DNA of 64,000 nucleotides from Squalus acanthias (lineage: Eukaryota): positions 47,618,001 to 47,682,000 of the forward strand of contig CM059432.1 of NCBI GenBank assembly GCA_030390025.1, given 5' to 3'. The translations under genes and the position numbers were made by a program. The notes below the pieces were generated by a model. That model had not been told where the DNA came from, searched no databases, and was given only the letters and a program-made list of their open reading frames with translations. This document shows positions 1 to 64,000 of this stretch, one piece after another (positions within the stretch are counted from its first letter, which is position 1; every line of letters begins with the position of its first letter).

Positions 1-262
1 AGCTGGAGTTTAGATTTATGCTTGCACCTATTTAACTTCCATACTTCTGTTTAGGTGGAAGTTATCCTCAATAGTACATTCCTATCAGTATTTGGGGGTT
101 GTAGGGGATATCAGCTTTAGTTTGGACACTTCTTGAAGACAGCATTGGGCAGGGGGTTACTTTGGTCTTTCTCCAATGACAGAAAGCCCCAATGTAGGTT
201 AAACTTGTAATATACAAGACATGAATGAAAATAGTGCCCTGAAGCACTGGAGACCTACCTAC

Positions 263-702
263 CTCTGGTACCAAATTACAAAATCTACTATGGAGGGCTG
301 AATTGTTCCAATCTTACTCAAAGTGCATAATTTATTTGATGGAATATAATGGGAAGCATGCCTACAATTTCCTGATATGCACTCCTGGTGAGTGAGGTTC
401 CATGCCAGCAGCATGTATTCATAACATTTATCCCATGGTGCCCCCGAGGGAAAGGAGCCCAAATTTGGACTTCAAACTTTGATTGCCATTGCTCGAGGGC
501 CCATTATCCAATTCCATTACCCACCACTGATATTAGGAAAATAAGAGACCTTAAATCACAAAACAAAGTGGTATCATCATGCTAAAATGCAGTACAACTG
601 TTATTGAAGCAGCAGCCTGGTCTTCAAGGACAAGGTTTAGAGAAGCAAAGTGGACACACACAGGTGTGAACGAGCTTGCTTCCGAAAAGAACTCAGGAGA
701 CC
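263..702 (-). other. candidate exon of an unidentified spliced transcript
   Basis: Minus strand: pyrimidine tract ctttttcctgtccAG acceptor at 703-704; possible donor AG|gtaggt at 262. No recognisable protein. Confidence 0.25.
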
Positions 703-2199
703 CTGGACAGGAAAAAGATCAATTTGGTAAAAAACAGAACAGTGGTTTTAGGTCACAGATGTAATGTTTCAGAATTTACAGATACGCATAGAAGGCTCCC
801 AACATTCCTGTTTAAAAAGAGTATCTGATCACTTCAGTTTGGTGGTGATCTGACTAAAAGTATCCAAAATAATATAGGAATACAGGTTATTGTTCAGAGA
901 CAAACTAATATTGTACAACAATATAAATCACTTTTATTGCACAGGAGAACCACAATTTAAGAAAACTGCACTTCAGTAAACTCAACCCAGCTTTATGTTT
1001 CAGTAGGATAACAGTGCAAATCAGATTAAGATAACTGTGTCCCCTCTAGGCTCCCAAATGAAAAAAGGAAAGATAAACAAGAGTTTCCATACATGCCGAC
1101 CGAGAAAAGTGGCAAAGAGCTTGCCAACAGCTTCAAAAAACTTGAGAGTCTTCAAACAGCTAACATAAGAATGGCTCTGATTATAAGCTTATAACAAGTG
1201 AGAACAAGTAGTTGCATAGGATTTGTAACCTCAGCTATAAGTATACCCAATACTACTTCATTTGTATTGGAGGATATAAAATATTTGTGCAAGAAATCAT
1301 GATGGTAGAAATATAAATGTTGCAGACATAAAATTGGTAGTGGATTTCAATGTGTGGCCGGGGGCGGAGGGGGGAGACAGACACGCCCTTCACAAAAAAT
1401 TTAAATTTTTGCATTAATCACTGTGCATTCTGTTTAATTTTAAGTACTTTTCTACTTCACAATTGATACATTTTTAATCTAAAAAAAGTTAAATTTTGAT
1501 TTCAACAAACCAAGACAGACCTAAAAATTGCCTTAAAATGACCGTAACAATCACTCTTGCACGTTCCCAGGACTTTTACCCCTTTGGACTGAGCTCACAG
1601 AGACACCCAATTACCCACCATTTCACCATCCCACCCAGTTCATACTATCACTCCCATGATTCATCACTCACTCACGTGCAATACACACAATGTATCAGCA
1701 CAGCCAGTGAAACTTTCATCTCAAAGTTCAGGTTCCACTCAGAACGGCAGGTTTATTTGGGGAAATCTACTCAGATGTGCCACCCAGCATCCCGCCACCC
1801 CCCCCCCCCCCCCCCCGCCGCCCCCACTTACCCAGTTCACAATGACAATCTTCCACCCTCCAATTCAAGCTGGTTCTCTTTTCCACTCCAGTTTATGCTG
1901 GCATTCTTTCTCTCTTTCCTCCACCCAGTTCAAATGGGCACTCTCCTTCATCCCACACCCCAAAGCAGCACTCACAGCTTCTCCCCTTATCCCCTCGCAA
2001 AGCACTGCCTCCAGCTTCCCACCTCTTTCTGTTCCATTTCCATCCATTTTCTTCCCTTTTCCTCCCCTCATTCATCGTCATCCATTTTCTCCCTACTTTC
2101 CCATTCACTGCCAACCACTTTTGTGTTAACATCCATCTCCCCCTTCTCTTCCCCTCCATTGCCATCCATTTGCTTCCTTTTCTCACCCCATTTTGCTGC

Positions 2200-2308
2200 T
2201 GCTAATGGAAGTTATTTTGGTCACTGCATATTGTAGACAGGAACTCCTGTCGTCAGCAAAATTCCTGTCTACAGAATGCAGTGCTCAGAACCAGTTCCAT
2301 TCATAGCT
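2200..2308. repeat. imperfect inverted repeat / long hairpin
   Basis: cactgcatattgtagacaggaa ... ttcctgtctacagaatgcagtg near-complementary arms, extended by aatggaa/ttccatt outer pairing. Confidence 0.6.
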
Positions 2309-4790
2309 AGACTCTCAGAGGGGCAACACTGAGGGGAGAGGTGCCCCATCTGCGCAGATTTTTTATCAGTAAATGCTGATAAGTGAACCAGGCCCCAAAA
2401 CACTGATTGGCAATATCATACTTGGAGCAACATTCAATAGAAGACACTCTGCAACATTAAGGGAAAAACACACACTTCTGTAAAAGCTGCTAGCGCTTTT
2501 GTTCAGATTTTGATGGCATAGCTCACTTAAGTCTTATTTAATCACAGAGTAGGTTAAATCAATTTTTAATTAATGCACAAACTGTCAAATTCATAGTCAT
2601 TTACTATGGCAATGCTTCAATTTCTTTTTTACAGAAATTATGGGAGTTACTCATCATCAACAGAACAGCATGTGATTTTAAGTATAGCAATGCAAAGCCA
2701 AAAGCTTAGATGTGATCATGTTTAGACTCGTTTACAAAACAAAAGCTATTTTATGATAGCATCGCCGAGACTAAAGTGTTTCTAGTTTTTGATATGGTAG
2801 ATAGCCAAGTAATTTTTATAATTGCTTTAATAACTAACATAAGATCAGTCTTTTTTTTTTAAAAGAGGGCAGGTAGTTAAAAAACCTAACCTTCAATATA
2901 TTATTTATTCCCTTATTTTATGACTGTAATTAGGTTGAAGTCTAGTAAGTCAGAAGAATGGGGAGGGCAGTGGGTTAGCACACATTATCATCCCTGAAAC
3001 TCAGTTCAAATTCATCCTCAGCATATCATGGGATGAAACTACTTGTTGTAAGAGTGTTAAGCAAAATGAGATGGGGCAGTCTTAACCCAATTCCAAATGG
3101 GCAAAGGCATGTTTTGTGATGGGACCACAATTTAGTACAATTTGTGTGGGAACTAGAAAAGTTACAATAGTGAAGTAGGCATGCTATTAAATTGGAATTA
3201 AGGCACATCATTAAAACAGAGGGCAGATTATTCAAGCATTTGGCTGTGCTAATACCTTACTTTTGAATGCTTGATGTTAAACTTAGAGCACAAAAGTGGG
3301 GGAAAGAAGGAAAGAAGTTAAAATCTCAGCAATAATATCCCAACTTTAATGAGCACACCAAAAAAAAAATCACCAATTTAAAAATATAAAGAAAATAAAA
3401 GGGAAAAGTCCTGAAAGCCACACTCGTGCACATGTCATTTACCTAAATTTTTAGAGGTCATAAAACATGCAGAAAATTGTGATTGTCCAACTGACCTTTT
3501 CCTGATATGAAAAACATCAAAAATAAAGTTTTTAAAAGTTAGTCAAAGCTGACAGTAGTCTTCGGCTCAGTCAAATTCAGACTGAGTGCTTTGAAGTAAT
3601 GCTGCCAATCAATTCCAACTTGGATATATCATAATCCTACAATCATTTTTATAGTTTTGTATTACAGTAGTACTAATATTTGAGAGTATGCATTTACACA
3701 ATTACAAGTTTAGTGTCTAGTAGGCATCTGTCATGTCATACATCAGCAAAAATTAGTGACTGGCTAAACTGAGTAAGTAGGAAAAAACTAAGCAAGCAAA
3801 TCAGTTTTTTCCACTCAAATCTACCATTCACTAAGCTGCACGTACCACAAAACAGATCAATTTGCTCAAATAATATCTTCAGTTTTTATCGGGTACTTTT
3901 CTTTTTCACTCACGTGAGTCTATATGGCTGGATATAACATAACACATAAAAATTACATATATAAAAAAAAATGTTGCAAATATTGTCACTGATTAATTAA
4001 TGATCAAAACTCCAACAAAAAGTTCCCCCAAATAGATGTGCCTTTCTGAGTGGAACTTTAGCTTGGAAATTAAAATTTCACCTGGGCCTGCTGATAAATT
4101 ACACGCGTGTGCGTGAATGATGCATCATTGGTGGGCTTTTCAGACTATTGCTGTGGAACTGTAATATCCATAGGGTGCCAGGACAACCCATGCCATATGA
4201 CAACCAGGTAGTAAGGACCAAAGAGTTCCAGCTGTGTGGGGAAATTCTGAGAGAGCCTGCAGTGGGACTATAGAAAGTGTCAAAAACTGTGCAACTGGTC
4301 CCAGACTACCCATGAACGTTGCATTGGGAGATCTATTAGGTTATATTTAAAAGTCTTGCATTTAGTGTGCATTTGTTACACTTCATTACAGATGCAAAGA
4401 ATTTTTTTTTAAAGAAAGGAAGCCAAACATTTCATGCTAATTTTTTTCCCTGACCTAGTCCCAGATATTTAGAAGCAGTTACAATTTTCCTTTTACTGAC
4501 CCTAGGAAATTACAACAAATCACTGTTTTAGACCTATTTAGACTACGTCCCACAGGGAGTACTTGGAACAGTGGTTTTCAAGAATTAAACATCACAACTG
4601 TGCTTGCGATTCAAGACCATCCTTGAGCAGTGCCACAGGAGAATCTCTAGTATCGAACACTATTACTGATCTTATTTTCTCAGGTTAAAACTTTAATTCA
4701 CCAACAATTACAGAACTGGTTTATTTCTTTCTAAGAAGTTCTTATGTAGTTTTAAGCAAAGTATCTTGGAAAGAAGAAAAAATAACATAC

Positions 4791-4869
4791 CAGTTACATG
4801 CAACTGTGATCTTCCATTTTGATTGTTACTTGAACAGGTTGTGGCCATGTCACAGGCTGCAATGTTTGC
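4791..4869 (-). other. candidate exon (79 nt)
   Basis: Minus strand ttttccttctttgtAG|GCAAAC...AACTG|gtatgt; open frame ANIAACDMATTCSSNNQNGRSQLHVT, not recognised. Confidence 0.4.
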
Positions 4870-4931
4870 CTACAAAGAAGGAAAATTAAACATTAAAAGT
4901 AGTCAAATATCCACATAATTATCTAAATTAG

Positions 4932-5700
4932 TGGCCCAAAAATTAGACCTAATACGCGAGAGTACGCACTGTGTACTCTCGCGTATTAGGTCTCCAATTG
5001 CCGGTTTCCTGCATGCACTGCGCATGCGCGGGAAACCGGCACTTCGTGAATTCAAAAGGGGGCGGTTCCTAAGTGAACCGCGTGCGCGCTACAGGCTGTG
5101 CGCACGCAGTGCACTTAGTTATTTTTTCAGCTTTGAACGCGCAGGTAAGTGGTGAACATTTTACACATAAAGAAAGCAGGCGTAGGACCCCCTTTTTACA
5201 AGGTAAGTAGTTAATTAAGTGTTATTTTAAATTTTTTTCAACAGGTTTATCTTTTTTTTTTTAGAGACTTTAAAGAAAGGTAAGTTTATTTTTATAACTT
5301 TTAAAAAGATTTTAAATTTTTTCAAAAATGTAATTTTTTGTTTAAAGTGGTTAATTTATTTAACTATACTTATTTTATTAATGTGATGGCTTTTTTTTAT
5401 TTAATTGAGGTTTAGCTGTTCTTTAGGGGGGGTATAGTATTCATAGCTTTGACAGGTCTTCCTGTCAAAACTATGAATGAAAGATGGTGTGCTGCCATTG
5501 GCTCTAACTGAATCACGTGATCCCAGAGCTCGCACGAACTAATTGCGTCTCTGGGTCACGCAAGCACTGCACGGTTCCAAGAGAGAGAGCCTTTCAGACT
5601 AAAGTTCGTGGGGGCCCGGAGCAAAAAGGTAGGCGCGGAGTGCGATATCGCGGGGATTCCTTACCCCCGCGGGAACCCTCACTGTTTAATTTCTGGGCCA
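4932..5700. mobile_element. non-autonomous DNA transposon (MITE, probably Harbinger-type) with internal hairpins
   Basis: Terminal inverted repeats tggcccaaaaatt / aatttctgggcca; CpG-rich ends, AT-rich core; perfect 21-bp hairpin 4945-4993, further hairpins 5000-5040 and 5439-5478; no coding capacity. Confidence 0.65.
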
Positions 5701-5780
5701 TTATATCTATGGAGTCAATTATTGCCTTTCTCAAAGCATTTTTCCTTCCTGCCCACTTAGAATAAATTATAAAACAGTGA

Positions 5781-6134
5781 AAGACTTATTTATATAGCGC
5801 CTTTCACGAGTTCAGGACGTCCCAAAGCGCTTTACAGCCAATGAAGCACTTTTGAAGTGTAGTCACTGTTATAAAGTAGGAAACGCGGCAGCCAATTTGC
5901 ACACAGCACAGCAAACTCCCACAAACAGCAATGTGATAATGACCAGATAATCTGTTTTAGTGATATCGACTGAGGGATAAATATTGGTCAGGACCAATGT
6001 TCCCTTTAAGTTGCGCGACCGCACAGCTCTCGGGACCTCCTGCGCAGCTAGCTGTTAAAGGGGCCGTGCACCCAAAAAATAAATTAACGGGAACATTGGT
6101 CAGCACACCAGGAATAACCAGATAATCTGTTTTA
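5781..6134 (-). mobile_element. Deu-domain SINE (SacSINE1/AmnSINE-like) 3' part
   Basis: Reverse complement of ...gctgtttgtgggag...caaattggctgccgcgtttcctac...cattggctgtaaagcgctttgggacgtcc...aaaggcgctatataaat; matches the plus-strand copy at 6748-7160. Confidence 0.75.
5995..6098. mobile_element. 104-bp hAT-type MITE inserted in the SINE
   Basis: TIRs caatgttccc / gggaacattg; 8-bp target duplication gtcaggac (5987-5994) / gtcagcac (6099-6106), one mismatch. Confidence 0.75.
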
Positions 6135-6369
6135 GGAAAGCAACTTCTAATTTAAAACGGTTTATATAATGTTCATAAAGCATTAACCTCTTCTGCACAC
6201 CCCACCACCACAGTATTGTTTGTGCACTTGTGAAAATAATTGTAACCAGTTCCTAACTCATGTTGTAGTTATTTTGTTAGAAACCAACATTTTTGCATAA
6301 CCAGATCACAATCAAAGTACAAACTGACTGCAGATCAGTTGCTGCAAATAACCAGAAATGTCACTGTTT

Positions 6370-6745
6370 AACGTATAAAATTCTGACAGGGCTAGACAGA
6401 CTGGATGCAGGGAGGATGTTTCCCCTGACTGGGGGGTCTAGAACGAGGGGTCACAGTCTCAGGATATGGGGTAGGACATTTAGGACTGAGATGAGGAGAA
6501 ATTTCTTCACTCAGAGGGTGGTGAACCTGTGGAATTCTCTACCACAGAAGGCTGTGGAGGCCAAGTCACTGAATATATTTAAGGAGGAGATGGATAGATT
6601 GCTAGACACAAAAGGCATCAAGGGGTATGGGGAAGAGTGTGGGAATATGGTATTGAGATAGAGGATCAGCCATGATCATACTGAATGGCGGAGCAGGCTC
6701 GAATGGCCTACTCCTGCTCCTATTTTTCTATGTTTTCTATGTTTT
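6370..6745 (+). mobile_element. CR1 LINE 3' fragment
   Basis: YKILTGLDRLDAGRMFPL...TRGHSLRI...RRNFFTQRVVNLWNSLP (CR1 ORF2 C-terminus), 3'UTR and ttctatgt terminal repeats. Confidence 0.9.
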
Positions 6746-6747
6746 TA

Positions 6748-7160
6748 ACAGAAGGTTGTGGGTTCAAGTCCCACTCCAGAGACTTTGAGCACAAAAATCT
6801 AGGCTGACACTCCAGTGCAGTACTGAAGGAGTGCTGCACTATCAGAGGTGCCATCTTTTGGATGAAACATAAACCGAGGCCCCGTCTGCTGTCTCAGAGG
6901 GACATAAAAGATACCATGGCACTATTTTGAAGAGCAGGTGTCCTGGACAATATTTATCCCTCAATCAACATCACTAAAACAGATTATCTGGTCAATCATC
7001 ACATTGCTGTTTGTGGGAGCTTTCTGTGCGCAAATTGGCTGCCACATTTCCTACATTACAACAGTGACTACACTGCAAAGGTACTTCATTGGCTGTAAAG
7101 CACTTCGGGACATCCTGAGGTCGTGAAAGGCCCTATTTAAATAAAGGGCTTTCTTTCTTT
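6748..7160 (+). mobile_element. near full-length tRNA-derived Deu-domain SINE
   Basis: Pol III B-box ggttcaagtcc near the 5' end, Deu-like core, L2-like tail ending in ctttctttc. Confidence 0.75.
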
Positions 7161-8058
7161 CATTGCTTTATTTATTCTAAGGTGGCTAAATAAGCTTGAT
7201 TCCATAAGATTACTGGTAATGTGGCTTATCCTTTTCAAATTTGGTTGGGAATTCGGGGATATAGATTCCTCAAATTGAACTCTTAATTTAGAATAACTAA
7301 AAAGAAAGTTCAGGCTGCAGAAAAAATTGCATTTAATACACATTTCTCCAATATTTAGTCCGCAGCAGTAATTCATTTTTAGAATTTATTTGCACCATAT
7401 ATTACCATTTTGGAGAGATTATTGCCAGGTTTTTATACTGGATAATGTCTGAACAGCAGCTACTGCTTACGTATTTAAAACTGGATAATTTCTTTTAAAA
7501 AATGCAAGCCACTGTATTCCCCTGTATCAGTCCACAAAATAAATCCTCCTAATGTGTAATGTGGCATATAAGTGCAAGATTGAATGCCTGTTGCTGTCTG
7601 CCATAATACCCCCACTACCCAGAAAGCCCTGAAGACATTTAAGCTTACCACATGGCAATATAAGCCATTGCTATATTGCTACATATTGTGCAATACTAGA
7701 ATACGTACCATGGCAGTAACTCACATATCATGTTAATATAACAGGTAAGCTCAGAGAGCTTTATAATACGATGCAGATTCTAACACAGAATTTTCTTATC
7801 CCAATGTTAAAACAGAAGTTCTTTCTGAAACCTCCATATATAGATATATCTAACACACAAATAAATATAATACACACGCACACAAATTACATTCATATTT
7901 TTACTTTCACTATGTATTTCTGCCAAAAAGCAAGCAACCTAACATCTCTGTGAAGCAGACAGTACCTGCTACAAGATCATGTCAATGATGTTCAAACATA
8001 CTTCTATTTTTCAGTTCATATTCAAATCTACTTCCAAGTCCCTAAAGATTATACTTAC

Positions 8059-8295
8059 ATTTGTGTACATTACATGCACTGAGAGTGGGCCATAATGTTT
8101 CAAATCATTCCATTTACTGCATAAAGGTGTTTACATATTTTTTAAGGAAGCTTCTTGCTAAGTTTGTACTTATAAAGTACTGTTTGTTTCACTCTTTGGT
8201 ACTTATAAAAGAGCCAACAGAAAACATGGGCACAGCTTTTCCATGGATCCTGTGGAAACTGATAGTCATCGTCCCTGCAGAATTCACATAAACAG
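8059..8295 (-). other. candidate exon (237 nt)
   Basis: Minus strand ttcttttcacAG|CTGTTT...CAAAT|gtaagt. Longest frame CLCEFCRDDDYQFPQDPWKSCAHVFCWLFYKYQRVKQTVLYKYKLSKKLP ends at a stop inside the exon. Confidence 0.35.
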
Positions 8296-8494
8296 CTGTG
8301 AAAAGAATGTTAAAAACAAAGACAAGACCCACTGCAATAAATTACTGACTCTGCATTTACAACTGATCCTGCTGCACTGAAAGTGCCAACATCCCCAACC
8401 ACACAATGTCTGCCTGTATAATTTAACAGTTGTCATTTTGCTCCATTCAGTGTTATAATTTAAGGTTTTGCAAATTATCAGGAGGATTTTTAAA

Positions 8495-8950
8495 AATTTG
8501 TTCTCGGAATACGGGCAACGCTAGTGAGGCCACATTTACTGCCCAGCCCTAATTGCCTGAGAAGGTAATGGTGCTCCTACAATGGTGTTAGGTATGTAAT
8601 TCCGAGTTACTGATCCAGTAACGATGAAGGAATCGGGATATATGTACAAGTCAGGACAGTGTGTGACTTGGAGGGGAATCTGCAGGTGGTGTTTCTATGA
8701 CATGATTGTTCTTGTCCTCTATGGTAGAGGTAACAGGAGAGGGAGATGCTGTCGAAGTAACCTTGATTAGTTGCTGCAGTGCATCCTGTAGATTGTACAT
8801 ACTGTAGCCACAGTATGCCAGTGATGGGGGGAGGGGGCTAGATATCGAGTTCAGTAGTAGGAGTGCTGATCAAGTAAACTGCTCTATCCTGGATGGCATC
8901 AAGCCTCGAGTGTTGCGGCTGCACCCCTCGAGTCAAGTGATGTATTCCAC
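8495..8950 (-). mobile_element. old 3' fragment of the same LINE family as 25640-27784
   Basis: Diverged reverse complement of the ...caccttctcaagggcaattagggatgggcaataaatg... tail and upstream ORF2 remnants. Confidence 0.55.
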
Positions 8951-9744
8951 AAGACATGCTATTTTGTAACGATAGGAGGGTTATACCATGTAATGCACAA
9001 TGTATCACGACAGTTGATATTTTGTAACATTGCTCACAACAAAAACAATTATCTCCCTTCCTGTAATTGTCTCTAAATCATTCACATTTGTATTCTGTCT
9101 ATTGTTCTTTTTCTCTTCTACCCCTTCCCTATCTATACGGCTGTCCCACATTTTTCAGATTATGTTGTGGCACTCTATCCATTTTTTTCATTGTTCCTAT
9201 TTCACTCTTTCTGAAAGTGTCTCCTCACTTTTTTATGTCTCCAATGTCTCTACACATTCCTTTACTAATGCGCTGATTATCTATTTTTATCTTTTTAAAA
9301 GGTGTAGAGCATTCATTAAGATGGAAGGCAACATATACTATGTTGGAAGTGAGGTAGAAAGGTTTTTGGAAAGGTGCTGCAACAAGGGTGTTTGAGAGTG
9401 AAATTAGGCTCACATTCAGCCAAGAGGGATGGATGAGGGGGTGTTTGCGTCCAGAAGGAAGCAAGGGTTTAAGTTTGGAGCATGAAAGGGAGCAAGTGAA
9501 GGAAGTCTGAAGGTGTGAGGGTGAAAGTGTATGAGTATTTGAGTCTAGGAATCCTTAATGAGATTGTAGACTGAAAGTTGCTGGGACTGTGGCAGAACTT
9601 AATGTAGCAACCAGTGAATGAGATTCTTAATGTAAAGGCTGCAAATTTCACACAATCCTGTTGGCAGAACGGATGGCTAAAACAGTCAATGTGTATAGGA
9701 GCAGGGTGAACTGTGAGGCTTGGGTGCACTGGCAGTACTGTGGG

Positions 9745-9847
9745 GGGGGTGGTATGTGAGAAGTATACGGGGGGTGGGGGGGTGGTATGTGAGAAGTATA
9801 CGGGGGGTGGTATGTGAGAAGTATACGGGGGGTGGGGGTGGGGGGGG
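9745..9847. repeat. G-rich minisatellite, 3 copies of ggtggtatgtgagaagtatacgggggg
   Basis: Direct reading of tandem units. Confidence 0.85.
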
Positions 9848-10346
9848 GAAAGAGAGACTCAGGTCGGTGGTATGAGAGAGCAGAAGGTGCCAGGGTCTAT
9901 GACAAGTCAGAGAGGAGTTGAGGTGCTTGGATGTGCAAGTATTTGGGGTAGGTGCACTGAAGGGGAAACTGGGTTGAAGAAGCACTTGGGGAGGTAGGAG
10001 CGGGAAGCACTGAAGTGGAAAATAGGAACTGGAGGCATATGAAGTGATCTAGAAGCATGTGGAGGCCGGGGGGGGAGGAGAGGTGAGGGGGGCAGAGACA
10101 GAGTGGAAGATTGTTGTTGGGATCACTGTGGCGGGATATCAGGGCTGGGAAGCATTAGAGTGTGGGACTGGGAGTAGTCCCGCACAGAGGTCAGGACCAG
10201 CAAGACCAAAGAATAGAGAATGCAGGCATCAGGAGCAAAATGGAGGTGCCTTGCTGGAACATGGCAGAGTTGATGCTGAGAAGTGTTGAGCAGCAGATAA
10301 GGAAAGGCGCAGAGAAGGCACAGCTGAAGAGCCCGTAAAAATGTTT

Positions 10347-10545
10347 ACATAAGAAATAGGAGCAGGAGTAGGCCATTCGGCCCCTCGAGCCTGCCCCGCC
10401 ATTCAATAAGATCATTGCCTTAATACCACTTTCCCACCCGCTCCCCATAACCCTTGACTCCCCTGTAGCTCAAATATATGTCTATCTTTGCCTTGAATAC
10501 ATTCAATGACTCCGCCTCCACAGCTCTCTCGGGTAGAGAATGCCA
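10347..10545 (-). mobile_element. CR1 3' terminal fragment
   Basis: acataagaaataggagcaggagtaggccattcggcccctcgagcctgc = reverse complement of the CR1 3'UTR seen elsewhere in the window. Confidence 0.85.
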
Positions 10546-10959
10546 GTTTAACCAGATAATAGGCGCACACAATTAAAGTGCGCCCATTGCATCTCTTGGG
10601 AGGTCTGGAGGAAGCAAGTAGGATGAGAAGTACTCCAACTGGACGGTTGGAAGAATAAACAGGTGAGAGGGAACTTGCTGTGTTCGGTTCCCCTACTGTA
10701 TTTGCTAACTACAGATGTGATGCTTTGAGCTGTGAACAAACCTGGATAGGTCAGCGAAGGCCACTGAAGCCAGCAGAGAAATCAGGTCGCGTCTTGGGCC
10801 AGGGGTGTTGAAGCAAACACAGGAAATGGGTCACTGAGACATCAGTAAAAATTATAAAGTTAACGTGAAAGGCGGACGGGCTTGCCATGATGAGCATGGA
10901 CTGTAGTCAATCAAGGGGGAATTAGAGTAACAACAGAAAAAAAAGTAACAAAATTTAAT

Positions 10960-11850
10960 CCAACAACTTGTATTTATATAGCGCCTTTAACGTATTAAAA
11001 CGTCCCAAGGCGCTTCACAGGAGTGTTATAAGTCAAAAAATTGACACCGAGCCACATAAGAAATTAGGGCAGAAAAGAGGTAGGTTTTAAGGAGAATCTT
11101 AAACGAGAAAGCGAGGTAGAGAGCCGGAGAGGTTCAGGGAGGGAGTCCCAGAGCTTAGGGCCCAGGCAGTTGAAGGCACGGCCACCAATGGTTGAGCGAT
11201 TATAATCAGGGATGCTCATGAGGGCAGAATTTGAGGAGCGCAGATATCTCTGGGGGTTGTGGGGCTGAAGGAGATTACAGAGATAGGAAGGGGCGAGGCC
11301 ATGGAGGGATTTGAAAACAAGGATGAGAATTTTGAAATTGAGGCGTTGTTTAACCGGGAGCCAATGTAGGTCAGCGAGCAAAGGGGTGATGGGTGAACGG
11401 GACTTGGTGCGAGTTAGGACACGGGCAGCCAAGTTTTGGATCACCTCAAGTTTAAGTAGGGTAGAATGTGGGAGGCCAATCAGGAGTGTGTTGGAATAGT
11501 CAAGTCTAGAGGTAACAAAGGTATGAATTAGGGTTTCAGCAGCAGGTGAGCTGAGGCAAGGGCGGAGACGGGCAGTGTTATGGAGGTGGAAATTGGCGGT
11601 CTTAGTTACGCCGCAGATATGTGGTCGGAAGCTCATTTCAGGGTCAAATATGACACCAAGGTTGCGAACAGTCTGGTTCAGCCTCAGACAGATGCTAGGG
11701 AGAGGGATGGAGTTGGTGGCTAGGATCGGAGTTTGTGGCGGGGCCCAAAGACAATGGCTTCGGTCTTCCCAATATTTAATTGGAGGAAATTTTTGCTCAT
11801 CTAGAATTGGATGTCGGATAAGCAGTCTGACAATTTAGAGACCGTGGAGG
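10960..11850 (-). mobile_element. L2 LINE 3' fragment
   Basis: ORF 11064-11636 AETLIHTFVTSRLDYSN...HWLPVKQR...GGRAF (L2 RT C-terminus); tail aaaggcgctatataaatacaagttg. Confidence 0.85.
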
Positions 11851-12111
11851 TAATGCAGTAATTCAAGATCCAGCCAAGTGTTCTGACACAGGAGTAGACT
11901 TTTGCAAGCAAAGTCCAGTCAACTCTGAGTAAGAATCACTATTTAATTGTGAATGCATTTTTATAAGATTCTTAGGTTATAAAAGTTAATTACATTTATA
12001 AATTTTCAACTAGCTGAAAAATCAAGGTGACAGCTCAAACAAAATTCATGTATTTATCTGAACAGTCTGATTGGTCAGTGTGTGCTACTTGCCAGTTTAG
12101 AACTGCCAACT

Positions 12112-12144
<33 letters not shown>

Positions 12145-14565
12145 AAGCAAGCAATTAACTTAAGAGATACAGTGGCTATGCCAGGCAAGCCTTCATTTTT
12201 GCCCTTATAGGTGCAATACCTCTGAGGCCAGATATGGCATCTTTCAAGATGCAAAACTCTCAAATAAATAAACAAGGCAATTAGAATACTGATCAGATCT
12301 AGCCAATTCAAAGTTAGAACAGATACCATAAGGATCAATCATTTGCAATTACATCATGGAAATCAATTGTTATAGAGTTCCTCGATGACAGAGTTGTTAA
12401 ATCAACTGTTTTGTGGCATTGAATCACAGACCATGCTCAATTTTGTGTCATTACGTCTCTATGAAGTGCCTTGGGATTTTTTTCTTTGTTAACATCACTA
12501 TATAAATGCAAGTTGTTGTTGCTGTTGTCACCCAGTTCATTTATCTCACCCCAGCCATTGATGCAGACACATTTGATCTCAGTCTCTCCAAATGAGCAAG
12601 GAGAGGAAAAAGCACAACAGACAAGTTTACTGTTAGCTATCTGGAATCTTGCTTTTAAGTGTATGATGTGTGAACAGGTGAGGTAAGCATTAAGCATGGC
12701 TGGGATGACACTACTCATGAAAAATTCTAATATGTGAACAAAGAGAAAGCACTTTGCATTACAACAAATAGTTCCCCATATATTCTTCAATTGTTTTGAT
12801 ACCTTTTGAGATGTTTGTTCAATTAATAATACATACACAGGACTCTTCCATATAAGAAACATAAAAAGAAAAAAAGTATTTGATAATGACCTAGAAACTA
12901 ATTGGGTGCACCGTTTACCTGTCTCAAGAAAAGAAAACTTAAAAAGTAGAATTTTTCGTCCCTTGTTGGAATGGACCTTTCTGCCCCCGATCAACAATAA
13001 GTAGCAATGCAGCTAATGTCTCCCAATGTCAAACCTTCCCTTCCTCAAGCAGTCCAATCTATTGGCTCATTCCTAATGTGGATTATTTTACGGATCTGGA
13101 GACCTTAGTAATCGCTTCCATATTCCACCCAGCAGATTCTGCAGAAAAATTTGAAAGGAAATCTGATTAGATTCCAATGAGACAGCTTGCCCTCCAGATT
13201 ATTGAACTACTACCTCCACACAGCTTTTCATATTTTTACATATCCATAATGAGTTTTATTTTAATACACTATGGTTTAATTCTAGTTTTGATTTCTTTTT
13301 CAGCTTCTCCCAATTTAATTAAATGGGCAGAGGGGAGTTAAATCTCTCCATTTGGATCAGGTCAAAACGAGCAGGTACAGCAGTAGCTAGGAGTTGACAC
13401 CACTACTCCCTGGACATCAGGGAAGGGTGTTTTATAACCTTCTGATGGGAAGAGAATGGAAAAAACATTCCCTCCAGGATCAGATATGGATTTCAGGAGG
13501 TTGGGGGCATGGGGCAAATATAAATTACCATTCCAGAATAAATTATTTTTGGGTTCAAATAATGCATTACAATCCACTAATACTGGAAAATGCACCAAAA
13601 ATAAATTATCAAAAATCAAACTTTCCTAAGGGAAGTTCCTGCTAGAAAATAAATTTTGCAGCATCAGATCTCACTTCCCTTCCAAAATGTCTAAATTCAC
13701 CACTGCATTGCACTTTTGGTGCTTTAGATTTCCCCTTGTAATACAACTTATGGAATATTGGGTAAATTTGCAGTTTAAGTCATAATCAGTTCATGTCCAA
13801 CTACACTCCTATTTCAACTGCATATTGTACGTCTTATATGAGGACATTAGTTCTCAGTTTTCACAGCAAAAGCAAACTGAATTGTGGAATGTGATCCCAA
13901 AACACTGATGAAAATCAGGTGCATTTTATATGGGTTTTTTAGGCTGTCAGCTTTTTTGAACCCATTTGTTAGTTTGAGTTTTATAGGTTGGCATGTATGT
14001 GACTGATATTTTCAGATGCGCATTTGAAGGCAATCTGTTTAGTGCATAATAGTATGGCCACCTGAGAGAGAGCTAGCTTAAGGTTTATTCATCAGATGCA
14101 TCAACCAAATACACCTACAGAAATAGAACACCTTGGTTTCTGGCTTATGCTGAAAAGCCTATAGAGGAACCAACAACCTCTTCCACATTTTCTAGGCTTG
14201 TCTACAGACTCGATCCTACTGCTACAGGGATATAATCCACTTGTCTGCAGAAACCCTCTTTCCTCCCCTGGCCCTGTATTATCCGGAGGGGGCAAACACG
14301 TGGGTTACGAATAATTTTATTGGATGTGTTTGGACATTGACCTAGATTGAGTATCAACAATTTGAGATGTATGATCTCGTAACTACTAGGTGACCAAGAT
14401 TACTTCTGGTCATATCCCTTTGGCTATGACTACTGATCGGGTTGGATGGGAAAGATGGCGACGATATTTCACATTAGCTTGATGTGGACTTAACTGTGCT
14501 GTGTTTTTTTTGTATTGGTTACTACCTTTAGAATAGAGTGTTTTAATGTAGTTTTCATAGCCGTC

Positions 14566-16635
14566 CATAAGAACATAAGAAATAGAGCAGGAGTAGGCCA
14601 TATGGCCCCTCCAGCCTGCTCCGTCCTTTAATAAGATCATAGCTAAACTTCTACATCAACTGCACTTTCCCGTCTTATCCCAATATCCCTTGATTTCCTA
14701 TGTGCCCAAAAATCTATTAATTTGTCTTGAATATACTCATCGACTGAGCATCCACAGCCTTCTAGGGTAGAGAATTCCAAAGATTCACAACCCTCTGAGT
14801 AAAGAAATTTCTCCTCATCTCAGACCTAAATGGCCGGCCCCTTATACTGAAACTATGACATCTAGTTCTAAAGTCTCCAGCCAGGGGACAAGCCTCTCAG
14901 CATCTACCCTGTCAAGCCCTCTAAGAATTTTATACATTTCAATGAGTTCACCTTTCATTCTTCTAAACTCCAGAGAACATAGGCCCATTCTACTCACTCT
15001 CTCCTTATAGGACAGCCCTCTCATCCCAGGAATCAATCAAGTGAACCTTCGTTGCACCCACTCTAAGGCAAGTATATCCTTCCTTAGGTAGGGAGACCAA
15101 AACTATACACAGTACTCCAGGTGTGGTCTCACCAAAGCCCTATATAATTACAACAAGACTTCCTTACTCTCATACTCCAAACCCCTTGCAATAAAGGCTA
15201 ACATACCATTTGCCTTCCTAATGCTTGCTGAACCTGCAGGCTAACTTTCTGTGATTCATGTATAAGGACACCCAAATACCTATGAAAAACAACATTTACT
15301 AGTCTCTCACCTTTTAAAAAGTGTTCTGCTTTTCCATTCTTCCTACAAAAGTGGATAATTTCACACTTCCCCACATAATACTTCATCTACCACCTTCTTG
15401 CCCAATCACTTAGCCGATCTATATCCTTTTGCAGCCTCTTTACATCCTCCTCACAGATTACTTTCCCTCCTAGCTTTGTATCTTCAGCAAACTTGGATAT
15501 ATTACACTTGGTCCTCTCATCTAAGTCATTGATATAGATTGTAAATAAACGGAGGCCCAAGCACAGATCCTTGCGGCACTCCACTAGTTGCCATCCTGAA
15601 AATGACCCATTTATTCCTACTCTCTGTTTTCTGTCTGTTAACCAATCCTCAATCCATGCTAATATATTAACCACAATCCCATGAGCCCTAATCTTGTGCA
15701 ACAGCCTCTTACATGGTACTTTATCGAATGCCTTCTGAAAATCCAAATATACTACATCCACTGGCTCCCCCTTAGCTACCCTGCTAGATACACCATCAAA
15801 AAACTTTAATAGATTTGTCAAACAGGATTTCCCTTTCATAAAACCATGTTGACTCTGCCTAATTATATTGTAATTTTTCAAATGCCCTGTTACCACATCC
15901 TTAATAGATTATAGCATTTTTCCTACTGTTGCTATCAGGCTAACTGGCCTATAGTTCCTTGTTTTCTCCCTCCCTCCTTTCTTGAACAGCAGGGTTACAT
16001 TTGCTACCTTCTAATCAACAGGGACCATTCTAAAATCTAGGGAATTTTCGAAGATCAAAACCAATGCATCCACTATCCCTGCAGCCATCTCTTTTAAAAC
16101 CATAGGATGTAAGCCATCAGATCCAGGAATTGTCAGTTTTTAGTCCCATTAATTTCCCCAGTACTTTTCTTTACTAATATTAATTACTTTAAGTTTCTCA
16201 CTATCATTAGACCCTGGTTCCCCACAATTTCCAGTATGTTCTTTGTGTCTTCTACTGTGAAGACAGATACAAAATATTTGTTTAACAACTCTGCCATTCC
16301 CTTATTCCTCATTATAATTCCCTCCATCTCTGCCTCTAAGGGACCCACGTTTACTTTCGCTAATCTCTTCCTTTGTACATACTTGGAAAAGCTCTTACAA
16401 TCTGTTTTTAAATTTCCTGCTTGTTTACCCTCTTTATCAATTTCTTGGTCATCCTTTGCTGATTTTTAAAACCCTCCCAATCCTCAGGCTTACTACTATT
16501 CTTCGTAACATTGTAAATTTCTTCTTTTAATCGAATATTATCCTTAACTTCTCTAGTTAGCCATGGTTGTACCACATTTCCAGTGGAGTTATTATTTCTC
16601 AAGGGAATGTATGTTCATTGAGAATTTTAGAATAT
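14566..16635 (-). mobile_element. 5'-truncated, decayed CR1 LINE
   Basis: QHGFMKGKSCLTNLL, YLDFQKAFDKVP and degenerate FAED RT motifs split by frameshifts; CR1 3' tail at 14566. Confidence 0.9.
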
Positions 16636-16696
16636 TTCTTTAACAGGTGGTGCAAGTCCTTGTGCAAGTCACTCTGACGTGGAAAAAGACTGAATA

Positions 16697-18500
16697 ATGG
16701 CACAACATGGGAGAGAGCGTACTCCAAGGTTTTTGGATGCTGCACTGGAGGCCTTGGTGGAGGAGGGGGAAAGGAGGAGAGAAGTACTGTATCCACAGGG
16801 GGCCCTCCAGACAAATGCTCAGAAGGCAATGGGACCAGATAGCCGTGGCGGTCAATGCCAGGAGTCACGCCCCGAAGACCTAGATGCAGTGCCGCAAAAA
16901 GTTCAATGACCTCACACAAGTGGTCAAGGTCAGTGAATTCATCTTCAAATGCCATATCCTAACAACTGCACCACTAGACAGAGCCTCTGCTCAATGCTCC
17001 ACACCCCTATCACTCACCGACCAACAATCCCCATCAATCAGGATTCATGACCTCCAATTCATAGCTTCACCTCACCCTCACACACTTAGCACTGCTGCAA
17101 GCCTCACACCCACATCTCACAGCTTGCACACACCATGACAGCCACATCACCCAAACAGATTGCACCACACTCACTGACACTTCCCTCTCTCTTGCAGGAC
17201 AAGGTGGAGTACAACTGGAGGCAGCAGGAGCTAACTGGCGGGGTAGGCATGCCTGCATGTCCTTACCCCCATGGAGGAGAGGGTGCTCACCATCATTGGA
17301 GAGGCCATTGCTGAGGCTGAAACCATAGGATATGATGGTATCCTCAAACCTAATCCTCCTCCTTATATTCCACTTCCCGCTTATCCCACAATCTCTTCTG
17401 ATTTAACAAGCTGCAGATGGTGTAAGCATGCACCTCTTTCCCTGCGCACCCCCCGCCGCACCACTCTCCTCACCACAACCTTACCCTTGTGCCTTTCTCC
17501 TTCCAGATACCCAAGAACTGCAAACTGGCCAGGCAGTGGTGGAAGAGCAACAAGACACTGATGATGAAGAAACACCATCACTCGATTTCACACTCACAGC
17601 CATCAGCTGAAATACTGACACTGCACGTAATTTAGAAGCTAGCAAAGAGGTGGGATTTGCACGTGGTGAGACACCAGGCACGAGTGGCCTGCAGCCAGGG
17701 CAGGGGGCAAGGGTTGAGCAGGTGCCAGCTTGTCGGAGATCGACTCACGAGTTCTGCTGCAGAGGACTCAGATGAGCACTTTGATGGGGCAGCCTACAGA
17801 GGAAGACTGATGGGCATGCACAATGAAATGCTTGGCGCATTGGGAAGCCTGCCAGAAAGCTTGCGTGCAATGCCAAGGAGCATGGGGGAGCCCGGCACCA
17901 ACTTGGCACAGGGTTTTGTGCAGAGCTTGGAGACCATTCTTTCCAGCATGGAAGTGGTGGTCAACTCCATTAGCACACTTGTGGACCCAAGCATGATGCA
18001 GCGTCTGATGGCCGATGTCTCAGCTTCCACTGCAGCACAAGCAGCAGCCACCCAACGTCTGCGTGCTTCAGTGGAAACTCACACTGCAGTCATGCAAGGT
18101 CAGACTGCTGCCATAATAGCTGCAGATACCAGTATTGAAAGAGGCCTGCAGGGTGTCACAGCAGTCCAGCAATCTGTCCTCCAACAGATTATTTGGATGG
18201 CTGAGGCGCCGCCCCAGAGGAGTGGCCGTGGCTCCATGGAACACGAACCTGCTGTCCTCTCTTAGATGACAGCATTTGTGCTCCCACCCCTGCCACGCTG
18301 CCAGTTCCCTTGCTGTTGCCTGTCAGCCAGCCAGCCCAGACCGCTGCCGCCTATGCCTAGATGGTGCAGTCCGAAGCCGGGCCAAGAGCTGATCGAGGTC
18401 GTCCTCCAAGGCCATCTGCAGTCTCCTCCACTGAAAGTCAGCAGCCTTCCACCAGCTATGCTGCAGCCACTGGGGTAGCACTTCATAGGACACTAAGACA
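16697..18500 (+). pseudogene. Harbinger Myb/SANT-like DNA-binding protein gene, 3 exons (16697-16928, 17198-17337, 17507-~18500), disrupted
   Basis: MAQHGRERTPRFLDAALEALVEE...QCRKKFNDL (Myb/SANT-like trihelix); GT-AG introns (aag|gtcagt, cttgcag|, ttccag|); exon 2 DKVEYN..QQELTGG; frameshifts and stops. Confidence 0.75.
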
Positions 18501-18569
18501 GGCAAAGGCACACAGAAGACAGACACTTAGGGAATGCACAAGGGTATTTAGGTGATTAGTTTAAGTTTG

Positions 18570-19972
18570 AGAAGTCGCACAACACCAGGTTATAGTCCAA
18601 CAGCTTTATTTGAAATCACAAGCTTTCGGAGCGCTGCTCCTTCGTCAGGTGAAGTGAAGAGATGCATATAGGCACAGCATATATAGTCAGAGAACACTGC
18701 CAGATGATTACAGTTAATCTTTCTAACTGCCCTTTATCACACCTTGGCAGAGAGATAATCACGGCAATCAAAGGTGTGGATGGTGTCCAAACAGGTCAGT
18801 CAGGAAAACATTACATCAAAGACAATGAGGTGGGGTCACAAGGGGTCAAATGTGGCAGATGCTGGGGTCTGTATGGAAAACAAAAAACTTTTTTTGCTGG
18901 AAATCACAGCAGGTCCGGCCGCATCTGTGTAGAGAGAACAAGCCAACGACGACTCAAGTCTGGAGGACTCTACGTCAGGTGGGGTTACATGTAGCGTGAC
19001 ATGAACCCAAGATCCCGGTTGAGGCTGTCCTCATGGGTGCGGAACTTGGCTATCAGTTTCTGCTCGACGATTTTGCGTTGTCGTGTGTCTCGAAGGCCGC
19101 CTTGGAGAACGCTTACCCGAAGATCGGAGGCTGAATGTCCTTGACTGCTGAAGTGTTCTCCGACTGGGAGGGAAGACCCCTGCCTGGCGATTGTTGCGCG
19201 GTGTCCGTTCATACATTGTCGCAGTGTTTGCATGGTCTCGCCGATGTACCATGCTCCGGGGCGTCCTTTCCTGCAACGTATGAGGTAGACAACGTTGGCC
19301 GAGTCACATGAGTATGTACCATGTACCTAGTGGGTGGTGTCCTCACGTGTGATGATGGTATCTGTGTTGATGATCTGGCATGTCTTGCAGAGTTTGCCGT
19401 GGCAGGGTTGTGTGGTGTCGTGGTCGCTGTTCTCCTGAAAGCTGGGTAATTTGCTGCGAACGATGGTCTGTTTGAGGTTAGGCGGCTGTTTGAAGGCGAG
19501 TAGTGGAGGCGTGGGGATGGCCTTAGCGAGGTGTTCATCGTCATCGATGACATGTTGAAGGCTGCGAAGAACATGGCGTAGTTTCTCCGCTCCGGGGAAG
19601 TACTGGACGACGTAGGGTACTCTGTTGGTTGTGTCCCGTGTTTGTCTTCTGAGGAGGTCTATGCGATTTTTCGCTGTGGCCCGTCGGAACTGTCGATCGA
19701 CGAGTCGAGCGTCATATTCCGCTCTTACAAGGGCGTCTTTCAGCGTCTGTAGGTGTCCATCGCGTTCCTCCTCGTCTGAGTAGATCCTGTGTATTCGCAG
19801 GGCTTGTCCATAGGGGATGGCTTCTTTAACGTGGTTAGGGTGGAAGCTGGAGAAGTGGAGCATCGTGAGGTTGTCCGTGGGCTTGCGGTAGAGTGAAGTG
19901 CTGAGGTGTCCGTCTTTGATGGAGATTCGTGTGTCCAAGAATGAAACCGATTCTGAGGAGTAGTCCATGGTG
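18570..19972 (-). mobile_element. 5'-truncated Penelope-like element (RT C-terminus + GIY-YIG endonuclease + pLTR)
   Basis: SVSFLDT..LSTSLYRKPTD..LHFSSFHP (PLE RT), PCHGKLCKTC, YIGETMQTLRQ.MNGHR (GIY-YIG); 12-bp duplication agtttaagtttg at 18558-18569 and 19973-19984. Confidence 0.9.
18616..18652 (-). ncRNA. minimal type I hammerhead ribozyme motif in Penelope pLTR
   Basis: Minus strand tcac-CTGACGA-a-ggagc agc gctcc-GAAA-gc-TT-gtga: conserved core, stem II, stem I tcac/gtga, palindromic AAGCTT at helix III. Confidence 0.75.
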
Positions 19973-20149
19973 AGTTTAAGTTTGTATACAATATGGCATG
20001 ACTTCATTTATAAATTTGGTTTATTTTGCGTTGGCTTTTATTTTTGCATTGTGGCCAAGAGGATGAGGTGATGGTCAGTGAAAGAGAGAAGGTAAGGAGT
20101 GTGGGACTGTTGATGAATGGGGAATTGGGGTTGTCGTTACTGGTATCGC

Positions 20150-21247
20150 ACTTGAATTCGTTCTTTGCGTACAGCCCAGGCAGAAAGGGGCCGTCTTGGT
20201 TGCCGTCTCCTCTTCCTCTTCTTATGCCTTCTCCTGCTCCTCAGCTTCTCGCCTGATAGATGGTGGCAAAGGCTGTTCCCTCATGATGGCAAGGTTGTGC
20301 AGCATATCACCACAAATCTTGAGACCCGCTCAGCAGAGTATTGCACAGCTCCTCCAGAGCAGTCCAGGCAGCAGAATCGTTGCTTCAGCACGCCGATGGT
20401 CTGCTCTATCACATTTCTTGTGGCAGCTTGGCTCTCATTGTATGCATCCTGCGCACATGTGCGTGGGTTGCGAACCGGAGTCATGAGCCATGTCGTCAAC
20501 AGATAGCCCTTGTCGTCCAGTAGCCACCCTTTGGTTTGCCGGGTGGATGAAATACAGCTGGCACAGCGGATTGTCGCAGAATGAAGGCATTATGGCTGCT
20601 GCCGGGATACCGGGCAATGACCTGCGTGTTGTGCTGCCTATGGTCACAGACCAGCTGCACATTGAGGGAGTGGAATCTCTTTCGGTTCTGGTACGTGGCA
20701 GAGCTGACATGCTGCGCCTGCAAAGCAATCTGCGTGCAGTCAATGGCACCCTTCACCATGGGGAAGCCTGCAAACCTTACAAAACCTCGTGCTCGCTCCG
20801 CCTGCTTGCCTCTGACAAGAGGGAATGAAATGAAGTTATCCCTCTTTGAATAGAGAGCATCAGTGACTTCCCTTATGCAACAGAGGTTGCTATTATCTCC
20901 AATGCGTCTGGCTCCTTCCAGGCTGGTGCTGAAGTTCATAGCTACGGTCCCCTTCATAGCCACTGGCAATGTGGTCCTTGCCTTGCTCTGACGTTGGAGT
21001 TCTGGCTGCAGCATTTGGCAGATTTCAGTGACGACCTCCTTAGTGAAACGCAGACATCTCAAACATTGGTCTTCGCAATGGTTCAGGTAGGAGAATTACT
21101 CCCTGAACACACTGGGTAGATATGGCTTCCTGCTGAGAGCCCTTCTCCCCCTCCTCCTCTTCTAGCAGTTTGTCATGCTCTGCGTGGCCTCTGCTCATTC
21201 TCCCAGTCATGCTCAATTCCAAGAGGAAGGCCTACTAGTGCACCCAA
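20150..21247 (-). pseudogene. Harbinger (HARBI1-like) DDE transposase, frameshifted
   Basis: GFPMVKGAIDCTQI, NRKRFHSLNVQLVCDH, YPGSSHNA, RNVIEQTIGVLKQRFCCL motifs. Confidence 0.9.
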
Positions 21248-21490
21248 GTCTGGGAGCAACTGGTTTGGGTAGAAGCCTTGAAGTCAACAAAAAGTACTTC
21301 AGCACTTGCCACACCACTCCCTGTAGACTTTTGAAATTTGAAACAACTATGGAAAGCACCAAAAATATGTGGAATTGTAGCAACAGCCAGAAGAAACAAC
21401 TTGCAACTAACCTGTAAGTAGTCGATGATTCCTTTAAATAGCACTGGTGGTGCTGCTTAACGCGTGTTCAGCTGTGCGAGCTTCAGAGAG

Positions 21491-24400
21491 AACATAAGAA
21501 ATAGGCGCAGGAGTAGGCTATTTGGCCCTTCGAGCCTGCTCCGCCATTCAATAAAATCATGGTTGACCTTTTATCTCATCTCCACTTTCCTGCACTATCC
21601 CCATATCCCTTGATTCACTTAATATTCAAAAATCTATCGATCTCTGTCTTGAATATACTCAATGACTGAGCCTCCACAGCCCTCTGGGGTAGAGAATTCC
21701 AAAGATTCACCACCCTCTGAGTGAAGAAATTTCTCCTCATCTCAGTCCTAAATGGCCGACCCCTTATTCTGAGACTGTGACCCCTGGTTCTTGACTCCCC
21801 AGCCAGGGGAAACATCCTCCCTGCATCTACCCTGTCCAGCCCTGTAAGAATTTTGTATGTTACATGATCATCTCTCATTCTTCTAAACTCTCGAGAATAT
21901 AGGCCTAGTCTACTCAATCTCTCCTCATAGGACAATCCCCCCATCCCAGGAACCAGTCTGGTGAATTTTCGTTGCACTCCCTCTATGGCAAGTATACCCT
22001 TCCTTAGGTAAGGAGACCAAAACTGTACACAATACTCCAGGTCTGGTCTCACCAGGGCCCTATATAATTGCAGTAAGACGTCTTTACTCTTATACTCAAA
22101 TCCTCTTGTACTAAAGGCCAACATACCATTTGCTTTCCTAATTGCTTGCTGTACCTGCATGTTAACTTTCAGTGATTCGTGTACAAGGACACCCAGGTCC
22201 CTCTGAACACCAACATTTCCCAATCGCTCACCATTTAAAAAATACTCTGCTTTTCTAATTTTCCTCCCAAAGTGCATAACTTCACATTTCTCCACATTAT
22301 ATTCCATTTGCCATGTTCTTGCCCATTCTCTTAGCCTGACTATATCCCCTTCAAGCCTCTTTGCATCCTCCTCACAACTTACATTCCCACCTAGCTTTAT
22401 ATCATCAGCAAACTTGGATATATTTACATTTGGTCCCCTCATCCAAATCATTGATATAGATTGTAAATAGCTGAGGCCCAAGCACTGATCCTTGTGGTAC
22501 CCCACTAGTTACAGCCTGCCAACCCGAAAATGACCCGTTTATTCCTACTCTGTTTTCTGTCCGTTAACCAATCCTCAATCCATGCTCGTATATTGCCCCC
22601 AATCCCATGAGCCCTAATTTTGTTTAATAACCTCTTGTGTGGCACCTTATCGAATGCCTTCTGAAAATCCAAATACATCACATCCACTGGTTCCCCTCAT
22701 CTGTTCTGCTAGTTACAACCTCAAAAAACTCCAACAAATTCGTCAAACATGATTTCTCTTTCATAAATCCATGCTGACTCTGCCCAATCCTATTATTTTT
22801 TTTCTAAGTATCCTGTTACCACATCCTTAATAATAGATTCTAGCATTTTCCCTACTACTGATGTCAGGCTAACTGGTCTGTAGCTCCCCGTTTTCTCTCT
22901 CCCTCCTTTCTTAAATAGTGGGGTTACATTTGCTACCTTCCAATCCACGGGAACCATTCTAGAATCTATGGAATTTTGGAAAATGACAACCAATGCATCC
23001 ACTATCTCTAGAGCCATCTCTTTCAAAACCCTAGGATGTAGACCATCAGGTCCAGGAGATTTATCGGTTTTCAGTCCCATTCATTTCTCCAGTACTATTT
23101 TTTTTTACTAATACTAATTTCTTTCAGTTCCTCATTCTCGCTGGACCCTTGGTTCTCCACTATTTCCGGGAAGTTTTTGCATCTTCTTCCGTGAAGACAG
23201 ACACAAAGTATGTTTAATTTCCCTGCCATTTCCTTATTCCCCATTATAATTTCTCCTTTCTCAGCCCGTAAGGGACCCACATTTACTTTTGTTAATCTTT
23301 TCCTTTTTACATACCTATAGAAGCTTTTACAGTCTGTTTTTATGACTCACGCTAGTTTACGCTCATATTCTATTTGCCCTTTATCAATTTCTTGGTCCTC
23401 CTTTGCTGAATTCTAAAATCCTCCCAATCCTCAGGCTTACTACTCTTTTTGGCAACATTATAAGCCTCTTCCTTTAATCTAATACTATCTTTAACTTCTC
23501 GTTAGCCACGGTTGGACCACTTTTCCTGTGGGGTTTTTGTGCCTTAAAGGAATGTACATTTGTTGTAAATTATGTATTAATTCTTTAAATACTAGCCATT
23601 GCTTCTCTACCATCATACCTTTCAATGTAGTTTCCCAATGTACCTTAGCCAACCCGCCCCTCCATACCTACGTAGTTTGCTTTGTTTAGATTTAAGACCC
23701 TAGTTTCGGATTTAACTAAATCACTTTCAAACTCAATATAAAATTCTGAAGGCCCTTTTACTACAAGGTTATTAATTAACCCCTTCTCATTGCACAATAC
23801 TAGATCTAAAATAGCCTGTTCCCTAGTTAGTTCCTCAACATACTGATCTAGAAAACTATCTTGCATACATTCCATGAATTCGTCCTCCACACTATTACTG
23901 CAAATTTGGTTTGCCCAGTCTATATGTAGATTAAAGTCGCCCATGATTACTGTATTACCCTCGTTACATGCTCCTCTAATTTCCTGATTGATACTCTGCC
24001 CTACATTACAACAACTGTTTGGGGGCCTATCAACAACTCCCAACAATGTTTTCTGCCCCTTGCTGTTGCTCAGCTCCACCCAAACTGATTCTACTTCTTG
24101 ATTTTTTGGAGCGAAGATCCTTTCTCTCTCCTGTCTTTATCCCATCTTTTATCAGGGCTACCCCTCCTCCTTTTCCATTTTGCCTATCTCTTCTAAAAGT
24201 TGAGTATCCTGGAATATTTAGTTCCCAACCTTGGCCACTTTGCAACCACGTCTCCGTTATGGCTATTAGATCACCTGTTAATTTCTATCTGCGCTATTAA
24301 TTCATCTATTTTGTTGCAAATGCTTCACACAGACATAGTGCCTTTAGCTTTGACTTACTTCTACTTTTCCCTGATGTCACCTTAGTCACTGATGCCTTAG

Positions 24401-24536
24401 TACCTTTGTTACTCTCTCTGTCCCTTCCTGACCCACTCTGCTTATTTTTACCCAAAACTCTACTCTGCTCTAGAGCCTTGACATTTCTCTCGCTGCTTTT
24501 AAATTTACTCTTTCCTGAATCCTCCAACCCCCCCTT
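21491..24536 (-). mobile_element. CR1 LINE (ORF2 complete in extent but frameshifted) inserted in Harbinger copy 1
   Basis: APE endonuclease (MGDFNL, AILDLVL), KSPGPDG, FQKAFDKVPH, FADD motifs; 3' tail at 21491. Confidence 0.92.
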
Positions 24537-25639
24537 CAGTGTGGAGCTCCAATATGACAGCGTTGGCGTCAAATCAGTGTTGCACATTGATTGACGTCAT
24601 GATCTGCATACTTCCGACGGACATTAACTGTGCGCACGCTAAAGCCTTTATCAAGATGGCGTCTGCCGCGCTTCGCGTCAGACGTGTGCCGCACACGCCA
24701 TTTTGGATCCCTTACGGCACTCGTAGCGCCCCAAAAACAGGCACCACCAAGCTCAAATTCTCTCCCAGGGTATTTCAAATGAGAAGAGGTCGGGGTGAAA
24801 AGTAAAAGATATCAGTCTCTGCTGCTCCTGCTTATGTCCTTCTCGATGCCTCAACAGTGGCATTGCCAAAGGCCTGGTAATTAGCTGCCTGCCTACTTAG
24901 GGAGTGATCATCACATTGGGGATGGGGTAGAGTGCAAGCAGCCAAAACATACTAACTGCAAATCTAGCATTAATATAATAAACCATGGAAATCACTATAT
25001 TCCACTTTACAGCGGATTGATAATTAGTACTGAGAAAACCATATTAACAAAGCATCATAAAAGTAGAATTTCCACAATCTTTTTGGAGATTGATAGCCCT
25101 TGTAGTTGATAAAGTTTACATGTTTATGCTTTAGGATTTAACAAAATTATTCTGTAAAAATCTACCACTGCAACAATACAACACTTAGTATTTTTAAACA
25201 ATAAAGTAAGTTAAAATATTTGAATCATTCTGTATTATTTGGGTACCGAAATATTATAAATTCCTCAAAGAGTTTCTCTGTGAATCAAAGTTCTTGGATT
25301 CAACTATAAAACAAAGCAAAAGCATAATGTGCGAATTCAACTTTTTGATTCTTTCTGGGAAGTCCCTGATTCAGCAGGATATTATGAATGTTCCGACTGG
25401 ACTCGAGAATTTAGGACAAGTATCCAATAACATTGTAAATATTTGGCTCATTAAATCCTGTAAAACAAAATTGCACACACCCAGGTCTCAGGAAGCTACT
25501 GTAACAATCCACTACTCTTCTTACACTAATCAATTTATGTTGCAATAAAAACTAGTTCAATATTATCCGTCTCTATTTTCTTCACACTCACCCTCCAACG
25601 AGAGCTAATACTTTACAACAATCTTAAGATACTGGGAAG

Positions 25640-27784
25640 AGATACTGGGGAAGCTGCAACACAGGACTACATGCATGCTAAACAGCAGAAGCAGCATGCT
25701 ATAGACAGAGCTAAGTGATCCCACAACAAACGTATCCGATCGAAGCTTTGCAGTTCTGCCACATCCAGTCGTGAACGGTGGTGGAGCATTAAACAACTGA
25801 CAGGAGGAGGAGGCTCCATGTGCACCCTGTCGTAAGAATGAGCCTTACGCGTGATGAACTTAAAGTAAGCTTTAATCAACTAAAAAGGTGCTACATACAA
25901 AAGAGGTCTTACTCTATGCCTCTCCAGGATCCAACTGATCAGTCCAGTATTTATCCTGGACTAATCACAGGAAGTGATGCAATAAAGTTCGAGTCACAGG
26001 AAGCTGTATTGTGTTACCACACACCCCCAGCCTCAATAACGGCGGAGCCCAGCACGCAAGTGCAAAAGACAAGGCTGAAGCGTTTGCAACCATCTTCAGC
26101 CGAAGTGCTGAGTGGATGATCCATATTGGCCTCCTCCTGAGTGCCGCACCATCACAATAGCCAGGCTTCAGCCAATTCGATTCACTCCACGTGATATCAA
26201 GAAACGGATGAGCGCACTGGATACAGCAAAGGCTATGGGCCCCGACAACATCCCAGCTGTTGTGCTGAAGACTTGTGCTCCAGAACTAGCCGCGCCTTTA
26301 GCCAAGCTGTTCCAGTACAGCTACAACACTGGCATCTAACCGACAATGTGGTAAACTGCCCAGGTATGTCCTGTCCACAAAATGCAGGACAAATCTAATC
26401 CGGCCAATTACTGCCCCATCAATCTACTCTCAATCATCAGCAAAGTGATGGAAGGTGTTGTTGACAGTGCTATCAAGCAGCACTTACTCACCAATAACCT
26501 GGTCACTGATGCTCAGTTTGGGTTCTGCCAGGACCACTCGGCTCCCGACCTCATTACAGCCTTGGTCCAAACATGAACAAGAGAGCTGAATTCCAGAGGT
26601 GAGGTGAGAGTGAATGCCCTTGACATAAAGGCAGCATTTGAGCAAGTGTGGCATCAAGGAGCCCTAGTAAAACTGAAGTCAAAGGGAATCAGGGGGAGAA
26701 ACTCTCCACTGGCTGGAGTCATACCTAGCACAAACGAAGATGGTTGTGGTGGTTGTAGGTCAATCATCTCAGCCCCAGGACATCGCTGCAGGAGTTCCTT
26801 AGGACAGTGTCCTAAGCCCAACCATCTTCAGCTGCTTCATCAATGACCTTCCCTGCATCATAAGGTCAGAAGTGGGGATGTTTGCTGATGATTGCACAGT
26901 GTGCATTTGCATTCGCAAATCCTCAGATAATGAAGCAGTTTATGCCCGCATGCAGCAAGACCTAGACGACATTCAGGCTTGAGCTGATAAGTGGCAGGTA
27001 ACATTCGCGCCACACAAGTGCCAGGCAATGACTATCTCCAACAAGAGAGCATCTAACCACCGCCCCTTGACATTCAACGGCATTACCATCGCCGAATCCC
27101 CCAGCATCAACATCCTGGGGGGGGTCACCATTGACCAGAAACTTAACTGGACCAGCCACATAAATACTGTGGCAACAACAGCAGGTCAGAGGCTAGGTAT
27201 TCTGCGACGAGTGTCTCAGCTCCTGACTCCCCAAAGCCTTTCCACCATCTACAAGGCACAAGTAAGGAGAGTGATGGAATAGTCTCCACTTGCCTGGATG
27301 AGTGCAGCTCAAACACACTCCAGAAGCTTGACACCATCCAGGACAAAGCAGCCCGCTTGATTGGCACCTCATCCACCACCTTAAACATTCACTCCCACCA
27401 CCACCGGCGCACCGTGGCTGCAGATGTACCATCTACAAGATGCACTCCTGCAACTCGCCAAGGTTTCTTCGACACTATCTCTCAAACATGCGGCTTCCAC
27501 CACTGAGAAGGACAAGGACAGCAGTTGCATGGGAACACCATCACCTCCAAGTTCCGCTCCAAATCATATATCATCCCGACAGACATATATCGCTATTCCT
27601 AAACTGTCGCTGGGTCAAAATCCTTGCACTCCCTACCCAGCAGCATTGTGGGAGCACCTTCACCACATGGACTGCAGCAGTTCAAGAAGGCGGCCAACCA
27701 CTACATTCTCAAGGGCAAATAGGGATGGATAATAAATGCCAGTCTTGCCAGTGATGGCCACATCACAAGAATGAATAAAAAAAA
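25640..27784 (+). mobile_element. decayed CR1/L2-group LINE with LF-SINE-like 3' tail
   Basis: KAMGPDNIP, LDIKAAFEQVWH, MFADD, IYKAQVR.VME motifs; 3' end ttcaagaaggcggcc..ctcaagggcaaatagggatggataataaatgccagtcttgccagtgatggccacatc..aataaaaaaaa. Confidence 0.8.
25828..26021 (-). mobile_element. 194-bp solo LTR
   Basis: TGT...ACA termini with short inverted ends (tgtcgtaa/ttaccaca); 5-bp duplication caccc (25823-25827, 26022-26026); TATA-like gataaata then attaaa on the minus strand; interrupts the host LINE. Confidence 0.7.
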
Positions 27785-28064
27785 GTGGTTTGATAAGCTT
27801 CAATAAACCACAATGCTGACACTTAATTTGATACTTTATTTCTTCAGCTATTCTCTAGTATCTTCATTTTAGGAATAACCTTTCATTGCCAAATTGCAAG
27901 GACACATTCCGCTTCTGTAAGCTTAGGGGTATACTATTAACAATACTACTTAAAAAGTACCTGCAAATTCTGAGGGGAGCAATTACAAGGCCTGCAAGTA
28001 AAATTTTACTGAGCCAACTAAGCTTCTAAGTAGAATGAGATTTCCTGCACATAAATAACATCAG

Positions 28065-28420
28065 CTTGACTCAGAAGGTAGCACTTTCACCTCAACAGTC
28101 ATAAGGTTGTGCGCCTTCAAGGTCCACTGCAAAAACTGAGCATCTAATCTAGGCTGAGCCTCAAGTGCAGTACTTGAGGGAATGCTGCAACATTCAAAGT
28201 GTCATCCTTTGAATAAGATGTTAAAGTGAGGCCCAGCCCCCTGCTCTGGTATTTGAGGGATTTGCTCAAGATTCCAGGGCACTATTTTAAGATGATCAGC
28301 AAGCTCTCCTGATGTCTTGGCCAACATTTTTCCCTTAACTAACAGCACCAAAACTCAGATTAACTGGCCATTCCTGTCCCTGTTGTTTGTGACATGGCTG
28401 TGTCAATAAACTTCAAAGTA
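28065..28420 (+). mobile_element. old Deu-domain SINE copy
   Basis: Diverged similarity to 6748-7160 (tctaggctga..gtgcagtact..gaggcc..ggcactattt..gtttgtg). Confidence 0.6.
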
Positions 28421-29585
28421 ACATTTCATGTGTTTATATATTATCTCTCAAAGCACTTCACAAATCTTTCTTTAAGCAACACAATCACAGAGCCATTATA
28501 CAATAGATGTTAGTCTGAAACAGGTACCTGTTTAGAACAAAAAGGATTCAGCAACACTGTGGGCTCTGAATCAATCTCTGACCAGGAAAAACTGAGTTAC
28601 TTGTATACGCATGCTTGCATCGATGCTCAGAGCTCTGTTCACTGGTATCCAAATGCTGTTTAATTGAACTTTTTAAAACATTTGGCACCAGTTGAGATAT
28701 ATTGTAAAGCCCAAAGCAGCGCAAGAATGCCTTTGTGAGGTGGTCTCACTCTGCGCGCTTAAATTTTATTTATTTGGACGATGTACGAAAGAGTTTACCT
28801 CAATGTGAAGCCAGAACCACATCACCAGTGCAAACCTTAGATGAGTTTAACTGACCTATGAGACACTGCTTATTCATCGTAGTAAAAGGTACCATATCAT
28901 CAGGCTGTCCTCTACAAATAAAACATACTGAAAGCAGAAAAATATTTGATCCCAATGGGACAGACTATAGCATTTAATACGCTTAATTTCGTTTTTATTT
29001 TGAGTTATTTCAATGTTTCCAGGGTATCTTCAGAAATAACTAACTCCTGCTACCACACAGAATTTATTTATTGCCTGATGCAATTCTAACAAATAAAACT
29101 TTCCCTGCAGGGTTCAAGGTTAGATAAAAAGTAAAAAATAAAAAACTTCAAAAATGTCCCAACCAGGAATGTGCAATACAGAGCACCAATCAATAAAGCC
29201 AATAGGATGCTGAACTAAAATGGTACAATACAAGTCAAAGGAAGTTGTGATCAAACTGTACTGTGCTCTGGTTAGATTACAATTACCTTGCATACGGTGT
29301 CCAGTTGTGGTCACCAAAAAAACAAGAGAGACATTCAAGCACTAGAGATATAGATTTTTGGGATATGGGATCGGACAGGAAAGTGGAGTTGAGGTCGAAG
29401 ATCAGCCATGATCTTATTGAATGGCGGAGCAGGCTCGAAAGGCCGTATGGCCTACTCCTGCTCCTAATTCTTATGTTCTTATGTTGAGAGTGTGCAAACA
29501 AGAGCCACAAGGCTGATCCCTGGTATTAAAGATCTGTCTCAGTTATGAGAAAGGTTATGTCTGATAGGTAATCATAGAGGTATAC

Positions 29586-30449
29586 TGCCCCCGTCACACA
29601 GTACTGCCCGCCGATTATCAAAATCAACGACAAGGTCTTGGACAACGTGAACCACTTTCCATACCTCGGGAGCCTACGACCAACAAGGGCAGACGTCGAT
29701 GATGAAGTTCAACACTGCCTTCAGTGTGCGAGTGCAGCCTTTGGTCGCCTGAGGAAGAGAGTGTTTGAAGACCAGGACCTCAAACCCAGCACCAAGCTCA
29801 TGGTCTACAGAGCAGTAGTGATACCCGCCCTCCTGAATGCCTCAGAGACATGGACCATTTACAGCAGGCACCTCAAAGCACTGGAGAGGTACCACCAACG
29901 CTGCCTCCGCAAGATCCTGCAAATCCATTGGCAGTATAGGTGCACCAATGTCAGTGTTCTTGCTCAGGCCAACAGCCCCAGCATTGAAGCTTTGACCACG
30001 CTCAATCAGCTCCGATGGACGGGTCACATCGTCCGCATGCCCGATACGAGACTGCCAAAACAAGCGCTCTACTCGGAGCTCCGACATGGCAAGAGAGCCC
30101 CAGGTGGGCAGAGGAAACGCTTCAAGGACATCCTCAAAGTCTCCTTGAAAAAGTGCAACATCCCCACCGACACCTGGGAATCCCTGGCCCAAGACCGCAC
30201 AAAGTGGAGGAGAAGCATCCGGGAAGGCACCGAACATCTCGAGTCTCTTCGCTGGGAGCAAGCGGAAGCCAAACGCAAGGAGTGCACATCAACCCAAGCA
30301 CCCCACCCACCCGCCCCTTCAACCATCGTCCGCCCCACCTGTGATAGAGACTGTAGGTCCCACATTGGACTCATCAGTCACCTGAGAACTCATTTTTAAT
30401 GTGGAAGCAAGTCATCCTCGGTTCCGAGGGACTGCCTAAGAAGAAGATG
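29586..30449 (+). mobile_element. RTE-clade (BovB-like) LINE 3' fragment
   Basis: Open 253-codon frame HFPYLGS..ASAAFGRLRKRV..KLMVYRAVVIPALL.ASETW..QLRWTGHIVRM..CDRDCRSHIGLISHLRTH; short 3'UTR ending in aagaagaagatga. Confidence 0.88.
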
Positions 30450-30659
30450 ATACAAGACTGTCAAGGGAATGGAAAATATAAATCCAAAACATTACTTTAA
30501 ATTGTGGAGTTAGCACAAGGGGACACAGATTGAAACCAGTAAAAACTTAATTTTAGGAATATCATCAGGAAATTCGATTTTACACAAAGAATGATCAACA
30601 CTTGGAATGGACTTTCAGACATAGTGGACACGGAAACCCTGGGACCTTTTAACAGGATA

Positions 30660-31022
30660 CAGGAAACTCTTTATTAACCGGCACCCAAATATCCGGAAAT
30701 CTCTCTTAACCGGCAAAATTCTTGAGTAGGTAACCGGGGTTTTCCTTCATCTCTCGTTTAAAATTAACTTTAAAAAAACCCCGAGGTGTTTGCCTTGTAT
30801 CGGAGCGTGTAGATTGGGAGGGGAATGTGCAGCCCGGGTAGGCAGCGGACACGTCAGATGGTCAGCTGGCGGTTCCCGGGGAGACGGAGCTCCGAATGCA
30901 GGCTCATGTCAATGTGTACGGGGCTCTCGTACGTTGGGAGATATAACTCTCCGTTATCCGGACTTTTTGATTAACCGGCACCACGCCGGTCCCGTCGGTG
31001 CCGGTTAATAAATAGTTTCCTG
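30660..31022. mobile_element. Tc1/mariner-type (Tigger-like) MITE, copy 1
   Basis: TIR caggaaactctttattaaccggcacc, TA duplication at both ends, subterminal ttaaccggca repeats. Confidence 0.85.
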
Positions 31023-31884
31023 TACTATAATAGGGGGATTTTCAAATCGTTCTGAATGGATAAATTAAGATTGGTCAAATGGCCTTCCTCATCCTAATTA
31101 TCTTGTGAACATCCTCTAATGTATTGAGTGCAGGACCATTACAAAATATCCAAGCTTTATATCGTCTGTATTAGTATTTCCTCGATACAACAGTGACTGC
31201 ACTCCAAAAGTACTTCATTGGCTGTACAGCACTGTGGGACGCCCGGTGGTTGTGAAAGGCGCTATATAAATGCAAGTCTTTCTTTCTTTTAGTATAGTGC
31301 TACAGCTATGAAACCTCAAACTCTTGTGCAAGAAAAGGGATGCTCTCAATCATCTTTAAAAACTGATTTTGTTTTATAAAAATACTGATTTAAAAAACAA
31401 AATAGACTGCTTGGACATCAAAATGGTACAGCGCTCTGCTACGCATATAAAACGCTCAATTATACAGGGGTGCTCAAACAGAATTGATGATATCATCAGG
31501 GAGACACATCACCACAGCTTGGGGTGAAGAACTGGCAGGAGTCGTCTCATCGGTTCTGTGCAAAGACAGCTTGATATTTCAGATGTGTAGCCTTCATCAG
31601 AATAAGACACTTGAACATCATAACGTCTTTTCTGCTCATAGACGCGGACTGACCAACCCGTTGTGGAGTTCCAGCTTTTCCGTTTTAGATTTCAGATTTC
31701 CAAAATATGCATTTTTTTCCTTTATATCTGATCAGTTATTGTTTTGGGGGAGAAATTCTATGAACAATCTATCGTAGAACCTTAGATGTGTATTACAAAA
31801 GGCTATATTTTATCTCTTTTCCTTTAGCAAAATGTATAGAATATTTGTGGCATACATACTGGTGATTTATGCTTCCATTGAAGT

Positions 31885-32435
31885 AGAATCATAAACATTT
31901 ACGGCACGGAAGGAGGCGATTTGGCCCATCGTGTCTGTGCCAGTCGAAAAAGAGCTATCTAGCCTAATCGACCCACCTCGTTACCTCAAAACATTCAATC
32001 AAGTTAGTCAGATACGACCTTCCCTTAATAAATCCATGCTGACTGTCCTTGATTAATCCGTGCCTTTCTAAATGACGATTAATACCGTCCCTCAGAATTT
32101 TTCCAATGATTTGCCCCCCACCGACGTTAGACTGACTGGCCTGTAATTACTCGGTCTATCCCTTTCTCCCTTTTTAAACAACGGTACAATGTTAGCAGTC
32201 CTCGAGTCCTCCGGCACCACACCTGTAGCCAGAGAGGATTGGTAAATGATGGTCAGAGCCTCCGCTATTTCCTCCCTTGCTTCTCTTGACAGCCTGGAAT
32301 ACATTTCATTCGGGCCTGGTGATTTAAAGATGCTAAACCCCTTAATATTTCTTCTCTCACTATGTTTTATCTCATCTAATATTTCACACTCCTCCTCCTT
32401 AACTACAATGTCCGCATCGTCCCTCTCCTTTTTTT
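31885..32435 (-). mobile_element. CR1 fragments (3' tail joined to RT region)
   Basis: ANIVPLFKKGERDRPSNYRPVSLTSV; ctatgattcta-type tail at the left end. Confidence 0.8.
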
Positions 32436-32675
32436 GTTAGCAATTGTTTTAATGACAGAAGAGAAATCTGGTCTGCTTTCATACACTTTTTTCTCTTTTG
32501 TGCTGGAGACATTCCCAATTTTTTTAAATTGTTCTAAATTTTTGAATAAACTTTTTTTTCAGTTTCGTTTTATTTCTTACCCTCTCTGTACTATTGCAAA
32601 ACAATTGTTATTAAAATAAGTGGTATAGTTACAAGAATTTTCTGCCAAAAAACTCTCATAGATTTCCATACTTAC

Positions 32676-32758
32676 TCGAATAAAGAATTCTGTAAATGCT
32701 CCTCTCAAGGTGCATAATAGGGGATTGTAAAATTCTAGCAGTTTATTATGATCATATC
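32676..32758 (-). other. candidate exon (83 nt)
   Basis: Minus strand ctcttcccAG|GATATG...TTCGA|gtaagt; single open frame YDHNKLLEFYNPLLCTLRGAFTEFFIR, not recognised. Confidence 0.4.
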
Positions 32759-33689
32759 CTGGGAAGAGCCTGTTTATTCTCAATAAAGACATAGCATTTA
32801 ATCAACTAAAAACAATTATTTAGCTGTAAAATTCCCAGTTTTAGCAATTCCTTCACCATGGTAATCATTACTGATGTTATTTCTAGAATTCCAGTCAGAA
32901 GCTTAATTTCTATTTCTGCATTCATGCTCAGGCAGTAGACAGGTTATACTGCTGACTGCTGACCCTATGCTTAGCTCAGTTACAACTGAGAGTTGTGCAC
33001 GCATATTTGGATGCTTGCGCGGAGCTTCACTAATTTTGAATGTTACGAGACTACAGACAGGCTTTTTTCATAATATTCAGAAAAGCCAAGTAAGTTTATA
33101 CAGTCTCCAGGAGATCCAAATGATTGTCTGAGCACTTTTAAAGTGCAGCTCTGCGTCAGGCCGAAGCTATACTGTGCCCAGTGCAACGTCCAAGCGCCAC
33201 AAGGCTACAAGTCTCACAACTCATGCTTTAGTGTGCTCGAGTTACACTGCTAACCTGACTCAATTTATATAGCTACCTGTCTGTCAATGTGTAACTAAAA
33301 CCACTTTGCATCCACAAAAAGTGGTAGTATCACTGTCGTCTAAGTGACAAATGCATTACAATGTTGACTGAGGCCAATCAAAATAAAACCTAATCGCTCA
33401 TCACTTACTTATAATAAAATAGAGGTTAAGTAAGTACAACATTTTTTGTTTTAATTATACAATCATCAGTAAACCATCTGACTGGCAGTCACAGCTAAAT
33501 CTAATCCTGTCCGCATCCAGTGATAATTTTGGTTCAAATTGTATGATGAAAAATACAAACCAGTGGCCTTGATTACTAAAAATTAGTTTAACAATGTAAT
33601 TCCATTAATCTTTGACCTTTTTAATCTGCGGGTACGAAGGAAAAATGTTCCAGATTCTAGGTAGGTTGGATATAGGAAGTATATCCGAT

Positions 33690-34570
33690 TAGCATGAAGT
33701 TGGGGGGAGGGGGAGGAAAAGAGGCATGTGGGTTGCTTGTGTTGGGAGGTGGTCCTGGGCTCGAGAACAGGAGTCATGACACGTGGGAGTATTGGGGAAC
33801 AGTGGCTGGGGAGGGTGATGGAATAGGTGACAAGGGCGCAGTTTGTGGCAGGAGCCAAAGAAGATGGATCTAGTCTTCCCAATGTTTAGCTGGAAGAAAT
33901 GTTGGCTCATCCAACACTGGATGTCAGACAAGCAGTCTGAGAGCACAGAGGTAGTGAAGACGTGAAAGAGATAATGGAGAGATAGAGCTGGATGTCATTA
34001 GTATACATGTGGAAGTTGAGCCAATGTATGCAGATGATGTCGCCAGGGGCTGTTTGTAGATGAGAAACAGGAGGGGGCCAAAGAAAGTTCCTTGGGGAAT
34101 TGGAGGTCATGATGCAGGAGTGGGAAGAGAAGTCATTGCTGGAAATGCTCTAAGATTGGACAGATGAGCGGGGTTAAGCGAGGGCAGTCTCACCAAGCTG
34201 GACAAAGGAGATGTGTGGGAGGAGGATGGTGTGGTTATCTGTGTCAAAAGCTGCAGAGAGGTTGAGATGGATACTGCACCATAGTCAAAGCCACAGCAAA
34301 CATTGTGACTTTGGTTAGGGCCATTTTATTGCTGTTGGAGGGGTGGAAACTTGACTGGAGAGATTCAAATTGGTAAATGCAAGAGATGTTCGTACAAATT
34401 GGTGCAGTGACATGTCCAAGGATTTTAGAGAATAAAGAGAGGTTGGATATGAGGCAGTAGTTTGCAAGGACAGAGGGTAGGTTTTCTGAGGAGTGGGGTG
34501 ATGATGACAGTTTTGAAAGAGAGGGGGACAGTGCCTGAAGTGAGGGAACCAACTACAATGTCAGCAACAT
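33690..34570 (-). mobile_element. decayed L2 LINE fragment
   Basis: LSDCLSDIQCWMSQHFFQLNIGKT, FHMYTNDIQLY, NY.LISNL..FSKIL remnants. Confidence 0.75.
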
Positions 34571-34656
34571 GTCAGCCAGGAAGGGAGTTTGGGTGCCTTT
34601 CATGTCCTTTGAAGTTAGTCACTGTTATTTTGTAGGCAATGTCCCACAAAAAGAGA

Positions 34657-34739
34657 GCGTGTGTGTGTGAGTGAGTGAGTGAGGTGAGTGAGCTTGTGTG
34701 TGTGAGAGTGAGAGCGCGCGTGTGTGAGAGAGCGCGCGC

Positions 34740-34789
<50 letters not shown>

Positions 34790-34790
34790 G
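34657..34790. repeat. compound (GT/GA)n microsatellite
   Basis: Direct reading. Confidence 0.95.
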
Positions 34791-34809
34791 TGGATGACCA
34801 GTTAATTGC

Positions 34810-35190
34810 AACAGTGACTCCACTTCAGAAGTACTTCATTGGCTGTAAAGTGCTTTGAGACATCCGATGGTCGTGAAAGGCGCTATATAAATGCAAGTCT
34901 TTCTTTCTTCTTTCTTAATCTGTTTTAGCCGAGGTGGTTAACAGGTGAATGCTGGCCAGGATACCGGGAGAACTCCCTCCTCCTCTTCAAAAAGTATATT
35001 TTGCATCCACCTGAATAGGCAGTTGGGGCCTTGGCTTGACATCTCATCCAAAAACAGCACCTCCAACAATCCAGCACTCCCTCAATGCTGCACTGAATTG
35101 TCACTCTCCTGGATTATGTGCTCAAGTTCCAAAGTGGGGCTTTAAGTCACAAGCTTCTGACTCAGACAAGAATGCAACCACTTAACCAAG
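34810..35190. mobile_element. two Deu-SINE fragments (+ strand tail 34810-34915; - strand 5' part 34920-35190)
   Basis: Similarity to 6748-7160; a similar tail fragment lies at 31180-31290. Confidence 0.65.
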
Positions 35191-36362
35191 CGGGCAGACA
35201 TTTATGCATTTAAGATATTTGATGGAGATCGTTTGCAAAATGTCTGCACCTAAAAGCATAGTGCAGTGAGCAAACATTGGCATCTGCTCATCAGTTCACC
35301 AGATGAGTTTGTCTCCAATTATCAATAGTCCACTGTTAAACATTCTGGTGTCAATCTAACAGATCAGTGTTAATTTCAAGTCTTGACACAATAGAAAAGT
35401 TACCTAATCCTCTGCAGTACAGCTGCACAAGATAGACAATCAGAAAAAAAATATTTGATTAGACTAGCAAATTGCTTTTGGCTGCTATCTAAACATCTAA
35501 ACAGTCTGGTAATCCCCAGGCTTTTGATAAATACCATTCATTCAAAAAAATCCACTCATTACCAAATACTTCTGGAGAAACAACAACTTGCATTTATATA
35601 GTACCTTTAACTTGGAATAAAGTCCCAAGGCACTTCACAAGCTGAAAGTGCAACTTGTGCTTTATTCCCCTGTGATATGCAAAGTAACAAGTGTTTCAGT
35701 TCAATGAGCACTCACTCACTAGCAGCACAAATTCAGAGGGGAAGCTCATGCATTTAAGTGGAGTGGAAGACCTCATGGCATATTTCCAGAACTGACAGCA
35801 ATTTACAAAGTTTGGTAAGGTGCCAGGCTCTATTTGGCTTGGAAGAACAGTCAGCCAAAGCCTACCACTACCAACATTTTATACTTATTCTCACACACAA
35901 AGATCAGGAAAAATTTAAACTCTAAATTAAAGCTCATGTTGTGAACATTTACAATATAATTAAAAATGAGTGCACTGCTTGGGTTTAAAATTCAATCAGT
36001 TTATCTTCGATTACGCAGGAATGGAATTCTACAGTGAACATTTTAAAGCACAAAGTAGGTAGCTGAAAACATGCAAGGTATGTGGTTGAAGAAAACACTA
36101 CAAACTCCAAAGAGATTGAAAACGAAAAGAAACAGAAAAAAGCTGCGATAAAATTAAACCAAAAAGTTTCTCCATTTACTCTCAAACAGCTTGCAGAGTA
36201 AAAGGAGAAAAATGAAGATATGCAAAAACAATTTTTAAAAAGTGAGAAGGCACAGTGTGCGACGAAGGAAATCATTTATTAAATATGGCGAAACTCTGAT
36301 TGAGGTGGCAAGCTAGTACTCAACTACTAGCATTAACTCCATGGATCGGTCCGAAAAATATT

Positions 36363-36770
36363 GGCACTGAATTTGTGGGGAAATGCCTCCGATCCGCAAA
36401 TAAAATGCCCGTGTACCTGGTGGTCCGGAGACTCTGACCTCTCCGGGTACCCGCGGGCAGAGGCCCACGTATCCCAGAGGCGCAGGTCATCCCATGTGGG
36501 TCAGCCCAACCAATAAAAGAAGGGAATCCCCATTCATGCTTATGGGGATTTCGTACGTACGGAAACCCCATAAGCATGAATGGAAATACCTCCAAAAATA
36601 CATCTACACTTCAAATAAATAAAAAATTAATTAAAATGCCATTTAATTAAATATTTAAAACAAAAATGTATTTTTCTGAAAAATAAATTTAAATGTTTTA
36701 AAGGGGCTAAAAATAAACTTACCTTATTGTACAGGTTTTTTTAATGTATAAATGATTGATAAAAATTTAT
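36363..36770. mobile_element. truncated hairpin-bearing MITE related in layout to 4932-5700
   Basis: GC-rich end followed by AT-rich core; 18-bp perfect hairpin 36530-36583; cut by the adjacent CR1. Confidence 0.5.
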
Positions 36771-38325
36771 TGGAGAAATTAATGGGACTGAAAGCCGATA
36801 AATCCCCTGGACCTGATGGCCTACATCCTAGGGTTTTAAAATAGAGATAGTGGATGCATTGGTTGTCAACTTCCAAAATTCCATAGATTCTAGAACGGTT
36901 CCCGCAGAGTGGAAGGTAGCAAATGTAACCCCACTATTTAAGAAAGGAGAGAGAGAGAACTACAGACCAGTTAGCCTGACATCAGTAGTAGGGAAAATGC
37001 TAGAATCTATTATTAAGGGCGTGGTAACAGGGCACTTAGAAAATAATAAGATTGGGCAGCGTCAACACAGATTTATGAAAGGGAAATCATGTATGACGAA
37101 TCTGTTAAGAGTTTTTTGAGGTTGTAACTAGCAGAATAGATAAGGGGGAACCAGTGGATGTGGTGTATTTGGATTTTCAAAAGACATTCGATAAGGTGCC
37201 ACACAAGAGGTTATTAAATAAAATTAGGGCTCATGGGATTGGGGGTAATATACAAGCATGGATTGAGGATTGGTTAACAGACAGAAAACAGAGAGTAGGA
37301 ATAAACGGGTCATTTTCAGGTTGGTAGGCTGTAACTAGTGGGGTACCACAAGGATCAGTGCTTGGGCCTCAGCTATTCACAATCTATATCAATGATTTGG
37401 ATGAGGGGACCAAATGTAATATATCCAAGTTTGCTGATGATACAAGCTAGGTGGGAATGTAAGTTGTGAGGAGGATGCAAAGAGGCTTCAGGGGATATAG
37501 TCAGGCTAAGTGAGTGGGCAAGAACATGGCAAATGGAATATAATGTGGAGAAATGTGAAGTTATCCATTTTGGTAGGAAAAATAGAAAAGCAGAGTATTT
37601 TTTAAATGGAGAGAGATTGGGAAATGTTGGTGTTCAGAGGGACCTGGGTGTCCTTGTACACGAATCACTGAAAGTTAACATGTAGGTACAGCAAGCAATT
37701 AGGAAAGCAAATGGTATGTTGGCCTTTATTACAAGAGGATTTGAGTATAAGACGTCTTACTGCAATTATATAGGGCCCTGGTGAGACCACACTTGGAGTA
37801 TTGTGTACAGATTTGGTCTCCTTAACTAAGAGGAAGTGCAATGAAGGGTCACCAGACTGATTCCTAGGATGGGGGGATTGTCCTATGAGGAGAGATTGAG
37901 TAGACTAGGCCTATATTCTCTAGAGTTTAGAAGAATGAGAGGTGATCTCATTGAAACATACAAAATTCTTACAGGGCTTGACAGGGTAGATGCAAGGAAG
38001 ATGTTTCCCCTGGCTGGGGAGTCTAGAACCAGGGGGTCACAGTCTCAGAATTAGGCCATTTAGGACTGAGATGAGGAGAAATTTCCTCACTTAAATGGTG
38101 GTGAATCTTTGGAATTCTCTACCCCATAGGGCTGTGGAGGCTCAGTCGTTGAGTATAAAAACAAGACAGAGATCGATAGATTTTTGGATATCAAGGGAAT
38201 CAAGGGATATGGGGATAGTGCAGGAAAGTGGAGTTGAGGTAGAAGATCAGCCATGATCTTATTGAATGGCGGAGCGGCGAGGGGCCGAATGGCCTACTCC
38301 TGCTCCTATTTTTTATATTCTTATG
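36770..38325 (+). mobile_element. 5'-truncated CR1 LINE, closely similar to 21491-24536
   Basis: KSPGPDG, ANVTPLFKKG, FADD-region DNA, CR1 3'UTR. Confidence 0.9.
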
Positions 38326-38334
38326 TTGCCTTGT

Positions 38335-39245
38335 TAGCCCATCTCACATGCATTACCTCACACTTCTCCGGATTGAATTCCATTCGTCACTTTTCTGCCC
38401 TCCTGCCTAGTCCATTGATATCTTCCGGCAGCTTTCTTCCTCACTATCAACCACACGGCCAATTTTTGTATCATCTGCAAACTTCTGAATCATGCCCCCT
38501 ACATTGAAGTCTAAATCATTGATATATACCACAAAAAGCAAGGGACCTAGTACAGGAAACTCTTTATTAACCGGCACCGACGGGACCGGCGTGGTGCCGG
38601 TTAATCAAAAAGTCCGATAATGGAGAGTTATATCTCCCAACGTACGAGAGCCCCGTACACATTGACATGCGCCTGCATTCGGAGCTCCGTCTCCCCGGGA
38701 ACCGCCAGCTGACCATCTGTCGTGTCCGCTGCCTACCCGGGCTGCACATTCCCCTCCCAATCTACACGCTCCGATACAAGGCAAACGCCTCGGGGGATTT
38801 TTTTTTTAAAGGTAATTTTAAACGAGAGATGAAGGAAAACCCCGGTTACCTACTCAAGAATTTTGCCGGTTAAGAGAGATTTCCGGATATTTGGGTGCCG
38901 GTTAATAAAGAGTTTTCTGTACTAAGAACTGCGGAACCCTACTGGAAACAACCTTCCAGTCACAAAAGCACCTGTTAACCATAATCCTTTTCTTCCTGCC
39001 ACTGAGCCAATTTTGGATCCAACTTGCCACTTTCCCTCGGATCCCATGGGCTTTTACTTTTCTGACCAGTCTGCCATGTGGGACCTTGTCAAAAGCTTTG
39101 CTAAAATCCACGTAAACTACATCAAACACGCTACCCTCATCGACCCTTCTCGTTACCTCCTCAAAAAATTCAATCAAGTTAGTCAGACATGACCTTCCCT
39201 TAACAAATCCATGCTGACTGTCCTTGATTAATCAGTGCCTTTCAC
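38335..39245 (-). mobile_element. CR1 RT fragment interrupted by a MITE
   Basis: IEFFEEVT..DFSKAFDKVPHGRL..VSSRVPQ, continuing on the other side of the MITE. Confidence 0.8.
38553..38919. mobile_element. Tc1/mariner-type MITE, copy 2 (inverted relative to copy 1)
   Basis: Same TIRs and TA duplication; near-identical reverse complement of 30660-31022. Confidence 0.85.
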
Positions 39246-40299
39246 ATGCAAGACACCAAAAAAATTAATTGATCCAGATCCTTCTGAGGACTATCAATCT
39301 CCTTTACACTCGTCTTCTTGGCCTCAACTACTCCCACAAGAAATACTATTATCATGTATGAACAGTGTAAATAACAGAGGCCCAGAAAAAAACCCTGCAG
39401 ATCTCCACTAGTCATTGTTGCTTTCTCACTCCACGACAGAGCTTTTCTACCACTACAATCTTCTGCTTTCTACGGCCAAGCCAATCTCAGTCAAGATATC
39501 AAATTCACCATTAACTGCACAAATTTAAAACCTTCTTTAAAAGTCTCACAGGAGGAACTTTATCAAATGTTTAGTTCATTAACACTTTTAAAAAGGAGCT
39601 AGAAGAACACCTGATTGAGAAAGGGATTGAGGGAATAAAGTGTATTCATAAATGATCAAATATTCTTTGCAACACTGTGGCTCCAGTCCTGTTGGGGCAA
39701 TGAGTATGTTGTCATCTGTGAAATAATTGGACCAAGTCACATGGACTGTAATATTTAATATGCCAACGTTCATTTCTCCACTAATAGAGTTGTGGACAGA
39801 TTTCCCAGAGATTAGAAGTTTTACCTGCAATCGTTCAAATCCCTCACAAGATTAAACATGATTTGGAAAGACTCATGTCAGTACATAATGTCGGAGAAAG
39901 CAGGTTCAACAAGCTGACAGGCATTTTCTACTGTCAACAGGATAAGCCACCAGCTATTGCAATGTACATAACTTGTGTAACTCTTGTACTCAAAAGAAAG
40001 CCAGTAATACGTTCTGTGCATGTATATATGTAAAAGTAGTTCTTGGTGTTCAATTTGGCAATTATGAGGATCTTGCAATATAGTCAGAAACAGCAACTAA
40101 GGGCATCTGCGTGATTCTTAGGGTGGTATTTTATTAAATCAAACTGTTATTGGGAATACATACAGAAATATATGTGCAATTCTATTTCAAAATTGAACCT
40201 TTTATCCAAGCAGAGGATTTATTATAGCCATTATACTTCATGATCCAAATAATTTTTATTTATTATTTTCTTCCCAAAATAAGGTGACCATAAAAAATG

Positions 40300-41478
40300 T
40301 TAACCCGAAAAGTAGGTGGGAAATTGATGTGTTAAAAATCTGATTCCCGACCAGAACCCACCCACTTTCGGTTTTAATGGAAGCGGGACGGGGGCGGGCA
40401 GCCAGCCGGCTCCCAGGAGGTCAGTCGTCCATTTTAAATATTATAATCAGGCTGGTATGCCTCAGATTTAACCACCATTTTATATTTAACAGTGGCTGTT
40501 TAGGTTTTTCAGGCCTCGTGAAACCCGCCAGCTAACAGAAGGCGAGACTGCTGGATCCAGGAGGTAAGTGCCTTTACACTTACCTCCTGGATCCAGCATT
40601 CTGCCTAACCCACCCACGGCAATCAGAGACCCCACCGCCTCCCACAAAGTTTCTGACACCACCCCCCGCCACACCGGCCTGGCCTTCGATTCCCTCCACA
40701 TTGCTCACCCACCACCCCCATGTGGCCCCACAATATCTCCTGCCTCCCCATGATCCTCCGCCACCCCGCGATGTCGTATGCCTCCCCAGTCATTCCCCGT
40801 GCTCCTCCGATCATTCTCCGCGTATCCCCCCCGCGCTCCTCCGATCATTCTCCGGGCCCCCCCCCACCCCAACCCAACTCTGGAGCTCCTCCGGCCCTCA
40901 GATCACTCTTCGGGCCCCCCCCCCCCGCCATGCTCCTCCGGCCCTCCGATCATTCTCCAGAACCCCCCTTCCCCGTGCTCCTCCAGCCTTCCAATTATTC
41001 TCCGGAACCGCCCCCTCCCCCCGTACTCCTCTGGCCCTCCGATCATTCTCCGGACTCCCCCCCACCCCCGCCCCACCCTCAGTGCTCCTCCGATCATTCT
41101 CTGTACACCCTCCCCAGTGCTCCTCCAGCCCTCTGATCATTCTTCGGGCCCCCCTCCCTCCCCATGCTCCTCCAGCCCTCTGATCATTCTCCAGACCACT
41201 TTCCACCTCCCGATCAGCCCCCGGCCCTCCGATCATTCTCTGGACCCCACCCCACCCTGCTACTCCGATCATTCTCCAGACAACAGCAATCCCCACCCCC
41301 CTGATCGGCCCCCACACAATCCCTCCCTCCCTCCTCTCGGTGGCCCAGTGCCACAGGCCTAGCCGCCCGCAGCCAGCAAGCCTCTAATGCAAATTAGGCC
41401 CTGCCCTTAAGTTTCCCGACCGCTTCCAAGCCTACCCCCCCCCAACTCTCAACCCACCAAAGTATTAAAATTCAGGCC
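40300..41478. mobile_element. C-rich non-autonomous element (probable Harbinger-type MITE), copy A
   Basis: Shares long blocks with 42495-43524, including a 22-bp hairpin and a ttaaaatt..gcc terminus; left end uncertain. Confidence 0.55.
40790..41310. repeat. C-rich minisatellite (~11 units of gctcctccggccctccgatcattctccggacccc-like, ~35-55 bp)
   Basis: Recurring ccgatcattctc core. Confidence 0.85.
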
Positions 41479-43214
41479 TTAATGTATGGAAGAAGAAAAA
41501 ATAGCCTCAAATGCTGAAATATTTCTATACTGACTGAAAAATAAATCTATTGATTCAGATAATTTATTGGACACCATTTGCATGTACAGTTTTAAACACA
41601 TGCCAAAGGGGGATACATAATGGTTAGCCAGATAGCCCTCTCAGGCAAGTGGAACAGAGGGACAATCACCCTGGCCTTCTTGTGCACTACTTGGCGGTCA
41701 GTTACAACAGCTGAAGCCTGGGACTACCTCGCCGCCCTGCCATCTCAGATGATAGATCTTGCAATAAATTCAATATATAGAACGGACTCCCAGACAGAGT
41801 AGTGGAGACAAAATCCTGGATTCAGAAGTGGACTTGAGGGTCTTTTTGCATGGATGAACTAAGATGGGCCAAATGGCCGCCTTCATCTGTAATTACCTTG
41901 TGCCATGGTGTAGGGTGACCAGAAGAATGGTAACTGGGAGCATATCTTGCCAAAAAAACACGAATCAAATGCTACTGTAATTCAGTAATATCCTTACAAA
42001 CATTTTACAAATTCATTTTGTCCTTTGTACGTCACAAAAAACCTCTGAGCATCATGATACTCTATATTCTAAAGCGGTTGAAGCTCATATTTCCTATGAT
42101 AATTCCATATCCATACACAAAGCACTTATTGTTCTGTCCTGCAACTTTCAGTTATTTCAGATGGTTAATAAGGCCAAGATCTGTTGATTGGTGAAGTCAG
42201 GGTAGAAATGTAAGGATCCTTTTATTCTGTCAATGAATTTAACCCGTAGTCAAGGGATAAGTGTTAGTCAGGTCATTATCTATCATGAAAACAAACTCTC
42301 TGCAAAGGAAGGTGTAGTACCATTAGATCGTCCAGTTTTGTGTTATTTCAATGTGGGTAACCGTGACTCCCTTATCAAGAAAAATCCTCCATCTTTTTAT
42401 TTTTGTTATATTTTATTATTGGCAGTTCACAAGGCCCTTACATTTACATTATCCTTGCCTAATGAATATTTGTGAAATTTCAGTTTCATTGCTCGTGGAG
42501 GCGGGTTGTCTATTTAAATATTATAATGAGGCTGGAAGCCTCTGCTTTAACCTCCATTTTGTCTTTAACTTTAGCTGGTCGGGTTTTGCACGCCTCGTGA
42601 ATCCCGCCAGCTAAAGCAAGGCGAGGACTGCTGGATCCAGGAGGTAAGAGCCTTTACTCTTACCTCCTGGATCCAGCATCTCTACCTAACCCCACTCCCA
42701 CCACCCAGCGATCAAAGACCCCCCGTTCCCCCTCTCCCCACCCCCCCCCCCCCCCCCCCCAAAACAAGGCCTCCGATCCCCACCTCTCTCTTCCGGCCCC
42801 CAAAACCCGGGATGCCCCACCCCCTTCCGCTTCTCTGGCCCCCCCGGTCGATGTTCAGGACCCCACCCCCCGCGCTCCTATGTCCGCTCCTCTGGCCCGC
42901 AATTGATGTTCAGACACCGCCCGCTCCACCAGCCGCCCCTGATCTTTTCAGACTTCTCCCCCCGTGATTTCCCCCTCCTCTCTGCAGCCTAGTGCCGCAG
43001 GCCTACCTGCCCGGAGCCAGCCAGCCTCTCAATCAGGCTGGTTAGAGGCTTCCCTTTCAAATCAGGCCCTGCCGTTAAATTCGACAGGGCCTGCAGGAAA
43101 CCTGTTCTCCCGGGTTTCCCAACCGCCTCGGAGCACGTCCCCCACCCCAATCTTCCCCATTAAAATTTAGAAGTCGCACAACACCAGGTTATAGTCCAAC
43201 AGTTTTATTTGAAA

Positions 43215-43252
43215 TCACAAGCTTTCGGAGCTGCTGCTCCTTCGTCAGGTGA
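43215..43252 (-). ncRNA. minimal hammerhead ribozyme motif (left arm)
   Basis: Reverse complement of the motif at 43385-43422. Confidence 0.7.
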
Positions 43253-43384
43253 AGTGAAGGAATACGAATCGGCAAAGCATATATAGACAGAGAATTAAAG
43301 ATTAACTGTAGTCGTCTGACATTATACGCTGCACAGGCATTGTTCTCTGTCTATATATGCTTTGCCGATTCGTATTCCTTCACT

Positions 43385-43422
43385 TCACCTGACGAAGGAG
43401 CAGCAGCTCCGAAAGCTTGTGA
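43385..43422 (+). ncRNA. minimal hammerhead ribozyme motif (right arm)
   Basis: tcac-CTGACGA-a-ggagc agca gctcc-GAAA-gc-TT-gtga. Confidence 0.75.
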
Positions 43423-43889
43423 TTTCAAATAAAACTGTTGGACTATAACCTGGTGTTGTGCGACTTCTCACTTTTGTCCACCCCAGTCCAACACCGGCAT
43501 CTCCGCATCATTAAAATTTAGCCCAAGGTGTCCCTGAGAGACCTGGATGGAGGTCTTGAAGAAGTTGCATGATGAAAGAATGCAAAAGTAAGGCAGCATA
43601 GGACATATATGGACATGAAGAAAAAGCAGCAGTTATTAAGCGCATATACAGAAATGCTAGTGACAGAGAAATTAGTATAGATGCAAATAACATAGGACAA
43701 TAGCAAGATTATTCCATGATAGGAAAGAGACAGGACAGAATTTCCATCGGCCAAATTATCCTGTCTCAGTTCCCACTGCTCCCATTTTATAAGACAATAC
43801 TGACACAGCATGGAACATGAAAGAACTCATTATACGAGAATACAATTGTTTACTTATTCAACGTCTGCATCCTGTTCAACCGAGCTGAG

Positions 43890-44190
43890 CTTCCAACCCC
43901 ATTTCAACCTCCACCACAAAGACTGTCTACTTCCACCTCTATAACACTGCCTGCCTCAGCCCACCTTCTACTGAAATCTTCATTCATGCATCTGTTACCT
44001 CCATACTCAATTACTCTCCAATGTTCTTCTGGCTAGCCTCCTATCCTGCATAAACTTCAGCTCATTCAAAATTCTGTTACCAATAATCTACCCCAAGCCA
44101 TGTCCTGCTCACCCATCACCTCTGCTGTCAAATTTAAATTTTGCATCCTTGTGTTTAAATCCCTCCAAAGCCTCACCACTCCATATCTTT
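43890..44190 (+). mobile_element. old L2 fragment
   Basis: Diverged similarity to the L2 at 10960-11850 (..ILVFKSL..). Confidence 0.6.
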
Positions 44191-45511
44191 TGGAGGAGAG
44201 GAACTGCAAGTGTTTGCCAGAGGGGGAGCAATGGCAAAATTACCTCAGTGGGAGCACGTTGGAAAAGAATCTTAGCAGGGTCGGGGAGGAGAAAGGGAGA
44301 GGTTGCAAAAGTACCTTATTCGGCGGTGGGGCGGGGTGGAAAAGTAGTTCAATGGGAAGCGGGAGGGGAAATCTTATTTTGCAACAAATGAGGAAGCCCC
44401 AATGTTTCTACGATTGCAGAGTATCAGATGTTTTCAAAAACTACACAGATCCTGATTTTACTACTTTTAATAAGCCCCAACTGTAATGAAAAAAAAAGTC
44501 TCAACAATTTTTCAGAAATTGAAGAGGTTCTGAGATTTCAAATTTAAACAGCACCCGAATCCCAATTGTAGCTGCAGGCCACATGGGGGAGATTCCAAAC
44601 ATAAGCAAGGCACTACATTCAATGGGACTGCAGGGGGTGGGAAGAAAGTCACAAACAGTTTTATGTCACTCACATGCACCACCCTTAATGTCCAACTGCT
44701 GATGTGCTCTGGTGGGTATAGAATGAAGCTGATGGTGCCCCAGAACAATGCTGGACAAGAAAAAACAAACTGCATACATTTTAATCACCCAATACCAAAT
44801 GTTACTGCTATAACTGCAGCAAAATTTCCACAATTACAGTGAAGAAATTACAATGATACTTTTCATTCTATTGTTGTAACCATAGAATGAAAGGTATCAT
44901 TGGGATGTAATTTTGCATTATAGAGTTATGGCAATCTCATTCCAGTGGTTACTTTATACTCAACTGTTAATGAAATTCTAAGACTAGGCCAAGAATCCAA
45001 AGCTAATCCATTAATTTGTTGTACACTTCAGAGATTTTTCACATCTCTGGCGCAGGCATTTTTGAGTGGCAGGTTTGTGTTTATATAGTATTTAACATCA
45101 ATTACTATGTAACTCAATGGATTAGATATTTAATCCACTGAGTCTATTTATAGATGTGTCAAGACACTACAAAAATAGAAATTGCACAAAGAAAGGAAAT
45201 GCAATGCGCCTGGATTATGCCCGTGTGGAGCATAAATACCGGCATAGATCGGTTTCGTGAATGGCCTGTTTCTGTGCTGTAAATTCTATGTAACTCTGCA
45301 GGCAGACAAGGCTGGAAAAGGAATCCACTCCCAACACCACCAGGATGGTTAAAAACTTTACATCAAATAATACATTTATAATTTAAAAAGTTACACATAC
45401 TAGTCATTAATTCATATTAAACATACACAACTTACAATAATTGGAAACTTGATTCTTGAAGCACATAAAATCATCTACCATTGTATGTGCTCATAAGGTG
45501 CAGTAGCTTAC

Positions 45512-45617
45512 CGAGTTTTGAGAGTTATATGGTGCGTGCAAAGATCTTGAATTGCAGAAATCTTTCAGTTCCACACCAATCCCAAAAGAGGACTGTTGCA
45601 CCCATAAAGTATAAAGA
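45512..45617 (-). other. candidate exon (106 nt)
   Basis: Minus strand catatttctAG|TCTTTA...AACTCG|gtaagc; open frame LYTLWVQQSSFGIGVELKDFCNSRSLHAPYNSQNS. Confidence 0.35.
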
Positions 45618-45944
45618 CTAGAAATATGATAAGCACTTTCATTTCTCTGTTCTTCCTAGAAAGAGGACCTACATACATACAATAATGCTAGCTATTTGAT
45701 TCAGCCTGCCACTTGGATTTCCTTCATGCTATGGGAATCTGATATGTCACTTTCAGGATTTGCCAACAAAGCCATGGACGTTTCCAAGGCTACATGAGCA
45801 CAAAACGGTGGAAAGAGGGGCGCAGGCTTTAATAAACTACACTCCAAAGCAGTTGTAGCTGAAAGAAAAAACAAGTTCAATCTAGTCTAAGCTATTAAAA
45901 GATAATGTTTGCTAAATTGAATCCAAGGTAAGACCACTGGATTT

Positions 45945-46270
45945 AGGAAGGAAGGAAGGAGCTTGCATTTAGATACTGCCTTTCACGTCGTCAGGCTGTC
46001 CCAAGGTTGAAGCGTACTCACTGTTGCTTTGTAAGTAACCACGGCAGCCAATTTGCACATAAACTGCAAATGAAATAAATGGCAAGTTAAATCTTTTTTG
46101 ATGGTATTGGTTGAGGGATGAATGTTGACCACAACATGAGCACTTCCTGCTCTTCTTCAAACATTGCCATGGACTTTTCTACATCCATTTGAACAGGGCC
46201 TCGGTTTAAAGTCTGATCTGAAAGACAGCAACTCCGACAACGTCGCACTCCCTCAGTACTGCACTGATGT
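45945..46270 (-). mobile_element. old Deu-domain SINE copy
   Basis: Diverged reverse complement of 6748-7160. Confidence 0.65.
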
Positions 46271-46786
46271 GCCAATCCATTTTGGACAGGATTTTTTGCT
46301 TCTATTCTCACCAGCCCTCGATTTTCCTCCCATTCCTTTTATTCAGCTGAAAATTGCAGGCTGACAAGTGCAGAAGCAGAACCCACCCTGCCATTATATG
46401 TACAAATTAAATGCACTATATTAAAGCATATTAAATGTACAAAAATGTTAAACAAATAAGTACCAATAAATAGTCCTGTAAAATAATGAGTACCATAACC
46501 CACTGAGGATTGTTACATACAGTATTACTTAAACTGCCAATCACCAAGAACAACGCAAAAATATTTTTTTCTGTGTAGATACCAAACAGCCAGAAACAAG
46601 CTGGTTGACACCATTTTCTCACCAGACTTGACCATGCTATTTATCATGTCCCAGCTGATTCGAGAAATGGTGGTGCTCTACCTGAGGTAGTCACTACCTA
46701 CCCTGCTCAAACAAGCTTCATGAGCACATTACTCAGTTAGCATGACCTCTACCTACCTCAAGATGAACTGAAAAATCTCTTTTTAC

Positions 46787-46888
46787 CCACAATACTGAAT
46801 GCTGAATATTCCCATGAAATAGCATACAGAACTGCATTTAACCAGTGTTTTATCAACAACCAGAAAGTCCAAGAGCAAAATATCCTCC
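46787..46888 (-). other. candidate exon (102 nt)
   Basis: tcttgcaacAG|GGAGGA...TGTGG|gtaaaa; one frame joins in phase to 45512-45617. Confidence 0.2.
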
Positions 46889-48098
46889 CTGTTGCAAGAT
46901 ACTTGAAGGTTTGTTATACAACCTAAATCACAAATCAGAGGTAAAACTGGAATTCTTTTTTCACCCAATTCTTAGACCGTCTTCTCAAAAGGAAACAATC
47001 CTGGGGCAGGTCCACAGGATGTGAAGCAAATCAGCATTCTCAATCTCACATCTCCAATAGTGAAAATGCCATAAACTCACTGGGGTAAAATATACCCTAT
47101 GCGATATTTAAGTTGTATTAGTCCACTCAAACGCCCAGTCTACAATTCACTGTTGTCACCAGGATTACAGTGTAATTGTAGGACTATGATAGTTCTAACA
47201 GCCATAGTATGACACGATAAAAACCAATACAATTACAGATTATGTCCTTCCAAACCTAGCTTGTATCTGACAAAAGCATTTGAATTTATACAACACAAGG
47301 TTAAAGTACTTGCAGTTACAAGTCTGTCACTGGTAGTGATGAGAGGGCTTTGAGGTCATCAATTAAGATCAAAAAATACACTGCACAACATTAGAGCATG
47401 TTGTTAGGGTGTGAATTTTCTGTAAGATATTGCTACTAATACAGTATATAAACTAGTGACAATGCAGTAAACATTATGTGAAACGCTCTTTTAAATTGCA
47501 GGGCAAAGTACATCGCCTGAAGCCATTTAATTCATATAATCAGAACTACAGGGTTCAGTCTGGACAGTAACACTATAAATGTTTGTGCAACAAAATGAAG
47601 GTCACATGTCTCACTATGTAAAAGAAATTCCAATTCCGTTTCCATTGGCAAACTCCCTGGTCCCAGACTTGGCCTGTTAAGCGTATGTAATTTGCATATA
47701 GGGGAAAAACTTTGCACAGTTTATTCATTAAACCTATAGCCTGTCTCACTGAAATGAATAGAAACATGAATTTGACAGATGGGGACGCCAATTTTCCTGC
47801 AGTGTTTATTCCTAAATTCTTTAGTTACAAGCTTCTATGAAGCATCCAACAACTATTTCTCAAGTGGATCATGAACAGTTCTTAAATCAGAATTTGCTTT
47901 CATTATTTGCAACACCTCCATCACTCACCTACCAACAATCTCTACCAAACATGACTCATACCTCATATTCATAGCTTCATCTCACCCTCACCACGACATC
48001 TCTCAGCCTGCACACACTGCCAGTTATTCAACCATGACAGGCACATCACCCAAACACATTACACCACACTCACTGACACACTTCCCTTTCCCTTGCAG

Positions 48099-48612
48099 GT
48101 AAAGGTGGCACATAACAGGCACCAGCAGACCTTAACCAACGGGGGACTGGTTCACCTGCAGCACCTCACTCCCTTGGAGGAGACGGGACTGGCCATTCTT
48201 AACAGGAGCATGGCTGAGCCTGTGGCCAGCGGTGGGGTTGAAAGAATAGAAGATGCCGCTTTTCCTCATGTTATCCTCCTTCTCACATCCCACTTCCCCC
48301 CATCCCACAATCTCTTCTGATTTACAATCTGCACATGGTGTAAGCATGCACCTCTTGCTTCACCCCACTTTCCCTCACCACAACGTTACCCTTTTGCCTT
48401 TCTCATTTCAGACACATAAGAAATCCAGCCTACCCAGCCAGTGAGTCAACATGAAGAGGGAGAGGAGCGTGAAGAAGAAACACCGTCCCTCGATTTCACA
48501 CTCCCAGCCACCAGCTCAGATACTGGCACGCCGCAAACTTTAGAGGATAGGTTGGACGTAGGATCTGCACTGGGCGGGACACTCGTCACGAGTGGCCTGT
48601 AGCCAGGGAAGG

Positions 48613-48650
<38 letters not shown>

Positions 48651-50480
48651 AGCTCAGGTGCCAGCTCACCAGAGGGAGAGGTCCCACACGAGTTCTGCTG
48701 CACAGCACTCAGATGAAGACTTCGCTGGGGGGGTATACAGAAGAATACTGATGGGTATGCACAATGAAATGAGTGCATTGGCAGGCTTACCAGAGAGCCT
48801 GAATGCAATGTCAAGGAGCATGGAGGAGTCCAGCTCCAGCCTTGCACAGGGCTTTGGGCAGAGCTTGGAGCCCATTCTTTCCAGCGAGGCGGGGTGGGCA
48901 GATCCATTAACGCACTTGTAGACCCAACCATCATGCCGCTTCTGATGGCCGAGGTCTCAGCTTCCACTGCAGCACAAGCAGAAGCCACCCAATGTCCGAG
49001 TGTTGCAATGGAAGCTCAGACTGAAGTCATGCAAGTTCAGCTTGCTGCCACGCAAGCACAGACTGCTGCCATCATGGCTGGGTTTACCACTGTTGAAAGG
49101 GGCTTGCAGGGTGTCACAGCAGTTCATAAGAACATATAAGAACATAAGAAGTAGGAGCAGGAGTAGGCCATACGACCCTTCGGGCCTGCTCCGCCATTCA
49201 ATAGGATCATGGCTGATCCGAACCTAGACTCACGTCCACTTCCCTGCCCGCTCTCCATAACCCTTAATTCCCTTATCAGCTAGGAAACTGTCCATCTCCG
49301 TTTTAAATTTATTTAATGTCGCAGCTTCCACAGCTCTCTCAGGTAGCAAATTCCATAGATTTACTACCCTCTGAGTGAAGAACTTTCTCCTCATCTCAGT
49401 TTTGAAACGGCAGCCCCTTATTCTAAGATTATGCCCCCTAGTTCTAGTCTCACCCATCAGTGGAAACATCCTCCCCGCATCCACCTTATCAAGCCCTCTC
49501 ACAATCTTATATGTTTCGATAAGATCGCCTCTCATTCTTCTGTATTCCAATGAGTAGAGGCCCAACCTACTCAACCTTTCCTCATAAGTCAACCCCCTCA
49601 TCTCCGGAATCAACCGAGTGAACCTTCTCTGAACTGCCTCTAGAGCAAGTATATCTTTTCTTAAATATGGAAACCAAAACTGTACGCAGTATTCCAGGTG
49701 TGGCCTCACCAGTACCCTATATAGCTGAAGCAAGCCTTCCCTGCTTTTATACTCCATCCCCCTTGCAATAAAAGCCAAGATTCCATTGGCCTTCCTGATC
49801 ACCTGCTGTACCTGCATACTAACCTTCTGTGTTTCATGCACCAAGACCCCCAGATCCCTTTGTACTGTAGCACTTTGCAGTTTCTTTCCATTTAGATAAT
49901 AACTTGCTCTTTGATTTTTTCTGCCAAAGTGCATAACCTCACACTTTCCAACATTATATTCCATCTGCCAAATTTCTGCCCACTCACTTAGCCTATGTCC
50001 TTTTGCAGGTTTTTTATGTCCTCCTCACTCACTGCTTTCCCTCCCATCTTTGTATCGTCTGCAAACTTGGATACGTTGCACTTGGTCCCCTCCTCCAAAT
50101 CGTTACTATAGATTGTAAAGAGTTGGAGTCCCAGCACTGACCCCTGCGGAACACCACTAGTCCAGCAGTCTGTACTCCAGCAGATTACTAGGATTGCTGA
50201 GGCGCTGCCCCGGGTGAGTGGCAATGGATCCGTGGAGGCCGATCCTGCTTTCCTTTCTCAGAATGACAGCATTCGTCCACCCACCACTGCCACTCCACCA
50301 GTGCCCTTGTTGTTGCCAGTCAGCCAGCCCAGACTGCTGCCACCTATGCCAAGGTGGTGCAGTCCAAAGCCGGGCCTACTAGGCCCTGAGCTCCTCGTGG
50401 TCGCCTGCAAGGCCATCTGCAGTCTTCCCCACTGAAAGTCAATAGCCTTCCACCAGCCATGTTGCAGCCACTGGGTAGCA
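48099..50480 (+). pseudogene. Harbinger Myb/SANT-like gene exons 2-3 (exon 1 lost), split by CR1
   Basis: ccttgcag|VKVAHNR..; tttcag| exon 3 with ETPSLDFTL and LMGMHNEM..LPESL matching copy 1. Confidence 0.7.
49125..50160 (-). mobile_element. young CR1 3' fragment in Harbinger copy 2
   Basis: [14 protein letters not shown] and an open 244-codon C-terminal frame; Harbinger sequence gtcacagcagt|ccagcag rejoins across it. Confidence 0.92.
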
Positions 50481-51372
50481 CTAGGATAGGTAAAGGCACA
50501 CGCAAGACAGTCACTTAGGGAATGCACAAGGGTATTTAGTTGATTTTTAGATTAAATATTGGATGGATAGATGTATAAAGTTGGATTAGAATGTTTGTTT
50601 TGTGGTGGCTTTTATTTCAGCATTGTGGCCAAAAGGACACTGTGATGGTCAATAACAGAGGGAAGGTAAGGTGTGGAAAGATTGTTGAATGGGGAATTCG
50701 ACCCCAGACATCCCAGCCAGAAAGGGGCTGCCTAGGTTGCTTCCTTCCTTCCACTTCCGCCTCCTCCTCCGCTGGTGGCAAGGGCTGTGCTCTCATGATG
50801 GCCAGGTTGTGGAGGATACAGCAGACCACGAATCAGGAAACACGCTCTGTGAGTACTGCAGGGGCTCCTCCAGAGCGGTCCAGGCAGCGGAACCGTCGCT
50901 TCAGCACCCCAATTATGTACATGGCAGCATGGCTCTCGTTGTACGCATGCTGGCCACGTGTGGTTGGGTTGTGGAGCAGAGTTATGAGCCAGGTGGTTAA
51001 GGGATAGCCCTTGTTGCCCAGTAGCCACCCTCTGGTCTATCTTGGTGGCTCAAAGACTGAGGGAACAGAGAACTGGTGTAGAATAAAAGCATCATGACTG
51101 CTGCAAGGATACTGGGCACTCGCCATCATGATGTGCTGAGCATGATCACACACCAACTGCACATTCAGCGATTGGAAACCTTTGTGGTTGTGGTAAATCT
51201 CAGCCTTTAGATACGGTGCCCACAAAGCCACATGCGTGCAGTCGATGGCACCCTGCACCATGGGGAAGTCTGCTATTAAACATAGAAACATAGAAGATAG
51301 GAGCAGGAGTAGGCCATTCAGCCCCTCGAGCCTGCTCCGCCATTCAATGAGATCATGGCTGATCATCCAAAT

Positions 51373-54171
51373 TCAGTACCCTGTCCCTGCCTTCTCTCCA
51401 TATCCCTTGATCCCTTTAGTTTTAAGAAATATATCTAACTCCTTCTTGAATATATTTAATGAATTGGCCTCTACTGCCTTCTGTGGTAGAGAATTCCACA
51501 GGTTCACCACTCTCTGGGTGAAGAAATTCCTCCTCATCTCAGTCCTAAATGGCTTACCCCTTATCCTTAGACTGTGACCCCTGGTTCTGGACTCCCCGGC
51601 CATCGGGAACATCCTTCCCGCATCTAGTCTGTCTAGTCCTGTTAGAATTTTATAAGTTTCAATGAGATCCCCTCTCATTCTTCTAAACTCCAGTGAGTAT
51701 AAGCCCAATCGACCCAATCTCTCCTCATACGCCATTCCTGCCATCCCGCGTATCAGCCTGGTGAATCTTCGCTGCACTCCCTCCATGGCAAGAACATCCT
51801 TCCTCAGATAAGGTGACCAAAACTGCACACAATACTCAAGGTGTGGTCTCACCAAGGCCCTGTACAACTGCAGCAAGACATCCTTGTCCCTGTACTCGAA
51901 CCCTTTCGCTACGAAGGCCAACATACCATTTGCCTTCTTAACCGCCTGCTGCACCTGCATGCTTACCTTCAGCGATTGGTGCACAAGGACACCCAGGTCT
52001 CGTTGCACTTCCCCTTCTCCCAATCTATTGCCATTCAGATAATAATCTGCCTTCCTGTTTTTGACACCAAAGTGGATAACCTCGCATTTATCCACATTAT
52101 ATTGCATCTGCCATGCTTCTGCCCAATCCCCCAACCTGTCCAAATCATACTGGAGTTTCTCGGCATCCTCCTCCCGGCACACACTCCCACCCAGCTTTGT
52201 GTCGTCTGCAAACTTGGAGATATTACATCCAATTCCATCATCCAGATCATTAATATATATTGTGAATAGCTGGGGTCCTAGGACCGATCCCTGCGGTACC
52301 CCACTAGTCACCGCCTGCCACTCGGAAAAAGACCCATTTATTCCAACTCTTTGCTTTCTGTCTGCCAACCAGTTCTCTATCCAAGTCAATACCTTGCCCC
52401 CAATCCCATGTGCCTTAACTTTACACGCTAATCTCTTATGCGGGACCTTATCGAAAGCCTTCTGAAAGTCCAAATACACCACATCCACTGGTTCTCCCTT
52501 ATCCATTTTACCAGTTACATCCTCAAAAAATTCCAGTAGATTAGTCAAGCACGATTTGCCTTTTGTAAATCCATGTTGACTTTGTCCGATCCTGTCACTG
52601 TTTTCCAAGTGCTCTGCTATTACATCTTTTATAATGGACTCTAGCATTTTCCCCACTACCGATGTCAGGCTTACTGGTCTATAATTCCCCGTTTTCTCTC
52701 TACCACCTTTTTTGAATAGTGCGGTAACATTAGCTACCCTCCAATCCATGGGTACTGTTCCAGATTCCATTGAATGTTGGAAGATGATCAGCAATGCATC
52801 TACTATTTCTAGGGCCACTTCCTTAAGTACCCTAGGATGTAGATTATCAGGCCCTGGGGATTTATCGGCCTTCAATCCCGTCAATTTCCCTAACACTATT
52901 TCCCTACAAATACTGATTTCTTTCAGTTCCTCCTTCTCATTCGACCCTATGTTCCCCGACATCTCTGGGAGGTTATTTGTGTCCTCCTTTGTGAAGACAG
53001 AACCAAAGTATGTATTTAATTGGTCTGCCATTTCTTTGTTCCCCATTATAAATTCCCCTGATTCTGACTGCAAGGGACCTACGCTTGACTTCACCAATCT
53101 TTTTCTCTTCACATATCTATAAAAGCTTTTACAGTCAGTTTTTATGTTCCTCGCAAGCTTACTCTCATACTCTATTTTCCCCCTCTTAATTAATCCCTTT
53201 GTCCTTCTTTGTTGAATCCTATACTGCTCCCAATCCTCAGGTTTTCTGCTTTTTCTGGCCAATTTATATGTCCTTTCCTTGGATCTTATGCTATCCCTAA
53301 TTTCCTTTGTTAGCCACGGTTGAGTCACCTTTTTTGTTTTATTTTTATGCCAAACTGGGATGAACAAATTCTGTAGTTCATTCATGCGATCTTTGAATGC
53401 TTGCCATTGCCTCTCCACCGTCAACCCTTTGAGTGAGATTCCCCAATCAATCCTACCCAACTCGCGCCTCATACCATCGTAGTTTCCTTTATTTAAATTC
53501 AGGACCCTAGTCTCTGAGTCAACTACTTCACTCTCCATCTTAATGAAGAATTCGATCATATTATGATTGCTCCGACCCAAGGGGCCTCGTACAACAAGAT
53601 TGCTAATTAATCCTTTCTCATTACATAATACCCAGTCTAAGATGGCCTGATCTCTAGTTGGTTCCTCGACATATTGGTCCAGGAAACCATCCCGTATACA
53701 CTCCAGGAATTCCTCCTCCACAGTATTGTTACTAATTTGGTTAGCCCAATCTATATGTAGATTAAAGTCGCCCATGATAACTGCTGTGCTCTTATTGCAC
53801 GCTTCTCTAATTTCCCTTTTAATGCCATCCCCAACCTCCGTATTACTGTTTGGGGGTCTATACACCACTCCCACTAGTGTTTTCAGCCCCTTGGTATTTC
53901 TCAGTTCTACCCATACAGATTCCACATCATCAGAGCTAATATCCTTCCTTACAATTGTGTTAATCCCCTCTTTAACCAGCAATGCTACCCCACCTCCTTT
54001 TCCTTTTTGCCTATCTTTCCTGAATATTGAATACCCCTGTATGTTGAGTTCCCAGCCTTGGTCACCCTGGAGCCATGTTTCCGTAATCCCAATCATATCA
54101 TATTCGTTTACCTCTATTTGCGCAGCTAATTCATCCACCTTATTACGAATGCTCCTCGCATTAAGGCACAA
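51373..54171 (-). CDS. CR1 ORF2: APE endonuclease + reverse transcriptase, uninterrupted 932 codons (true start upstream or non-AUG)
   Basis: NARSIRNK, GITETW, MGDFN, LDWVL, SNHNMI (normally SDH), [24 protein letters not shown] motifs with no stop or frameshift. Confidence 0.9.
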   Translation of the reverse strand: MCLNARSIRNKVDELAAQIEVNEYDMIGITETWLQGDQGWELNIQGYSIFRKDRQKGKGGGVALLVKEGINTIVRKDISSDDVESVWVELRNTKGLKTLVGVVYRPPNSNTEVGDGIKREIREACNKSTAVIMGDFNLHIDWANQISNNTVEEEFLECIRDGFLDQYVEEPTRDQAILDWVLCNEKGLISNLVVRGPLGRSNHNMIEFFIKMESEVVDSETRVLNLNKGNYDGMRRELGRIDWGISLKGLTVERQWQAFKDRMNELQNLFIPVWHKNKTKKVTQPWLTKEIRDSIRSKERTYKLARKSRKPEDWEQYRIQQRRTKGLIKRGKIEYESKLARNIKTDCKSFYRYVKRKRLVKSSVGPLQSESGEFIMGNKEMADQLNTYFGSVFTKEDTNNLPEMSGNIGSNEKEELKEISICREIVLGKLTGLKADKSPGPDNLHPRVLKEVALEIVDALLIIFQHSMESGTVPMDWRVANVTALFKKGGREKTGNYRPVSLTSVVGKMLESIIKDVIAEHLENSDRIGQSQHGFTKGKSCLTNLLEFFEDVTGKMDKGEPVDVVYLDFQKAFDKVPHKRLACKVKAHGIGGKVLTWIENWLADRKQRVGINGSFSEWQAVTSGVPQGSVLGPQLFTIYINDLDDGIGCNISKFADDTKLGGSVCREEDAEKLQYDLDRLGDWAEAWQMQYNVDKCEVIHFGVKNRKADYYLNGNRLGEGEVQRDLGVLVHQSLKVSMQVQQAVKKANGMLAFVAKGFEYRDKDVLLQLYRALVRPHLEYCVQFWSPYLRKDVLAMEGVQRRFTRLIRGMAGMAYEERLGRLGLYSLEFRRMRGDLIETYKILTGLDRLDAGRMFPMAGESRTRGHSLRIRGKPFRTEMRRNFFTQRVVNLWNSLPQKAVEANSLNIFKKELDIFLKTKGIKGYGEKAGTGY

Positions 54172-54367
54172 AGCCTTCAGGCTTGTTTTTTTTAACGCTC
54201 TTAGACCTTTTAGAATTTTTTTTTTTTTTTTTTTACTGTGGCCACGTTTGATTTAAACCCTTGATTTCTCTGACTGACACCTTTGTTTTTTTCCTTCCTG
54301 ACTTTTGCTTCTATTCTTGTTTCCCTTTCCTCTGTCTCCCTGCTCAGGTTCCCAACCCCCTGCCATT

Positions 54368-56130
54368 TTAGTTTAAACCCTCCCCCAGAGCACTAGCAAA
54401 CACTCCCCCAAGGACATCGGTCCCGGTCCTGCTCAGGTGCAAACCGTCCGATTTGTACTGGTCCCACCTCCCCCAGAACCGGTTCCAATGTCCCAGGAAT
54501 TTGAATCCCTCCCCCTTGCACCATTCTTCTAGCCACGTATTCATCTGAAATATCCTTCTATTTCTACTCTGACTAGCACGTGGCACTGGTAGCAATCCTG
54601 AGATTACTACCTTTGAGGTCCTATTTTTTAATTTATCTCCTAACTCCCTATATTAGGATGAAGAGCTGGGCCGAAAAATGGCAGATGGAATTTAACCCTG
54701 ATAAGTGCGAGGTGATTCATTTTGGTAGGGCAAATTTGAATAAGGATTACAGGGTCAACGGCAGGGTTCTGAGGAACGTGGAGGAACAGAGGGATCTGGG
54801 GGTTCATATCCACAGATCTCTGAAGGTTGCCACTCAAGTGGATAGAGCAGTAAAGAAGGCCTATAGTGTGTTCGCGTTTATTAACAAGGGGTTTGAGTTT
54901 AAGAAACGTGAGGTTATGCTGCAACTGTACAGGACCTTGGTGAGACCACATTTGGAATATTGTGTGCAGTTCTGGTCACCTCACTATAGGAAGGACGTGG
55001 AAGCATTGGAAAGAGTGCAAAGGAGATTTACCAGGATGCTGCCTGGTTTGGGGGGGAGGTCTTATGAGGAAAGATTGAGGGAGCTAGGGCTTTTCTCTTT
55101 AGAGCGGAGAAGGATGAGAGGCGACTTAATAGAGGTTTATAAGATGATGAGGGGGATAGATAGAGTGGATGTTCAGAGACTATTTCCTTGGGTGGATGTA
55201 GCTGTTACAAGGGGGCATAACTATAAGGTGCATGGGGGGAGATATAGAAGGGATGTCCAAGGTAGATTCTTTACTCAGAGAGTGGTTGGGGTGTGGAATG
55301 GACTGCCTGCTGTGATAGTGGAGTCGGACACTTTAGGAACTTTCAAGCGGTTATTGGATAAGCACATGGAGCACACCAGAATGATAGGGAGTGGGATAGC
55401 TTGATCTTGGTTTCGGACAATGCTCAGCACAACATCGAGGGCCGAAGGGCCTGTACTGTGCTGTACTGTTCTATATGCAGCTTTTAGGACCTCATCCCGT
55501 TTTTTACCTATATCGTTGGTACCTATATGCACCACGACAACTAGCTGTTCACCCTCCCCTTCCAAAATGTTTTGCAGCCGCTCCGAGACATCCTTGACCC
55601 TTGCACCAGGGAGGCAACACACCATCCTGGAGTCTCATTTGCTGCCGCAGAAACGCCTATCTATTCCCCTTACAATAGAATCCCCTATCACTATAGCTGT
55701 ACCCCTCTTTTTCCTCCCGTCCTGTGCAGCAGAACCACCCCTGGTGCCAGGAAGTTGGCTGCTGCTGCCTTCCCCTGATAAGCCATCCCCCTCAACAGTA
55801 TCCAAAGCGGTATATCTGTTTGAGAGGGGGATGTCCACAGGGAACTCCTGCACTACCTGCCTGTGCCTACTACTCTGCCTGGTGGTCACCCATTCTCTTT
55901 CTGCCTGTGCAGCCTTTACCTGCGGTGTGACCAACTGGTTAAACGTGCTATCCACGAGGTCCTCAGCATCGCGAATGCTCCAGTATGCATCCATTCGCAG
56001 CAATGCGGTCTGCCAGTAGCTGCAGCTGGATACACTTCCCGCACACATGGTCGTCAGGGACACATGAAGTGTCCCCGATTTCCCACATAGCGCAGGAGGA
56101 GCATAGCACAGCGCCGAGCTGTGCTGCCAT
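54368..56130 (-). pseudogene. CR1 ORF1 (CxxC..CxxC zinc finger + SGNH esterase-like domain), disrupted
   Basis: ATG at 56130: MAAQLGAVLCSSCAMWE..VCGKCIQLQLL; LSNRY; VIGDSIVRG, CLPGARV, HIGTND, DGLHL; one frameshift and a nested CR1. Confidence 0.85.
54654..55470 (+). mobile_element. CR1 3' fragment of another subfamily inserted antisense into ORF1
   Basis: Open frame WAEKWQMEFNPDKCEV..RFFTQRVV; tail ctgtgctgtactgtt; duplication ctatat at 54648-54653 and 55471-55476. Confidence 0.9.
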
Positions 56131-57454
56131 GACTTACCCTTTAATTAATTGAACTTAAACTATATCAAATCAATCCCACCAATTATACTATAATTAAATG
56201 ATATAGGGCCCTTGTTTACCAACTGTCCCCGCTACACCACAGAGACCCTAGAAACTATAAACCAAAAAATTTAAGTTTGGAAAATGGAGAAAAAGAGAAA
56301 TACTCACCAACCAATCCTGGCAAAGCCACCTGTACGCTCCTCCTGATCTCTCTGGTCAGAGAGAAGACAATGAAGTCCCATCTCCTGGCATAAAGAGCAT
56401 CTGTCACCTCTCTTATGTAGCAGTGGAGGATGAACTGGGAGATGTTACAGATGTCGCCTGCTCCAGCCTGGAAGGATCCTGACGCAAAGAAATTCAGGGC
56501 CACGGTCACCTTCACAGCCACTGGCAGCGCTGTCCTTGACCTGTAGTGAGGCTGCAGGTCTGGTTGCAAGAGGTGGCAGAGTTCCGTGAGCATCTCCTTG
56601 ATAAAGCACAGACGCCTCATACACTGCTCCTGGCTCAAGTTGAGGTAAGTGAATTGCTCTCGGAAGACCCTAGGTGGGTAAGGCCTCCTACTGAGAATCC
56701 TTCTCCCCTCCTCCTCGTCCATCTGCGAGCAGCTTGTTCACTTCTTTGCTGCCTCTGCTCCATCTCCCTGTCATGCTGCAGGCCAAGGGGGATGACAACT
56801 AGAGCACCCATGACTGGGAGCAAATGGTCTGACCAGAACCCTTGAAGTCAGAAGCAAGGCCTTCTCCACTTGCAGCACCACTCCCTGTCACTTCACCGAC
56901 TTTAAACAACTCTAGAAAACTCCAAACAGTTCCACAAACTTATACAGAGCCAGTAGAAATCAAAAAGCAAGTTACCTGAAAGTTGCTGTTGATCTCTTTA
57001 TATAGCGCTGGTGGGGAGTTTTTCCTGCTGCTGAACACATGTTCAGCTGTGCGAGGTTAACACAGGGCGTTAGTTCCAGCGATGGTGACGAAAATGGCAG
57101 TGCTGGCGTCAAGTCAGCATTGCACGCAGATTAACGTCACGATCTGCCTACTTACCATACGTCTAGCGCACGCTCCTAACGGCTGCCCTACCGCCCTCAC
57201 CAAGATGACATCCGGCCCGCACTAGAAGTGTGCGCACACTGCTTGGACACCATTTTGAACCCAATTCAGCACCCATAGCGCTCAAACAATGGGCGCTATG
57301 CAACCAAATTTTTTCACCCAGAATGTATAATAGAAATATTGAAAATACAGATGATCTTTCACAAAAACCTTAATAAAATCAAAATGATACGCAAGGGTTA
57401 GCAGTTAGCACACTGTTCTTTATCTCAAAGATAAATTCAAAAGCAAATCAAACA

Positions 57455-57810
57455 TGAGGGGTCTAGAAAGAGTAGATAGAGAGAAACTGTTCCCATTGGC
57501 GGACGGGTCAAGAACCAGAGAACACAGATTTAAAGTGATTGGCAAAAGAACCAAAGGCGACATGAGGAAAAACTTTTTTTACGCAGCGAGTGGTTAGGAT
57601 CCGGAATGCACTGCCTGAAAGGGTGGTGGAGGCAGACTCAATCATGGCTTTCAAAAGGGAACTGGTTAAGTACCTGAAGGAAAAGAATCTGCAGGGCTAC
57701 GGGGAAAGGGCGGGGGAGTGGGACTAGCTGACGTGCTCTTGCAGAGAGCCGCATGGGCTCGACAGGCCGAATGGCCCCCTTCTGTGCTGTAACCATTCTA
57801 TGATTCTATG
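57455..57810 (+). mobile_element. CR1 3' fragment
   Basis: ORF2 C-terminal DNA and attctatgattctatg tail. Confidence 0.85.
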
Positions 57811-58711
57811 AGGGATGAATATCTCTTTCTGCTAGCTGTAAGGATAAAATGAAATTGTAAAGTCTCAATCCTGTTCCCAGAGGGTGCAAGTTCAAGCACA
57901 AAACTGCCATAGTTCTTTGGGAATAAACAGCTATCTGAATCAAAGGCCATAAGGATATTAGTGCCTGGAATTTACTTGGGGCTTCTCACACTCCATCGCT
58001 GCAACCTAGGCAGAAACCCCATTGATACAGGAGAAGCCACGAAAAATTCCCAGAGGATATTAGATAATAATTAGAACTCCACAACATATATTCAAAATAA
58101 AATGAAACGTATCATTCCGACCCTGTACAAGACCTTGGTTAGGCCTCATTTAGAATACTGTGTCCAGTTCTGGTCCCCTCACATGGTGGGTGATATTGAG
58201 GCTTTGGAAAGGTTCAGAGGAGGACCACAAGATTGATTCCCAGGTTAAAACATCTTAGCTAATGAGACAGGCTTAAAAAACTGGGTTTATATTCTTTACA
58301 ATTGAACTCATGTCTTTCTCTAGATTCTATCCCATCTCCTGCCTTGCTCTCTGAGCTCATCTTGTCCATGAGACCCATCTCCTGCTCCCTCAATCCTATT
58401 CCAACCAAACTGTTGACCTAACTTCCCTTCTTGGACCCCATCTTAGCTGATACTGTTAATGGTTCCCTCTCCTCAGGTACTGTTCTCCCCTCACCCTTCA
58501 AATCTGCCTTCATCACCCCTCTCCTCGAAAAACCCACCCTTGGCCCCTCTGTCCTTGCAAACTACCACCCCATCTCCAACCTCCCCTTCCTCTCCAAAGT
58601 CCATGAATGTGTTATCGCTTCCCAATTATCCGTGCCCATCTTTCCCGCAATTCCATATTTGAATCCTTCCAATCAGGTTTCTGGCCCCGCCACAGTACTG
58701 AAACAGCCCTT

Positions 58712-61420
58712 CTCTACAGGAAAGATAGGGAAAATGGCAGAGGGGGAGGAGTAGCCTTAGTGATTAAGGATAAAATCACTTCAATGATAAGAGAGGATAT
58801 AAAGAGAGGTAAGCAGGCAGTGGAGACTTTTATGGGTAGAATTAAGAAATAGGAAAGGATTTAAGACTGTAGTGGGAGTTGTGTATAGGCCTCCTGGTAG
58901 CAGCTGTGAAGTGATAGATTGTATAAATGCAGAGATTAGACAAGCATGTAGCAAAGGCAGAGTGATTTTAATGGGGGATTTTAACTTTAATATAGATTTG
59001 GATAAGCAGTCTAGCACCGGTTAGAAAGGTAGTGAATTTCTTTAGAGTGTCCGGGATAGTTTTCTACAACAATGTCCTAGAGGCGACAAGGGGGCAAGCC
59101 ATATTAGATTTAGTAATGAGTAATGAGCCAAATTTAGTTAACAGCCTAACTCTGCGTGAACATTTATCCAATAGCGATCATAACATGATCGAGTTCAACG
59201 TAGCGTTTGAAAGGGAGAAATGCAAAACAGCTGCTAAGATTCTAGATTTAGGTAAGGCCGACTTCAACAGGATGAGGCAAAGACAGTCCACAGTAAACTG
59301 GGCAAATCTGTTAATGGGTAAAACGACAGGAGATCAGTGGGAGATTTTTTTTTAAAGAATTTAATGTGATACAGACCAGTTTATACCCGAGGGGCAAGAA
59401 CGCTACTTGCCAAAAAAAAAGCCATGGACGACTAAAGAGGTAAGGGACAGCATAAAAACTAAAAGAAAAAGCATACAGAAATGCAAAAAATAGCACAGAT
59501 CCTGGCGAATGGGAAAGATACAAAGAACAGCAAAAGATCACAAAACAGATAGTAAGAGCTACAAAAAGGGAGTATGAAAAGAAACGTGCAAGGGATATCG
59601 AAATTAATACAAAGAATTTTTACAATTACATTAGGAAAAAGAGGTTTGCCAGGAGCAATGTTAGCCCCTTAAAAACTGAAAGCGGTGATATTGTCAATGG
59701 TAAGAAGGAAATGGCGGACATGTTGAATAATTACTGTGTGTCAGTATTTACAGTAGAGTAAGAGGATAGCATGCCGGAAATCCCGAGGAAACTAATATTG
59801 AATTGGGGACAGGGACTCAATAAAATTAACGTAATAAAATTAACGTAAGTAAAATAAAAATAATGAAGAAAATAATGGCACTAGAGTGTGACAATCCCCA
59901 GATGGTTTCCATCCCAGGGTTTTAAAGGAAGTCGGTGAGCACATTGCAGATGCCCTAACTATAATCTTCCAAAGTTCTCTAGATTCAGTAACCATTCCTT
60001 TAGATTGGAAAATTGCACATGTCACTCCGCTATTTAAGAATAGCAAGAGGGGAAAACCAGGGAATTATAGACCAGTTAATCTAACATCTGTTGTCGGGAA
60101 ATTACTAGAGTCTATAATTAAGGATAGGGTGACTGAACACCTCAAAAATTCTCAGATGATCAGAGAGCGCCAGCCTGGTTTTGTGAAAGGTAGATCATGC
60201 CTGACAAACCTGATGAATTTTTTGAAGAGGTGACTAAAGTAGTGGACAGGGGAATGTCTATGGATGTTATTTATATGGACTTCCAAAAGGCATTTGATAA
60301 AGTCCTACATAAGAGACTGTTATCTAAGGTAGAAGCCCATGGAATTGAGGGCAAATTATTGACCTGGTTAGGAAATTGGCTGAGCGACAGGAGACAGAGA
60401 GTAGGGATAATGGGTAGGTACTCAGATTGGCAGGATGTGACTAGTGGTGTCCCGCAGGGATCTGTGTTGGGGCCTCAACTATTCACAGTATTTATTAACT
60501 TAGATGATGGCATAGAAAGCCATATACCCAAATTTGTCGACGACACAAAGATAGGCAATAGTGTAGATGAAAGCTTAAAATTACAAAGAGATATTGATAG
60601 ATTAAGTGAATGGGCAAAACTGTGGCAAATGGATTTCAATGTAAGCAAATGTGAGGTCATCTACTTTGGACCTAAAAAGGATAGAACAGGGTACTTTCTA
60701 AATGGCGAAAAGCTAAAATCAGTGGATGTCCAAAGAGACTTGGGCGGGTGTCTAGGTATACAGATCATTAAAATGTCATGAACAGATACAGAAAATAATC
60801 AAAAAGGCTAATGGAATGCTGGCCTTTATATCTAGAGGACTAGAAGTTATGCTGCAGCTATACAAAACCCTGGTTAGACCACACCTGGAGTATTGTGAGC
60901 AGTTCTGGGCACCACACCTTAGAAAAGATATATTGGCCTTGGAGTGAGCGCAGCATAGGTTTACCAGAATGTTACCCGGACTTCAAGGGTTAAGTTATGA
61001 GGAGAGATTACACAAATTAGGGTTGTATTCCCTAAATTTAGAAGGTTAAGGGGTGATCTGATCGAAGTTTTCAAGATATTAAGGGGAACAGATAGGGTAG
61101 ATAACAGCACTGTGGGAGTACCTTCACCACATGGACTGCAGCGGTTCAAGAAGGTGGCTCACCACCACCTTCTCAAGGGCAATTAGGGATGGGCAATAAA
61201 TGCTGGCCTTGCCAGCGACACCCAAATCCCATGAAAAAATAAAAAAATTGAGCCTAGATCAATTGTTAATTTTAAATCTGAGATTGATAGCTTTTTGTTA
61301 ACCAAAGGTATTAAGGGAAGTGAGCCAAAAGCGGGTATATGGAGTTAGATCGCAGATCAGCCATGATCTCATTGAATGGCGGAACAGACTAGAGGGGCTG
61401 AATGGCCTACTCCTGTTCCT
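58712..61420 (+). mobile_element. decayed CR1 (EN to 3'UTR)
   Basis: [36 protein letters not shown], with many frameshifts. Confidence 0.9.
61105..61247 (+). mobile_element. short 3' fragment of the LINE with LF-SINE-like tail, inside the CR1
   Basis: cggttcaagaaggtggctcaccaccaccttctcaagggcaattagggatgggcaataaatgctggccttgccagcgacaccc..A-rich end. Confidence 0.75.
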
Positions 61421-62179
61421 ATCAAAGTCACAAATGGCATTCTTTGTGACTGTGACCATGATAAAGTATCCCTCCTCATCCTTCTTGACCCATCTGCAGC
61501 CTTCAACACAGGTGACCACACCATCCTCCTACAACGCCTCTCCTTCGTCGTCCAGCTGGGTGAAACCGCCTTTGCTTGGTTCCATTCTTATCTATCTAAT
61601 CGTAGCCAGAGAATCACCTGCAATGGCTTCTCTTCTCACTCCTGCACTATTACCTCTGGGCCTTGACCCCTTTCTACTTCTCAACTATATGCTACCCCTC
61701 GGTGGCATCATCCGAAAACACAACATCAGGTTCTACATGTACGCTAATGACAGTCAGCTCTAGCCACCTTCACTGTCTCTGATTTGTCACACTGCTTGTT
61801 CGACATCCAATATTGGATGAACAGAAATTTCCTACAACTAAATATTGGGAAGACTGAGCTACTTGTGGAGTAAAGGAAGAAAGCAGAAAGGAAGAACTTG
61901 TATTTTTATAGCACCATATTACATCCTTGGGAAGTCTCAAAACACTTCTCATGCAACAAATGAAGTGCACTCACTGTTGCATAGGCAAATGTGGCAGCCA
62001 GTTGGACACAGCAAGATCTCACAAACACATATGAGACGAATAACCAATTAATATTTTTGGGTAGTGTTGGTTGAGGGAGGAATATTGGCTAGGATATCTG
62101 GAGAACTGCCTGCTCTTTGAATAATATTGTGGAATTTTTATGCCCAGCTGCACAGGCAGATAGAGATGTCGCAGAAAGG

Positions 62180-63660
62180 CAGCATGTCGATAGAGAGGAC
62201 GGGGCCAAGATAGATTCTTGGGGGGGGATCCAGAGGTAACGGTAGAGGGGCAGGAAATTAAGCCATTGCTAGAGATTCTCTGGCTACAATTGGATTGCTA
62301 AGAGTGGAACGAAACGAGAGCAGTCCCATTCAACGAGGCATTGGAGGAAGATGGTGTGGTTGACTGTGTCAATGGCTGCAGAGAAGTTGAGAAGGGCGAG
62401 GAGGGATAGTGCACCATGGTCAGTTACAGAGGTTGGCATTTGTGAATTTGATTAGGGTCATTTAAAAGCTGCAGCAGATGTGATGTAAATATTCAAACTG
62501 AGTTGCAGGAAAGATGGGCACAGATTTGGGAGGCAACAACACATTCAAGGACTTTGGAGGGAAAAGGTGGTTTGAAATGGGCGATAGTTTGCAAGGTCAG
62601 AGGGGTCAAGGGTGGATTTTTTGAGGGGGTGAAAACCTCAGTTTCAAAAAGGAGGAGAACATACCCAAGGAAAGGGAGCTATTTACAATGTCAGCTAGCA
62701 TGGGAGTGAAGAGGGAAGCTGGTTGTTATCTAGCTTTAAGAATGAGGTTAAGCGAACAGGAGGTGGGTCTTATGGACAAGATGAACTCAGAGAGGGCATG
62801 GGGAGATAGGAGAGAAGCGAGGGGAAGACGCAGGATCAGAGCTAGGGCAGGAGGGACCTTGGAAGAAATTTGGCTTGGTGGGCAAGGGGAAAGGGGGAAC
62901 ACAGCTGATCGGATGGTCTCAATCTTAGTGACAAAGAAGTCCATGAGCTCCGCACAGATGTTGGAGGTGAGGGTGGAGGGGGCAGGGGAGAGGGGTTTAA
63001 GGAAATGGTTGGTAGTGGAGAAAAGAAGTTGGGGGTTATCTTTGCATTCCAGGATGATCCTGGAGTAGTTATCAGTTTTGGCAGAGGACAGTAAGGCCCA
63101 AGAGTGCTTGAAGTGGTCCAGCCAGATCAGGCAATGGATGGCTAAACCAGTTGTGCACCCATTGGACTTGAGAGAGTGAAATGAGGACCATATCAGAGGA
63201 ATGACCAGTGTGGGAGAGAGTAAGAGTTTTACTGGGGACAAGGGCAAAGACAAAGGTGAGGAAGTGATTGAGCAGAAGTGACAGCTGCAGAAGTATCATG
63301 GCAAATGGACAACCAAAAGTTTGACAGTTGGGAGTTTGAAACTGCAGCTGTAAGTGACTTGGCGGATAATTTTTTACAGCATCAGATGCAGAAATAATTG
63401 GGGTTGGAAGGAGATAGGAGGATGCAAGTGGTGAAGGATACAAGGAAATGATCAGAGATGGCCTTGTCTGTGCTCAAGACGATGAGCATAGAGAGGCCCC
63501 ATGAAGTAGCAAGATCAAGGGGGTGGCCTTGAGTATGGGTAAGAGAGTTTATATAGGAGAGGTTAAGGGAAGACAGAAGGGCAGTCAAATTAGAGGAAAG
63601 AGGCCAAAGTAAATTGAGATGGAGATTGAAATCACTGAGAACACCTGAATAGGCAACTTC
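62180..63660 (-). mobile_element. decayed L2 fragment including endonuclease remnants
   Basis: DFNLH, THTQGHPLDL, SDHFLVSF, LMDFFVTKIETIRS. Confidence 0.75.
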
Positions 63661-63877
63661 CAAATTATTTTTCTATACTTACAGGCTTTTTAATGTAGTA
63701 AGTATTCATGTGGAATTCAAAGAATCAGAATCTACAGTAGAAGAAAATTTCAAAAATCTAAAACAAAGTTGGACTACTTATCAATTTATTAAAAACCTAA
63801 GATAAATGCCAAATAAATTATTTCCCTAACCAGAAAAAAGGTTGCCTTTTCTCTGCATGTTAAAAAGAACTTGCATT

Positions 63878-64000
63878 TCATAGAATCATACAGCACAGGA
63901 GGCCATTCGGCCCATCGAGCCTGTGCTGGCTCTCTGCAAGAGTTAGCAATTAGTACCACTCCCCTGCTCTTTCCACATAGCCCTGCAAATGTTTTCTTTT
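63878..64000 (-). mobile_element. CR1 3' tail running off the window edge
   Basis: tcatagaatcatacagcacaggaggccattcggcccatcgagcc, complementary to the tail type at 57720-57810. Confidence 0.8.

Follow-up and report, generated by a model that had tools for sequence, protein, structure and literature searches.

Three slippery heptamers, U_UUA_AAC, G_GGA_AAC and A_AAA_AAC, serve -1 ribosomal frameshifting at the ORF1a-1b and gag-pol sites of viruses, where a structural protein is fused to a polymerase at a low ratio; the same three heptamers are at issue in the CR1 retrotransposons considered here. Viral -1 sites use a 3' pseudoknot or stem-loop. CR1 elements are very common in sharks, reptiles and birds. 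Among LINEs they dominate in all three groups, and according to the available part of PMC11835228 they account for 11.8% of the chicken genome. Frameshifting has been described in other non-LTR elements: the accessible text of PMC5911963 states a -1 frameshift for ORF2 of the Dictyostelium elements TRE5-A and TRE3-A, which resemble CR1 in being APE-type LINEs and differ in clade, host and an ORF1 without esterase; and some Penelope-like elements have ORF1 split from the reverse transcriptase by a frameshift with a pseudoknot (PMC8557442, in the part available). Penelope-like elements are likewise non-LTR, and some also bear an SGNH esterase (accessible sections of PMC3905857), but their reverse transcriptase class is another one, their nuclease is of the GIY-YIG type and they have the pseudoknot. 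Frameshifting in non-LTR elements is therefore not new as a category. SART1, by UAAUG coupling, and mammalian L1, by reinitiation, likewise have to express ORF2 at a low level from a bicistronic RNA (PMC3894237, PMC5009743, as far as their text was available), but they start a free ORF2p at an AUG, whereas the CR1 studied here lacks a usable AUG and its product would be a fusion. The available text of PMC3894237 calls the translation of LINE ORF2 an open question and lists stop-start, reinitiation, IRES and 2A for it, not frameshifting. No description of -1 frameshifting in CR1 was found in the full-text literature, as far as the texts were accessible (for example PMC2881922, PMC4255032, PMC5408684 and PMC2734521; the original CR1 papers and the Repbase reports were outside the scope). 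The word 'frameshift' is absent from the accessible text of PMC4120745 and of the esterase structure paper PMC3905857, and 'CR1' is absent from the first 300,000 of the 449,034 characters of PMC5009743. The chance that the original CR1 or Repbase sources hold a passing remark on CR1 frameshifting is considerable, though somewhat below even.

The element analysed is a minus-strand CR1 LINE of the cartilaginous-fish type in a 64,000-nucleotide stretch of Squalus acanthias DNA (contig CM059432.1, positions 47,618,001 to 47,682,000; hereafter the window, to whose numbering all coordinates refer). It runs from the ORF1 start at 56130 to 3' octamers ending at 51280, and the named proteins nearest to it are from ray, sawshark and turtle. 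ORF1 (54368-56130, minus strand), delimited by domain search and homologues, comprises a zinc finger (C-x2-C-x16-C-x2-C, as read from the translation), a coiled coil and an SGNH esterase, and its C-terminus is G-L-N-stop. Its C-terminal part matched Lipase_GDSL_2 in the domain search (E 1.7e-5), and the esterase matched PDB 4c1b, which we take to be the zebrafish ZfL2-1 esterase, with an E value of 8e-39. The closest named ORF1 relatives are sawshark and ray proteins (59-84% identity); a structure model of one ORF1 relative (P0001) predicted a helix at 31-71. ORF2 (51373-54252, minus strand; 959 codons stop to stop) is intact, and encodes an APE endonuclease (Exo_endo_phos, E 1.4e-10) followed by a reverse transcriptase (RVT_1, E 8e-33). 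The 3' UTR (51280-51372, minus strand) closes with two TTCTATGT octamers (51295-51280). This octamer microsatellite at the 3' end, without poly(A), is a feature of CR1 membership; the available text of PMC8665684 names such an end for amniote CR1s. At the level of sequence, the architecture matches CR1 subgroup 7 with ORF1 type IVB in the accessible text of Metcalfe and Casane 2014 (PMC4120745), being alike in the order of the ORF1 domains, the APE and reverse transcriptase of ORF2 and the octamer tail; that account handles ORF1 and ORF2 as separate ORFs, without fusion. The only candidate for a target-site duplication around the full element was a 7-mer overlapping the 3' octamers, its 5' end not being fixed. 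ORF1 is dead in the window copy: its frame breaks near 56000, a TGA interrupts it at 55637-55635, and 55470-54654 is taken up by an inserted 817-nt antisense 3' fragment of another CR1 (54654-55470, plus strand; tblastn match to ORF2 residues 706-952, 56% identity), bounded by a 6-nt ATATAG duplication (55476-55471 and 54653-54648). Consequently, any junction activity belonged to the parent element.

ORF1 ends GGT TTA AAC TAA, with the heptamer U_UUA_AAC (54371-54377, minus strand) in the ORF1 frame and directly adjoining the UAA stop (54368-54370, minus strand), which falls within CUA-AAA in the -1 frame. The original prediction had claimed this phasing and this contact with the stop, and both were verified at 54377-54371. 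Counting both strands, TTTAAAC occurs 16 times in the window and directly precedes only one of its 6366 stop triplets, the one at this site; any X_XXY_YYZ heptamer directly precedes 36 of the 6366. Reading on from the heptamer in the -1 frame, 54 codons pass before a stop just past the A19 run, in keeping with the more than 50 codons first claimed. The linker (54180-54377, minus strand) is basic and Met-free in the -1 frame, and is put out of phase here by an A19 (54234-54216) and an A8 (54193-54186). ORF2 of the window copy sits in the +1 frame, one of its codons starting 208 nt past the stop, and therefore this copy is itself unable to show the mechanism; with its ORF1 broken and its linker out of phase, it is no longer able to frameshift into ORF2. 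The statement that ORF2 has no usable AUG ahead of its first endonuclease motif also stood: an L1-type in-frame AUG upstream of the endonuclease is absent, the first one (54096) lying downstream of the N-A-R-S motif (54162-54151). Two near-cognate codons, CUG at 54180 and UUG at 54171, are in frame directly ahead of that motif. The final A of UAAA and the UGG after it make an AUG (54364-54366, minus strand), which is in the ORF2 frame only in the out-of-phase window copy and is closed by a UAA at 54255-54253, as had been noted originally. Long G homopolymers are present elsewhere in the window, at 12114-12143 (30 nt) and 48611-48649 (39 nt); taken with the A19, they point to homopolymers in this assembly that are unstable or whose lengths were misread by long-read sequencing.

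The phase of the junction in relatives of this family was read from contigs of four sequencing runs aligned to window positions 53950-54650 (9851 matching records in run X1, 31488 in run X8), using 24 listed of about 41,700 aligned pieces, four of which span both A runs. Three of these four listed spanning records (X1 record 3, X8 record 18 and X8 record 19, two of the three coming from one run) lack 11 nt each across the linker relative to the window, which places ORF2 in the -1 frame; by these records the family phase is the predicted one. It had been proposed that one extra A would join the -1 frame to ORF2: the arithmetic was right, but the relatives restore the phase by being 11 nt shorter. 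An AUG-initiated open ORF2, the arrangement at odds with the prediction, was not seen among the relatives compared. X8 record 18 extends to within one base of the ORF1 stop; its substitutions at 54202 and 54204 could create a stop in one reading of the linker, depending on gap placement. The fourth, X15 record 12 (identity about 85%, linker dissimilar), lacks 12 nt, which leaves ORF2 at +1; it is either evidence against the -1 phase, or a decayed single copy, or a member of another subfamily. Few members of the family seem to have the A19: depth over it in X1 fell from about 10^6 to 22, at a repeat where the alignment tool also cuts reads. The loose-end consensuses past 54192 (21 records in X1, 30 in X8) show A7 instead of A8 at 54193-54186 and, where the window has the A19 homopolymer, a stretch of A and T with interruptions, and read by eye in the ORF2 frame they give N-S-K-R-S-K-S-V-K-K-T-S-L. 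A one-base deletion at 54186 accounts for 20-26% of the depth in X1, X8 and X15, and the family difference of 11 nt is probably 10 + 1: a shorter, interrupted A-rich stretch plus A7 for A8. There were no substitutions between 54345 and 54385 among the 40 listed of 161 variant rows. In the raw-read run X21, 15 reads aligned, none over the heptamer or the A19. A second abundant subfamily, with loose ends at 54347, shares the heptamer region and the next 24 nt and then has a different linker, the first 30 nt of which, read by eye, are open in the -1 frame and also in the +1 frame.

An X_XXA_AAC heptamer directly before the stop compels ORF1p to end in L-N, G-N, K-N or P-N, the codon of the preceding residue ending in X. 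All ten close ORF1 homologues end in L-N. From 158 esterase matches, 57 without the D-x-x-H motif and four with tails of more than 45 residues were dropped, leaving 97 scorable sequences: 68 of these have a C-terminal N, preceded by L (52), G (11), K (2), S (2) or E (1). The ends L-N, G-N and K-N, found in 65 of the 97, are those encoded by U_UUA_AAC, G_GGA_AAC and A_AAA_AAC, and 64 of the 65 have, third from the end, a residue that fits the XXX triplet. Q precedes G-N in 9/11 cases and L-N in 0/52; residues with NNY codons only (F/Y/H/D/C/N) precede L-N in 23/52 and G-N in 0/11 (binomial p 0.0009 for the residue preceding L-N, on rows that are not phylogenetically independent). The tail from the catalytic His motif to the C-terminus varies from 24 to 39 residues, indicating that the signal tracks the stop and not the esterase fold. 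When the tails were thinned to less than 50% alike, 23 of the 33 that are not L2-like ended in [LGK]-N. Ten more tails have an internal [LGKP]-N site, which in six is K-N at one fixed position, 10-12 codons before the stop; 22 of the 97 have no [LGKP]-N site. P0231, P0237, P0244, P0256, P0263 and P0276 form a clade with a presumed internal A_AAA_AAC 10-12 codons ahead of the ORF1 stop, which would be a true overlap as in retroviruses. Two esterases within an L-N clade (P0180, P0210) end in S-N, judging by their residues perhaps from a relaxed heptamer such as U_UCA_AAC. An esterase tree (95 rows, terminal residues excluded, two rows dropped as too short) has L-N ends in both main halves, with G-N and K-N nested in one half, and a seven-row clade (support 100/100), called L2-like because one of its tails nearly equals that of PDB 4c1b, has no such ends. 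Turtles are among the named L-N enders. From this two-frame amino-acid signature we infer that the heptamer probably occurs beyond the shark family; conservation across CR1 families, raised by the original prediction, is thus seen at the protein level, the L-N, G-N and K-N ends being kept far beyond that family.

In ORF2 proteins, a site of this kind read in the -1 frame would appear as F-K-L, G-K-L, K-K-L or P-K-L. Among 120 ORF2 matches, 25 were left out because their first motif could not be recognised and another 24 because they lacked an upstream window; in the 71 scored, [FGP]-K-L occurs in frame 20-110 residues upstream of the endonuclease motif in 11, against 2.3 expected from ORF2 bodies, several of these cases being near relatives and one or two perhaps chance. 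The residue after the -1 motif has a purine-initial codon in all 13 listed cases (P0029 and P0167 included), as must be so if the ORF1 frame has a UAR stop there. A further 27 ORF2s begin at the V or L just past the motif, probably gene-caller starts at GUG or UUG, to judge from the residues. Natural ORF1-ORF2 fusions were also found. P0029 (1054 residues) joins esterase, Y-L-K-L-V-G-Q-G-G, linker, endonuclease and reverse transcriptase, and belongs to a family with Y-L-N at the end of ORF1. In P0013, a gene model from a ray that may hide an intron or a correction, R-G-G-F-K-L-D-V-Q-G runs into the endonuclease; P0031 and P0092 are further examples. These look like copies in which the -1 product has been fixed by a single inserted base. 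Searching proteins with the peptide that the linker encodes in the -1 frame gave no scoring match. P0013 (XP_059824367.1) is named hydroxyacid oxidase 2 isoform X1, probably a mis-annotation: its first 500 residues are CR1 esterase, linker and endonuclease.

The site differs from the viral ones in that no 3' structure was found in the window copy and the 0-frame stop directly adjoins the heptamer. A stimulatory stem or pseudoknot 5-9 nt downstream was not found in this one decayed copy, in which no Watson-Crick stem of at least five pairs starts near the heptamer. After a 6-nt spacer comes a G-rich segment (GGCAGGGGGTTGGG; 54336-54364, minus strand), reading W-Q-G-x-G in the -1 frame, a candidate stimulator. 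Its presence had been stated correctly, but it forms a weak hairpin only and folds no better than shuffles (z of -0.63, -1.11, +1.29 and +0.52 for four folds). Its G4Hunter score of 1.44 is below the ORF2 maximum of 1.48 (2.5% of ORF2 windows reach 1.2), and Rfam gave chance matches only at the junction. A G-rich codon pair recurs about 10 nt downstream in relatives (W-Q-G, V-G-Q-G-G, V-S-Q-G-G), which suggests a sequence element; in the available text of PMC5009743, natural stimulation by G-quadruplexes was not known but anticipated in 2016. The search of viral contigs gave no close CR1 relatives; genome contigs gave one spurious match of 19 residues only; among metagenome contigs there were two loci with a distant esterase, L001 and L002, and both lack X_XXA_AAC at the stop of ORF1. 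The esterase ORF of L002, read by eye, has an in-frame U_UUU_UUA (891-897, plus strand) four codons before its stop, after which the -1 frame closes within about nine codons; this is possibly another or a decayed shift site.

The phase of the relatives, the lack of an AUG and the protein footprint support the gag-pol-like fusion that the original prediction had proposed, and we put the probability that the junction is a programmed -1 frameshift producing an ORF1p-ORF2p fusion at about 0.8, on sequence evidence. Most ribosomes would terminate at the UAA and free ORF1p, and a minority would slip by -1 on U_UUA_AAC, the tRNA-Leu and tRNA-Asn re-pairing on UUU AAA. The slipped ribosomes would read the basic linker of about 60 codons, giving a zinc finger/coiled coil/esterase-linker-endonuclease-reverse transcriptase fusion; the ratio of ORF2p to ORF1p would be low and the enzyme would be tethered to the ORF1p particle, as with Gag-Pol. 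More speculatively, the pause might come from the next-position stop codon, from the G-rich tract or from both, and not from a pseudoknot.

The best surviving alternative, to which we give a low probability, is that ribosomes terminate at the UAA and then reinitiate as in L1, or start at a near-cognate codon, making a free ORF2p, the heptamer slowing termination or being incidental. The in-frame CUG 54180 and UUG 54171 just ahead of the first endonuclease strand would suit such a start, initiation of ORF2 after termination is discussed for L1 and SART1 (in the accessible text of PMC5009743 and PMC3894237) and no frameshift stimulator was found, but this leaves unexplained why it is precisely the -1 frame in which the linker stays open as far back as the heptamer, and why L-N, G-N and K-N replace one another with a matching upstream residue. 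It is very improbable that the terminal L-N is kept for the sake of the esterase protein and ORF2 is expressed from a spliced or sub-genomic RNA or by internal entry. A constant distance is seen in many proteins, 36 of the 52 L-N enders having L-N at distance 26 from the catalytic motif, but in the remaining enders the distance ranges over 24-39, G-N and K-N substitute for L-N, the L2-like outgroup is without L-N, and K-N is retained as an internal site where the stop has shifted downstream. The P0001 model has the last helix ending at residue 311 and predicts the final four residues outside it, at lower confidence (mean pLDDT of 63 for the last block, against 95-98 for the core), which speaks against this alternative too. 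For the spliced RNA, no recurring splice joint was seen among those listed in one RNA-like run, weak evidence from contigs only.

Polymerase slippage on the A19, restoring the frame in a share of transcripts, is barely credible: the run is located at the frame break of the window copy, but it is copy-specific, relatives having the interrupted A/T stretch and the depth collapsing over it, and since the ORF1 stop is 134 nt upstream, slippage there alone cannot carry the ribosome into ORF2. The A19 was consequently rejected as a programmed slippage site. A SART1-type stop-start on UAA-A-AUG (AUG 54366) can be practically dismissed, since, although this AUG is in the ORF2 frame of the window copy and X15 record 12 keeps the +1 phase, it is closed by the UAA and out of the ORF2 frame in the three 11-nt-shorter records, UAAAAUG is not the overlapping UAAUG of SART1 (available part of PMC3894237), and the matching place reads D-V in P0013 and V-G or V-S in other families.

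A wider version of the frameshifting model is only tentative, and we consider it rather less probable than not: -1 frameshifting may be the ancestral, clade-wide route to ORF2p in esterase-bearing CR1s of sharks, turtles, birds and distant lineages, with the site switching between U_UUA_AAC, G_GGA_AAC and A_AAA_AAC, the abutting stop and a G-rich tract or bound protein taking the place of a classical pseudoknot, a Gag-Pol-like esterase-endonuclease-reverse transcriptase fusion as the product, free 'ORF2p' nonexistent and the whole undescribed. If frameshifting is true, the CR1 enzyme would be an ORF1p-ORF2p fusion, and present ORF2 annotations would begin too late, cutting the endonuclease; tests for 'intact' CR1s should check the heptamer and the phase of the linker, retrotransposition constructs would need the junction, and the host's antiviral inhibitors of frameshifting could act on the CR1 junction. 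The candidate sites would also be a large natural collection of eukaryotic frameshift signals in which the stop is the very next codon and structure is not evident.

A second CR1 copy in the window (21487-24533, minus strand), found by alignment, is 5'-truncated, decayed and 75% identical, has neither heptamer nor ORF1, and is bounded by a 6-nt CTGAAG duplication (24539-24534 and 21486-21481). This copy had been cited for its open, Met-free linker at 24.3-24.5 kb; the linker is there, but the copy is truncated right at the target duplication and was rejected as evidence on the junction, on which it has no bearing. Its 'AC-TGA' was likewise rejected as a remnant of the stop, as it belongs to the CTGAAG duplication. 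CR1 copies with truncated 5' ends crowd the window, in at least 12 places (for example 14566-16643, 36761-38327, 49131-50162 and 59462-61423); they belong to several subfamilies and are 65-90% alike, and only the copy at 51-56 kb extends to ORF1. The main CR1 and the second copy both end against remnants of Harbinger-like DDE_Tnp_4 transposases (51279-50700 and 21092-20499, minus strand), and near 49130 another CR1 end likewise adjoins a repeat, one that is also present at 17001-18168; an insertion preference for that DNA transposon, or a nested cluster, is possible.
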